Assembly (NCBI GenBank): GCA_044892525.1
Contig: CM097886.1
Span: forward strand, 112,034,001-112,098,000
Direction of reading: 5' to 3'
From: Schmidtea polychroa
Taxonomy: Eukaryota
Length of the DNA stretch: 64,000 nt
Shown piece after piece: positions 1 through 64,000 of the stretch. The stretch's first letter is position 1. Every line of letters begins with the position of its first letter. The position numbers and the translations under genes are program-made. The notes beneath the pieces were generated by a model that worked only from the letters and a program-made list of their open reading frames with translations, was not told the DNA's origin and made no database searches.

Positions 1-2498
1 TTGTTATATGTACCTATATATACATTTTTTATTCATTTTTTTATTCACAAGAAAACAGAAATAAATTTCAATATTTGAGTTCATGTGATAATATTTATTC
101 AATATAAAGAAATAGTAAAAAAAATTATAAAGTTTAATAATAAATTTAATAAAAAATTCTTAAATTTTGTTAGAAGTTTTTTGCTTCATATTACTTGCAA
201 GGTTTTTAATATCAGGATGGTATGTTGTCGATTGTAAGGTAATACAAGCTGGTGAGTCTTCTTCTGTTAATCTGTTTCTTGTCTTTGATAGTACATGATT
301 AAGTACAGAAAAAAGACTCTCACAGTAATAAGTGGATGCGAAAATGGTTAACATTGCGATTGCTAATTTTTTTACAGAAGCAAATGCTTCTGGCATACTA
401 TTCCACACTTCCAATATCAAGTTTTCAATGCGGCATTCCGACTCTCCATCCTGTGACAATCGATGATATTCCAATTCTTCTATATTTTTTCGCATATTCA
501 CAAATTTTTGTGTCCAAATAGGATTAGATTGCAAATCTACTGTCTGCATTTCTAAATTTTCTAATTTCATCCAATTAATAAGGTTGTTATCGAAATCCTG
601 TATATCGAATAAGTCCGGATAATTTACAATTTTCAACAGCCTATCAATTCTTTTAAAATCTTTAAATCGATTTGAAAATTGTTCTTTTATAGTTTCAAGA
701 ACTTTAGAAAATTCGTAATTAAAATTTCAATTAGTTTTTTTGAAAATTGTAGATTCATTTAAAATACTTTTAAGTTTCGGAAAATTATTATGTTTTCCAG
801 ATGCGATATCTCTAGCAAAAATATCTAATTTAATTTCAAACCCCTTTATCAATCCAAACATAACTTCAATTGTTTTTCCTCGTCCTTGCAATTTTTTATT
901 AAGAACGTTTAAATGTAATGTTACGTCGGTAAAAAACATTAATTTTGTTAACCATTCTGTATCGTATAATTCTTTAAGACGATCCCTGTCGAATTCGTGT
1001 AAAAAAAGTCGAATTTCTTCCAAGCAATTCACAAATCGTTCTAAGGATGTCGCTCGACTTAGCCAACGTACACTATTGCACATTAAGAGAGTATCGTATT
1101 CGCAATCCATATCATTTAAAAGTTTTTTAAATTGTCTTTTATGCATGTCGCGTGCAACTACAAAATTTATGATTTTATTAACTTGTTCTGATATTTCTTT
1201 GAAATCGCTAGTTCCGAATTTTGCACAAAGAACTTGCTGATGAATAATGCAATGAAAGCCTATTATTGGATGACCAACTAGGTTTTGAAATAAATTAACA
1301 AAACCTATCTCTGGTCCAGTCATATTAGGAGCTCCATCTGTCGTTACAGAAATGATTTTTTTAATATTTATTTTAAGTTTGTTTAATTCATTGAATACAA
1401 CTTCACAAATATCACTACCTCTTGTTCTTTCTGGGATATTTGCTAATTTTAAAAGTTCTTCGTGCATTTCATTATCTTTCGGATAATGTGCAATGATTGC
1501 TAATCCGGCAGATGACTTAATATCTGTTGATTCATCGAGGCAAATTGAAATGTAGTCACAGCTATTAACATCGTTGTAAAGTTGATCAGAAATATTCGCA
1601 CTTATTTTTAAAATTCTATCTTTAACTGAATTTCGGCTTAGCTGGACTTCTCGAATTCTTTGAATAATCTTTTCTTTATTATTAAAATCTTGAAACAAAC
1701 TTTCGGCCGCTTTTAACATAACCGTTTTTACAAACTCTCCATCAGAAAATGGTTTTGATTGCTTAGCAATCAAATAAGAAATTTCAAAACTAGCTTCTGT
1801 AACATTGCTGTTGGTTTTTACAAATTTTGATAATGAATTCGATTGATTTTCAGCTATCTTTAATCGTTGAGAAATTAGTTCTTTTCTTTCTTCAATATTT
1901 TTTTCGGCAATTTCTTTATGGTTGGTTTCAAAATGTCCCTTAATAGAAGACGTTCGACATACAATAATTTCAGAGCACAGACCGCACCGACTTTTATCTC
2001 CATGTTTAACAAAACCGTAATCAGCAGTCCAAGAGAGTACAAAGCTACGAATATCTTGTAGTTTTGGTTTTTTTGGTACCATTTGAATTCAGCAAAAAAT
2101 AAATTTTATTTAAAATTAAACACAAATTTTATTGAACTGCACAAGTTAAAACAAAACTAAAAACTGATGTAAGAATATACAAGAATTATAACACAACCAT
2201 ATACGTATGTACAAAATAACCGTTATTCTGGCAAATAGGTTTTTATCAAAGTGCCAAAATAAACTAAATTTAATAATTAATTGCGTTATTTAATAACGCA
2301 AAGCCAACTAGAGAAAAAAATATAGAATTCAATTCAAAGCCGTTGATTAAAATTTTGGGTCCAAATTTTTTTTTAAAAAGCAGTAATTATTTTATAATAA
2401 GAATTTTTTCTACTTCTTTTTTTAAATTTCTTAGAGTGCCAGAAGTTTTTTGTCTGCGTGCCAAGTTTGGCACGCGTGCCATGTAATTGCCATCCCTG
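1..2498 (-). mobile_element. hAT (Buster/Charlie group) DNA transposon; one end visible, the other outside the window
   Basis: Minus-strand terminus CAGGGATGGCAATTACATGGCACGCGTGCCAAACTTGGCACGC starts at 2498. Flank GAGTAATG (2499-2506) fits the NNNTANNN Buster target pattern. Contains the transposase at 160-2082. Confidence 0.85.
160..2082 (-). pseudogene. hAT transposase (GTF2IRD2/EPM2AIP1-like) interrupted by one in-frame TGA
   Basis: ORFs 727-2082 and 160-636 are in the same frame, separated only by TGA at 727-729 and 30 open codons (NFNYEFSKVLETIKEQFSNRFKDF...). Motifs: BED-like CxxC..H, LDESTD, TTDGAP, HCIIH, VRWLSR, FASTYYCESLFS. Confidence 0.9.
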
Positions 2499-3492
2499 GA
2501 GTAATGTATTCATTCAATATTAGATACTTATATAATTTTTTTTATTCAACCAATACTATAATCATTTGACTTCATTTTAAATTGTCTTTTTTGTTTCAGT
2601 ACTCATTGTTTAGTTTGAATTCGTCGATGTTTAATGATTGATTACATTAAGGACGTCCTTGAAAATTTTTATTTCTACCAAATATTGTTTGGAATATAAT
2701 TAAGGATAATGCCATGATCACATGTAAATGTAGCATTTCGTATAATATATAATACTATTCAAATGACCGATGTTCAATATTACATAAATCTCCAACAGAA
2801 AATAATGAAATGAAAGGTGATCGATAGATTTTCTTGACAGTGACAAGTTTACTAATAGTCTAAATATTTTACATGTCGATTTTGAAAAAATGTAACTGTA
2901 GCTGACACAGAAGATTTCCTAAACTGTTGGACCCCTTCTTTCTAGGAGATACACTCTCTTTATTGAAGGGCGTCCTTATAGAATTCTCCCTTGTTATATG
3001 TTGAATACTAAACAAGTGCAACTAATAATTATTAATTTAAATATATATTTTAAAAACATAAGGAGTGAATAAAGTTTCAAGATTTTTATGTCTAAGTTGT
3101 TGATTTTCAAACATAGAGGCAAATCGTTTTAATTACCTTAGAAGTAACAAACCAACTTTTATCAGTCCAAGGACGTTTATATTTGACCCATGTTCGATTT
3201 TAGTGTTCTCTAATAAACCTTGTGATAATTTCATTGAAATGATACGAAAGCACGGCTAATTTTGATGAAGTGATAATAACTTTGTCAAACACTCTGCAAT
3301 TGAAGATGGAAAAATTTGAATTCTGAGCAAAAACGAAGATTAAAATTTTGTTGTTTGAATGGCACTATAGCATTATATAAGAGAAACACTTAGTTGATTC
3401 CCTCAACTTCTAAAATTCTTATACAGGTAAAAATTAATGTTTCTCTCAGTCTATCCGTATAATTTTGTTTCTCGTCGGTTGAATCATATTTC

Positions 3493-3696
3493 TTAATTGC
3501 ATCTGTTGATAAAAAAAGCTTTGACAAATCGACATTTGAAGTCCTCGGATATCGATATTATTTCGAAAAATCTTTCGGTTTCCTTGATGAAATCTTCAAT
3601 ATCGGTTCCCATCTCGAAATTTTCCGGTGCTTTGATAAAATTGGCCATCGTGGTCGCCATATTAGATGCTTGATTTCTTGAATTAATAACATCCAT
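3493..3696 (-). pseudogene. Gag-like N-terminal remnant of an LTR retrotransposon
   Basis: FIKAPENFEMGTDIEDFIKETERFFEI resembles the P..F..G.D...F....E.FF start of Ty3/Gypsy gag. The frame closes early. Confidence 0.45.
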
Positions 3697-4309
3697 ATTT
3701 CAAAAACAAAAGCAAAACTATATTTTTAAAAACAACACAAAATTTCTCTTAATAAAACAATCTCTGTTTTTAGTTCTGAGGATATTTTCGCAAGCATGAG
3801 TCAATAATTGAACATGGAATATTCGTACACAAGCATTCAATACATATTTTTTATTTTTATTTTCAATCATAAATATATTTAATTTATTATTTTAATTTAT
3901 AATTTTATTATCTACTTTTATTATACTATTTAAATCTATTTAAAACTGGAAATTAAATACTTATTCTATTTAATTACTGTCACACTTTGTATTCTGTTAT
4001 CTCTTATGTGGTGCGTTATATATTATTATTATAAAAATTTCGATTGACGTTTCTGCCTGTCTTATTTTGAAGTTTCGTTAATATTTACTTTACAAGACTC
4101 AGCATTTAGCTACTGGTTTTTGGTAGATTAGTAGAGATTTTATTCTACTATTTATATTATTTTCTGAGGCACTCTTTGTTATAAGATTTATATGATTTTT
4201 TATAAGAGCCATTACCACAAAAGCTAATTTCTTCCACACAAGGTCTGATCCTTTTGAAAGTTATATTGATTTTTCAGGTACCTGCAAATTGTCTTTGTTC
4301 TAATTTCAA

Positions 4310-4490
4310 CATTGGCATTTGTTGATAAAAAACAATTTCATTTTATTTAATGTCGCATAATAATTTCTTTCGACATAGTCATGTAGTTCCTGACCAATAA
4401 TTGTTGGTCGATTGCCTCCTCTTGTTCCTGCGAATAAAATGCCAGTCTTCCTATATTTGATGATTCATAAAGATTCCGTTATTGGCATTT
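4310..4490 (-). pseudogene. Tc1/IS630-like transposase N-terminal (HTH) remnant
   Basis: Manual translation IIKYRKTGILFAGTRGGNRPTIIGQELHDYVERNYYATLNKMKL matches the K.Y..TG....RGG.RP......VE.N...TL pattern. Confidence 0.5.
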
Positions 4491-5118
4491 TGCCTCAGCT
4501 AGGGTTAGAAGAAATCGAGTTAGGAACAGGTAAAACGAATTAAGGAGATTAAGGAAAAAGAAGATATAGAATAGGAATACGAAAAGATGAAAAGGATCAA
4601 ATCAAAGAGAAAAAGGAAACGTTGGTCAAGAGAACCTAAGGAAATAAAATGTGAATATTATCTTTGTCAAAGCATCAACAGCGAGCGGCAAATCGGACAA
4701 ACTTGAACTTTGATTATTGATTGTGTATTGTTGAGAGAAAATATATTTTGAGAATTAAAAAATATATATTAAATATATACGTTGGGTCGTTTAATGTTTG
4801 GATTACAAGGACACGAGGAGTCAGAGGTAACCGATTTAAATTAACTGAAAACCCAACAATATTTATATTATAAAAAATCAAATCAATGTCCATTAGATGA
4901 TAATCAATTTCCGGTTGGTGTATAAACACATTTCNNNNNNNNNNNNNNNNNNNNNNNNNNNNNNNNNNNNNNNNNNNNNNNNNNNNNNNNNNNNNNNNNN
5001 NNNNNNNNNNNNNNNNNNNNNNNNNNNNNNNNNNNNNNNNNNNNNNNNNNNNNNNNNNNNNNNNNNNNNNNNNNNNNNNNNNNNNNNNNNNNNNNNNNNN
5101 NNNNNNNCTATATTATAG

Positions 5119-5204
5119 TCGAAAATTCTTTCATTAAATACATTATTTGCAGCAAAAGGCTTAAATTATCATTTTATTGTTTTAAATAATAAATGCTGCT
5201 ACCA
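5119..5204 (+). repeat. Near-identical dispersed repeat copy (partner at 43822-43907)
   Basis: TCGAAAATT.TTTCATTAAATACATTATTTGCAGCAAAAGGCTTAAATTATC...GCTGCTACCA occurs twice, each time between N runs. Confidence 0.9.
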
Positions 5205-5760
5205 NNNNNNNNNNNNNNNNNNNNNNNNNNNNNNNNNNNNNNNNNNNNNNNNNNNNNNNNNNNNNNNNNNNNNNNNNNNNNNNNNNNNNNNNNNNNNNNN
5301 NNNNNNNNNNNNNNNNNNNNNNNNNNNNNNNNNNNNNNNNNNNNNNNNNNNNNNNNNNNNNNNNNNNNNNNNNNNATTCCTCATTTCAGCTTTACTTCCA
5401 AAAAAACTCATACACTAAACGCCGCGAGAAAAATTAACAGCTGCATCTGACTTGCCAAAATATATTTATACATTGTGATATTTTTTTGTGATATTGTTAC
5501 AATCTGATCTTTTTTTGAAACAAGTGAGAATCCGGTCGACCATGAGGTCAAAAGTCTATCAACTTCTAAATGAAGAAGAGAAAGGAATTGCTGAATATGT
5601 AATACTTTTTTTGTTTCATTTTATTTTACTTTTATGTTTATCATTTTGATGTTGTGTAAATTCTTTTAGTTGTGATTACTTGGTGTTTCGATGTGTTTTT
5701 ATTTTAACTTGACGTTGCTAAGTTCCGACACATTTTGATCACGTTATGTCTACGTGGGTT

Positions 5761-6359
5761 CAGTGTCTCGTTTATGCATAGGCGCGATAATCGTAAACCT
5801 AGGGCATCAAAATACTGAGAACCCCCAATTAAAAGAAATAAATTAAAATTAAAAACTGTGAATTATCACGTCAATAATGTATTGTAAATATAACCTAACC
5901 CTTACCTATACATAATGTACCTAAAACTTTTTTTTGTTGGAATTTGAATTCGCGTATTTTGAAACTTTGACTAATTTAGTCTATAATCTGTATTATCTTC
6001 TATTTCTATAACTTTGTTTTTGACTAATATACTCATTTGTAAAAAAGAAACAGCGATTCGATTTAAAATTTTTTGAAATGAAACTTGAGATTATAATGTT
6101 ATAAACATATGACATTGCAATTACAACTTGCTTTTCATGCGTTTCTCACTAAAATCAACTCGAATCACATTCCTAGGGAATAGATTTTATAAACAATTAG
6201 TTTTAAATCTTTGTTAAAATCACAAAACGGATTTTATTTCAAATTCGAGTTTTTACACAACATTTTGCACATAGGCTAGTAGTCTACTCTAAGTGTAAAT
6301 GTTCAAAAGGCACCCAAAAATGAGTGCCTAAGGCCTTATTTTCTGTAAACACGCCACTG
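5761..6359. mobile_element. Non-autonomous hAT element
   Basis: Imperfect TIRs CAGTGTCTCGTTTA / CAGTGGCGTGTTTA; 8-bp TSD CGTGGGTT / CTTGGGTT (7/8). Confidence 0.7.
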
Positions 6360-6905
6360 CTTGGGTTAAGAATCAGTTTTTGTTCTATGTAAGATATTTG
6401 AGGACCCGTAAAATTGCGGCCCGCAATTTAACGTAAAAGGTTCAAGATACATCCAGAGTTTTTGCACTGTATTACAAGTGCTTACATATAATTAGGTTCA
6501 CGAGCTAAATGGTCGTGATCTCAATACCCACATACCTAATATGTCATGCACATACCTAATAAATTCATACTGTTACTTTACATGAAAAACATACGTTGGA
6601 AAGATGAAGCGAAATATAATTCGATCACTGAGAATCATTAAATTTGTTGTCTGTTGGACCTAACTGTTCCGTCAGCAGATCCTTCAACAACTCAAGTCAC
6701 TAAACAGAATCCAGCATGATTGAGTACTGACTCAGGTTTAAGGATCAGTATTTGGAATGCTCTTTCAGATAAATAATACTTTTTTCTTAAATATTAATTT
6801 AAGTAATTTCTCTTTTTCAAATGTTGAATTGTTTTCAACTTATTTTCTACTACAAAGTTTTATTCTACTTATTTGTTAATTTGTTCTTATATAGCTGTTT
6901 GATTG

Positions 6906-7586
6906 TCATCGCAGACTCTGCCCAATCAATGCCTTCGTGAGTTGGAACTTCGAATATGTTTTTTGTAATGCATTATAAAGTTCAGCTCCATTCAGAATTA
7001 CATTGAATCCATTGCAGCAGCCATCTTTGCCTTGTTTGTAAAAGGTAGACATCTTTTCTAGTGAATTTTCATCGGATAAATTCCTAATTAAAAACAACCC
7101 GACAGTTCCAGTTTTATCACAAACATATAGAAATTCATCTTTGGATAATGGATCAACTATCCAATTAAAGTCAATAATGTCTGAAACTTCAACTGATTTG
7201 AATTTATTGAACTTCATTTGATCAAGATTTAATTTCCATACGATTTCAACAACATAAATCCACACTTACAAGGAATGAGTTAGTTTCGTTGATGCTTAAT
7301 TTCGTTATTGATTCTGAATATTCATAGTAATATATCAATTAGTTTGCCATCCTCCAAACTTCATGCAATTATAGTATCATCCTTTCCACCAGTAAATGTA
7401 ACTCTCGATTTATTGTCACAAACTACTGAAAAAACAACATTCGAATGTCCACTCAACAAAATTTGCATCATCTTTTAATGGAATAATTTCTTCGAATTCG
7501 CCTTCATCAAGATCTGTTTCGCATGCTTCAATTACTTCGTCATATTCATTATCATTAGGATTTTCAAAATCCATACCATTTTCCAT
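6906..7586 (-). pseudogene. WD40-repeat protein, AAMP/SQT1-like, disrupted
   Basis: Acidic N-terminus ending ..KDDANFV. After a frameshift: GHSNVVFSVVCDNKSRVTFTGGKDDTIIA*SLEDGKLI (TGA at the conserved Trp). After a second shift: YSESITKLSINETNSFLVSVDL. After a third: IVWKL. Resembles AAMP SVFCV...TGGEDDKAFVWRLSDG. Confidence 0.65.
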
Positions 7587-8019
7587 TTCGAAATGATCAA
7601 GCAAACTCAATTTGAATCTCTTTATTTTTCAAACACAAAAATATACAAAAATTTTAAAAATTCACCTTTTTAAACAAAAATCTTCCAATAAAAAATCCAA
7701 GAATTTGAAAGCCAAAAATTCAAAACCCGATAATATTCATAAAAACTCGAAATCAATTCCAAAAAACCACATTGTTCGCGCAGCCAAACAAATCCAATTT
7801 TTGAGCACAAAAACAAATGCACACAGACGCGACTCAGGATTGACCAATAGTTCTCCAAAATTCCAAAAATTGTTTTTCAGAAGTGCTTTTAATAAAATTT
7901 AGCAGTTGTTGTAGAAAAAAATTAGATTGCGTACTGTATTTCCTCCGAATTTCAATTTAATAATTAAATTTAAAATATATTATTGAATTAATTAAATTAA
8001 AAATGATTGTTCAAATATT

Positions 8020-8730
8020 CAAAAACAAAGAGATGCATTACTGATGCACACACCCGCAATAGGCACAGTGCCTAGGGCATACGAACTGTAAATGGCCTAC
8101 GAAAATGTATACATATTATTATTTACGAAAAATTTATATAATAAATATTCAACCAAAGCATGAAAAGAAAAACTTCACTTAATCCAAAAAAATTCAAAAT
8201 TTATTTTCAAAAAACCAAAAAAAAAATCATTAATTTAGTAAACAATTTATTTAATTATTACCTAAACTATTATTATTACCTTTCTACATTTTTATTGGCG
8301 AATTCGACAATAACATCTTCGAAGTATTTCTTCATGTAATTTCAATCGTAGTAGAAAAACGTTATAAAGCAAAATAAAGGCACCAATATAATATTCACAA
8401 AATAACATTCATAAAATAAACCAATATGGAATGAAACTAAACTTTGTTATTTAAATAAAGTGTTGTTAAACAAAAACACTTTGGAATTAAATTAACGCAT
8501 TTTAAAAATAAACCACAGCTGACTTCATTAGGGAAAATGGCAAAAATCTATTCGATAGGTTTAAAGGTAAAAGTGCCTAGGGCCAACGAAGAGGTTAATT
8601 CGGGCATGCTGATGCAATATCATGATGGAGCATTAGGTCATTCATCAACGCGCAAAACGCTATCAAGATTTAAATTGAAATATTTCTGGCCAAAGATGGT
8701 GCAAGATCTATTAAAAAATGTCAATAATTC
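8020..8730 (+). pseudogene. Gypsy integrase H2C2-region fragment, split by a hAT insertion
   Basis: Removing 8049-8608 and one TSD copy restores QKQRDALLMQYHDGALGHSSTRKTLSRFKLKYFWPKMVQDL (H..GH...KT.....YFWP.M..D motif). Confidence 0.8.
8049..8608. mobile_element. Non-autonomous hAT element
   Basis: Perfect 8-bp TSD CTGATGCA (8041-8048 and 8609-8616); weak TIRs CACACCCGCAATA / CATGCCCGAATTA; GTGCCTAGGGC subterminal motif at both ends. Confidence 0.8.
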
Positions 8731-8735
8731 GATAG

Positions 8736-9077
8736 GCTGAAACCATTACTTTCCAAGCTGAGATCTCTCATTTGATGAGCTTGATCATCAACACCTTCTA
8801 TTCAAACATAGGAATCTTTATTAGACGATTGATTTACAATGCTAGTGATGCCCTCGATAAAGTTCGTTATAAGAGGTTAAATGATTAGCTAATGATTAAA
8901 GTTATTCCAGATAAAGATTTCAATACTTTGACATTGTACGATACTGTAGTTGGTATGATCAAAGCTGAACGAATTAACATTCTTACTACAATCGCCAGAT
9001 CAGGTACCAACGCTCTCATAGAAGCTTTGACTGCTGGAGCAGATATTTCTATGATCGGTCAATTTGGTGTCGCTTTC
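8736..9077 (+). pseudogene. HSP90: Cytosolic Hsp90 N-terminal ATPase-domain fragment
   Basis: One frame reads [45 protein letters not shown]...*LMIKVIPDK...[33 protein letters not shown] at 8886-8888, a short in-frame deletion, and the catalytic ELISN motif altered to RLIYN. Confidence 0.92.
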
Positions 9078-9686
9078 AATCAAAATTTTCTTCGAATTAG
9101 TTTCATGTTCCGACACATACTTGTAGAATTATTTTGATTTTTGATTATTTTTATATATATTTAATTAATTAATTAAGTACGTGGTGATAGTAATAAATAT
9201 AATAAACACTCCCATACCAAGTATGACTTTCGCTATATACAACTTGAATTATATTTTTTCGTAATCTATATTTTTTTATTAGGATAAATAATACTATATA
9301 TTTTTTATCAACGTGCAATTGTCGCAAATTATTACTACACGATAAATGCATAGTTAATTTTTTTTTAATTTTAATAATATTCTGGATCGCAACCCTCTTT
9401 TTATATTGACTTCTAGTCTCGCTTATCGCGATTTCACATAATAATCCTTTTTCAATGAACTNNNNNNNNNNNNNNNNNNNNNNNNNNNNNNNNNNNNNNN
9501 NNNNNNNNNNNNNNNNNNNNNNNNNNNNNNNNNNNNNNNNNNNNNNNNNNNNNNNNNNNNNNNNNNNNNNNNNNNNNNNNNNNNNNNNNNNNNNNNNNNN
9601 NNNNNNNNNNNNNNNNNNNNNNNNNNNNNNNNNNNNNNNNNNNNNNNNNNNNNNNNNNNNNNNNNNNNNNNNNNTAATTTGTTTAT

Positions 9687-10496
9687 TTAAACCAAAGTTA
9701 ACTTTTCAAAACTATCTTTTAGTTCCTGTGACAGCAACTGATATTTTTTTCCTGTATCGATGAAAAGCCGTCTGGGTATTTCAAAAATCTCATTGGGAAT
9801 ATTTATTTCATATCTTGACGAAAAGGTCCTAAGTGGTGATCTAGAAGTTAGATCTAAAATAGACGGTTGATTGTATAAATGAAGGATATTAATTTCATAA
9901 TCATTCGGTTCAATGTTCTCATATATCTTTATTGAATGTGGAATTCCGCGAGATAACTGAAGGTCTTTCTGTGAAAAGGAAATTTCCGATGAATTTCCTC
10001 CATCGGGATCTGTCCGATTGAATTTATATTTTGAATCGGTTTTAATGACTGGTGATAAATTCAGGTTGTCTGATAAGGTTTTGTTTTCTACATTGGAACA
10101 AGATGTAATAGAATCTGATTGTGAATCGTTCGGCGGTCCTTCAAACAATGAGGAGCAGGAAGATGTTGTAGAAGATGAATCGGAAGAAGATGACGATATA
10201 GAAGGTACGGATGAAGATTTATGAGACTGGTTGACTTCCAAAGAAACTTTTAGCGAATCGATTTGATTAAACAAATAATTAATTAACATTTTAGTAGCTA
10301 GTCTGCAATAGTACAAACTCGGAATGTACCCCTGTTGGAAATCACTCAACCGACAGATGTAGGTCCAGTTAGGATTTGTATTAGAAACAATTTGAATTAA
10401 TTCTCCGCTTTTCACACTGATTTCGAATGGGCCTTCAGCACTAAAATCTTCAATTACGACTCCATATTGTGAATTCAGGAGGGGGCTGGAAGTCAT
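9687..10496 (-). CDS. SH3-domain protein with Ser-rich region; 3' end next to an N run and possibly incomplete
   Basis: First ATG at 10496. GVVIEDFSAEGPFEISVKSGELIQIV..NPNWTY.....QQGYIPSLY is a canonical SH3 pattern. The frame is open for 269 codons in very AT-rich DNA. Confidence 0.75.
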   Translation of the reverse strand: MTSSPLLNSQYGVVIEDFSAEGPFEISVKSGELIQIVSNTNPNWTYICRLSDFQQGYIPSLYYCRLATKMLINYLFNQIDSLKVSLEVNQSHKSSSVPSISSSSSDSSSTTSSCSSLFEGPPNDSQSDSITSCSNVENKTLSDNLNLSPVIKTDSKYKFNRTDPDGGNSSEISFSQKDLQLSRGIPHSIKIYENIEPNDYEINILHLYNQPSILDLTSRSPLRTFSSRYEINIPNEIFEIPRRLFIDTGKKYQLLSQELKDSFEKLTLV

Positions 10497-11008
10497 TCTG
10501 AATAAAATTTGAGTAATGCCTGCCCAATACAATGACAAATTTTATTAATATATTCGCCGATCGAATTTCATCATTCGTTGTCATTTTCAGCTAGTTTGAA
10601 TAATTTTTCAATTCCCCGCGGAGTTTATTTGGCTATATTTAATACGATAAAAGCAACGAAAACATTTTATCAAAAATATTTCTTTGAAAATTTATCCCTA
10701 GATTTATTGAGAAAGTTGGCGCAATATTTAAATTTTCTAATATTACTTATAAATTTTCATCAAATTTGACAGTCACGGTCGGAGTCAAAATGGGATTTCT
10801 TTCATTCCGGTTTACAGTTTCAATCCTAGATATTATTTTTCGGTGCCTATTTGCGTTTCGGTTAAAAATAATTCTTGTTTTGGTTACGGTTTAATCTTTT
10901 TATGTTCAGCTTGCAAAAGACTTGAATTTGAAAATAAAACAATTTAAAGAACTTAAAAACCAATGATTTTCGGATGACTTATTGCAGAAAAATAAAGACT
11001 GTTGTGAT

Positions 11009-11398
11009 TTGGCTTACCACCCGTTCGATTTTAGCACGAACAGTTCGGTAATCAAATGAATTGTTCCTTGTTCGTTTGGCACCCAGACCGAACGTTAAAA
11101 TGTTCGGTTATTATATCAATTAATTAAATTCCATGTAAAAAAATAAAAAAAAAATAATTTAGCTTAAAAATATTGTTTTACGTTAACTTAATGCAACTAT
11201 CCGTTTGTCAATAAAGTTAAAGTTAAGTTTTTGTAACGAATTTTCTTCAATTTGTCTGAAGGGTAAATATTGTGCTCTTAAAAATTTTCAGTAGGTTATA
11301 GATACACTTTTTATAAAATTGATTTTTTATTTAAATTATTATTTTTTTTAATTGGTTTGAGTGTTCGTATATCGGTCGAGAAAAAGTTGGTAACCCTA
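11009..11398. mobile_element. Non-autonomous hAT element (Blackjack-like termini)
   Basis: Perfect TSD GTTGTGAT (11001-11008, 11399-11406); ends TTGGCTTACCA / TAGGGTTACCA. Confidence 0.75.
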
Positions 11399-12702
11399 GT
11401 TGTGATATTCATTGCGATTTCTAATGGCTTACTAATTCCGAGATTATTTAAGTAATTTACCAAGATTCTAATTAATTGTGTCTATTTAATGATGCGCAAA
11501 TGATTTTGGTTGCCTGGTTTGTAGAATATTATTTGTATTTATATATATACATATATTTGATAAGAGAGTTATACGAAAATTGTAATATTTGATGGGGTTT
11601 GGTAGTGGACTGGTCCGATTTTGGAGTTTATACAAAGCTGGTGGTTTCGAGTACATGTGCGGTCGAGTTTCTTATATGGTATCGATGAGAGCTAAATTAG
11701 TTTGAAATTAGTTTGCCAGTAGAAATTGCATTGATCATCACTTTAAAATTTTAATAAATAAATTTATATTTAAAACACTTAATACTGAAATTGCATCAGT
11801 GACTTGAAAAATTAAACTGTGCAATCTGATTTGCTATGTAATTTAAATGGATTTATTTTATATGAGAAAATACTTATTTATATTTGAATTGTAAGGAGTG
11901 CAATATTTATTTTTGTTATTTAGTTTACTTTTTTGTAAAGGAGGGGCACCTATTACTAGTAGGTTCCTCACTCCCTAAAACCGTAATGGTGAGGCCTGGT
12001 AACTAAAATTGAATTTAGATTGGAATTTTAGGATTCCTTATGTTGAGAGAGGACTTTTTAAAATTTTTTAATGCATCAGAGGTTTAGAAGTTCGTGCAAT
12101 GATTGCAATATTTACTTTTAAAAAATTATTTTAAATAATAATTAAAATATTGTGATAAAAATTGAGAAAGATATTGAACAAATTTTAAACTTTTGTTCAT
12201 CGATTACATAATACTATTCAATTATTACATGGATTAGAAGAGGGATAAATGGCTCACATAAATTTCGGATTGACCTCATTTTATCTGATAAAAAATGTCA
12301 AAGTTGAAAATGAAAATTGTATTGCCCAAAGATTTATATTGACAAAATAAATTTTATATATTTTCATTATAGTGTAAGTATTAGAAGATCTTTATGAAGA
12401 TCTTGTATAATATAAGAATAATAAAAATGATAACTTCGTGATGTGTAATAGTGATTTTTGACTATTTAACATTTTCAATTTAAAACGACCTGACCATTTA
12501 TTTTTTCAAGGTTACCGTGACTAATTCAAATCCGTAAGTTTATAATTTAGCATAATGTAACAGTTTTAAAAGAAATATTTTGTGAAATTAGACAAACTAT
12601 GCATTATTCAATAGATAGAAGTCTATTTTAAAAATGTCATTTCGTTGATCAAAATTAATTTTTTTTCAAAACTTTTCTTGTCGAATAATTATATAACCTT
12701 GA

Positions 12703-13670
12703 CAGTGGCGCAACAACCGCTTGGCATTGGGGTAGTTGCAAAGGGCACCGCTAAATCTTAAATTTTTATTTAAATTGATATTTCACTTTTATCTTCGATA
12801 ACGAAAAAGCTAATAATTAATTATATTTAAATATATTTCATTTAAACTAATATAATGTTTTTTATTATTTTTGTTGCCTTTGTTGTCAATATGATTTTAT
12901 TAGCAACACTGTAGTCTACTGGAACCGGAAAGGAAATAATATCAAAACTGCACAGTCTACACTTGTTAAAAGTTGTAGTGTTTCGCAAGCGATTTAAGAA
13001 TTAATTGAATGTTATTAAAACTTGATCGATTTTAGATTTTTAGTAACTGAAATCATTTTATCAATTCTTAATAAGAATAAAACAGTAATTAATTAAATTC
13101 ATTATCCAGAAAATAAATATATTCCTTAAAAGATAGACATGGATCGGAAGAAAAAAGCGAACATCAGTACCTCACAGAACGACTTACTAAGGAAAAAAGC
13201 AGTGGCGAAATGGGCCAAACATTAAAGCAAGAAAAGTTAAGCTTTGAGCCTTTGATATAGAACTAGGAGTGTCAGTGCAGTGTTACTTAAATTTTTTTTG
13301 ATTGTGAGTTTCTATCTTTATGTATAAGTTAGTGAGAATTACACATTGACACTATTGTTTTTATTTTTAATATATGAACTTCAAGTATTGCTGTAGTCTA
13401 TATTAACTCAACAATATCCAACTTTATCCTCCAATTTATTTAGTATTATTTATTAAATAATAAACTGTAAATTAGTATCGTTCCTGTCTTTTGCATTTTT
13501 CATATCCACGTTGTATTACTGTCACTGTCAGACTACGTAATTATTGTCATAAATAAAATAAGAAATTCAATTATTTTTTGCTAACAATTGAAAAAGTCGC
13601 AAAGCTGAAATTTGTCAAGGGCGCCAAAAATAAATTAGCCAAGTACGTCGAAAACCCAGTTACGCCTCTG
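12703..13670. mobile_element. Internally deleted hAT element
   Basis: TIRs CAGTGGCGCAAC / CAGAGGCGTAAC; perfect TSD AACCTTGA. The interior has an ..ARKVKL* stretch like a hAT transposase C-terminus. Confidence 0.8.
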
Positions 13671-14073
13671 AACCTTGATAACTCCATGTTATAGAAAAAT
13701 AGAATTTAATAAAATAACGAAAATAAAGAACTGCTCTACTATTCGTTGCATTCATTTAGATAATTTTCAAAGGTTTATTATTTATCAACAATATTAAAAC
13801 AAACAAAATCTTTAATTGTAAAAATTATCTTGATAAAATCAACATCAAACTCTTCGTTCTACAAACCTTGTATTTTATATTATAATGATATTTATTTTTA
13901 AATAATTAATATATTATTCACATTTATTATTCATTCCTTTTCTTGAAAGAAATTCTCAACGTCCCTAAATGGAAACCATTCACCAAGTCCTTTTCTAGCT
14001 ACTCGAATGAATGCAGTTGAAACAAAAAAGATAGAAATATAATTAGAAATATTTATTATTTTACCAATAAATG

Positions 14074-15426
14074 TCAGAGGGCTTTCATAGCACAATGAAC
14101 TTGATCTAATAGATTTTGAATAGAGAAAACCTTTTCATTATATTTTCTGCTACCAGAATAAAATTGTAGAGATTTTAATTCTTTCGTGGAAATGTATTTG
14201 AACTTGTTAAGGTCCAGCAAATAATGACATCCAGGTTTTTGATGGTATATATATTCTTTCAACTGTTCTATTATTTCGAATATGCACTCCATTACTTTTG
14301 ATACTCTTTTATCTAGTGAAATTAATTTCACTTGCTCAAATTTTGAAGAATTAACTCGAAAGCTTAGATAACCCCTTGAAAAACCGTATCTAATCAGATA
14401 AAGGTCTAGCGTACACATGAACCGTTCCACTGGAGAAAGGTCTGATTGGGCACATTTTGTTTTAATGTTATCTATTGACCCTGTCAAATGATTCAGCATC
14501 GACGTAATTAATTCAAATTTATTATCAAGAATAAAATATCTAAAGTTTTCTTCGTTGTATTTGAATCTCGCGAGTTCTTCACTAGCTGTTAATTTTATAT
14601 CAAAATTATTTCGGAGTTTACTGGGAATGAAAGACAGCGATAAATCTACTGGGAAAGCGCGCTCTAATTGGCTTGATATACAATTGTTAAAGTATATAAA
14701 AAAACTTTCTAGTAACCATTCGAATAAACCGACAGAATGGTCAAATCGGTCATTAAATAAGTTTATTTTTTCTGACAGTTTTAAACAATAATTTACGATT
14801 TCATCTTTATGGCTTACTTTGTTTTCATACGACTCAATCCAGTCTTGTGCTTCGGACAAAATAGCAATTTTTACATTGAATATTAATTCTAAATTGGAAC
14901 CCTCCTTTTTGAGTTCATAAAATATTAGGGGACTTGTTTTAATGGTGCACAATTCGTAATTACTAATTACATCGGAAATTATTGAAATATTTTTTCTTAG
15001 CATTGCCAATTTAGATAAAACTTCGTTGAAAGATTCTTTTGTAATTTGGGATTTTTCTTTGAAATCTAAAATAATCATATTAAATTCTCCTTCAGAGGCG
15101 GCTTGGTCTACACCCTGAAAATCCGGCAAAAAAACCGATTTTTGAGCAATTTTCGGTAAGTCGTTTAGTTCGGAATTTATTTTGATAATAGCATTTGACA
15201 GGTTAAGAGAACTTATAAAGTCTTTAAAATTTATGACAATTTCTTTTTCTTTATTGACCACCTTTAACGACGTAATTGGTATTTCATCTAATGGACAAGT
15301 TTCACTAGCCTTCACAAACTCTTTTACACAATCTTTACAAAATGAATGTCCGCAATCCCATAACAACATACTAGTTTCTGAATCCAATAGTGAATAGCAT
15401 ATCAAACATTCTAGATTATTTTCCAT
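14074..15426 (-). CDS. Single-exon RING-finger protein (putative E3 ligase), C-terminal region unassigned
   Basis: 450-aa uninterrupted ORF. N-terminal CLIC...CGHSFCKDC...CPLD RING with Asp as the last ligand. AATAAA just downstream on the minus strand. Confidence 0.85.
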   Translation of the reverse strand: MENNLECLICYSLLDSETSMLLWDCGHSFCKDCVKEFVKASETCPLDEIPITSLKVVNKEKEIVINFKDFISSLNLSNAIIKINSELNDLPKIAQKSVFLPDFQGVDQAASEGEFNMIILDFKEKSQITKESFNEVLSKLAMLRKNISIISDVISNYELCTIKTSPLIFYELKKEGSNLELIFNVKIAILSEAQDWIESYENKVSHKDEIVNYCLKLSEKINLFNDRFDHSVGLFEWLLESFFIYFNNCISSQLERAFPVDLSLSFIPSKLRNNFDIKLTASEELARFKYNEENFRYFILDNKFELITSMLNHLTGSIDNIKTKCAQSDLSPVERFMCTLDLYLIRYGFSRGYLSFRVNSSKFEQVKLISLDKRVSKVMECIFEIIEQLKEYIYHQKPGCHYLLDLNKFKYISTKELKSLQFYSGSRKYNEKVFSIQNLLDQVHCAMKAL

Positions 15427-16326
15427 TTATATTTTCTTAAATCATTTTTATATAAATCAATATAGTCGACAAGAACATTTATTTTCTTTATAACAAATTT
15501 TATTGGTTAAAATTGAATTAAATCGAAAATTTATAAAATTAAAAAATTATTAAAGTAAAATTGATCAAGCTAAAATTTAAATAAATTTAAAAAATGTTTA
15601 AAATCTTTTATTTTAGATGCGCGTTTTATTCAATAAAATAACGATTTTAAAATTGTGTTACAATTATATTTTAAGTTTTCAAATCAACAATTATTTGAAA
15701 AGTCAGTCTTAAGTCATTATAACATATCGATATATACAAGGTGACCCATATTTAATGACCCAAAGTTTAATATTAATAAAAAAATCAGTCAGGTTCAATT
15801 TTATTAAAAAATTTCTTTATTTAAAAAATTTTGATTCTTCAAAAAAGTTATAATAACTTTATTATTTTCAATAGATAAATATTTTTTCATTCTACAAGGA
15901 AAATAATATTTCGTAACTTACAATATTTATTTCCATTTTAATTATCTAAAAATTCTTGATTGACGCAAAAAATAATGGTAAAATATATTTCAAAAAATAA
16001 AATTGTTATTTTTATAATTACATTAATTTAGTATTTATTAAAAAGCTTGACTATAAATCAATAAAAATATCAAAAAAAATGATTTATATCTTTATTGGTT
16101 AATAGTCAAGTTTCTTAATAAATATAATGTCAAAAGAAAAGAAATCAGAGGTGAAAATTGAAAAAAGTTCTTATAATACATAAATTTAGATTTTTTACAA
16201 AAATTAGTTAATATACATGAAATTAGTTTCTCTTTAAAAAATAAAAATAATTATGTTTAATTTACATTGAAATAATTTTATTTAGATTTAGATAAAAATT
16301 AAGTACTTTTAAAATTTAAGTATTAA

Positions 16327-16559
16327 CCTCCTGGCCGCGTTTTTTTTTCAAATTTGATTAAAAAAAATGTATTTTTATAAATAATGTTAGTACGTCGAAA
16401 TCGGAATGCATAAAATTATCAGCACAGAAAGACAGTTTGAATGGGGAAATAGCAACGTGAGAAAACATAAATAAATGCGAGCACGTCCAAATCGCGGGAT
16501 GTGTATTATTAAACCAGTAGATGCTGCACGCGTAAATTGCGGGATACTCGGTCAGAGGG
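16327..16559. mobile_element. piggyBac-type MITE
   Basis: TTAA on both sides; imperfect TIRs CCTCCTGGCCG / CCCTCTGACCG. Confidence 0.65.
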
Positions 16560-16891
16560 TTAAATATTTGAATAAATGTTAAAAGTACTTGAAACAATTT
16601 AGTAAAATAAAATTAATAAATTAGCATCGCCCATTTGACAATCGTGTTTATCTTTTGTATTTTGAACCTGCAACACCGGATAAATCCGTTTAAATTGGTT
16701 TCTTTCTTCACTAATCTCATTTCTTTGGAACCTTATGAACCTAGCTGTATAAATTTGATCAAAATTTGATGCATAAAAAACTGAATTGTTTTTTCATTAT
16801 CTGCAAAAATTACACTGAAATCATAGCAAATTCATTTAAGGTGTTACAAATACTAATTTATTTTTTTGAAAGTCTAGATAGTGTTCCACAT

Positions 16892-17133
16892 CAGTGATGT
16901 GCAGACTTTTTTGGTCTGTGATCCCTTTCTTAAATAAAAATTTATTTGAACCCACCAAGCAATTTTTATTGAGAAAATTAAAAATACTCTTTTTGAGTAA
17001 AATTTTTAACAAATATAGTTATGCAAAATTTAAAGAATATTTTTTATTGTAAATTTGTAAATATTTCAAAATGATAAAACAAATTTTTCGACCCCTCTGG
17101 AGTTTTTCGCGACCTACACTTTGAGCACCGCTA
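16892..17133. mobile_element. Old hAT MITE
   Basis: Degenerate ends CAGTGATGTGCAGA / TAGCGGTGCTCAAA; TSD TTCCACAT / TTCTACAC (6/8); GCGACC subterminal motif shared with 52034-52230. Confidence 0.5.
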
Positions 17134-17749
17134 TTCTACACTAAAGCCCAATGTAATTGTTAGTAATAACTATTTGGTCTATGATTGTATAGAAAATAAA
17201 TGAAATTTAAATATTATTTAAATAATGTATTTACAATTGTAACTTTTGTGAATAATTGAATTTTGTTTTAGTTTTAATTAAATAATAATTTTTAAATTTA
17301 TTTTTAGTGATATTTATATTAAATATTAAGTTAAAAGAAGCAAATCAAACCGTAATTATTAATTTTAAATTGTAATAACGTCATTAGACATTTTATTGCT
17401 ATTAAAATTGAAAAGAAAAATTTCAAAAAAGTTATTTAAATATTAAAACTTTTCTTAACGAAAATAAACTGGGAAAAAAATTATTTGACAGAATTAAATT
17501 GAACAGCTGCTGATTTAACAATTAATTTAATTACATAAATTTATTTGTATTGGTTGAGTTGTTTTAATCATCAATTCGATTTTGAAGTGAGTTTCAAGAC
17601 ACAATAAATTATTCAGAGGATTTCCTCAAATATAATTTTTTTTCTTTGAATTTGTGCCGATTTTTCTCTTATATAATTGTCTTAGTAAATAAAAATTGCA
17701 ACAAGCCAATATTGGCGGTAGAGTAGACAATTTAGGATACTGTATTTAT

Positions 17750-17920
17750 TAAAAAACTGGACTATGAATCAATAAAGATATCGATGTTTTATTTGATATT
17801 CACGAATTTTCGGCACTGTCTTTTTCAAGTCAATTTAAAAATAGGCAGTGCCGAAAATTTGTGAATATCAATAAAAATATCGATATATATTTACTGATTC
17901 ATAATTAAGTTTTTTAATAA
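17750..17920. repeat. Long imperfect palindrome belonging to a dispersed repeat family
   Basis: Arms ACTATGAATCAATAAAGATATCGAT...CACGAATTTTCGGCACTG pair with CAGTGCCGAAAATTTGTG...ATCGATATATATTTACTGATTCATA. Related copies at about 16035-16180, 23640-23685 and 56420-56550. Confidence 0.75.
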
Positions 17921-17991
17921 ACCTAATGTCAATTGAAAAGAAATCAGTGGTTAAAATTGAAAAAAGTTCTTATAATTAAATATAGTAATTT

Positions 17992-18610
17992 CGTATTCCG
18001 ACAATCCGCCAACACGACAATCCAGCAAGTACGACAATTCGCCAAACGACAATCCTCCAAATGACAATCCGTCAACAGACAATCTGCCAACACGAGAATC
18101 CGCCAACACTAAAAAATTGGCCAACGCTGACATTTATAAAAAAATATTTGTAGGTCATCATATTAAAATTAATTCACATGTACTTGTACAACAAATTTGC
18201 CTAAATAATCATTCAAATAAAAGCATAAAAATCAAATACCAGTACCTTTATGATCAGTATCATTGCGACATGTTGAATGTGAGTAGTACTCTTGTGAGCA
18301 ATACCCATAGGGGGTCAAAACATCTTGTCGGATAAACTCAGAGTATATATAATAAAACGAATTAACTCATTCAAATTTATCATTGAATCAGTCAAATTAT
18401 CACAAATTTTGATAAAAAATCTTGTTTACCTCTCAGCCAGTTAAATTGTTTAAACATTTAATTAAAATTTTATATTAAACAATTACTAGTTGATTCTTAT
18501 CTTTCAGCGGAGAATTTATTTTTAAAATTTTAAAAATATAATAAATTTAAAATGTATCGACTTTTTGGCAGATTGTCGCTTTGAACTATTTGGCGAATTG
18601 TCGTACAACC
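17992..18610. mobile_element. Non-autonomous Mutator-like (MULE) element
   Basis: Perfect 9-bp TSD TAGTAATTT (17983-17991, 18611-18619); tandem CGACAATCCGCCAA-type motifs at the left end, inverted copies at the right end. Confidence 0.75.
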
Positions 18611-19507
18611 TAGTAATTTATATATTTACCTAAATAAAATTTTTTAGGACATTATTGTACCATTTCGTGATTTCTTGGAAACTCAATTTAATAAGTTCTC
18701 AAGAATAAGATCAAATCCTATGTTTAGGATTTTTGAGTTAAGTTCACGTTGGAACTTGCCTCTAATTGATCAATCCTCCAACATCCCGAATGTTATATGG
18801 ACTATTTACAATAAAATTTCATTTACAAGACTCGATTATTGAATCTCCCATCAAGATTATTCCATTATTGATTTATCTAACTCATGAATATTACCATTTA
18901 TTTATGACCTTGACAAAGTGAAACATTTTCAAACAAGAAAAATCAAGCTTAAACGCGGTGAAAACACCGCCAAATTGAAAAAATCTCATAAAATGGCTCC
19001 AAAATTCTGCCTCAGCGGCATCTATTAATATATAAAAATGTGATTAATTTGAATTTAATTTTAACAGACGATTTCAAATTAGATTTTGAATTTATTACAG
19101 AAAATTAGCTTTGAAATTTCAATTTAAAACGATTAGAAATGTCTGGCAAATAAGAAGCCCAACAGGAAATTTTATTTTAATTTAATTGAAGTTGAAAATT
19201 TGGTTTTTTTTAAACTTGTTGCTTTTCTTTGGACGATTCATATAATTATAATGAAATAGTAAAACAAAAAAAAACATAAAACTAATATTATTTTATCAAA
19301 ATGAATTTTATTGGTTATTAATAATTAATTGTAATAATATATACACAATTAAATTGAGTAATCCGGACACAATTTATTTTTTAATCTATTTAAATTAAAT
19401 AGAATGCGATTAAACACCAGCAATGACCTTTGCAGATTTTTAAAAAGGATTTAGTCAGTAAATTTTTATGGATAATCCGGATCTTCCATTTTCACTATGT
19501 GCTTATA

Positions 19508-20439
19508 CAGTAAGAACCTGCTTAACGCGGGTTGTACTTTCCATCAAAGTACAGAGTTATATGAAAGAGCGTTAAACGAGGTCATCTCATCATGTAAATA
19601 ATTGGGTTAGGGGAAAACTGGTATAAAATAAAAAAAATTTTCAAGTATTTTGTCACTTAATCTTTTGGCGTCGAAGACCGTATATTCTCGTGAAAAAATA
19701 TCGTTTTTCCGTTTTACCGTTTTAGGTGTTAGATATGCCTATAAACTTTATCGGCAAGTTTAAACTTGTCTGTTATTTAATTTGTCATGTATGAATCTGG
19801 CAGTTGTAGTTCTTATTTCAAAGTTGACACACGAACGTTTGCATACTTGATAACTATCGAAGTCTATAGAAACTGCCGTCTTATAGGCATATTTAATAAA
19901 AAAATAGCACGTCGCGAAAAGGTTAAGTTCATTAAATGAGTTTTTAATAACAATACAACAACAAATATTTATTTCTTACAAATATAGAAATATAACAAAT
20001 GGATATATAAACATTAATAAAATTCTAAGTCACCATTTAAGTTTGAAATCATGCAGATTCTTTTATACTTCCAATTTTCTACCATTTTATCAAGAAGATA
20101 TCTAATGTTATATCGTTTTTCTTCTTCACTCTGTAAGAAGTCATCGATAAATGGACAAGGCATACATGATACCCTTCTTGCTTTTCAGCTCTTATCAAAA
20201 TTTGTGTCATTTTCAGTAAATAGATTTATATTGGCTAAACTGGTTTTTAGAAATGCCGTTGGAAGTTCTTTTGTTCTTGGTCTGCTAATTCCTCATCATT
20301 AGAATGACTTTCTGCTGTTTCTTGCAATAATTCTTTGAGATCTTACACATTTACCTCATATAAGCTTGTTCATTTCGCTAATTCTACTATTCCGTTAAAA
20401 CCACGTTAAACCGAAATAGCGTTAAGAGGGAGCTTGCTG
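19508..20439 (-). mobile_element. Tigger/pogo deletion derivative with transposase C-terminal remnant
   Basis: TA-flanked TIRs CAGTAAGAACCTGCTTAACGC / CAGCAAGCTCCCTCTTAACGC. Minus-strand DLKELLQETAESHSNDEEL...FTENDTNFDKS resembles a Tigger C-terminus. Confidence 0.7.
19661..19922. mobile_element. piggyBac-type MITE nested in the Tigger element
   Basis: TTAA at 19657-19660 and 19923-19926; inverted homolog of 45105-45418. Confidence 0.75.
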
Positions 20440-22449
20440 TATTTATAATTTCATTCATTTTCATTTAGTTTTCGAATATTGAATAATGTTTTCTATGTAG
20501 CACAATTTANNNNNNNNNNNNNNNNNNNNNNNNNNNNNNNNNNNNNNNNNNNNNNNNNNNNNNNNNNNNNNNNNNNNNNNNNNNNNNNNNNNNNNNNNNN
20601 NNNNNNNNNNNNNNNNNNNNNNNNNNNNNNNNNNNNNNNNNNNNNNNNNNNNNNNNNNNNNNNNNNNNNNNNNNNNNNNNNNNNNNNNNNNNNNNNNNNN
20701 NNNNNNNNNNNNNNNNNNNNNNNNNNNNNNNNNNNNNNNNNNNNNNNNNNNNNNNNNNNNNNNNNNNNNNNNNNNNNNNNNNNNNNNNNNNNNNNNNNNN
20801 NNNNNNNNNNNNNNNNNNNNNNNNNNNNNNNNNNNNNNNNNNNNNNNNNNNNNNNNNNNNNNNNNNNNNNNNNNNNNNNNNNNNNNNNNNNNNNNNNNNN
20901 NNNNNNNNNNNTTTATTTTTGTTTTTATTAAACCTTAAATTAAAATTAACAATTGTGGTTAAAGTGTTTCAAATTATCCATTGAAATGACAATTCAATTA
21001 ATTCAATTAAAAAATAAATTTCATTATCTTCCTGTCAATCTGAACAAAAGTAGTGGAGCACCCTGTAGAAAATAAATTGCAATAGTCATTTTATTAATTG
21101 AAGTCATAGTAAAAGGGAAATTCTCCCGCGCCTCAAAACGCCTGAGGATCAAAAGATCCAGTTGAAAACTATGGGAAAATTCCGATCACATTTCATTCAC
21201 AAATTCCCAGTGAGAATCTCAAATTGAATTTACATTTCTATTTTGATTTATTATTTAACAAACAGGTGAAAGAAATGTAATTTTTATTTTCTATTTTTCA
21301 TTTCCTATTTGCTGATAGATTTTATTCGTGTTATTTATTTAATATTTCCTCTAGCATTGTAGTATGGATATGTTACTGACAGAGTCACCTTATTCATTGT
21401 ACTAACCCCGCCTAGTACAAGGGAGCCAGAAGAATTGGGGGCATGTGTGAAAATATTAAATAACTCATTTTTGTTTTAATTAATATACATAATTTTCAAT
21501 TTTTTTAAACGTATTTTAATAGTTTTGTTATTGAATTAAACTTTTTTCTTAAAATGAATAAATTTTTTATTTATGTAAATACAATTTTTATTTTTTAAAT
21601 TGAGTATGTTTTTGATTTTGGAAATAAAAACTCTGAAAACATTTTTAAAGAGTCTTAAAATTTTTAACATAGGGGCTCCACTGGTTACCCGGTCTATCGG
21701 CCAGAGGATGAACTGCAACGGAATATTAGAAAATGCTGGGGTAGAAGTTTATCCTAAACCTTCAAATACCTAGAAAATAATCTGTATAATTTCAATCAAT
21801 TTGTACAAAGTGAAAAGGTTTGTTTATTTCAGTCTAGAGACAACAAAATATGAAAAATTAATCAAAGGATGACTGAATTTTTTATCAATAACATAATAAA
21901 AGTTAAAATCCATTTATTATTATGTTAATATTCGATATGGAAAATTTTAAATATTACTATAATTTTTATTTTTAATAGACAACATGACATTTCTATTTCA
22001 ATGCTATCTGTAAATTGACATTATTTATCGACTTATTTTTAATTAAATTTAACTTATTGATTTGAAATGTTGTCAAATAATCATAGTAGCTATTACTAAT
22101 TTTACAAATCATATTGTTTCAAATGAACATTTAATTTAAATTTATAATAAGTTTTATTAATTAAGTTTCAAAAATTTAAGCACCTGGAATAATTAAAGAT
22201 ATGTTTAATTCAATGGAATTTATTATTATTTTTCTAGACTGAAATACAATCAAACCTACAAATGCAATGATATTCACTTTTTTGTTTTCAAAAAATCTGG
22301 TTGCTTTTTACTGCGGAATCAAATTTTATTGTATTGTCCTAAATAAAAAATCCTTATTCAGTTTTAGGCGTTTCAATTTGTGTTGCATTCTTTTGTAAGA
22401 TATAATCAAGAACCGCATGGTAAGATTTCATCTTGGTAGGTTTTTTATT

Positions 22450-22894
22450 ACATGCGGCCCTTTTGAATAATTTGTGCGGCCCTCGTGTATATTTATTTAA
22501 ATATTTATATAAAAAATTTTCAGAAATTGCAGCACTAAAAAATACATTTTCAGTTTTCACTAAAAAATTAGAAATGGCAGCACATTTTTATTACACTAAA
22601 AATTATTCTGTTGGGTGATTTCAAAATAATTTTTTTCAACAACTTTTTCAACAATTATTTCAACAACAAACTTGACACCAAATATTTTAAAAATTGTTAG
22701 TAAAAAACAATGTCATATTGCTCCAAAAAAAATTAAATTAATTATTTCAACTAAATTAAAATGCATTTTTTGTATATAGAAACCGGGTTATAATTTAAAA
22801 TTTTACAGATTAGGTGTTTTTTTCTAAATGTGGCCCTCATAGAATGTATTATTAGAAAATGTGGCACACATACTGAAAAGTCTGTGCATCCCTG
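22450..22894. mobile_element. hAT element remnant; only the right end is clear
   Basis: Right end ..TCTGTGCATCCCTG followed by CTATAGTT (NNNTANNN); GCGGCCC subterminal motifs. Left TIR not found. Confidence 0.45.
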
Positions 22895-24525
22895 CTATAG
22901 TTAGTCGTATTTTTTATATTTTTAAATGTATTTTTTGTGTTTCTATGTCAATCATCGTTTTGAATTTCAACAAAAACAGGTCAAATTAGGAATCTATCAA
23001 ATTTTTAAAAAATAATTCGTATTATATCAATCAGAAAATGATCAAATTGGAAATTCCTCGTTACCGAAATGGTACTATAGTGCCTCAACTTTATTCATAT
23101 TTACATAATTATTTATATAGATGTATTATATTATAATATACTAAAAAGTACTAAAAGTATTAAAAAAACACTTGTTTAAATAATCAGAATAAGAAACAAA
23201 AAACTTACGTTCGAAATAAATAGTAAGAAGAAGATAAATAAGAGATGAAGCGCAGCAATAAAATTTATACCAATAATTCAGAAGCAACTTTTCATCCGGA
23301 ACTATAATCGCAGTCAAATCATTATTACCATCAGATGGAATTCAGATCGCGACATCACAATTTTATACTCAATAAAATTTGGACGTTATCAATTATAATG
23401 TATTTCATAGTCACGATAGGTACGAAAGGATATCGAAAGCATAAAAATAAAGAAAAGAATTTAAATAACTTATTAATGTATTGAAATAGCTCTTGAATAA
23501 ATGGAAACCCGGTCAACGTAGTCACAAAAAAGCGAATAACAATTAGTCTTAAAATATGATTTAAAAATAAAATTTTTGAAATTGTTAGATAATTTTTCTT
23601 GAATATTAAATAACTTTAATCTTAACCATTTAATAAATACAGTGTCAATGGAAAAGAAATCAGTGGTGAAATTTGAAAAAAATTAATCATTTAACAATTA
23701 AATATTTTATTTTTTAAATTATTTTGAAATATTTTTTTGAATTATAAATATAACTAAAATTTCTAAATAACAATAAATGAAATATTTATTCAAATATTTT
23801 CATAATTTGAGAGAATATTTTCATAAATATATAATTGATAAACTTTTCCTAAAATTTAGTTGTCAAGAGTTGTAATTAAAACAAATCAGTTGGAGTTCCA
23901 AACTATTAAACCTTCATTAGAAGGAAAAATCCTGATGAAAATATTTTCAGATTTTTTGTTATTTAAAATTTTTTTTATAATAATAAATTATTAAAAATGC
24001 AATTTTTAATTTATTAGCATGACCTTGAAATTGAATAGAATTTATTTCTCATTATGATTTGATGTTATTTTGTAATAATTATTACAAATTTGGTTATGAA
24101 ATAGTCATAAACAATAAAACGAGACATAATTAAGCTTTAATAAAATGTACATTAAATACAAACTAATGACAAACGATCAAATTAACATAATCAAATTAAA
24201 ATAAAACACTGAAATAGAAGTTAACACTATTAAATGAAAAGGTAATGCTTTTAAATGTCAAGGTCATATGAATAAATTATAAATTATAGAATTATACATC
24301 GTTTTGCCCATTGGTAGATTACAGGAAATTCAATATTTTGTGTCTTCTCTTATATCTGTCATATTATTTTTTATTTTTTACACATTACAAACCACTATTA
24401 TTATTAATAAAACTGTAAATTCTGTTTCACGCATCATCCAGACCCTCATATTACCGAAATATTTTAACAAAACCACTAAAAAAACTATGGTATAAGAAAT
24501 GGTATACGGTAAGTTAAATTTAGAG

Positions 24526-24531
<6 letters not shown>

Positions 24532-24564
<33 letters not shown>
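24532..24564. repeat. (TA)n microsatellite
   Basis: Read directly from the sequence. Confidence 0.95.
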
Positions 24565-24567
<3 letters not shown>

Positions 24568-24904
24568 TTGTAAATTCAGATTGTTTTATTTATGGAGAAA
24601 ACTATGAGTCTTAGACTTCCATAAGACCATATCTGTTAATTTCATATCTGTTAGACTGCATTACTTTAGTACTTATTGTATTCCTTTAAAAATTATTATT
24701 ATCGGCAATATTTAAACAAAGAGGAGTTTTTTCACGATAACAATATATTGAGCAAGAAAACATCAAACAATTTATTGTGCAAACATTTTCTATTTTATAT
24801 TACAGATTTATATTATAATTATAGTTACTTAATAATAGTCAATAATAGTTAACATGTTATTCACAATTTTCATTTCCATATATTACTCACAAAATATTAA
24901 ATTA

Positions 24905-25022
24905 CCCTAAATCGCGCAGATAAGCAGCGGCTTATCTGAAAATAAAGTCAAATTTTTTTAGAAAAAATGTGAAGTGATTTTTAAAAAATATATAAATGCG
25001 GCTTATCTGCGCGATTTTAGGG
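24905..25022. mobile_element. Tc1/pogo-type MITE
   Basis: TA-flanked TIRs CCCTAAATCGCGCAGATAAGC / CCCTAAAATCGCGCAGATAAGC. Confidence 0.75.
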
Positions 25023-25461
25023 TAATTATATATTAATTATTTAATTAGTTAGCTAAGTTATTAAAATTTTTAATTTAACTTGACTATTACAATATTTTGA
25101 AATGCCTAAAATCTAATCCCTATTTTGAAACCTAAATGAGGTCCAAAATGAACATTGAAACATTTGTCAAACATTTTTTCAGCTGAATTTTGTAATTAGA
25201 ATGTCATATTAATTCTTAATTAGCAAAGAATTTAATGAAGTGATGACTTGTGCAACTCAACGCAACTTTTCAAAACTTTTATGAAAAAATTCAACTATTT
25301 TGCAATATTTTAAATCTTGGATCGTTTTCTTGTTTTATTTTATTTCATTTGTTTTAATTTTAACCATATGAAATCCAATTCAAAATCAAAAACCTCAAAC
25401 CAAGTAAAATATGGTAAGACAAAATAAAAAAGAGTTTATTACTGGAGTGAATAGTATAGTC

Positions 25462-25715
25462 CATGGGTATTCAACTAAATATTATGAAGGGCCAAATTTT
25501 TCTTATAACGGCAATCGAGGGCCGTATCAATTAAAAAGTAGTTAGTTTTGTAGCGGATTACAAAGTAACAAAAATAAACTGGTTTTAGTGTGCGTTTTTA
25601 TGCAGATATCACCAAATATTTTTATATATGTGTAATATTCCAAGATATTGAAAGGGCCTTTTTCAAATTTCGGCGGGCCTGATCAGGCCCGCGGGCCGCC
25701 AGTTGAATATCCCTG
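25462..25715. mobile_element. hAT (Charlie-type) MITE
   Basis: TIRs CATGGGTATTCAACT / CAGGGATATTCAACT; perfect TSD GTATAGTC. Confidence 0.85.
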
Positions 25716-26985
25716 GTATAGTCTATATTGCATTCTATATAATAAAAGTGCCTATTGCTGCCATAAACCAACCGTTGACAAACATAAGGATAGTCAAAAG
25801 TACAAAGAAGTTTTTCTGTCAAATAAAAATGACAATAATCTAAAGCAGTCATTTTTATAGACACAGGTGAAAATTTTATAGAGAAAGCTATTGATGCATT
25901 TTTATCAGTTGTATTCCTCTTTTTGTTGATATTCATAAACCTCCATCCTTCATAATAACTAGGTGCTCGAGCTGGTTAAAATGACACAAATTTTAGCGGG
26001 GGAAATATTATCAAATATTGTACTGTCTCTTTTAATGCGTCGCCATATAAAACGAACAGCCTAGAAAATAATGAGGAGTTTCATGATTATATGGTTGAAT
26101 AATTTGTGGTTTAAATATAAGTTAATTTAAAATTAGTCTTAAACATTTATACGTGCAACTTTTGTAACTTTTAAAATTTTTTGCAACTTCTAATCCAAAA
26201 TGTTTGTAACTTTGGGGTTGCCCTAATGATGACAAACCTTTATTCTTAAGTAATTTATTCTTTAATTTATTTCTAATTCATTTTTAAATATGCAAATTTT
26301 AAAAACATTTTATTGAAATGTACTAAAAAGAAAAAAATAATTATTTATTATTTATATTGCATATCCTCGGAACTAGTGCGTCATAATAAGGTGATGATTA
26401 AATATCGATTTTTCCTCTTTATATAAATATTTATATTGCTCTAATATTTTGATACATTGGTTATGGGATAATTATAAATTTTTAATTTAATACTTTTTAT
26501 ATAAGAATTAGAAAAAATTACCAGTTCCAAACTTTAAAGCTGGAATCGGTAATCTTTTAGGTGTAAGGATTCATTTTTGTGATCTACAGACATTTTGCAT
26601 AAAAACACTTTCATATAAAAATAACAACAAAATATATTTTAAGTTGTTAAATGTTTGATAAGATACATTGTTTAAAAAACATTTAAAATAAGATTTTTAA
26701 TCATTATTAGACTCTCGCCTATCTTGTTCTGGAATATATGCGAAATTGCTTTGTGAAATGTCTCGGTACTATTTTTGTAAATATCCAAATCAAAAACAGA
26801 CGTGAGTACTTTATTTTGACTTTCTGATTAGAATCAGTACCACACCATTCGCTATTATTCCAGCTGATTTTGCTAATCTTAAATAAAATTTGCCGACAGG
26901 CTTGCGGAGGGATTCATACACAGCAGACCGATCTACTTTGGTATTCAAAAGAAAATCCAAAGTCACGACTATGGACCAAAGACTA

Positions 26986-27186
26986 CCATATTTTCCCGCA
27001 TATAACCCGCAGTTTATACCGAATTTTACATATCCCGCGGGGGGAGGATACGGCCTATATTAAACCTTTTTACACGTATTGGTTATTTTACTATATTACT
27101 TAATTTTTCCACAAAACTTAAAAACCCGCAGGGTATATCAGCGTGCAGGTTATCTGCGTATACGGGCTATATGCGGGAAAATACGG
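26986..27186. mobile_element. Tc1/pogo-type MITE
   Basis: TA-flanked TIRs CCATATTTTCCCGCATATAACCCG / CCGTATTTTCCCGCATATAGCCCG. Confidence 0.8.
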
Positions 27187-28144
27187 TACTACTGATACGA
27201 TAATGGTTAATTGAGAAAACTACCTTTCTGAGCAATATTCCAAATTTTGAAATTACATTCTAAATCTATTTGGATCTTTCCTTCGAGCTAGACTTCTTCT
27301 ATTTAAATAGCATAAAAAATTATTTTTACTTTTTACTTTTCCCCGATTCATGTTACTAATTTTGTATTAATTTGATTGGGATATCATTATTAAAGATTTC
27401 AGAGCGTTGAATGCTTAATGAAGCCAATGTTTTTAATGATTAACTGTTATTAAGGATAGATAAAATTAAGGTCAGTGAAATAAACTAACATGGAGCACTG
27501 TATATCTCCTAACAGGACTATCCATTCTTTAATCACTTACACTGACAATTAAATAACATGCATGCGTGAAGAACCAGTCCAAAGCAATTAGCAACGAATA
27601 AATGTTATTTTAATTGATGTTGTATGCTATACAATATATAATTTGTTGATAGAACTGACAGCTTAGAAAGATCATACGACGTGATATGCATATCATATCT
27701 ACATTTGGTACAGATATCAGTTGACTTGCGTAGCACGTCATTCCAGTGTGAGTGGTAAATTCAATTCTATTATTCAATTCTATCTTTCGTTGAAACATTT
27801 GATTTCATTGAGACATTTATTGACAATAGTAGAGAATCAAATTTCTTTTTCATTAAAACAAAATGAATATAAATAATACAATTAGCATTATCATTTTTGG
27901 GTATGACTCAAAGAGATGTCTCAAATAACCTGATTTGCCAGCAATTCGATAACAGGGAAACCCGTTTCCTCGATTCGTGGCTAATAGGAAACTGTTAATT
28001 TTATTACTAGGAATCAGATATTTTTGTTTTCAAATTCCCATCAAATCGGTCTAGAATTCTAGGAAATGAGAGATATATTGAAGTTCATTTCAATGAAGCT
28101 TTGCACCATTTTTTCCTTTTTGAGGAAAACTATACTATATGTTA

Positions 28145-28178
<34 letters not shown>

Positions 28179-28990
28179 AATTATTATTTACAACTAAATT
28201 TAGCTTAACTTACTAGAAATGATAGAAACACTTCGCATAAGAAATAAATAATATAATAAAAGAAACTAATAAAACAAAACTGATCGGTAAATATAGTGTA
28301 ATAAAACAAATTTAATAAAACTCACTACTTATTTGAAAATCGAGTAGAACAGGCACTCAACAATTTGTAAAGTTGATGACAATTAAATCAGAGCTACTGT
28401 TGAATTCAATTAGAGCCTCATTTTGCTGTTCGAGCTGTGATTGGTCGGTTGTGTTTGCATATTGATTAATGTCGATCAATCGTTGGACCAATTGCAATCG
28501 ACCAATTATCATGTCAACTTTGAAGCCTTTTCGTTTCCCAATGACGGGACAGATGAGGGGATCAGTTATAGGTTTGACAAATTCGGTAAATACAATTGCA
28601 ATGATCTTGTGCAATTTTGTCGGATTGGATTTGTTCCAATGCTATTGATTTGAATTTATTGAATTTTAAATGTTCTAAAAATTATATATTTTTATTTTTT
28701 TCTGAAAAATTAAAACATAAAATTTTCAATACTTTAGTTTATTTAACCAAAAATATTTTTCATAATATTTTTCACGTTTTGAGTTTGGATGAAAACTAAT
28801 CGTTTCCTATAGTTAAGATATAAGATTCATCCGTTTCCTTTCAATTACGTATTCATAATAATTCGTTCCAACAGCAAATTTATTGTATATTTATTAATAT
28901 TTACTAAAATGATAATAACTGCAATAATAATAATTATTATTTTAATATTATTATTAGAAAACATTACTGAAATAAAAGTTTTACGCTATA

Positions 28991-29015
28991 TTTCGACAGT
29001 TCCTGTCATTATCAA
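28991..29015 (-). ncRNA. Degenerate hammerhead-ribozyme core (Penelope-type)
   Basis: Minus strand TTGATAA-T-GACAG-GAA-CTGTC-GAAA. Stem II is the same as in the 37997 copy, but the CTGATGA box is mutated. Confidence 0.45.
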
Positions 29016-29369
29016 TAATTTTGCAAAATGAACTATTTAAATTTCAAGAAATCAATAATCCCAGAAGAATCGATAAAATATTACATTCAAATACAAATTA
29101 TTTTTACATTGCATTCTATAATAATTCTATTATTAATATATTTTCAAATTTTCGAAACATAGTTATAAAATATCTATTATAAAATAATTAATTTGTATTA
29201 AATTAAAAATAGTTTAAATCTTTCATTAATGTTTATTGTGTTTCTAGTCGTAATGAAATGGAGTTTTCTCCTGAGGATATTCGAAAAATAATTTATAACA
29301 AGTGGAAAAGAGGACTGTTAACTGATAAAATTCATAAGGAAATCACCTGCACTATCGGTTAATGCACGG

Positions 29370-29812
29370 CTTTTTCGCTGAAGATGAGCCACACAATGGA
29401 CGGCCCTCATACGATATGAAGGAGATACAACTGCTTGAATGAAGATCCGCGAGCTACAACAAGACAAATTGCCGAGTTCATTGTTAGTGGCAAAGAAACC
29501 ATGAGACGATTGATTTAAATGAGATTGCGCTACCTCTGCAACGTATGAATCCAATATATGCTAATCGAATCAACAAAGTCGAAAGGAGTTACAATGTGCA
29601 TCGCCAACGCCACAAGTCGTGGCAATGTGCTGAAGATCAATTCGTGACGGAATGATAAACTATCCTTACCAACCAGAAATTCATGCTGAATCTGTTCTGT
29701 AGCTTTAAAGAAATTATTTTTATAGGCGTTCTGCCACCTGGTAAGACTATCAATGTCAAATATTACTGAGACCTATTGGAGAAACTAAATGCAACTGTTT
29801 TTGAAAAAAGAA
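29370..29812 (+). pseudogene. mariner transposase remnant
   Basis: EDEPHNGRP...EDPRATTRQIAE and KFMLNLFCSFKEIIFIGVLPPGKTINVKYY*DLLEKLNA match mariner EDEPRSGRP and KVML..WW...GII..ELLPPG.TIN...Y...L..L. Confidence 0.8.
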
Positions 29813-29869
29813 ACAAAAGAAAAGAAAAGAAAAAAAAGAAAAAGAAAAAACTAAAATTAAAAAACTAAA

Positions 29870-30609
29870 ATAAAACGACAATTATTAAAACATTAGAAGC
29901 ACTAAATTTCATGATATATTTCGACATTTTTTCTGTTACCTTCAGGTAGGAAAGAAAAAGCAACAAATAGATTTAATAAACAAATTATAAAAATTATTAA
30001 TTAAAAAAATTTTTAATTCAATTTAAATAATTAATAATTTACCAAATTTAATTATTTATTGATATTCAATTCAATTAAAAATACGGCTTTTTAAAATTCG
30101 CAATTTTTTTCTTTCTATTTTCTTTTTTTCTTTTTTAACTGTTTTTCTATGTCTTTTCTTTGTTTTTTTTCATTTCTTCTTCTTTGTTTTTTGTTTTTTT
30201 TGTTTTTTTTTCTTTGTTCATTTTTTAGTGTGGGTTATTAAACTACTCGCACATGTATACTCACAATTATTTTGTATGCGCCGAGTAGTTGGATGTTTGT
30301 AATTGTAATTTTAGTTTTTGAAATTTTTTTAATTTTTCTTTGTTTCTTTCTTTTCTTTTTTTCTTTTTTTTAAATCGGGAATTTTACAAAGCCGTACTTT
30401 ATGTGAATTAAATATCATCAATAAATAGTTAAATTTGGCAAATTATTAATTATCTAAATTAAAATAAAATTTTTTTAAATTATAATTTTTATAATTTGTT
30501 TATTAAATTTATTTGTCGTTTTTTCTCTCCTATCTGATGATAATAGAAAATATTTCAAAATATATCATGATATTTAGTGCTTCTAATATTTTAATAATTG
30601 CCGTTTTAT
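29870..30609. repeat. Inverted pair of ~240-bp Penelope pseudo-LTR-like arms, each with a hammerhead-like core
   Basis: 29870-30110 is the reverse complement of about 30370-30609. Cores at 29919-29945 (-) and 30534-30560 (+). Inner hairpin at about 30241-30290; (TTA)n follows at 30614-30670. Confidence 0.75.
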
Positions 30610-30610
30610 G

Positions 30611-30672
<62 letters not shown>

Positions 30673-32151
30673 TTTTATTTAATTTTTATAATATTATTAT
30701 ATTATTTTTATTATTAAAACTTTTATTTACATTTGAAATCATGAGAATTTGAATTTTGTTTAAATTGGTATTATCAAAGCAAATTTCTGCCAAAGATAAT
30801 CCGCTTTTGACATTTTTCAAACTTACACAAAGATTATTGTCATAGAGTTGTAGATAAAATTAATTTAGAAGCAATTTAAAATTTTCATCTTGAGCTCAAA
30901 ATAGTGAATTTGGAAGCTTATATTTATTTTGTATAAATTATCACATGGTTTCTCTCAAAATAAGTAAGAAAACCTCTAGATTAAATATCAAGGATTAAGA
31001 AAGAGATTTTTGTTGGTTTATAATTTCATTGTACGGGTTTTGTCCCAAGTGAAATGGAATTAATATTTTATAACGCAAATGTGACAAATTTGTTGCAAAT
31101 ATTGTTTTTCTAATTATACAATTCAAATCTGAAATTTCAAAAATGTTGAAATTATTTACACGTTCAAAATTTTCCATTTACTTTCAAATAAACAGAACAA
31201 TTTTAGGGGGTAATGAAAAATCTCAAAGAATTACCTTAGATTTTGGCTTAATTTTATTCAGACTTTTAATTTAAGACTTTTGAATAATTAAAGGGTTACG
31301 AGTGACGAATTCAACCAGCTGAGAATTCATAAAATTGAACAGCAGAAGAGGCAAGAGTGTTTGAAGGAAACAAAATTCCATTTTAAGCAATCTTTAACCC
31401 AAATTCAAGAACCTTATAAAATATGACGCCGTTTTCCTGCTATTCATATTCTCTCTAATCTTGTAAAACTTAATATTGTATACAAGACCAATTTTAACTT
31501 TACGGTTATGTCTCAGCTGACATTTCTTTTCTCCTTTGTTGGCTACTAAGCAATAATTCTTTTCCCCTAATAAATATGAAAGCAAAAAACAAACCCTTTC
31601 AGTCAGACATCCTTTACTTATTGAATATCTTTCATGCTCAAACTATTTTCACATGAAATATCCTATAAGATTCATTAGCAAACGTATTCAGGAATAATTA
31701 TTTTTAGAAAATTTTATTTTCATACCTCATTTATTCCATCCGTATCAATAGTGATTCAGGTGGAAATTATTAAATTTTTGTTTTTCTTCTTTATAATGTT
31801 GTTTTTATTTAACTTCAAAATTACAAAAATTTTTCACACAAATTTCTATTAATAATGGAATAAATACTCATAGAATAGGAATGAATAATTCTACTAACAG
31901 AATGAGTTTATTTGTTTTTCTGCATTTCATACATCAAATGTTCTCCATTCATTTGTTTCATCTTTTTACTTTATTACCAATACATTTNNNNNNNNNNNNN
32001 NNNNNNNNNNNNNNNNNNNNNNNNNNNNNNNNNNNNNNNNNNNNNNNNNNNNNNNNNNNNNNNNNNNNNNNNNNNNNNNNNNNNNNNNNNNNNNNNNNNN
32101 NNNNNNNNNNNNNNNNNNNNNNNNNNNNNNNNNNNNNNNNNNNNNNNNNNN

Positions 32152-33831
32152 GTTTAAATAAGTGAGTTTTCACGTTTTTGTGGATAATTATAAACATGTT
32201 GTATATAAATTTAAGTCGATTTGAAGAATTTTAAAAGCGAGTTGGATTTAACTGGTGACCACACCGAAAATCAGAACGTCAATGCAATTTCGAAATCTAC
32301 AAAATTGTTAATGGAATGCCTACCGAAATCATGCCGACATGCTCATACTGAACATCAGACAATATAATGGACGAGGTATAAAAGAAGCCGAAGAATGGAT
32401 AAGGGATATAGAAGAATGGCTGCTGACAAATGTACAACGATTGACAAGCACTTTTGATGTGTTATTGGTAGCAGAAGCAAAGACATTGTGGCCCACAAGA
32501 CATGAAGAAGCTAAGGATGGAAAATCAAAGATTATATATACTATCCAAAGAACAGAAGCTATGGAAAAATTATGGGAACAACAACAAAAGGACATTCGGT
32601 TTCGAGAGCTGCGAGAGATATTGGAAAATGGATGTACACGGGAGAAAAAGAATTGTTTTCCTTTTAACGCAAAAAATACACGAATTGATGGAGAATTAAT
32701 AATAGTAGAAAAGAACAAAAATATCTTAATGTTAGTCCCAGAAACATTTGCAGGCCTGTTAACAACAACCCTACATGAAGAAAATTGGAGTTAAGAAAAT
32801 ATTTCATTATATGGAAAAAATATTTTATTAGCCGAAAATGCAAGAAACAATCCAACTCTGTTTACAATGTTGCGAGATCTGCTCTAAGAGAAAGATTGAT
32901 CAGACAAGAACCAAGGAAATATTTATTCCTAGATATAGCCCTGGATTCTTAGAACAGATTGTTATAGATGTGGCTTACATGAAAATAAACGCCATAAAAA
33001 ATATATGGTAGTAATGGTGGACCGGTTTTGCTAACTGATTTCTTTAACTGCAATCACAAAGCAAGACGAAGGGACCATTTTCAAAATGATACTTATTAGT
33101 TGGATCTATCGATTCGGAAAACCGAAGAGCATTTTAACAGATAGAGACCGCAATTTCGAAGGGAATTTTCTGAGACAGAAACTACAGAAACTTGGAATCA
33201 AACAGGAATTCAGCTCACCTTACCAGCACCAATCAAATGGTTTAGCCGAAAGAGCCATACGAACGATAAGGGATCTTATTACAACAACATTGGCAGGTAG
33301 ATGTAAAGAGAGGAACTGGCACGAATTTTTACCTAGAATAGAGTTCACTATAAAGTTCAGTCGAACAAGTGCTACAAGCTTATCACTATTTGAGATAATT
33401 TATGGACAGAGTGTTAACTTACACTCTAACCTGAAACAATCCAAGATATCAAGAAGCAAAAGAATGGTAGACGCGAGATTTAACTCGAGTAAAGCCGCAG
33501 ACACTATGAGAGCTATGTATAAGACAAAGACTGCACTCGTGTTTACGAGGCGGGGGAAGAGGTACTAGTACGTAAAGAACTACAGAACAGGTACAAGGAT
33601 GGTATGCAATACGATGGCCCATATAAAATCGTCAGATTTCTATCACCTCATCGAGTCGAACTATATTCACAAGAAGAAACGAAAGAACGAAGAATCGAGT
33701 GGCTGAAGAAGTGTAAAAATTCTTAAGAAGGGGAGAGTTAGATATCTGAATTTGTTTAAATAAGTGAATTGGCACGTTTTGTTGAGAATTAAACACTTGT
33801 TGTATGATAATTTTATGTCGGATTTTAAGAA
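32152..33831 (+). mobile_element. Internally deleted Ty3/Gypsy LTR retrotransposon (gag start plus integrase; no PR/RT/RNase H)
   Basis: Matching LTR segments GTTTAAATAAGTGA..CACGTTTT at 32152+ and 33750+; PBS-like TGGTGACC at 32253; PPT AAGAAGGGGAGAG at 33725-33737. Integrase DDE motifs IDVAYM, ILTDRD and SNGLAERAIRT. Both outer LTR ends run into N runs. Confidence 0.85.
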
Positions 33832-36800
33832 NNNNNNNNNNNNNNNNNNNNNNNNNNNNNNNNNNNNNNNNNNNNNNNNNNNNNNNNNNNNNNNNNNNNN
33901 NNNNNNNNNNNNNNNNNNNNNNNNNNNNNNNNNNNNNNNNNNNNNNNNNNNNNNNNNNNNNNNNNNNNNNNNNNNNNNNNNNNNNNNNNNNNNNNNNNNN
34001 NNNNNNNNNNNNNNNNNNNNTTCTCTTTTATACAACTTTCGACGGTGAAGAAGAATATTAAAAAAATTCTTGAAATGGATATATTTGAATTTATTTATAT
34101 TTATTTTTAAAAACACTTTTCAATCAAATATATTTTTTAAATAAAAATTCAGATTAAATTTCTTTAAATGAACAAACAATTAGAAATTTTTGTTTTAATC
34201 CCACAATCGGAAATTGATTTTACCAAATCTCACTAGGTTTAAGAAACAATAAAAGCTAATTTATCGATTAGGACATTAATTAAATAGAGAACTGAGTGGA
34301 TATTTGTTTATATGTAATAGAAATTATTTTAAAATTCTTTTGTTTTAATTATATGTTTAGAAAAGAAGAAAANNNNNNNNNNNNNNNNNNNNNNNNNNNN
34401 NNNNNNNNNNNNNNNNNNNNNNNNNNNNNNNNNNNNNNNNNNNNNNNNNNNNNNNNNNNNNNNNNNNNNNNNNNNNNNNNNNNNNNNNNNNNNNNNNNNN
34501 NNNNNNNNNNNGTTATGATTTGGAAATCAGGTTTATTAAAAAAATTTTTAATATTATAATAAAATTTTTCCAATTGTACCTTTACGTTAATTATTTTAAA
34601 AATTACAAAACTGTATAGCTAAAATGTATAATTTTGATTAAAATATAATTAAACCATATAAACAGTCGTGAGCTATAATGGTCTCGTGCGAACCCTTTGT
34701 AAATTTTTTTATGATAATTTTCGATCACCTAGTTATTTTAGATTTTTTTAAATATTAATACGATAAACATTTAACTTTATATGTAGAAACTTATTTTCAT
34801 TTTCAGTTCATTGTCTATGTTGATTATTTATGAACTGATTACATTTATAATTGACATTGCATAAACGTTTAAAGATAATTGTGAAATAAAAAACTGTATA
34901 TACGTCCATGTGTGTATTATAATTCATGGAGGGCTCAAACCTCACTTAAAATATTATTTATATGGTAGCATTTCCTAAGATTTTGGCATTTGCCACTTCG
35001 AACGTTCATTTTAGTTTTAGTAATCAAAGGTATAATGGCAGCAGATTAATGGTGATTTTATGGGTTAATCATTACCTCCGATATTGGTTTCGGTCTTGAT
35101 TTTTATTTTATTACTGGCAATCCTACGTAACCTAGGCATATATGTGACAGGAATTGATCATTCTGCGGGGGCTAATCGGTAGCAAATCTAAATCATTAAA
35201 ACCATGACAAATAAAATATTTTAAAACAATCCGCTATTTTGTGGAAATAATATTTAATAATAAATTCCTAATAAGTGAGTTCATATCATCAATGATGTTG
35301 TGAATAATATTCTGCATTAAATATTGACAGATCAAATTCGGGCACCAAATCATCACTTTTCATAATTTAAAAATACAAAATTCACCGATTTAAACAAATA
35401 AACTCTTTAATGTTCTGAATATGATTATTGATATATTAATTTGTTGTTCGACGAATCAAATAATAATCTGCCGTTTTAATTGCTTCTTTTGAGTATTTCT
35501 AAGATTTTAATCCTTTTATCTCTTGTAGCTACTATATGGGTTTGAATTTCTCATATTTCCTTATCAGTTATCGTACAAGGAAAATTTGCTTCTCTCTTTA
35601 ATTGTCTTTTACTGTTACAGTTTCATTAGAACTCTGTCTCAATGTATTACTATGCCTTATGTATTACGCCTTTCAAATTTTTCCGCAATTATTANNNNNN
35701 NNNNNNNNNNNNNNNNNNNNNNNNNNNNNNNNNNNNNNNNNNNNNNNNNNNNNNNNNNNNNNNNNNNNNNNNNNNNNNNNNNNNNNNNNNNNNNNNNNNN
35801 NNNNNNNNNNNNNNNNNNNNNNNNNNNNNNNNNNNNNNNNNNNNNNNNNNNNNNNNNNNNNNNNNNNNNNNNNNNNNNNNNNNNNNNNNNNNNNNNNNNN
35901 NNNNNNNNNNNNNNNNNNNNNNNNNNNNNNNNNNNNNNNNNNNNNNNNNNNNNNNNNNNNNNNNNNNNNNNNNNNNNNNNNNNNNNNNNNNNNNNNNNNN
36001 NNNNNNNNNNNNNNNNNNNNNNNNNNNNNNNNNNNNNNNNNNGTGTTATTTTGCCTTAATTTAATTATTATTAAATTTTTATTATTTTAGAATTTCCGGC
36101 AACTTTTGTTTAAATGTTCATCTTTTTACTCAAGTTTTCGATCGCTGTCAATTGAAGGAATTGATTAATATTAGAAATTATTATAATGGATGTAAGAATG
36201 ATTTATTTATGTTTTATTGCATTATTTGAAGTGGTACATAGAAAACTAATGCGCTAAATATTGTTAATGTAAAATGATGTTATTTAAAATTTATTAAATT
36301 ATTGAATTTAATGAAAAACATAATTTTTAATTTTTAATTTTTAATTGTTTAAATTTGAATAAGTGTTTAAAAATAAAATTTATAATATATATAAAACAAT
36401 CATATTAATTATTTAATTTAAAATTTATTGATAACATTAATCATGGCATGGCTTTAAGCCGATTTTTCTTTTTTTCATTAAAGAAATAAACAATAAATTA
36501 TTCAAATTAAGATTTACTCAAATACTTACTAATAAAACAAATATATAAAACTACAAAAGTGATTTTATCTATGAAAGCAAAAAATTTGTAACAAAATTTT
36601 TCTAACAAAATTTTATTAGTTTGATAATTATTACGCATTTATCTATTTATTTGAGGTGCGTTTTAATTGTTTTAATTAATAATTTTAAATACAAAAATTC
36701 ATAATTTTTGGTTTATAAATAATGAATAATTTTGAAAGGAGAAGTTACGGTGCGCACGAACAGATATTTAAAAGCCAAATTTTAATTTATATAAATGCAT

Positions 36801-36849
36801 ATGATGGTTGATGGGAAATGTCAGATACTTGAATTCTTATATTTGAAAA

Positions 36850-38074
36850 TCAGAGGCATGTTGACCCGTTTTTGCAGTATATGAATAGTCTACATAAAAA
36901 CATTGTATTTACATGTGAAACGGAGAAAAATTCATCGCTTGCTTTCTTGGATCTGTTAATACAACGCAAAGAGAAACACTATGAGTCAGAGATTTATAGA
37001 AAACCAACTGATACTGGTCTCTATACTTCTTCCGAAAGTTTTTGTGAATTCAAGTATAAAAGAAATATGGTGAAGGGGTTGATTTATCGTGCATGGTCTT
37101 TGTCTTCTACTTTTAAAAATTCAGTAAAAAGTGTTGACATATTGGTTGAATTGTTAATGAAGAATGGTTATTCAAAATCCTTTTTAGTAATTATGGTGAA
37201 AGAGACTGTTGACAAATTTATTAAAAATCCTAAGGATCCATGTTTGAGAAAATCTGGGTGTGATGTTGTTGAGATGTGTGAGTCTGATGAGTTAAATAAA
37301 TTAAATAGTGTGAGCAAGGGTGATGGGCCTAAATTTGTGTTAGTATTGCCGTACTCAGAAGGTTTTAAGGATTATAAAGTGAAGATAAGAAAGCAGTTAG
37401 GGAATTTAAACTATATAATAGGGTCAACTTCTAGGAAAGTACGCCATATGTTTATTAATAAGTCAAAAACTCCGGTGGAATTGTGTTCCGATCTCGTTTA
37501 TCAGTTTACATGTAATGGGTGTAATGCCACATACATTGGAGAGACTTCCCGTCATCTCTGTATTCGAGCTCGAGAACATTGTAGACCGAAAGCTTTGACC
37601 CATATTGGTGAGCACAATAAGGGCTGTAAGATTAAAAAATTTCGATAATTGTTGGGAACTTGTGATTTGTGAGGCGTTGTTGATAAAATCATTGAATCCG
37701 AAAATTAATGTGCAGAATGCAGTAAATACTTGTGTTTTGAGTGTTTTTAAATAAGTTTTTAAATAGGTTTTTATTTATATTGTATGTATTGATTGTTGTA
37801 TTAAATTAAATAATTAATAAAAAATTTTTAAATTATTAAATTAAATTTTAAATGCTAAAATTTTAAAAAAATAATATATTAATTTAAGTATAATTTTTTA
37901 AAAATAATTAAATGTTTTTATAAAATAAAAAATTTTTTTATATATCATTAATAAATTTGTTTAAAATCCTTAATTTAATTAGTTATTATATCCCACCTGA
38001 TGATGACAGGAAAACTGTCGAAATATATCGTGAAAAGAATGTTTGATTGGCGTTATCTTATAATTAAATCATTA
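36850..38074 (+). mobile_element. 5'-truncated Penelope-like retroelement (RT C-terminus plus GIY-YIG endonuclease) with 3' pseudo-LTR
   Basis: FLQYMNSLHKNIVFTCETE...LAFLDL...YRKPTDTG; LVYQFTCNGCNATYIGETSR...RAREH. After a frameshift, ICEALLIKSLNPKINVQ. Hammerhead core downstream. Confidence 0.9.
37990..38050 (+). ncRNA. Minimal type-I hammerhead ribozyme-like motif
   Basis: CTGATGA (37997) -T- GACAG-GAAAA-CTGTC (perfect stem II) - GAAA (38020). Stems I and III pair only weakly by eye. Confidence 0.65.
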
Positions 38075-41000
38075 NNNNNNNNNNNNNNNNNNNNNNNNNN
38101 NNNNNNNNNNNNNNNNNNNNNNNNNNNNNNNNNNNNNNNNNNNNNNNNNNNNNNNNNNNNNNNNNNNNNNNNNNNNNNNNNNNNNNNNNNNNNNNNNNNN
38201 NNNNNNNNNNNNNNNNNNNNNNNNNNNNNNNNNNNNTAATATTATAAATAATTTAGATGTTAAAATAAATATTTATTTTGAATAAGAAAATGATAAATGT
38301 TGGATAAAAAATTATCTGACAAAGTGAGAACAGACAGTCAGTGACAGGAAGGAGGAAGAGTGCCATAATCATTATCTGTATTTATTCATCATGTCTTGAT
38401 TAATTCTATTTCAGCTGCCATTAAATGGAACAGGGAACATGTGTATTCAGAGATGTGGACATGATTATTTGATATTCAAATGAAATAGCAAGATTTCCCC
38501 AGAGGTGTCAGTGGAAATATCCTTTATTTTAACTCGGTATATAGAACATTATTCTGCACAAGGTGGCATTGAGTCGTTTTTTCTCAAATTATTTTCTTTA
38601 ATTTAAATGAAATTATTTAAAGTTTCAGACTATATTGTTAGTTAGTTATTTTATCTAGACATTTTTGGAGATTTTATTGATATTTATTATGAATTCTNNN
38701 NNNNNNNNNNNNNNNNNNNNNNNNNNNNNNNNNNNNNNNNNNNNNNNNNNNNNNNNNNNNNNNNNNNNNNNNNNNNNNNNNNNNNNNNNNNNNNNNNNNN
38801 NNNNNNNNNNNNNNNNNNNNNNNNNNNNNNNNNNNNNNNNNNNNNNNNNNNNNNNNNNNNNNNNNNNNNNNNNNNNNNNNNNNNNNNNAGTTTGGTAGTA
38901 TCCCTAATGGAGTCATGACCGGTCACAGAAATATCAGGACCAGAAAATAAAATCGTGATGGTCCCTATTTCAGTAAAATAAAGCAAGAAATTGAAATTTG
39001 CATATAAAACCAATATATTTAATTTAATTAAAGAACTAAAAACATAATATTACAAATTTAAAATGTCCTTATTAATTATATATGGATTATTAATAATAAA
39101 TACAGTATGTTCAGGGAGACAGTTAGATCACAATGAGAAGCGTCCCTAAATATTTAAAAAGAAGTAATTTATAAAATTTTGTCTATTTATATTCATTAAC
39201 AATATTACTAAAAATCGAATAAGGAAAAGGTTACCATTAGAGCCTTCTTTTGTGTAACGGCCCTCAAGAATTGGTCCCCTCTCCCCAATCTGTAATTGCG
39301 TTTGATTGCAGTGATTTCCAAAGCGTGAACTACATAGGGCTATGCAGGTATTTGATAATTATTTCCTGAAGAATGGGAATTTGATATCAATCAATTACAT
39401 TAATTTGTACGTTCGCAAGTAAAATTTGAATCATTCGCCTATATGGTAAAAATAATAATTATAATTAATCTCATATCCCTTTATAATTTAACTGATTCCG
39501 ATTCATCTTTTGTTTTAATATATTTGGTACCGTTTTTTTATATCAATTATTCATGGAGAGCATTTTCCGAATATCTCGCTGATAATCTTTTCCACGATTA
39601 TATCTATTTTTAATTATTTCTGTCATATTTATTGATTATAATTTTANNNNNNNNNNNNNNNNNNNNNNNNNNNNNNNNNNNNNNNNNNNNNNNNNNNNNN
39701 NNNNNNNNNNNNNNNNNNNNNNNNNNNNNNNNNNNNNNNNNNNNNNNNNNNNNNNNNNNNNNNNNNNNNNNNNNNNNNNNNNNNNNNNAAGAGTTAACAA
39801 ATAAATGACAAAATAAGCTTTTGCTGCAAAATATGTAATTTTACTGGTAATTATGTTTGTTACATTCTCCACCAAATGAAAGCATTAGTCTTCCTATTTA
39901 TTTTAAAGATTATAATATAGTAATATTGTATCCGCAGGTGTACTATATGGACACAAAATTTTGTCACCCAAATAATTCATTTCCCTACTTAGTTTAAAAA
40001 TAAATTTACTAGGAAAATTTAACACAGAAGGTAAAGAGCAGGATGATGATCTATCTCTTGGTTCGTGTGTGGACTCAATCAACAGTCATTAGAATCGGAG
40101 TGACTAAAGCTTAAGTTTCAATTTGTTATAGATTTTATTTCAATTTATCTTCAGTTATGACAAACGTAATATATAACAAGAGGGTCTCGATGTCGAAAAC
40201 CAAAAGGATGAGTAGGTCAATTAACTAAATGTGAAGGTCAACATCATTTTTACACTGATACAAAATGGGTAATTTAACAATCGTTGTTATGGTTATTTTT
40301 TAATTTCATTTCTGCTTTCATTTTAAAAAATTCAAATTAAATTCGAATTGTAAAATTTATGTGTGATCTGATGATTTTTGGCCTGCGCGCAGGCTTGTGA
40401 TAATTGCGCGGCACTTTTAATACTGCTGCGCCAGGGAACGTTAGTTATGATTAAAGATCAATAATTTTAAATAAAAATCGCCATTCGTACATCTTNNNNN
40501 NNNNNNNNNNNNNNNNNNNNNNNNNNNNNNNNNNNNNNNNNNNNNNNNNNNNNNNNNNNNNNNNNNNNNNNNNNNNNNNNNNNNNNNNNNNNNNNNNNNN
40601 NNNNNNNNNNNNNNNNNNNNNNNNNNNNNNNNNNNNNNNNNNNNNNNNNNNNNNNNNNNNNNNNNNNNNNNNNNNNNNNNNNNNNNNNNNNNNNNNNNNN
40701 NNNNNNNNNNNNNNNNNNNNNNNNNNNNNNNNNNNNNNNNATTTATTCAATCAACTGTTTCCGCTTTCACAGAATCAATGAAAGGGGTGAAACCATTAAC
40801 TAAAAATGTGATCCTCAAAACTCAGCCTCATTCATTCTTTCGCTTTTCATATCATTCTAAAAATTTGGTATATATTATTAATCTCGTGTCCTGTTGCTGC
40901 TGGGCTATTTTTTCAGTAACACTATGATTTCCTTGCTACATGTAGCACATATCATTATATTTTTTATTTAATATCTAATTTTTTATTACTATTATTATTT

Positions 41001-42782
41001 TCATCAAATATTTTGTTTTATTTTTATTTCATATTTGATTTTATTCTTTATATAGATGTAGTAGTTTCTTTCTGTTTCCCATAAATAATATTTGACCGGG
41101 TTTTGAATGCTCTTGGTTGGAAATTAAAAAGTCATCAACAATCCTGGGAGAAAACCCCCAAAATAATAAATATGCGTCCTAGAAATAAATCAATGATTGC
41201 CAGACACCGTTTCAAACAATTAATCATGGAGATATGTGATTCGTCATGGTCAAATATATAATATTTGATTCCCAGGGTTCATTTGCCCCTTCCGCACCCT
41301 CTCAGTCAATCAATTCGTAGCTTGCATATATTAAAAACTGACAAACTGAACACCCAGATATGAGTTAGCAACGCGGCAGTGAGACAAAAAAAATCCCAGA
41401 AATGTCAACTTGTTTTATTGAAGTAAAAAAGTTTTTTGACGCTTTCAGTTGGAAAAATCAATTTTTCAAAATTTTCTTCTGGCTATAATTGAAAAAAATA
41501 TTCATTTTCCGAATTACGGAGAAATTTAAAATCTGACTCAGGCCTGACTTAGTATTATTAATGCCCGTCAAAATATTTCCCAATCACTACTGAATTCATT
41601 ATTTCATTTTAATTCTGATTTGTTTTAATTCATTTGATTTGTTACATTCCCAATATGGACAGCAATTATATCAAGTTGTCTCTCCAGATCTTCAGGCTGG
41701 AATGGGAATTTATTTAAAGTAGAAGAGAGAAAATATTTACACTATGAATTAATTAAAAATTTATTAATATTAATTAATTATTTAACATAATTTATCGTTG
41801 AAAGTAATAATTTGTCATTTAAATTTTCTTCGACTTAATTAATATGAATTTATTATTTACTAATTTTGTGGATATCGCGCAACAATTTTCCAAAAGCGAA
41901 AATCAAACATCGCACCTCTCAAAGTTGATATGAAAAAAATAAAATAATTTTAAAAATCAATAACGAATTTTTTTACAAAATATTATAAAACAAAAATATT
42001 TTCCTTATTACAACTTATTTTGAAAAAATGTAATTAAACATATTTTTGGATTTTAATTAAATATTAAATTATATTTTTATTAAAACAATTCAATAAAAGT
42101 TCATTTTTAAATAAATTTTTAATCTTTTATGAAAGCGTTAAATTTAATTAAAAATTTTAACTAAAAATATTTTTACAATATATTTCGATAGTCACGTTGT
42201 CATGATTAAGTGGAATAGAAAAACATTATAGACTAGTTAGTTATAAGGCTCCGTTGAAAAATAACAGATACTTTAATTTAATTTAATATACACGAAATAA
42301 TTATTAAAATTTTCTGCTAATATTATGCGAATTTAATGAAGAACCTCTTGAAAAACTACATTGCGTATAAATAGTCTCTACTCATTCAATAATCTTCCTT
42401 CTTGTGGGTTCGATTCAATATACACCTTCACTTGACTTGCAATTCTTGATTGTGATAAAGCCACATACAGTTTGCCGTATGGAAATACTTGGGTCTCTAA
42501 ATTGATGCCAACGCGATCAAATAATGAAAATTGATCACAATAAACAAAATGAAATTGATTTTTGAAAAAATTTGAAATCTAAAATATATTCTAATACATA
42601 AATAATAATAGCGTTACGAAAATATATATTAGTAAATTATGAATTTATTAAAGAAATAACAAAATTATTATTATTATTATTTTAAAAAATTTAAATTAAA
42701 TAAAAAAAATTAGTTTTAAATTGAAATATTTTCAAAAAATTATAAATATGCTAGCTAAATAATATCTATTGTTTTATGCTAT

Positions 42783-42809
42783 CTGATGATGACAGTGGAA
42801 TTATCGAAA
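42783..42809 (+). ncRNA. Hammerhead-like core in a solo Penelope pseudo-LTR copy
   Basis: CTGATGA-T-GACAG-TGGAA-TTATC-GAAA-TAT; flanks resemble the 37997 copy. Confidence 0.55.
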
Positions 42810-43821
42810 TATGTCGTAAAACGTATGTTAATATTCAAAGTTTAGAAGCCCAGGAAAACTAAGTTCAAAATTATTTTGGCGTCAACTTCGCATAAGAAAG
42901 TTTTAAGACTTTCAAATCCACTTTATTTTTGCCATTGTTTTTGGCTATGAAGTGAATGAATGCTATTCAAATTTTTGTATGGAAATTGTAAAGGAACAGA
43001 CTGTGATTGGGATATTTCCATGGAATTCCACATATTAAGGGTCGTAGCTTATTTGAGCAAATTATTTGGTATTGACTGCAACCTTTTGATCTGAAATTCA
43101 TGGATTTGTATTTTTTTAACACACCATTTTAAGTTAGATTTTTATTAGTATTTTATTGGGACTGAAACTGCCCACATTTGATTAAATTTTCAATAATAAT
43201 TCAAAGAAATAGGAATAAAATTTGCAATAGTTATATATTATTAATTAGATTGAACATTTCTATTTGCACTTTGCCAATTAATTCTAGATTTGATAATAAA
43301 TTCCTTGAAGGCATCAAATGACGGGTGAGGTCCGAATATTCTGGCAGAATTGAGAAATTCTAATAAAAGAAAGTTTATCCACCACAATCCATTAGGAAAT
43401 GTTTTCTTTTTTTGAACTTGAACTGTGAATTATTTTCCCTGGAAATGTCATTCAGGAATCAGTAAATGTGTTCAGCAATTAACCGGGGAAGAATGATGTA
43501 ACTTATAAGAAATAATTGTCCGAAGTTGTTTAGCTGATATAAATTACGTGGAATTAATTACAATGTTTTCATAGCATTCTCATGCTAATCGGAAAGTTCG
43601 GTTGACTTTTTATAATTTAGTTAGAATNNNNNNNNNNNNNNNNNNNNNNNNNNNNNNNNNNNNNNNNNNNNNNNNNNNNNNNNNNNNNNNNNNNNNNNNN
43701 NNNNNNNNNNNNNNNNNNNNNNNNNNNNNNNNNNNNNNNNNNNNNNNNNNNNNNNNNNNNNNNNNNNNNNNNNNNNNNNNNNNNNNNNNNNNNNNNNNNN
43801 NNNNNNNNNNNNNNNNNNNNN

Positions 43822-43907
43822 TCGAAAATTTTTTCATTAAATACATTATTTGCAGCAAAAGGCTTAAATTATCATTTTATTGTTTTAGATAATAAATGCT
43901 GCTACCA
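43822..43907 (+). repeat. Near-identical copy of 5119-5204
   Basis: Direct comparison; both copies end at GCTACCA before an N run. Confidence 0.9.
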
Positions 43908-44479
43908 NNNNNNNNNNNNNNNNNNNNNNNNNNNNNNNNNNNNNNNNNNNNNNNNNNNNNNNNNNNNNNNNNNNNNNNNNNNNNNNNNNNNNNNNNNNNN
44001 NNNNNNNNNNNNNNNNNNNNNNNNNNNNNNNNNNNNNAACATGCAATTTGATCGTATTGTTCAATCCATTCATAAATTTGAATTGAGATTGGGGTTTTTC
44101 TAAGTCTTATAGCACCATTATTATTATTTTAAATTCAAATCCATTGATTTGAATGTCTACTTCGACACTTATTAGGAAGTAGAAGTCACATATTTCCAAA
44201 AACATCATCAACATGTTTCAAATATTGGTCTATGTCAAAAAGTTTGTGACAATTATCAAAACCGACTCTGATGTAATCAACATTCATATTCATTGGCGTT
44301 ATATCCTTGCTGTCATTGAAGTCAATTATATAATGATTCACAAAATCTCCTGACTGGTAGCATACCTTAAGGGGAGAAATGCTCCAATTTATTTTACAAC
44401 AATTAATATTGTTATTATTAAAAACATTATTATTTTGTTGTGAGTTTCCTTAAATGAAATTGAAATGAAAAGAAAATTA

Positions 44480-44725
44480 TAAAAAGATGGGAGCCACATC
44501 ATAAGAGGAATATATAATAGTATATAAATTTGCCACTGGTACTCAATAGTCTGATACAGTGCACTAAAGGATTGGAGGAACGACGCAAACAAAAAAAGGG
44601 AAATGGATGAAATAGGTTGTGAAGCGGCATCCGTTTGATATCAATAATTGCATTAGTATAATTAGTGTTATCCGTATACCAGGGAAATTGTATTATCATT
44701 ATTATTATAACTATTATTATTTCTT
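44480..44725 (+). mobile_element. Possible 3' end of a non-LTR (RTE-like) retroposon
   Basis: Broken frames give ..HIIR.. and ..DWRNDA..R.KW.., followed by a (TAT)n-like tail. Confidence 0.3.
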
Positions 44726-45104
44726 TATAGGTTGTTCATCTAAATTTTATGCCATTTATCGTGTGATGTTAGTCACTAATGAAAATGTCTGTGGAAGTCG
44801 ATTCCAAATTAAGTTAGACAGGCATTGTCTATGAGACATTGCCCATTCATTGCCCGGCAGATGGGGTATTTTTAATTGCAATTCAATTGAAGTATATTTG
44901 AGAAGTTTCTAGAATATATTTGAACAAATTTCTCCAATAGTTGTCTCTGACTCACATTTTTGCATAAGCAATATCTGTCACAAATTTTTTGATGTAAAAT
45001 AAAAATAATCTTGGTATTTTTTGTTTAAATTATGAACATAGATCTTTGTTTAGCTTGAAAAAAATTTTGAAAAATTCTGGTTTTTTCGAATTTAATTAAA
45101 TTAA

Positions 45105-45418
45105 CCTTTTCACGACATGCTAGTTTTCTATTAAATATGCCTATAAGACAGACAGTTTTCTATAAACTTCGATAGTTAATTAGTATACAAACGTTCGTGT
45201 GCCCACTTTGAAATAAGAACTACTACTGCCAGATTTATAAATGACAAATAAAGTAACAACCAAGTTTAAACTTGCCTATAAAGACAAATAAATATATCTA
45301 ACACATAAAACGCAAGAACCCGTCATATGTCGCTTAAATATAATGAAATCTGATAAATACGGTCCGACTATTTGTCACAATTTTCTTTCACGAGAATACG
45401 GTCTTCGGTGCGTAAAGG
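45105..45418. mobile_element. piggyBac-type MITE
   Basis: TTAA-CCTTT...AAAGG-TTAA; homologous to 19661-19922. Confidence 0.75.
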
Positions 45419-48400
45419 TTAATATAATTTTCTGAAAAATTTCGAATTTTGCTGCATTTGATTACATCGGAATTTAATAGAAACAATGAATGACACTGTA
45501 GCGCTTGAATTTTAAGCAGAAATCGCCCAAATTCTAGATTATTTTATTGTTGAGTTTCATTCTTTCCAACATCTGGTTCTTATGTAAATAAATAAAAGGA
45601 ACCTCTTTTTCGGAATATTTATTTTTTTACAAATATACACAAAAGAAAAAAATAAAATTCACCTTTGCAGTAAATTAATCAACTTGTATTATGTCGATGC
45701 GTGTTATGTTCGAATGCTGCTAATTTAGCACATTAGTGCTTTCCGGGCTAATTTCAATTTTCAACTTGGCCGCTCCTGGGCTTCCAAGAATATAATTCTA
45801 GTTTAAGTTAACCAAACTTTGTTAACCGAGAGGGACTAATTACTAATTTTTAATATCTTATATACGCGAAGTTAACCAATCTAAATAATTGACTTCTGGA
45901 TTTTCCAAAATTTATTAGTTTTATTTTTTTTTGTTAATCAGTTATAAAAACTTCCATATCCAGGTAAGTTTGTTTTTTCAAATCAAAGATCGATATTTCA
46001 GAATATTGTGATTTGGAATTACGGAATTCAAAAATTCAATTATAATGTCAATAATTGACATTTGAATAATGCAACAAAAAATAAAAATATAAAATTGCAC
46101 TTACAAATAAAAATAAAAATATCAATATGAAATTAATACAAAAATTGCCAATAAAATACAGATCAAAATAAGACTATCAATACTGTTAAAATTATTATTG
46201 AGATAATTACATCGAAAGGGTGATAATTGAGACATAAATTAAATAGGGTAATAATGTTGAAATTGTTAATAGCAACTGCAAAACGATTGAGAGAGAGATA
46301 AACGGTAATTGTCAAAAGAGTGATTGAAATTGTAGAGATTTGTACCTGACCTGCCAGCCAATATTCAACATTATAATAAAATTGGTTTCAAATTTTGAAT
46401 TGCAAGTATAAACAAAACATATTGCACCAAAAAGCAAAAATAAATAAAAGTAGAAAATACACATGATGAATAATTATTAATAATAATTAATACTTTTCTG
46501 AATTGATTTAATCTTAGTGGTTGTTGTGCAGTTAAGTGAAATTAACGTGGCATTTGAAAATCGTCTCATATATGTTTAAAAAATTTAACTCAAAGATCTT
46601 ATTCAAACAATTAAAAAAAATACAATAGCAAACTTGTGACATAAATTAACAAAGTTCGTTTTCTCTTTAACTCCGCTTCTTGGTGACCTGTAAGTCAAGT
46701 TAATTTTATATTGACGGCATGTATATCTATGGAAATTCTATTATCTTCACTCTTGGAAGCTCACCTTGGTTCCAGACTTCTCAGATTTTATACGTATTCA
46801 ACATCATTGTGAAAGATACATTATAGTAAAGACTTGTTTAATGATCCTCGTGCTGCTTCAATAACGAGTTAGTAATAAAAATCAAGAAACTCAGCAGTGG
46901 TGGAAAAGGAGGAAAGCAACCGAATACAAGAAAATTCCTCGAACCAGCTTAAAGAAGACATTTTAATGGTTTGATGTTAGCTATTTTTACCAAATATGTT
47001 AAACCTGGGGTAGTGAAATATTATTTCCTCTAGATGATTTAAAATTTTTCTAAATATTCGATAAATGGAAACGTCTGAATCTTGTTTCTAATGAACGAAA
47101 TAAAATGAAGAAATCCTTACAAATATTGTATTATTCACTTCTTATTCGAATTGTCCTAATAATGTCTAATCCTTTTATTTGGAACTTATAGTATATGAAC
47201 TAGCAATTATGAGTTTGTAACTTAAAATGAAAAATTAAATTAATGAATTATATTATTTTACATTATAATTTTTTAAGATAATATTAAAGTTTTCATTTTA
47301 ATAAAATTCATTTTTATGAATTGAGTTAAAATTTAAATCTTTAATTTTAAAGTCTTTAAGTTTTCATATCAAAAAAATATTTTTTTACAATTTTTCTGTG
47401 AATTTATATATAAAATTTTACTATTAGAAATTTCACTTGTTTAAATATTATGTAAATTACATTAAATATTTAAAATCTTTTAAATATCAGTTAATTTCCT
47501 AGAATTAATATTTAGTAAAGTTTGCAAAAATTAAAATACTGATGAATATAATATGGGAAGTAATAAAATTAATCAGATTCAGTCATATATTTGTTGGACA
47601 ATGCTTATTGGTAAAATAGATTTTAGAATAAAAACCTGACTTTAATTTTTATTCTTTGAAAGGAATTTTTATTGGAATGTGAATTTTGATTTGTGACTAA
47701 TCCCAATTTAGTGCATTATTCGTGAAAGAGAATCTCCATCATCATGTGGATCTATTAAACATTTAATATTATCATACTGTTTTGCAATTTTCGGCAGTGC
47801 GATTTTATATGTTTTCAATTTCATCAATCTATTTGATCTGGCAATAAATCTATTGACTGTCAGTCGATTTAGTAATGGCCTATTTTGTGGACTGTTTCTC
47901 GTAGTAAATAAGCATTTTTTGATTATTTACAGGAAGAAATATGATAGACATTTCAGTGGATTTGTTATCAATTTTGAATTGTTTATTGGCTCTTTGATAT
48001 CGACTTGTAATTTTATGAAAATGAATGTGAATAGTTTCGCGCTAATCGGTGGCGCTCTAATGATTAAGGCAATATTTCGGTTAGGGTTAGGGTTGTTTAT
48101 GATTATCAAGATTAACTGTATTCGGCTCCAAATAATTTTAGCGTTGGCTCTCATAGACCAACATCTTCATCCATTATAATTTGCGAAATATGTAATAAAT
48201 CCTAACAATAATATGAACCCGAATAGATTTGTTATCCAACCACTACACAAATCAATCCAAGAAATAACGGACAAATAATTTGATTGGGATATCTGAATAA
48301 ATTGGAAGCTTGATAATAATTGTTACTTTTTATGATCAGTAGTGAATTATTAAATACATTTTTTGTTGATCAAGGAATATCGTATTTTTTTTGAGTTATA

Positions 48401-48596
48401 ATGCTTTATAAATAAATCATTTTATTTATTGATGTTGAGTAAAAGTTTGTTTTACTTTTTCGGGTATATTAGTGAATTTTGAAAATTGGTGAATTTTAAA
48501 AAGCTTTGTAATTTAAAAAATTTGGAAATTAAATGTTTTCTCGTTTATTTTGTAGTTCTATTAATATTTGTGACTTCATGACTTCATCATCTAATT

Positions 48597-51354
48597 CAGG
48601 CATGAGCAACTTGTTTTTGTTAGGGGCCAGTTCAGTCTTTGAAAATGTTTCGGGGGCCGGATGTATTTAGCACGAATTTATTAATATATATTCCAATAAT
48701 ATATCTTTTTAATAGCAAAGATCATTTAAATTTACATGATTAGGCATATATTATATATTATATACTATATACTAGTTGTTATTGGAAGGCTAAATATACA
48801 AACTATGAAAATACCCAAATTTAACTTTAATAATCCCATATTTATAGTTTATTTACTCGCACAAACTCTGGATTGTTCGAATTTTATTTTTTATGCTTCT
48901 CAAGTTTGCATATACTACTCAAATATACCCAACATATCAATATCAATCTTGTTCTGGTTTTGGTCTGTGTGACATTTGACACTTCTTATCACGACATAAA
49001 TCTGAAATATTTGCCTTGATAGTTGATGTTGCTACTCGTAATTCGTTTGACAAGTTATCATCAGTGAGCCGACATCTGTTTTTGCACTTTGTTTGTTTCA
49101 TCTTAGAAAAGAATTGTTCACAGATGTAAGTGCTGGGGAAAAGTGAGACCATTTTCAGCGCATGATATCGGATTGATGGAAACGCTTTCTGAGAAATGTA
49201 GAGTTTGTAGAATTGAATCAAAGAGACATCACGAAACTTTCTTTCCAGATCGCCATTACACTGCAATTCAATGAGCTCTATTTGCATTGATTCTGGTGCT
49301 GTCTCAACATTAACACTGAATGGTTCAGAAAATAGTTTGAAATCATTTTCATGTTCGGCAAAATCAGCAAATCTTGAAGAAAACTGTGTTTTAAATGCAA
49401 TTATGTGTTCATTAAATTTCTTCGTGTTAGCTAAATTTGCATCATTTTTGCAATCAGTTAAATTTGGAAAATGCACCGTAATGTCCTTTGATAATTGATT
49501 CTCCCATAGTTTCAGCTTTGTCTGAAATCCTTTGATATGATCGTAAAGATTATTTATCAGTTGATCCCGGCCTTGTAACTTCGTGTTTAGATCATTCAGA
49601 TGCGTTGTGATGTCAACCAAAAAGGCCAAGTCAAGTAGCCAATTTGCATCGGATAACTCCGGAATTGGTTTCGACTTCATCTCCATAAAAAGTTTAATTT
49701 CTTCACGAAGGCAATAAAAGCGATGCAATACTTTTCCTCTGCTCAGCCAACGAACTTCGCTAAAGTAAATTACATCCGAGTATTCTATCTCAATGCTAAT
49801 GAGAAACTCTTTGAATTGTCGATGATTCAATCCACGTGATCTTATGAAATTCACGGTTTTCACAACAACTGTCATCACATGGTCCATCTTTAGTTCTTTT
49901 ACACATAAATTCTCTTGGTGGATTATGCAATGTGATGCAATTAATTGCTCACTTCCTTTCATTTTAACAAGCTCCGCCTTCAATAAACCAACTACTCCAT
50001 TTTTTATTCCAACCATTGCCGGAGCTCCGTCTGTCGTTATTCCTGTTAGTTTTGGAAGAAAAAGCCCGTTTTCTGCCAATGCAGTTTTGATTTCATCAAA
50101 AACATCTTCTCCAGTTGTAGTCCCTTTCATGCTCGCTAATTTCAACAGTTCTTCCGTAACGTGGAAGTCCTGATCAACCCCACGCACAAAAATTGCTAAC
50201 TGCGCGGTGTCTGTCATATCCGTGCTTTCATCAAGGCATATTGAATATGCTTGAAATAGTTTAGCTTTTTCTTTCAAGATTGTTTCAATGTTTTTTGCAA
50301 TATCATCAATTCGTCTTACGATTGTAAATCGAGAAAGGCTGATATTCGAGAAAAGTTGTTTTTTTTCGGGACAGATACAATCCACAGCAGCATCAATGCA
50401 TTCTTTGACAAACTCCCCATCAGAAAACGGTTTCAGTTTCTTGGCAATTATCTCACTTATCATGAAACTCGCCTTCACAACACACTCAACCTCTTTATTA
50501 ACTTTGATAAAGAATGTCTGTTGCCCTAGAAGTGCTTTTCGGGGAGATTCGATCCTATCTTTCCTTAATTGTCCATGTATCTGATCGAACTTTTCTGTAT
50601 GCTGAGTCTGGTAATGCAGTCTTACATTAAATTCCTTTTTAACGGAAATTGATATCGAGCAAACAAGACAAACGAGCATATTGTTTGATTCTACAAACAG
50701 ATAATCCGATGTCCACTTATCATTAAATACTCGGTGTTCACTGTCAACTTTTCGTTTTTTTGTAATAGTGTTCATCCTCAACTGTGGTTGAAATTGCGTA
50801 TTTTTTTTTATAATATAAACATAAAATTATAAGTTTTGTTCATAGAGGTAGTGAACATAATTTTTGATAATTGAACTGTTGGCTAAAGGAGTTTTATTGT
50901 ACAACCTCACCTGCCTAATAATATGACAACAAGGGCATTAATGCATTCATTCCAGTCACACTCATCCTCACAGTTAAGAGAGAGCTACTAGTACATCCTA
51001 ACCTCTCCTACAGGATTGAATAAAGGCCAGCTATTAGAGTAGCAGTAGCACACCAACGAACTTGGGATCATCTTCAGCCCTGCACAATTATACGCTCTAC
51101 ATGAAAGTTGGAAGTTTCCTTAAAAGAATATAACTAAATACTTCACAGTGAGGTGTAAATGTGGAGAGATGACCGGAAGTTTATTGCTGCACCATCACGC
51201 TTATATTAAATGCGTATTTGTACTAATGGTGTAGCTCTAACGTCAACTGCATACATTCCTGAAAGCTTATCAAGGGCCTGGTTATATGGTGTGGATCAAT
51301 GAACACTGGGGTCCGGTCAAAAGAGGCTCGCGGGCCGTATGTTGCCCATGCCTG
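48597..51354 (-). mobile_element. Full-length hAT transposon (SPIN/Buster group)
   Basis: TIRs CAGGCATGAGCAAC / CAGGCATGGGCAAC (13/14); perfect TSD ATCTAATT (48589-48596, 51355-51362); encloses an intact transposase. Confidence 0.95.
48943..50781 (-). CDS. hAT transposase, SPIN/GTF2IRD2-like, 612 aa, apparently intact
   Basis: KKRKVDSEHRVFNDKW, BED finger CLVC...HYQTQH, LDESTD, TTDGAP, HCIIHQE, VRWLSRG, FPSTYICEQFFS. Confidence 0.95.
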   Translation of the reverse strand: MRMNTITKKRKVDSEHRVFNDKWTSDYLFVESNNMLVCLVCSISISVKKEFNVRLHYQTQHTEKFDQIHGQLRKDRIESPRKALLGQQTFFIKVNKEVECVVKASFMISEIIAKKLKPFSDGEFVKECIDAAVDCICPEKKQLFSNISLSRFTIVRRIDDIAKNIETILKEKAKLFQAYSICLDESTDMTDTAQLAIFVRGVDQDFHVTEELLKLASMKGTTTGEDVFDEIKTALAENGLFLPKLTGITTDGAPAMVGIKNGVVGLLKAELVKMKGSEQLIASHCIIHQENLCVKELKMDHVMTVVVKTVNFIRSRGLNHRQFKEFLISIEIEYSDVIYFSEVRWLSRGKVLHRFYCLREEIKLFMEMKSKPIPELSDANWLLDLAFLVDITTHLNDLNTKLQGRDQLINNLYDHIKGFQTKLKLWENQLSKDITVHFPNLTDCKNDANLANTKKFNEHIIAFKTQFSSRFADFAEHENDFKLFSEPFSVNVETAPESMQIELIELQCNGDLERKFRDVSLIQFYKLYISQKAFPSIRYHALKMVSLFPSTYICEQFFSKMKQTKCKNRCRLTDDNLSNELRVATSTIKANISDLCRDKKCQMSHRPKPEQD

Positions 51355-51640
51355 ATCTAATTCTATAAAAGCAAGGAAACCAGATTTGCTTAATAAATTT
51401 GGAAAATTTGAGTGTGATATTAACTATGCATTTATTATTCCCAGTGAAGATATTGTAATTGTTCCTGCGGAGAATAGAAGTGTTAGAATCTATATTAAAG
51501 AGAGGCTGGTGGCTATTGGCCTGCCGTATACCATTATTTACCAAGTCCTGGGACATGTTTGCAATATTGCAATGTCAGTAAACATATTTTCATCGGGTGC
51601 GATAACGGAACTGTCATGGAGTTTAAATTAAAAGATTTCT

Positions 51641-51695
51641 GTACATAGACGTACATGGACAGTACATGGACGGTACATGGACGTACATAGACGTG
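51641..51695. repeat. Short tandem repeat of a ~10-11-bp GTACATRGAC unit (about 5 copies)
   Basis: GTACATAGAC GTACATGGACA GTACATGGACG GTACATGGAC GTACATAGAC. Confidence 0.85.
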
Positions 51696-52033
51696 ACTAC
51701 TTGCCTCATGTAGCCAGAGTTACGGAGCTGATTATATCACAAAAATCTAATTGGTTGCTTTTATGTAGTAAAGACAAATTATTTACTATATATTCACTCA
51801 AATCATTTGGTATAGCGTTCTTAACAATGATTGAATCCAACTCCACCACACTTACCTATAATAAATGTGTGTGTATGTGTGTCATAGTCAAATGTGACAT
51901 TGAATTGGCAATTACACTATAGAAAGATATAAAAATCGCTGTTGGAAGAAAAATTAATAAATACACAAACACGGTTCACAAAAAATGTCTATAATAAAAA
52001 ATATACACAACAGGACATTGATTTAGCTTACGG

Positions 52034-52230
52034 CAGTGGTTCTCAAACTTTTTTGATCACGACCCAAATTTTTGACATTTCATGCCAAAAATTTTATTGC
52101 GACCCACATGACAAAGATTAATTTTAAAATAAATGTTTATTTAATGAGAATAACTCTATTTAACTCTAGTTATTCTAGTCATCGCGACCCACCAAAAATT
52201 CTTTCGCGACCCATAGTTTGAGAAACACTG
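52034..52230. mobile_element. hAT (Charlie-type) MITE, 197 bp
   Basis: TIRs CAGTGGTTCTCAAACT / CAGTGTTTCTCAAACT; perfect TSD GCTTACGG. Confidence 0.92.
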
Positions 52231-52341
52231 GCTTACGGGCATGTAATAAACTAAAAATTTTCAATTCAAAATTAATTAATTATAATAAAATGTATCAGGA
52301 TATGTAAGAATCTTCATCAGAATCAACTATTCCATTTCGAG

Positions 52342-52700
52342 AAATTCATAGATGAATGCTCTTTCAATACATGGACGAACAAGAAATTCGGTAGATCTCG
52401 TAGGCAATCAAATTTATAGCAATATGCCAACAAATTGAGGTCCCAATATTTCTCTAGTTTTAGCAATATCCAAAGATGAGCCAATCCATTCACAAATTAT
52501 TATTGGCTCTTAAAAAAATGAATCATATCATTTAGAACCGAATTGACTGAAACGGTGGCTCTGAATTCATTTTGATCCACGATAATGCATCTATCCACAT
52601 TAATATATCTTCATTGAATAATCCATTGAATAATCATCCAAATAATCCATTTTTGAACACCATCGAAAGTGTGTTCAGCAAAATTAAAAATGGGGTAAGG
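52342..52700 (+). pseudogene. Tc1/IS630 DDE_3 transposase catalytic-domain remnant
   Basis: KFIDECSFNTWTNKKFGRS, ILIHDNASIH and NPFLNTIESVFSKIKNGVR supply the D, D and E motifs. Confidence 0.8.
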
Positions 52701-54984
52701 ACTACAATTTCTGCGGCTGATGGATTTAGTAGACAGATTTACCTTCAATGATAGATTTACTGTAATATCCCAAGCATTTAACGAGGAACTTCGAAAACCA
52801 GATTTTAGTAATTTGAATAATCATATTAAAAGATTCTTCCCTAAATGCTTGATGAAACAAGATATTTTAGGTGAACTATGAAAAATTTAATGTATATTTA
52901 AATAAATAAATATCTTACTTCTTTTTTCATTATTTTATCATAAAAACTTAAATTATAACTAAAACCAAAACAAAGCTCAATTGACATTGCTAAATCAATG
53001 TCCCATTAATCATAATCAAATGCGCTTGGGTGAAAGATAAGGTGGGAAGGGTTATGTTTATTCTTTTTATTTTCATCTGAATATTTATAATTCAATAATA
53101 TTTTGAAACTCCTTCACGATGAAATATTTAAATAAATTAAAAACTTCATTTAGTAAAATTTCACCTTATTTATCACGAATTAATGATACACGATTGTTTG
53201 AAAATTAATAGAAAATATTGATCTATAGCCTGAAATAAAATCTGAAAAGGTATTTCACAACCATCTTTCTTCTTTAGATTTTGTTTGTTTATTGGTTACA
53301 GAATTGCGGTTCGACAATTTTTTACGCATATTGTCATTGAGCTCAATACGATTTTCTGCAGCATTCTTTATCTATGGCTCGCTTACAAACAGGTTGGTTT
53401 ATGGTACATTATTTTCTATAATATTAACTCTTCCTTCTTTTTACTTCAAATTTTTAAAAATTTCTTTTCTTTCTTATTTTAGTAATGAAATGAGATAGTA
53501 AAAATGAATAAAATATTGCAATGGCTATTTTAAATTTGAACAATAAATTACTGAGACAATTTTTTTTCTCTTTTGATATCTCAGAGATCCTCTCGGTTAA
53601 TTTCATTCATGCAATCTATTGAATGTAAGTATTGTTTTGAGTGATTTTTCTGTTGGGGTTAGGCTGTGTAAAAACAATAGCCGTAAGGACTAATCTGTAA
53701 ATAATAATTATCATAAATAAATAATTACTATAAATAATCATTATAAATAAGATAAATACTAAATATAGTAATTTATAACATATTATTTATAAATAGTTAT
53801 TATTAAATCTAAAAGTACAAAATAAGTTAATATATAAAGAATAATAACAGTCATTTTGAGGGACAATAATTACGCTTTAATCAGTAATGATTAAAAAACA
53901 ATATTCGATTAGTCTCCAGAATAGACTAGAGAGAAAAAACGAAAACCAATTTGGTTAAGCTTAAAATCATTAATGATTAAAAGCAATTCTCCAACGTGAA
54001 ATAAGACCAGCTGTGACAGGAGTAAAAACCACCAGCTGTCGACTAATTTTAGTATAAAAAAGATTTCCTAGACAGAAAAAATAGAATTAGCTAAGTTACC
54101 ACTAGCTGTGAAAGAAAATTCAACAGATTCTAACCTTTAAGGTTAATTTATCTATTTGATTAATAAAATGTTAAATTGTTAGCAGGAAATAAACTTTTAG
54201 GAGCGATAGAACGATTCTGGTTCTATTCGTTAGCATAAAATTCGAGACTTACCCTCCAAATCTTGGCCCATTGTTAATATGCAGCGCTGAGAAGCAAAAA
54301 GGTTCAGTGAGTGTTTTTGTTCTGAGGACGGTTCGAATAACCGATTTCTGTGCTTTAGCAATAGCGGTACTTTTGGGAAACTCAATTAGCAAATTGTAAA
54401 TATTTTGTGCTTAATAAATATACTTTGTAAAACCAATAAACGTTGTTATATTAGTTAATTGGTATCTATTCATGGAACAATTTTCGAATCAATTATCTAA
54501 ATATTAATAATGAATTTAAAACTTAAATAATATACCTCAACAGACCATTGAAAATAGTTTTCGTAGTCTCGACCTGATTTCAGGATCATATTCTTCAGTA
54601 GACGAACCCGATGATTATTCGAGTCCATTTATTTTGTTCGTCAAACAATAATACAAATATTGATTTGAAAGATTTTTCGTTTATTTATACACGCTATTTA
54701 TCTTTTGGAGTCAGATAAATTAGTAACTATGTTAGGTCCACAAGATCAATCCTAACATTTCTATGAAATTGAATGATTGTGAGTAAATGAATTATTTTAA
54801 TTTTAATTTACAAAATATGAATAATTGTTATATTATTTTATATGTAATACTGATAATATAGATAGCTTGAATAAATATAGAAATAGCATGAAAATTCCCA
54901 CACCGTTGTTTCAAAATTCAATCCGAAATTCGTGAAATAGACGAAAAGATAAATTTAATAAGCTATGGCTATATAGGTGGAAGA

Positions 54985-55635
54985 CCAAACTTTCCAGAAG
55001 CTGATGAATAAAGTTTTTGACTCCCTAAATTGGAAAGAAACTATATATATTATATTTCAATGCTGTACAAATTCTTTCTCCGACGAAAAGATAACATTTA
55101 AAACGAATTAAAGAAGCGGGGTTCAAATGAAGAAATATAAATGTCATTTTTAAGCGAAGAAATAAAACTCCTATAAATAAAAGGACATATAAATAAAAAA
55201 TAATAAAACAGAAGCAATAAAGGAATATGAAAGATTCAAATGTATAAAAACTACAAAGCTTTCTAGGTCTGACAAAATACTACCGCCATTTCATTAAAAA
55301 TTATACAGAACACGCAAAACCGTTGGAAATACACTGTGGAAGTAATAGTAACAAATTAATTTGGACCAAGATCTATGAGTTCGGTTTCCAGGGTCTCAAA
55401 AAACATTAATGAAAGCACCAATTTCACCATATTCTGATTTCTTCAAGGAATTCATGTTGGATACGAACGTCAGTTTCAATCGTATTGGAGCAGTATTATC
55501 CAAAAAAGAAGAAAATAGCAATGAAAAACTAATTGAATTAAATTCAGTAAATGCATACGAGTTGAATTACTTCAATATAAGGAAGGAGTTATTTGCAATT
55601 TATTTTTTACATTGTATTTTAAACATTACAAATAT
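54985..55635 (+). pseudogene. Gypsy reverse transcriptase/RNase H remnant
   Basis: QTFQKLMNKVFDSLNWK; FLGLTKYYRHFIKNYTEHAKPL; KEFMLDTNVS...IGAVLS...ELNY...KELFAI. Confidence 0.8.
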
Positions 55636-55821
55636 GAAAAAAAGCTCCTCGATAATATCATAAAGCAATTTGTTAATTCTTGTGAATAATATTATAATAA
55701 TAATATTTTAAAAGAATTGAGTTGCTTGGTATACCGAATTAGACCTATTCTTTTAAAAATCGATTTTGAATAGCATTATCTATTGTGTTTTTAAATTTGT
55801 AAATAAAATTTTAGGTTAATG

Positions 55822-56404
55822 TAGGGTTGCCAACTTTTGATTCGACCAAAAGCGTATTCAAATTTCTTTTAACCATATAGTAACAAAAATGACAAATAAT
55901 TGCAATAAATAAAAATTGAGATATTTATTTTCATATTTATTTCAAAGGCCTCTCTAAAAGACAAAACTTATAATTTCAAAACAAAATTACTTTTAGAAAT
56001 TCGAATTATAAATTTACTTACAGGTTATAGAGAGCAATAATAATCAACAATTAATAAAACTTAAACAAAATTAATAATTAATAAAATTATATATTTTACA
56101 TTTTAATTTCTACATCTCAAAAATTAATTTTCAAAATACAGGAAATATCACATTGTAATTATGACAGTTTTTCTGGAAATTTCAAGTAAATTTAAACATG
56201 AATTTGGAAAACATTCTGCCGTTTCAATTTGGAAAGCAATTTTTTTTACACCATCGAACCAAAAATTGACGATATTTTTATCCCAGCAAGCTAAAAGCGC
56301 ATTTTTTCGTATATCTATGAAAAGCGTGCGTATAACGTATACATGTTTGTTTTTTGCACGAAAAGCGTAGGTTGCGCTTCAAAAGCGTACAGTTGGCAAA
56401 CCTA
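55822..56404. mobile_element. Non-autonomous hAT element (Blackjack-like termini)
   Basis: TIRs TAGGGTTGCCAACT / TAGGTTTGCCAACT; perfect TSD GGTTAATG; repeated AAAAGCGTA subterminal motif. Confidence 0.9.
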
Positions 56405-58327
56405 GGTTAATGTAATTCATTTTTTTTCAAATTTCATCACTGATTTCTTTTCCATTGTATTTATTACTATGAATCTTACTATGAATCAGTAAATATATCG
56501 ATGTTTTTGATATATTTACTGATTCATAATCAAGCTTTTTAATAAATATAATGTAATTCAGTTAATGTTACAAAATTTTATGATTGACTGGAATAATTTT
56601 TAGTATACCAATGGGGTTTTCGCATCATCTTGATAATGGTAGATATTTGTGATGGTGATTATACTTGTTTCTTATGATAGCTTACTCAACCTACAGTGTT
56701 GCAGACATCGATGATGCCTTGGTTTTCCACTTTCCAAGTTATTCTATTATTCAAATTGGACCTTACCAACTAAGTCTAGGAATCCTTGTAATCTCAGATC
56801 ATATCCTGTTATGAATAAACTCGTCAGTCACTGGTATTTGCACCTCGATTCTACTTAGATTGGGTTTTGTTAAGTAAAAATGGAGATAGATTTTATTCTT
56901 ATTTATGGCTGATATCATCAATTAGTTATCAGAAAACTCGTTTTTATGATTATAATATATCGTGGGTCTTGCCGTAGTGGATTTTGTAAGTCGAAATTTC
57001 ATGTAATTTTCGAAATTTTCAATTTATGCCTAATGAATGCGACAATGTTGTCAAATTTCTTTGCTTGTTCTAACATTTACTAAGGTGGAGTGGAATTTAA
57101 ATAATTGCTTTCGGTGTGGGCTATGTTAATCTTATAGGAAATATCCTGTGGTGAAAATAAGATTTGCGAATTACTGGTAGTTTTGTTTTATCCTCTGTCG
57201 AACCCCATAGACAAGTAGCCTGGCATTACCTCTTTCTAGCATGTAACTAGAATTTTACTTAGATTTTCTAAAATTTTCGAGAAATTTGATTTGTAATATC
57301 TTCCTTAATATGTAACACTTGCCACACTTGTGATACAGTAATTATGAATGGTTTATTGCAGGGTATCCTCCGCAAGGTGGACTCGTTGGTCGCTCCGGTT
57401 TTCAACTAACCGGTTCTCAAATCTCACTTCTTGGACCTCAGGTTAACAAATCTGTCACTTTTGTTCCACCCGGATTCCGAACAGTGATAATCTGACACAC
57501 GCTGTTGGGCTACGGTATAGCATGGCTCAAAGAGCTCGTCTGCTTGTACCTCTAGTCTCTGCTCGTCCTGTCTACTGATAGGCTAATGCATGACCACGCT
57601 AAAATATTCCCCGAACTCCAAAGAAGTCCACTTTAGGCTTCCTCCTTAGGTTCTTGGAACATCTTCATATCCTGAAATTCTGTGCTGTCCGAAAATATAT
57701 AACATAGATTCATAACATAACAAATAGTTTTAATACAAATTTATTTAACTTGAAACAAAGTAGTGAAAGCAATGATCGTTAAAAATTACATTAAAAGGCT
57801 TTACATAGACCGAATGAAAGTAAATATTACTTACTTCAATTAATGATGTCAAAAACAAAAATGCGCATAAAAATTTAGGCTAGTTTTTAGATAGAAGTTT
57901 TTAGTTAGTCTAAGTTTAAGTTAGATTAATTTAACAAATGAATGTCAGAACAGCCGAATTCGGACCAATCAGGTGAGAGTACAACCACCATTAATTTATG
58001 GTTGGCCTATACTTATTTTAATTTGACTGACCAATATAAATTTTTTTATTTTCTGAATTAACGTAATTATTATATCATTTTTCTAATGTTTTAATTTTTG
58101 TTTTTTTTTATGAAATATGTCTCGATCTGTGATGTCTTGAAGTTTTTAGTTTTTATTATTAGTATTATTATTATATTTTTTTTAAATAGGGGTTTTGTTT
58201 TTTAAGTATTTGTTAAATTAATATTTTATAAGAATTTTAGATAAATTTCTTGCGGTTTTTATGCTATGTGGCTTGCTCTGACATCAAATGGAATTTTTAA
58301 TTAATTACTAATTATTTTATTTATTAA

Positions 58328-58564
58328 CCCTTTGAGGGCGCCCTCTTTAGTCGCACAACTTTATTTTGGTCTTGAGGACGAAATTCGACTCTAGTCCACT
58401 AAATGCCAAAAACTTCTAGTTTGCACCAATATATACTACAGCTTGTAATAGTTGTCAAAATAGCCATATTTTTAATTATACATAAATTTAGGAAAAATTC
58501 ATTTTTATGGCAAAATTACATCTTTGGGGGAATAAAAAACTTTGAGCCCGTCGCCCTCAAAGGG
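58328..58564. mobile_element. piggyBac-type MITE
   Basis: Perfect 13-bp TIR CCCTTTGAGGGCG; TTAA on both sides. Confidence 0.9.
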
Positions 58565-58843
58565 TTAATTATCGTTCCACTGGTCCAACAATTACCAAAA
58601 GAGAAAAATGATTACAACATGTGCCAAAGAAACAATAATTAAACACAAAAATCAAATATTATTCGAAACTATTCTATTAAACTGTTGTGGTTCATTTAGA
58701 TGGGCAATCAATAGATTATAGATTTTTCTGGTATATATATTTCGTTAAATTTCTACGGTAATAACTATTATCATTATTTTTCGTAGCGAAACTGAAACCC
58801 CTTACATTCCAGGACCAATTGTATGCAGATGACAGTAGTGTTG

Positions 58844-60296
58844 AGTAGAGGGAAGTGTGCTCCATGACTCATCAACCCCCCCTCCGATGACTCTTTTTTT
58901 TCGATTTTTTTTTCGAATTTTTTTCCCTGATTTTTCCCCCGATGACTCATCCATAGCAACCGTGGTAACCATGTCAAGGTCATATGACTCATCCATAGCA
59001 ACGGCTGTAACTAGGTCAAGGTCATTCTATTTTAGTAACTAGGTCATATGACTCATCATTTTTGGAACAAACCCAATGACTCATTATTAAAGTATATATG
59101 ACTCATCATTTTTTAAACAAAGACATATTTAATATTTAAACAAAGACATGTAAACAAATATTTAAATAAATACATTTAAACAAAGACACTTAAACAAAGA
59201 CATATAGACAAAGACTCATCGATGACTCATAGTTTAAATAGGGGGTTTCTTTTTTTTGCATACTCCCCCCCCAGTATGACTCATCGATGACTTTTTTGAA
59301 CAAAGACCAATCATTTATTTTTAAAACAAAGACTCATCACACGACTCTAACTTTTAGAACAGACTTCTTTTTTGGTAAACCAAAAATTATTGANNNNNNN
59401 NNNNNNNNNNNNNNNNNNNNNNNNNNNNNNNNNNNNNNNNNNNNNNNNNNNNNNNNNNNNNNNNNNNNNNNNNNNNNNNNNNNNNNNNNNNNNNNNNNNN
59501 NNNNNNNNNNNNNNNNNNNNNNNNNNNNNNNNNNNNNNNNNNNNNNNNNNNNNNNNNNNNNNNNNNNNNNNNNNNNNNNNNNNNNNNNNNNNNNNNNNNN
59601 NNNNNNNNNNNNNNNNNNNNNNNNNNNNNNNNNNNNNNNNNNNNNNNNNNNNNNNNNNNNNNNNNNNNNNNNNNNNNNNNNNNNNNTAGTGGAGTCCTGA
59701 GTCATCGTTCTAATCGTGTGTGATAGTCTTTGTCTTAAAAATAAATGATTGGACTTTGTTCAAAAAAGTTATCGATGAGTCATACAAGGGGGGGGGGCTA
59801 GTGCACAAAAAAAATAATAACTCCTTATTTAAATTATGAGTCATCGATGAGTCTTTGTCTATATGTCTTTGTTTAAATGTCTTTGTTGTAAATGTATTTA
59901 TTTAAATATTTGTTTAAATGTATTTATTTAATTACTTGTTTAAACGTATTTATTTAAATATTTGTTTACATGTCTTTGTTTAAAAAATGATGAGTCATAT
60001 GTACTTTAATAATGAGTCATTGGCTTTGTTCCAAAAACGATGACCTTGACCTAGTTATAGCCGTTGCTATGGATTAGTCATATGACCTTGTTACTAAAAT
60101 AGAATGACCTTGACCTAGTCACCGCCGTTGCTATGGATGAGTCATATGACCTTGGTATGGTTGTCATGGTTACCACGGTTGCTATGGATGAGTCATCGGG
60201 GAAAAATCAGAAGAAAAAAATTCGAAGAAAAAAAAATCGGAAAAAATGAGTCATCGCGGGGGGTATGATGAGTCATGGAGCACACTTCCCTCTACT
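58844..60296. repeat. Long inverted repeat (~500-590-bp arms) with internal motif arrays, unclassified
   Basis: Both arms begin AGTAGAGGGAAGTGTGCTCCATGACTCATCA and align up to ..AAAGACT.ATCACACGA. The centre is mostly N. Confidence 0.92.
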
Positions 60297-60298
60297 GG

Positions 60299-60305
60299 TA
60301 TATAA
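60299..60305 (+). promoter_or_regulatory. TATA box directly after the inverted repeat
   Basis: TATATAA-GGGG lies 2 bp after the arm end. A GT..AG intron-like segment (60371-60402) and an ATG (60405) follow. Confidence 0.5.
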
Positions 60306-60404
60306 GGGGCCTAAAAAGAATTAAATAAAACTACTAAAATTTTAAACTTCAAATCGTTCAAAATTAATAGGTAAATGTTTTTAATATTTAGTATTTATAC
60401 AGTG

Positions 60405-61717
60405 ATGACTTCAACTCTAAAATCAACAAAATTTAATAGTGTTTATTTCAGTAATGGAACAAATTCAATGGAGTCGGACAATTTATGATGGATATCTGAA
60501 GATGCATTGCAACCACGTAGGACAAGACTCAATAGTTATCAACGACAACAGGAAAATTCCAAATTATCTGAGAGTGGATGACAGAAGAATGAAAGCGAGA
60601 ATTTTTAAAGTCAGCAGAAAATTGATAGAAATAATTAAAGAAGGCGAAATTTCTAGCAGAAATGAATATATGCTCCGCATAATTAAAGGAAAAGTGGAAG
60701 TAGTCGCCGAGATTCAAAGAATCTGGTGGGAATTACACCAAGACTCATCCTGGAAAATGTAGAAAGAAAGATTGAGGAAGAAATTGAGAGCATTAGATGA
60801 GGATGCAAGAGTTGTATTGGAATAACGGATTCCAAATGAGGAAAATGAAGTCCCACAGCATATTTCGAAATTGTCAGATGATTACGATGGAAATGTTCTA
60901 CGGAAATGAACTATGAAGGAAAATAATAAAAAATCTCATACCTGACACCAAGAGGAAGATTGCGTCACTTCAATTCAAGCATTCATGGCATCACGGAGAT
61001 TGCCAGTAGGAACCAATGCGACCAGTATACGGAAATGAGAGAGGTCCAAAAATTGACAGTTTGGAAAATATTGGTGGGACATGATCTTTATGCAGAATTT
61101 GAAAATCTAAAAATGTGGACATATCAATTGCATGGAATTCGGGATTTAGCGACGGCACAGGCACTTCAATTGAAAGGAATAACAAGGAGAGGAGAATACT
61201 TCAAACTCAAAACAGTTGTTGAAGAATTATTCGGAGAACAGACGCAGAAGGGTATTCATTCAGCATTGAAAGACGTCAAAAATATTCGAAGAGTGTACAG
61301 GAAAATCGAAAATGTGTGGGTCGATGATGTAAAAATCCAAAAAATGATTCCATTAAAGAAATATTCGTTAGCCGAATATCAAAAGCTTCATGCGTGCCAA
61401 CAACGAATGGAACATTTTTTGAAACAGTTGAACAAGTCGATCTCACAAAGGGTGAGCAAATGGAAATTGACGAAGCACCACTGAAAAAGGCCACTGAAGA
61501 AAATGTAGATGCGATCGAGGAAAATATTGGCATGATGATGAGTTTGTCTATTCAGAGAATTCCGGCATCATTTGAGCATGGACCCATTCTTCAATTGGAG
61601 GAGAGAAAAGAAATCTACAATGAAAATCGAAGCCAGCGATTCCATCATTGTGCATGGAATTATTTATCATCGAGAAAAAAACATTTACCCGCTACAAGAG
61701 TGAGCCGGGAAACATAG
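60405..61717 (+). pseudogene. Decayed coding region of unknown identity
   Basis: Consecutive overlapping plus-strand ORFs (60439-60762, 60960-61484, 61394-61717) with coding-like composition; AATAAA at about 61765. Confidence 0.5.
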
Positions 61718-62365
61718 AGTTAAAAATTGACTTATTGTAATTTATTCGAATATATATATTAATTAATAAAAATGTTCTTGTCTTGAATATTATGGCGTCC
61801 CATCCCATAAATGAATTAATTAAATCAAACAAACCAATAAATAAAAGAAATGACAAAAGAAATGAGTCGAATCACAAACCTACATAAGAAAATTTNNNNN
61901 NNNNNNNNNNNNNNNNNNNNNNNNNNNNNNNNNNNNNNNNNNNNNNNNNNNNNNNNNNNNNNNNNNNNNNNNNNNNNNNNNNNNNNNNNNNNNNNNNNNN
62001 NNNNNNNNNNNNNNNNNNNNNNNNNNNNNNNNNNNNNNNNNNNNNNNNNNNNNNNNNNNNNNNNNNNNNNNNNNNNNNNNNNNNNNNNNNNNNNNNNNNN
62101 NNNNNNNNNNNNNNNNNNNNNNNNNNNNNNNNNNNNNNNNNNNNNNNNNNNNNNNNNNNNNNNNNNNNNNNNNNNNNCCTCAAACAATTTTACACTGTTC
62201 AATAGTTTGATTGATCTATATGACAAAAACAAAAAGAAACCCTAAACTCACTGCAACACTTTCTCAGTTATTTGATGTTACCAATGTTAATAAAAATGGC
62301 AAAGCATGGAGGATAAATAGCTCTACCTGAGGCAAGTTAAAAGTGGAAGAAAGATTGGCTATTCA

Positions 62366-63610
62366 ATGGTCAATCAAACCCCTGTGGAATCAATCCACCC
62401 AAGAAAACGAATCCCACTATCAAATCTCTACCTCAATCCAGCTCTTCTCAATTGCAACCCACGCAAACACATAAAACTGTCTCAGATTCTTTGGATTCTG
62501 AAACCTCTACTTCTTCACCCGAGTCGCCAACCTCTTCTTCAACGTCATCTTCAACGTCATCTTCTCCTGAATACAAACGGAAATACCAAAGAGCAAGAAC
62601 TACAACAGCGGGTTTTTTTAGTACCGAAAACCAACAGTTCTACACATAAATATCGTGACGTTCTTGCAACCATTGCTGAACAGGATCATGATGTGCCGGT
62701 TCCAAGTCAGGCGGGTGTCTGGAAGCGAGAAATCTTTGAAGGACAGAGAATGAAAACCAAAATTGTTCAAAAACTTCACAGCAAAGATCCCTACTGTCTC
62801 CAGTTTGATGGTAAAAGACTGCGAGGGGAAGAGTATCAAGTAGTTCTGCTAAAAAATATGACAACCGAAATCAAACTCAGTATTCTTAAATGTGATAGTG
62901 GTTCTGTCACAGCCATTCACAAGGAACTACATCAGCTAATTGATGAAATCCTATATGAGGGATAGTAAAGCTCATATATGATGATGTCTTGAGCAAGGGC
63001 TTTAAGAAGCCACAATATATTGGCTGTCAGCACCATGTACTCGACCTTCTGAAGCATGTCATGAATTTTCTTATTCAAGATCCATCGAGCAGACCAGAAC
63101 TCAATTATTCCTTCATTGACAAATTAACAGAAAACTGTCTCTCTTCAGGCTGATTACCACCTCATTGAGATAGATGATGTTAACACATGTGAGAACCCTG
63201 GATGGCAAGATGATTTAAAATTCTTATATGAAGTCTGTAAGGCATATCGTCATTACGAAACGACTTCACATTGACCTCGAATCAGCTGGAAGAAACTCCC
63301 AAATATACACCATGCAAGATGGAATTCACGTGCAATATATGCTGTTAGCATTATTTCTGGTACCAGAGTGGCGCAGCATTCAGCATGCGACTTCATCTGT
63401 TACGAATGGACAAACGCTTGGTTCCATTCGCAACACTACTATGAAGCGTCCTTCAATGAACTGTTTACCTAACTCAACAATATAAAATGCAAGAAGGCAA
63501 TTAAGTGTTTAAATATGCATTGCTTAGTCGAGGAGTCATTAATTGACATTATAAGATCTAACTAAACTGCTGAACATGCTGTTAAACTGATGGAAGAACT
63601 CCATGCGAAA
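62366..63610 (+). pseudogene. Divergent hAT transposase (hATm/hATx-like) pseudogene
   Basis: YCLQFDGKRL..EEYQVV; YIGCQHHVLDL; LPNIHHARWNSRAIY; SN*TAEHAVKLMEE, paralleling hATm HWDGK, CRHH, HHARW..KAIY and ERGVKL. Confidence 0.7.
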
Positions 63611-63612
63611 TC

Positions 63613-64000
63613 GAGAAAAATTGAATTTATGAAATATTTTTTATTCTGTGAAGATCTGGAAACAACCACAATAGAAAAATATATCTTCCAATGTGTGAAG
63701 GACTTCTTTGCAAAATATGGCTTAAATATAATAATTATTGGTTTTGTGTGTACCGGCGATACCCCTGTTATGATTGAAAATAAATCAGAGTCTTTTACAT
63801 TCATGAATGACTCACTGTTTTCTTCATCGACATGCTTTGACATCAAAACATTTCCGCCAGTTGAATAAAGTTTTCGACACTCAGTTAAGACTATAAACTG
63901 CTTTAGACGTTTGTGAATATTTTGGATGTGAGCATTTAGTTTTGGTTTTCTACACATAAGTCACCTGGTTGTCACGTGGAAAAGCTATCACGTTGTTTTC
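63613..64000 (+). pseudogene. Buster/Charlie (ZBED5/ZBED8-like) hAT transposase fragment
   Basis: YFLFCEDLETTTIEKYIFQCVKDFFAKYGL...GFVCTGDTPVM matches FLFC..LETTT....IF..V..FF...GL......CTDGAP.M. Confidence 0.75.

Follow-up and report, generated by a model that had tools for sequence, protein, structure and literature searches.

An inverted repeat of 1.45 kb is located towards the right end of the window, by which we mean the whole stretch of 64,000 nucleotides of Schmidtea polychroa DNA that was analysed, and it raises the question of what kind of element it is and how it came to lie where it does. The original prediction described it as built like an enhancer that points outward into a TATA box, and offered two readings: an unclassified foldback transposon with long terminal inverted repeats (TIRs), or an end-to-end ITR junction of a linear DNA virus or Polinton-like element acting as a bidirectional promoter. 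The repeat and its surroundings are composed of the following features (positions in the window):

58753..58838, plus strand: first ~85 bp of element T, a DNA-transposon-like repeat with matches at 39 other places in the genome; holds the minus-strand TAAGGGG
58839..58843, plus strand: 5 bp in which the usual T sequence is reverse-complemented, from a comparison with 11 T copies
58844..59393, plus strand: left Maverick/Polinton TIR of subfamily A, with the shared arm up to 59342 followed by A-specific inner sequence
59394..59686, no strand: masked centre; judging from paralogues, presumably in the main an (AAT)n microsatellite joining both arms
59687..60296, minus strand: right Maverick/Polinton TIR of subfamily B, with B-specific inner sequence (59687-59717) and the shared arm (59718-60296)
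60297..60302, plus strand: GGTATA, overlapping the TATA box; also present within those copies of repeat R that are not interrupted
60297..61890, plus strand: repeat R, a disrupted gene for a DEDDh exonuclease resembling ISG20/ISG20L2; the 40 candidates scored yielded 63 matches
62199..63634, plus strand: further part of element T, colinear with the first part and on its strand, after a gap of ~580 bp in T

Alignment of the two arms (58844-59342 and 59718-60296) shows them to be inverted copies of each other, with 468 of 495 aligned columns identical, in addition to many indels; 293 nt lie between the TIRs, and the remnant holds no genes. The left arm contains eight copies of TGACTCA and six of AACAAAG as well as CCATAGCAAC (at 58951 and 58993), TCAAGGTCA (at 58974 and 59016) and GTAAACAAATA (at 59150). 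Arm alignment and motif search confirmed the predicted repeat and every motif position given for it; the motifs are presumably matches to the consensus words of AP-1, RFX, NR5A, Forkhead and Sox. The window has 16 copies of ATGACTCAT, every one of them inside the arms (16/16), compared with 0.72 expected from shuffles; as the arms consist of tandem units of 42, 26 and 14 bp, these copies do not count as independent. The elements predicted next to the right arm are all present: TATATAAGGGG begins at 60299, 2 bp past the end of the arm, and is followed by a GT-AG segment of 32 nt (60371-60402) and an ATG at 60405, whose frame is closed after 27 codons. The TAAGGGG reported for the minus strand of the left flank is found at 58798-58804. 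No flanking duplication of 2 to 12 bp could be detected, the outer 6-mers being GTGTTG and GGTATA, which agrees with the earlier statement that no duplication of 4-9 bp fits. The accompanying proposal of a TA duplication in an AGTACT target, however, rested on misplaced ends: the other copies examined start with AGTAGA (one reads AGTGGA), and AGTA/TACT is thus part of the element and not of the target.

The window arms are the TIRs of a Maverick/Polinton family that is abundant in the genome. When the genome was searched with the outer arm, the 40 candidates scored yielded 87 matches, many of which form inward-facing pairs 7-15 kb apart, and the 28-nt terminus has 447 exact matches in the genome (229 on the plus and 218 on the minus strand), whereas the reversed control has none. 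A 6-bp target duplication is perfect in 35 of 38 pairs, contains a single mismatch in one and is absent from two; these pairs were picked by hand from the match lists and include two that are duplicates of one insertion, and C2:120.85 and C2:79.03, for which the right terminus was not found, and C1:136.816, a duplicate left end, were omitted from the count. Unrelated flanks with a consistent duplication in the other copies are the very finding that the original prediction had named as speaking against it. Several copies are 16.5-17.2 kb long, and the TIRs, which start with AGTAGA, span ~1.4 kb in four of four elements of subfamily A and 2-4 kb in the four elements of subfamily B examined.

The long copies encode the proteins expected of such a family. 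DNA_pol_B_2 is matched at E=2.4e-28 by the C-terminal 678 aa of the pPolB frame of a long copy, although the whole 1328-aa frame gave no such match. An integrase is indicated by rve, which lies above the cutoff in one copy (E=2.7e-8) and just below it in two more (E=6e-7), and a packaging ATPase (Pox_A32, E=1.2e-6) and an adenain-like protease (Peptidase_C5, E=1.4e-7; adenovirus protease, E=2.4e-4) were found in long copies. For the capsid candidate, a single-sequence fold reached a pLDDT of 29, and an alignment-based model with a pLDDT of 92.9 was used instead; Foldseek relates this model to the capsids of iridovirus, PBCV-1 and mavirus (best E=4.7e-16), and the capsid protein of the family is predicted to fold as a double jelly-roll. 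A Pfam search over 113 capsid homologues produced two double jelly-roll matches only, both of them weak. The candidate for the minor capsid protein (351 aa) has no Pfam match, and the Atlas clusters closest to it consist of unnamed viral proteins, with recognition below threshold. Several further observations were made on individual copies. Members of the family contain a short TBP-like ORF (L103:3663-4118, plus strand; L029:5016-5471, minus strand; Pfam TBP E=2.6e-16) with 128 homologues, and one copy shows a weak Bcl-2-like match below the cutoff (L021:8086-8418, plus strand; E=0.006). The integrase ORF of several copies contains an in-frame (ATT)n tract, which is either an intron or a poly-residue insert (L094:6691-6786, L103:1899-1994). 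A 16.7-kb copy at C1:9.63 Mb (L094/L095) has a polymerase ORF at both sides in opposite orientation, which suggests that its inverted repeats were extended by recombination.

Passages of the literature on Mavericks/Polintons define these elements by long TIRs, ends starting with AG, 6-bp duplications and the presence of pPolB, integrase, ATPase, protease and capsid genes, and give a mean size of 16,862 bp for vertebrate elements (PMC8097293; PMC6431247; for adintoviruses: PMC8502044). The family described here resembles them in its long TIRs, AG ends, 6-bp duplications, size of ~16.7 kb and in all five of these genes; the original description as a Polinton-like element with long TIRs was therefore correct, and only the label "unclassified" has to be given up in view of the genes and the 6-bp duplications. 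Unlike the elements in the literature, the family has the terminus AGTAGA instead of (AGT)2 or (AG)3, and its TIRs (~1.4 kb in A, 2-4 kb in B) hold microsatellites. The window copy in turn differs from an intact Maverick/Polinton in that it lacks both the genes and a matching 6-bp duplication.

Inside the shared arm, the copies of the family continue in one of two ways, which were named A and B. Both arms could be typed in 29 pairs, 15 of which are A/A, 13 B/B and one A/B; in nine of the 38 pairs, an arm was not typable. No type could be assigned to the left arm at C1:6.48 Mb. The window foldback combines an A arm on the left, which is 93% identical over 549 nt to the copies L003 and L021, with a B arm on the right. 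When the inner 170 nt are compared, the ten nearest arms of the left arm are all of type A (10/10) and nine of the ten nearest arms of the right arm are of type B, and in the resulting ranking of 72 arms, the two window arms come only 52nd and 44th in each other's lists. By whole-arm scores, in contrast, they come 4th and 5th in these lists of 72, and both end in the rarer GGG terminus, which is found at 31 of 447 termini. The inner ends of other copies lead, within 60 nt, into an A-rich triplet tract in A arms (29/29) and into a T-rich one in B arms (36/36), and the first microsatellite reads AAT inward in an A arm and ATT inward in a B arm. Because of this opposite inward reading, the microsatellites of a left A arm and a right B arm would be direct, co-oriented repeats. 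The tracts of other copies are 27-411 and 87-603 nt long, ranges that include the 293 nt of the window centre, and judging from the inner ends of the paralogues, this centre would consist mostly of an (AAT)n tract.

Related structures were seen elsewhere. An A/B hybrid of 9197 bp with a perfect duplication (L150, C1:41634363-41643559) combines an interior of type A with a right arm of type B. A second short foldback of 1763 bp (L093, C1:64450034-64451796) has GGG termini, no duplication, a B-like left and an A right arm, and an unrelated spacer. The window itself contains another inverted repeat (29804-30657; 192 nt, 81%) around A/T-rich simple sequence, and a short repeat adjoins (ATT)n tracts at 5108-5181 and 43822-43884 of the window as well as at L022:1861-1934 and in L043; it is possibly a microsatellite-associated element.

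The flanks of the foldback are two different repeats. On the left, element T is represented by its positions 1-86, and the 11 copies of T that were fetched have a common start and a common continuation. The 5 bp at 58839-58843 occur in this form in none of these 11 copies, most of which carry the reverse complement, and a micro-inversion is possible. Before T resumes at 62199, ~580 bp of it are missing, up to 282 of which could sit under another masked stretch. The TAAGGGG of the left flank lies in this end of a different transposon. On the right, the flank starts inside R, which has a TATA box (60299) and a GT-AG segment (60371-60402) of its own and lacks its upstream part here. R has an (ATT)n 3' tail; its copies are 5'-truncated at varied points, so that some of the absent upstream sequence may never have existed at this site. 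The exonuclease remnant in the window matches RNase_T below the Pfam cutoff (E=3e-4), an open copy elsewhere matches ISG20L2 at E=4.7e-6, and no homologue of the window fragment was obtained in a protein database search, nor was any phage DNA match to R. Further ORFs are located upstream of the R copies at L048/L049, R was also seen at L108, and R may represent the final gene of a more extensive mobile element. Upstream of another R copy, fragments of a Monjiviricetes-type fusion glycoprotein and of a retroviral aspartyl protease were observed (L107:2163-3064, plus strand), which likely represent an env-bearing LTR retroelement. The window also contains an open frame of 627 aa on the minus strand (48943-50826) with matches to zf-C2H2_12 and DUF4371, which we take to be a likely SPIN/hAT-type transposase.

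Other copies of R read through GGTATA-TAAGGGG with upstream sequence of their own and without a Polinton arm. The TATA box, the intron and the ATG therefore belong to R and not to the arm, and the closeness of the TATA box to the Polinton arm is due to chance, a by-product of the insertion site. In agreement with this, TATA-like words within 60 nt outside other termini of the family are not enriched (6 of 98 flanks versus 49 of 903 background windows). The idea that the arm points into the TATA box as a promoter is thus not borne out. Of the 6-bp target duplication made by the B-type insertion, one half likely survives as the GGTATA at 60297-60302.

How was a foldback with two different arms and two different flanks formed? 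Arm identity, the subfamily of each arm, the missing duplication, the mismatched flanks and the losses in T and upstream of R were observed directly. Each of the outer ends is an exact terminus, and their targets are unrelated, which indicates two joins made by integrase. In our judgement, the foldback probably derives from two neighbouring Polinton insertions, one of type A and one of type B, that were joined by a deletion at their predicted AAT microsatellites. In the order that we infer, R would have inserted into transposon T, a B-type element would then have inserted at the TATA box of R, and an A-type element near the start of T. Recombination or end-joining between the co-oriented microsatellites of the left A arm and the right B arm would have removed both interiors and everything between the two insertions, so that only the outer ends remained, both of them precise and each in a target unrelated to the other. 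A genome search for the partner halves of both window duplications gave no matches (0), as predicted by the deletion and equally by other losses.

The shared GGG terminus and the high whole-arm ranks count against two separate insertions, as they would fit a common origin or conversion, and the mixed arms alone do not prove two insertions, since the A/B hybrid at C1:41.63 Mb carries a perfect duplication. A single insertion of such a hybrid could also have given rise to the foldback, by an internal collapse between its co-oriented microsatellites and the loss of one flank through a deletion ending exactly at the terminus, for instance by integrase attack on a nearby site. The existence of the hybrid and the closeness of the arms over their whole length, down to the rare terminus, are in line with this scenario. 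However, two rare events would be required, hybrids with a duplication make up one of 29 typed pairs, and the inner arm sequences group with different subfamilies; we regard a hybrid origin as unlikely, although it is the main rival. It is far less probable that the assembly erroneously joined two unlinked loci through a microsatellite. No read or contig was seen across the centre, and contigs cross the left junction by just 26 and 28 letters, short of the 31 letters required, and may derive from the assembled sample. Nevertheless, T is found on both sides, on the same strand and in order, which would be rare for a join of unrelated loci; the lack of cover at 58815-58835 in one run of another study proves nothing. 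Slightly less credible still is that the window holds one copy of a mobile, MITE-like family of miniature Polinton derivatives. Both termini are intact and a second foldback of less than 2 kb exists at C1:64.45 Mb, but neither of the short foldbacks has a duplication, their centres differ, and they are the only short pairs among the termini listed (the first 100 of 447 and all 31 with GGG). The end-to-end ITR junction with a bidirectional promoter and a central terminal hairpin, for which the outward-pointing enhancer-like motifs and the TATA box 2 bp away had spoken, is hardly conceivable and was refuted, since the AGTAGA termini are outermost and face host-side DNA whereas the inner ends face the centre, where a junction would place the termini, and since the flanks on either side are repeats of unrelated kinds, the minus strand has no ORF of 60 aa from 56378 up to the arm, viral domains are absent from the seven flank ORFs scanned and TATA words are not enriched at the termini of the family. 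A densovirus or bidnavirus ITR junction was ruled out by the outermost termini and by the lack of parvoviral domains in the same seven ORFs.

Two neighbouring insertions joined by deletion would leave likely nothing but ordinary transposon debris, and the remnant probably does nothing beyond whatever cis-regulatory activity its arms keep. The motif make-up on which the predicted enhancer was based is a property of the whole family: TGACTCA is present in 71 of 71 arms (median of 11), TCAAGGTCA and AACAAAG in 71 each, CCATAGCAAC in 68 and GTAAACAAATA in 37. In this respect the original description holds, whereas the outward bidirectional promoter has to be dropped. Judged from the motifs, the AP-1-like sites of the family arms may form a real enhancer. 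Among the runs recorded as RNA, none was listed as containing the stretch, which is evidence in neither direction. It is equally conceivable that the replication proteins of the element itself bind to the tandem subterminal motifs, for which the ends of adenoviruses provide the analogy. It is tempting to speculate, although we consider this rather doubtful, that the TIRs of the family represent a conserved multi-factor enhancer with AP-1-, RFX-, NR5A-, Fox- and Sox/TCF-like sites at at least 447 termini, which would activate Polintons in differentiating or wounded cells, and that neighbours collapse through the opposite polarity of their microsatellites into gene-less double enhancers able to drive an adjacent captured promoter. 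Planarian Polintons are repressed by SMEDWI-2 and gain H3K4me3 and RNA during differentiation, according to passages of PMC8532177 and PMC10558129. Such an activation would fit the motif-rich arms; the source passages name neither a family nor motifs. A search of the papers accessible to the analysis returned none on Polinton TIRs as enhancers, and passages of one preprint, on the eri-6/7 locus of Caenorhabditis elegans, mention putative transcription factor sites in Polinton repeats of nematodes (bioRxiv 10.1101/2024.01.15.575659).

The window locus is a dead remnant and matters little by itself. It does show how neighbouring Polintons could plausibly lose the DNA that lies between them by way of their own microsatellites; little is in print on the cis-regulatory content of Polinton TIRs, and the arms offer a direct reporter test of element activation. 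Two known systems can be compared with it. One is the miniaturisation of TIR transposons into MITEs through microhomology, by internal deletion at short repeats (PMC3814204). As in that process, a deletion at repeats would have left two ends; unlike such MITEs, which spread as families, the window copy lacks a duplication, and a second identical copy was not found. The closer parallel is eri-6/7, for which the passages of the above preprint describe Polinton remnants that consist of TIRs only and that arose from several neighbouring insertions and recombination. The window foldback is likewise a TIR-only remnant, probably of neighbouring Polintons; however, the repeats of eri-6/7 flank host exons and support trans-splicing, whereas the window arms flank a centre of microsatellite size and lie within other repeats. 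Thus, TIR-only remnants of Polintons are already known from eri-6/7, as far as those passages describe the locus, and the window locus is a further example.
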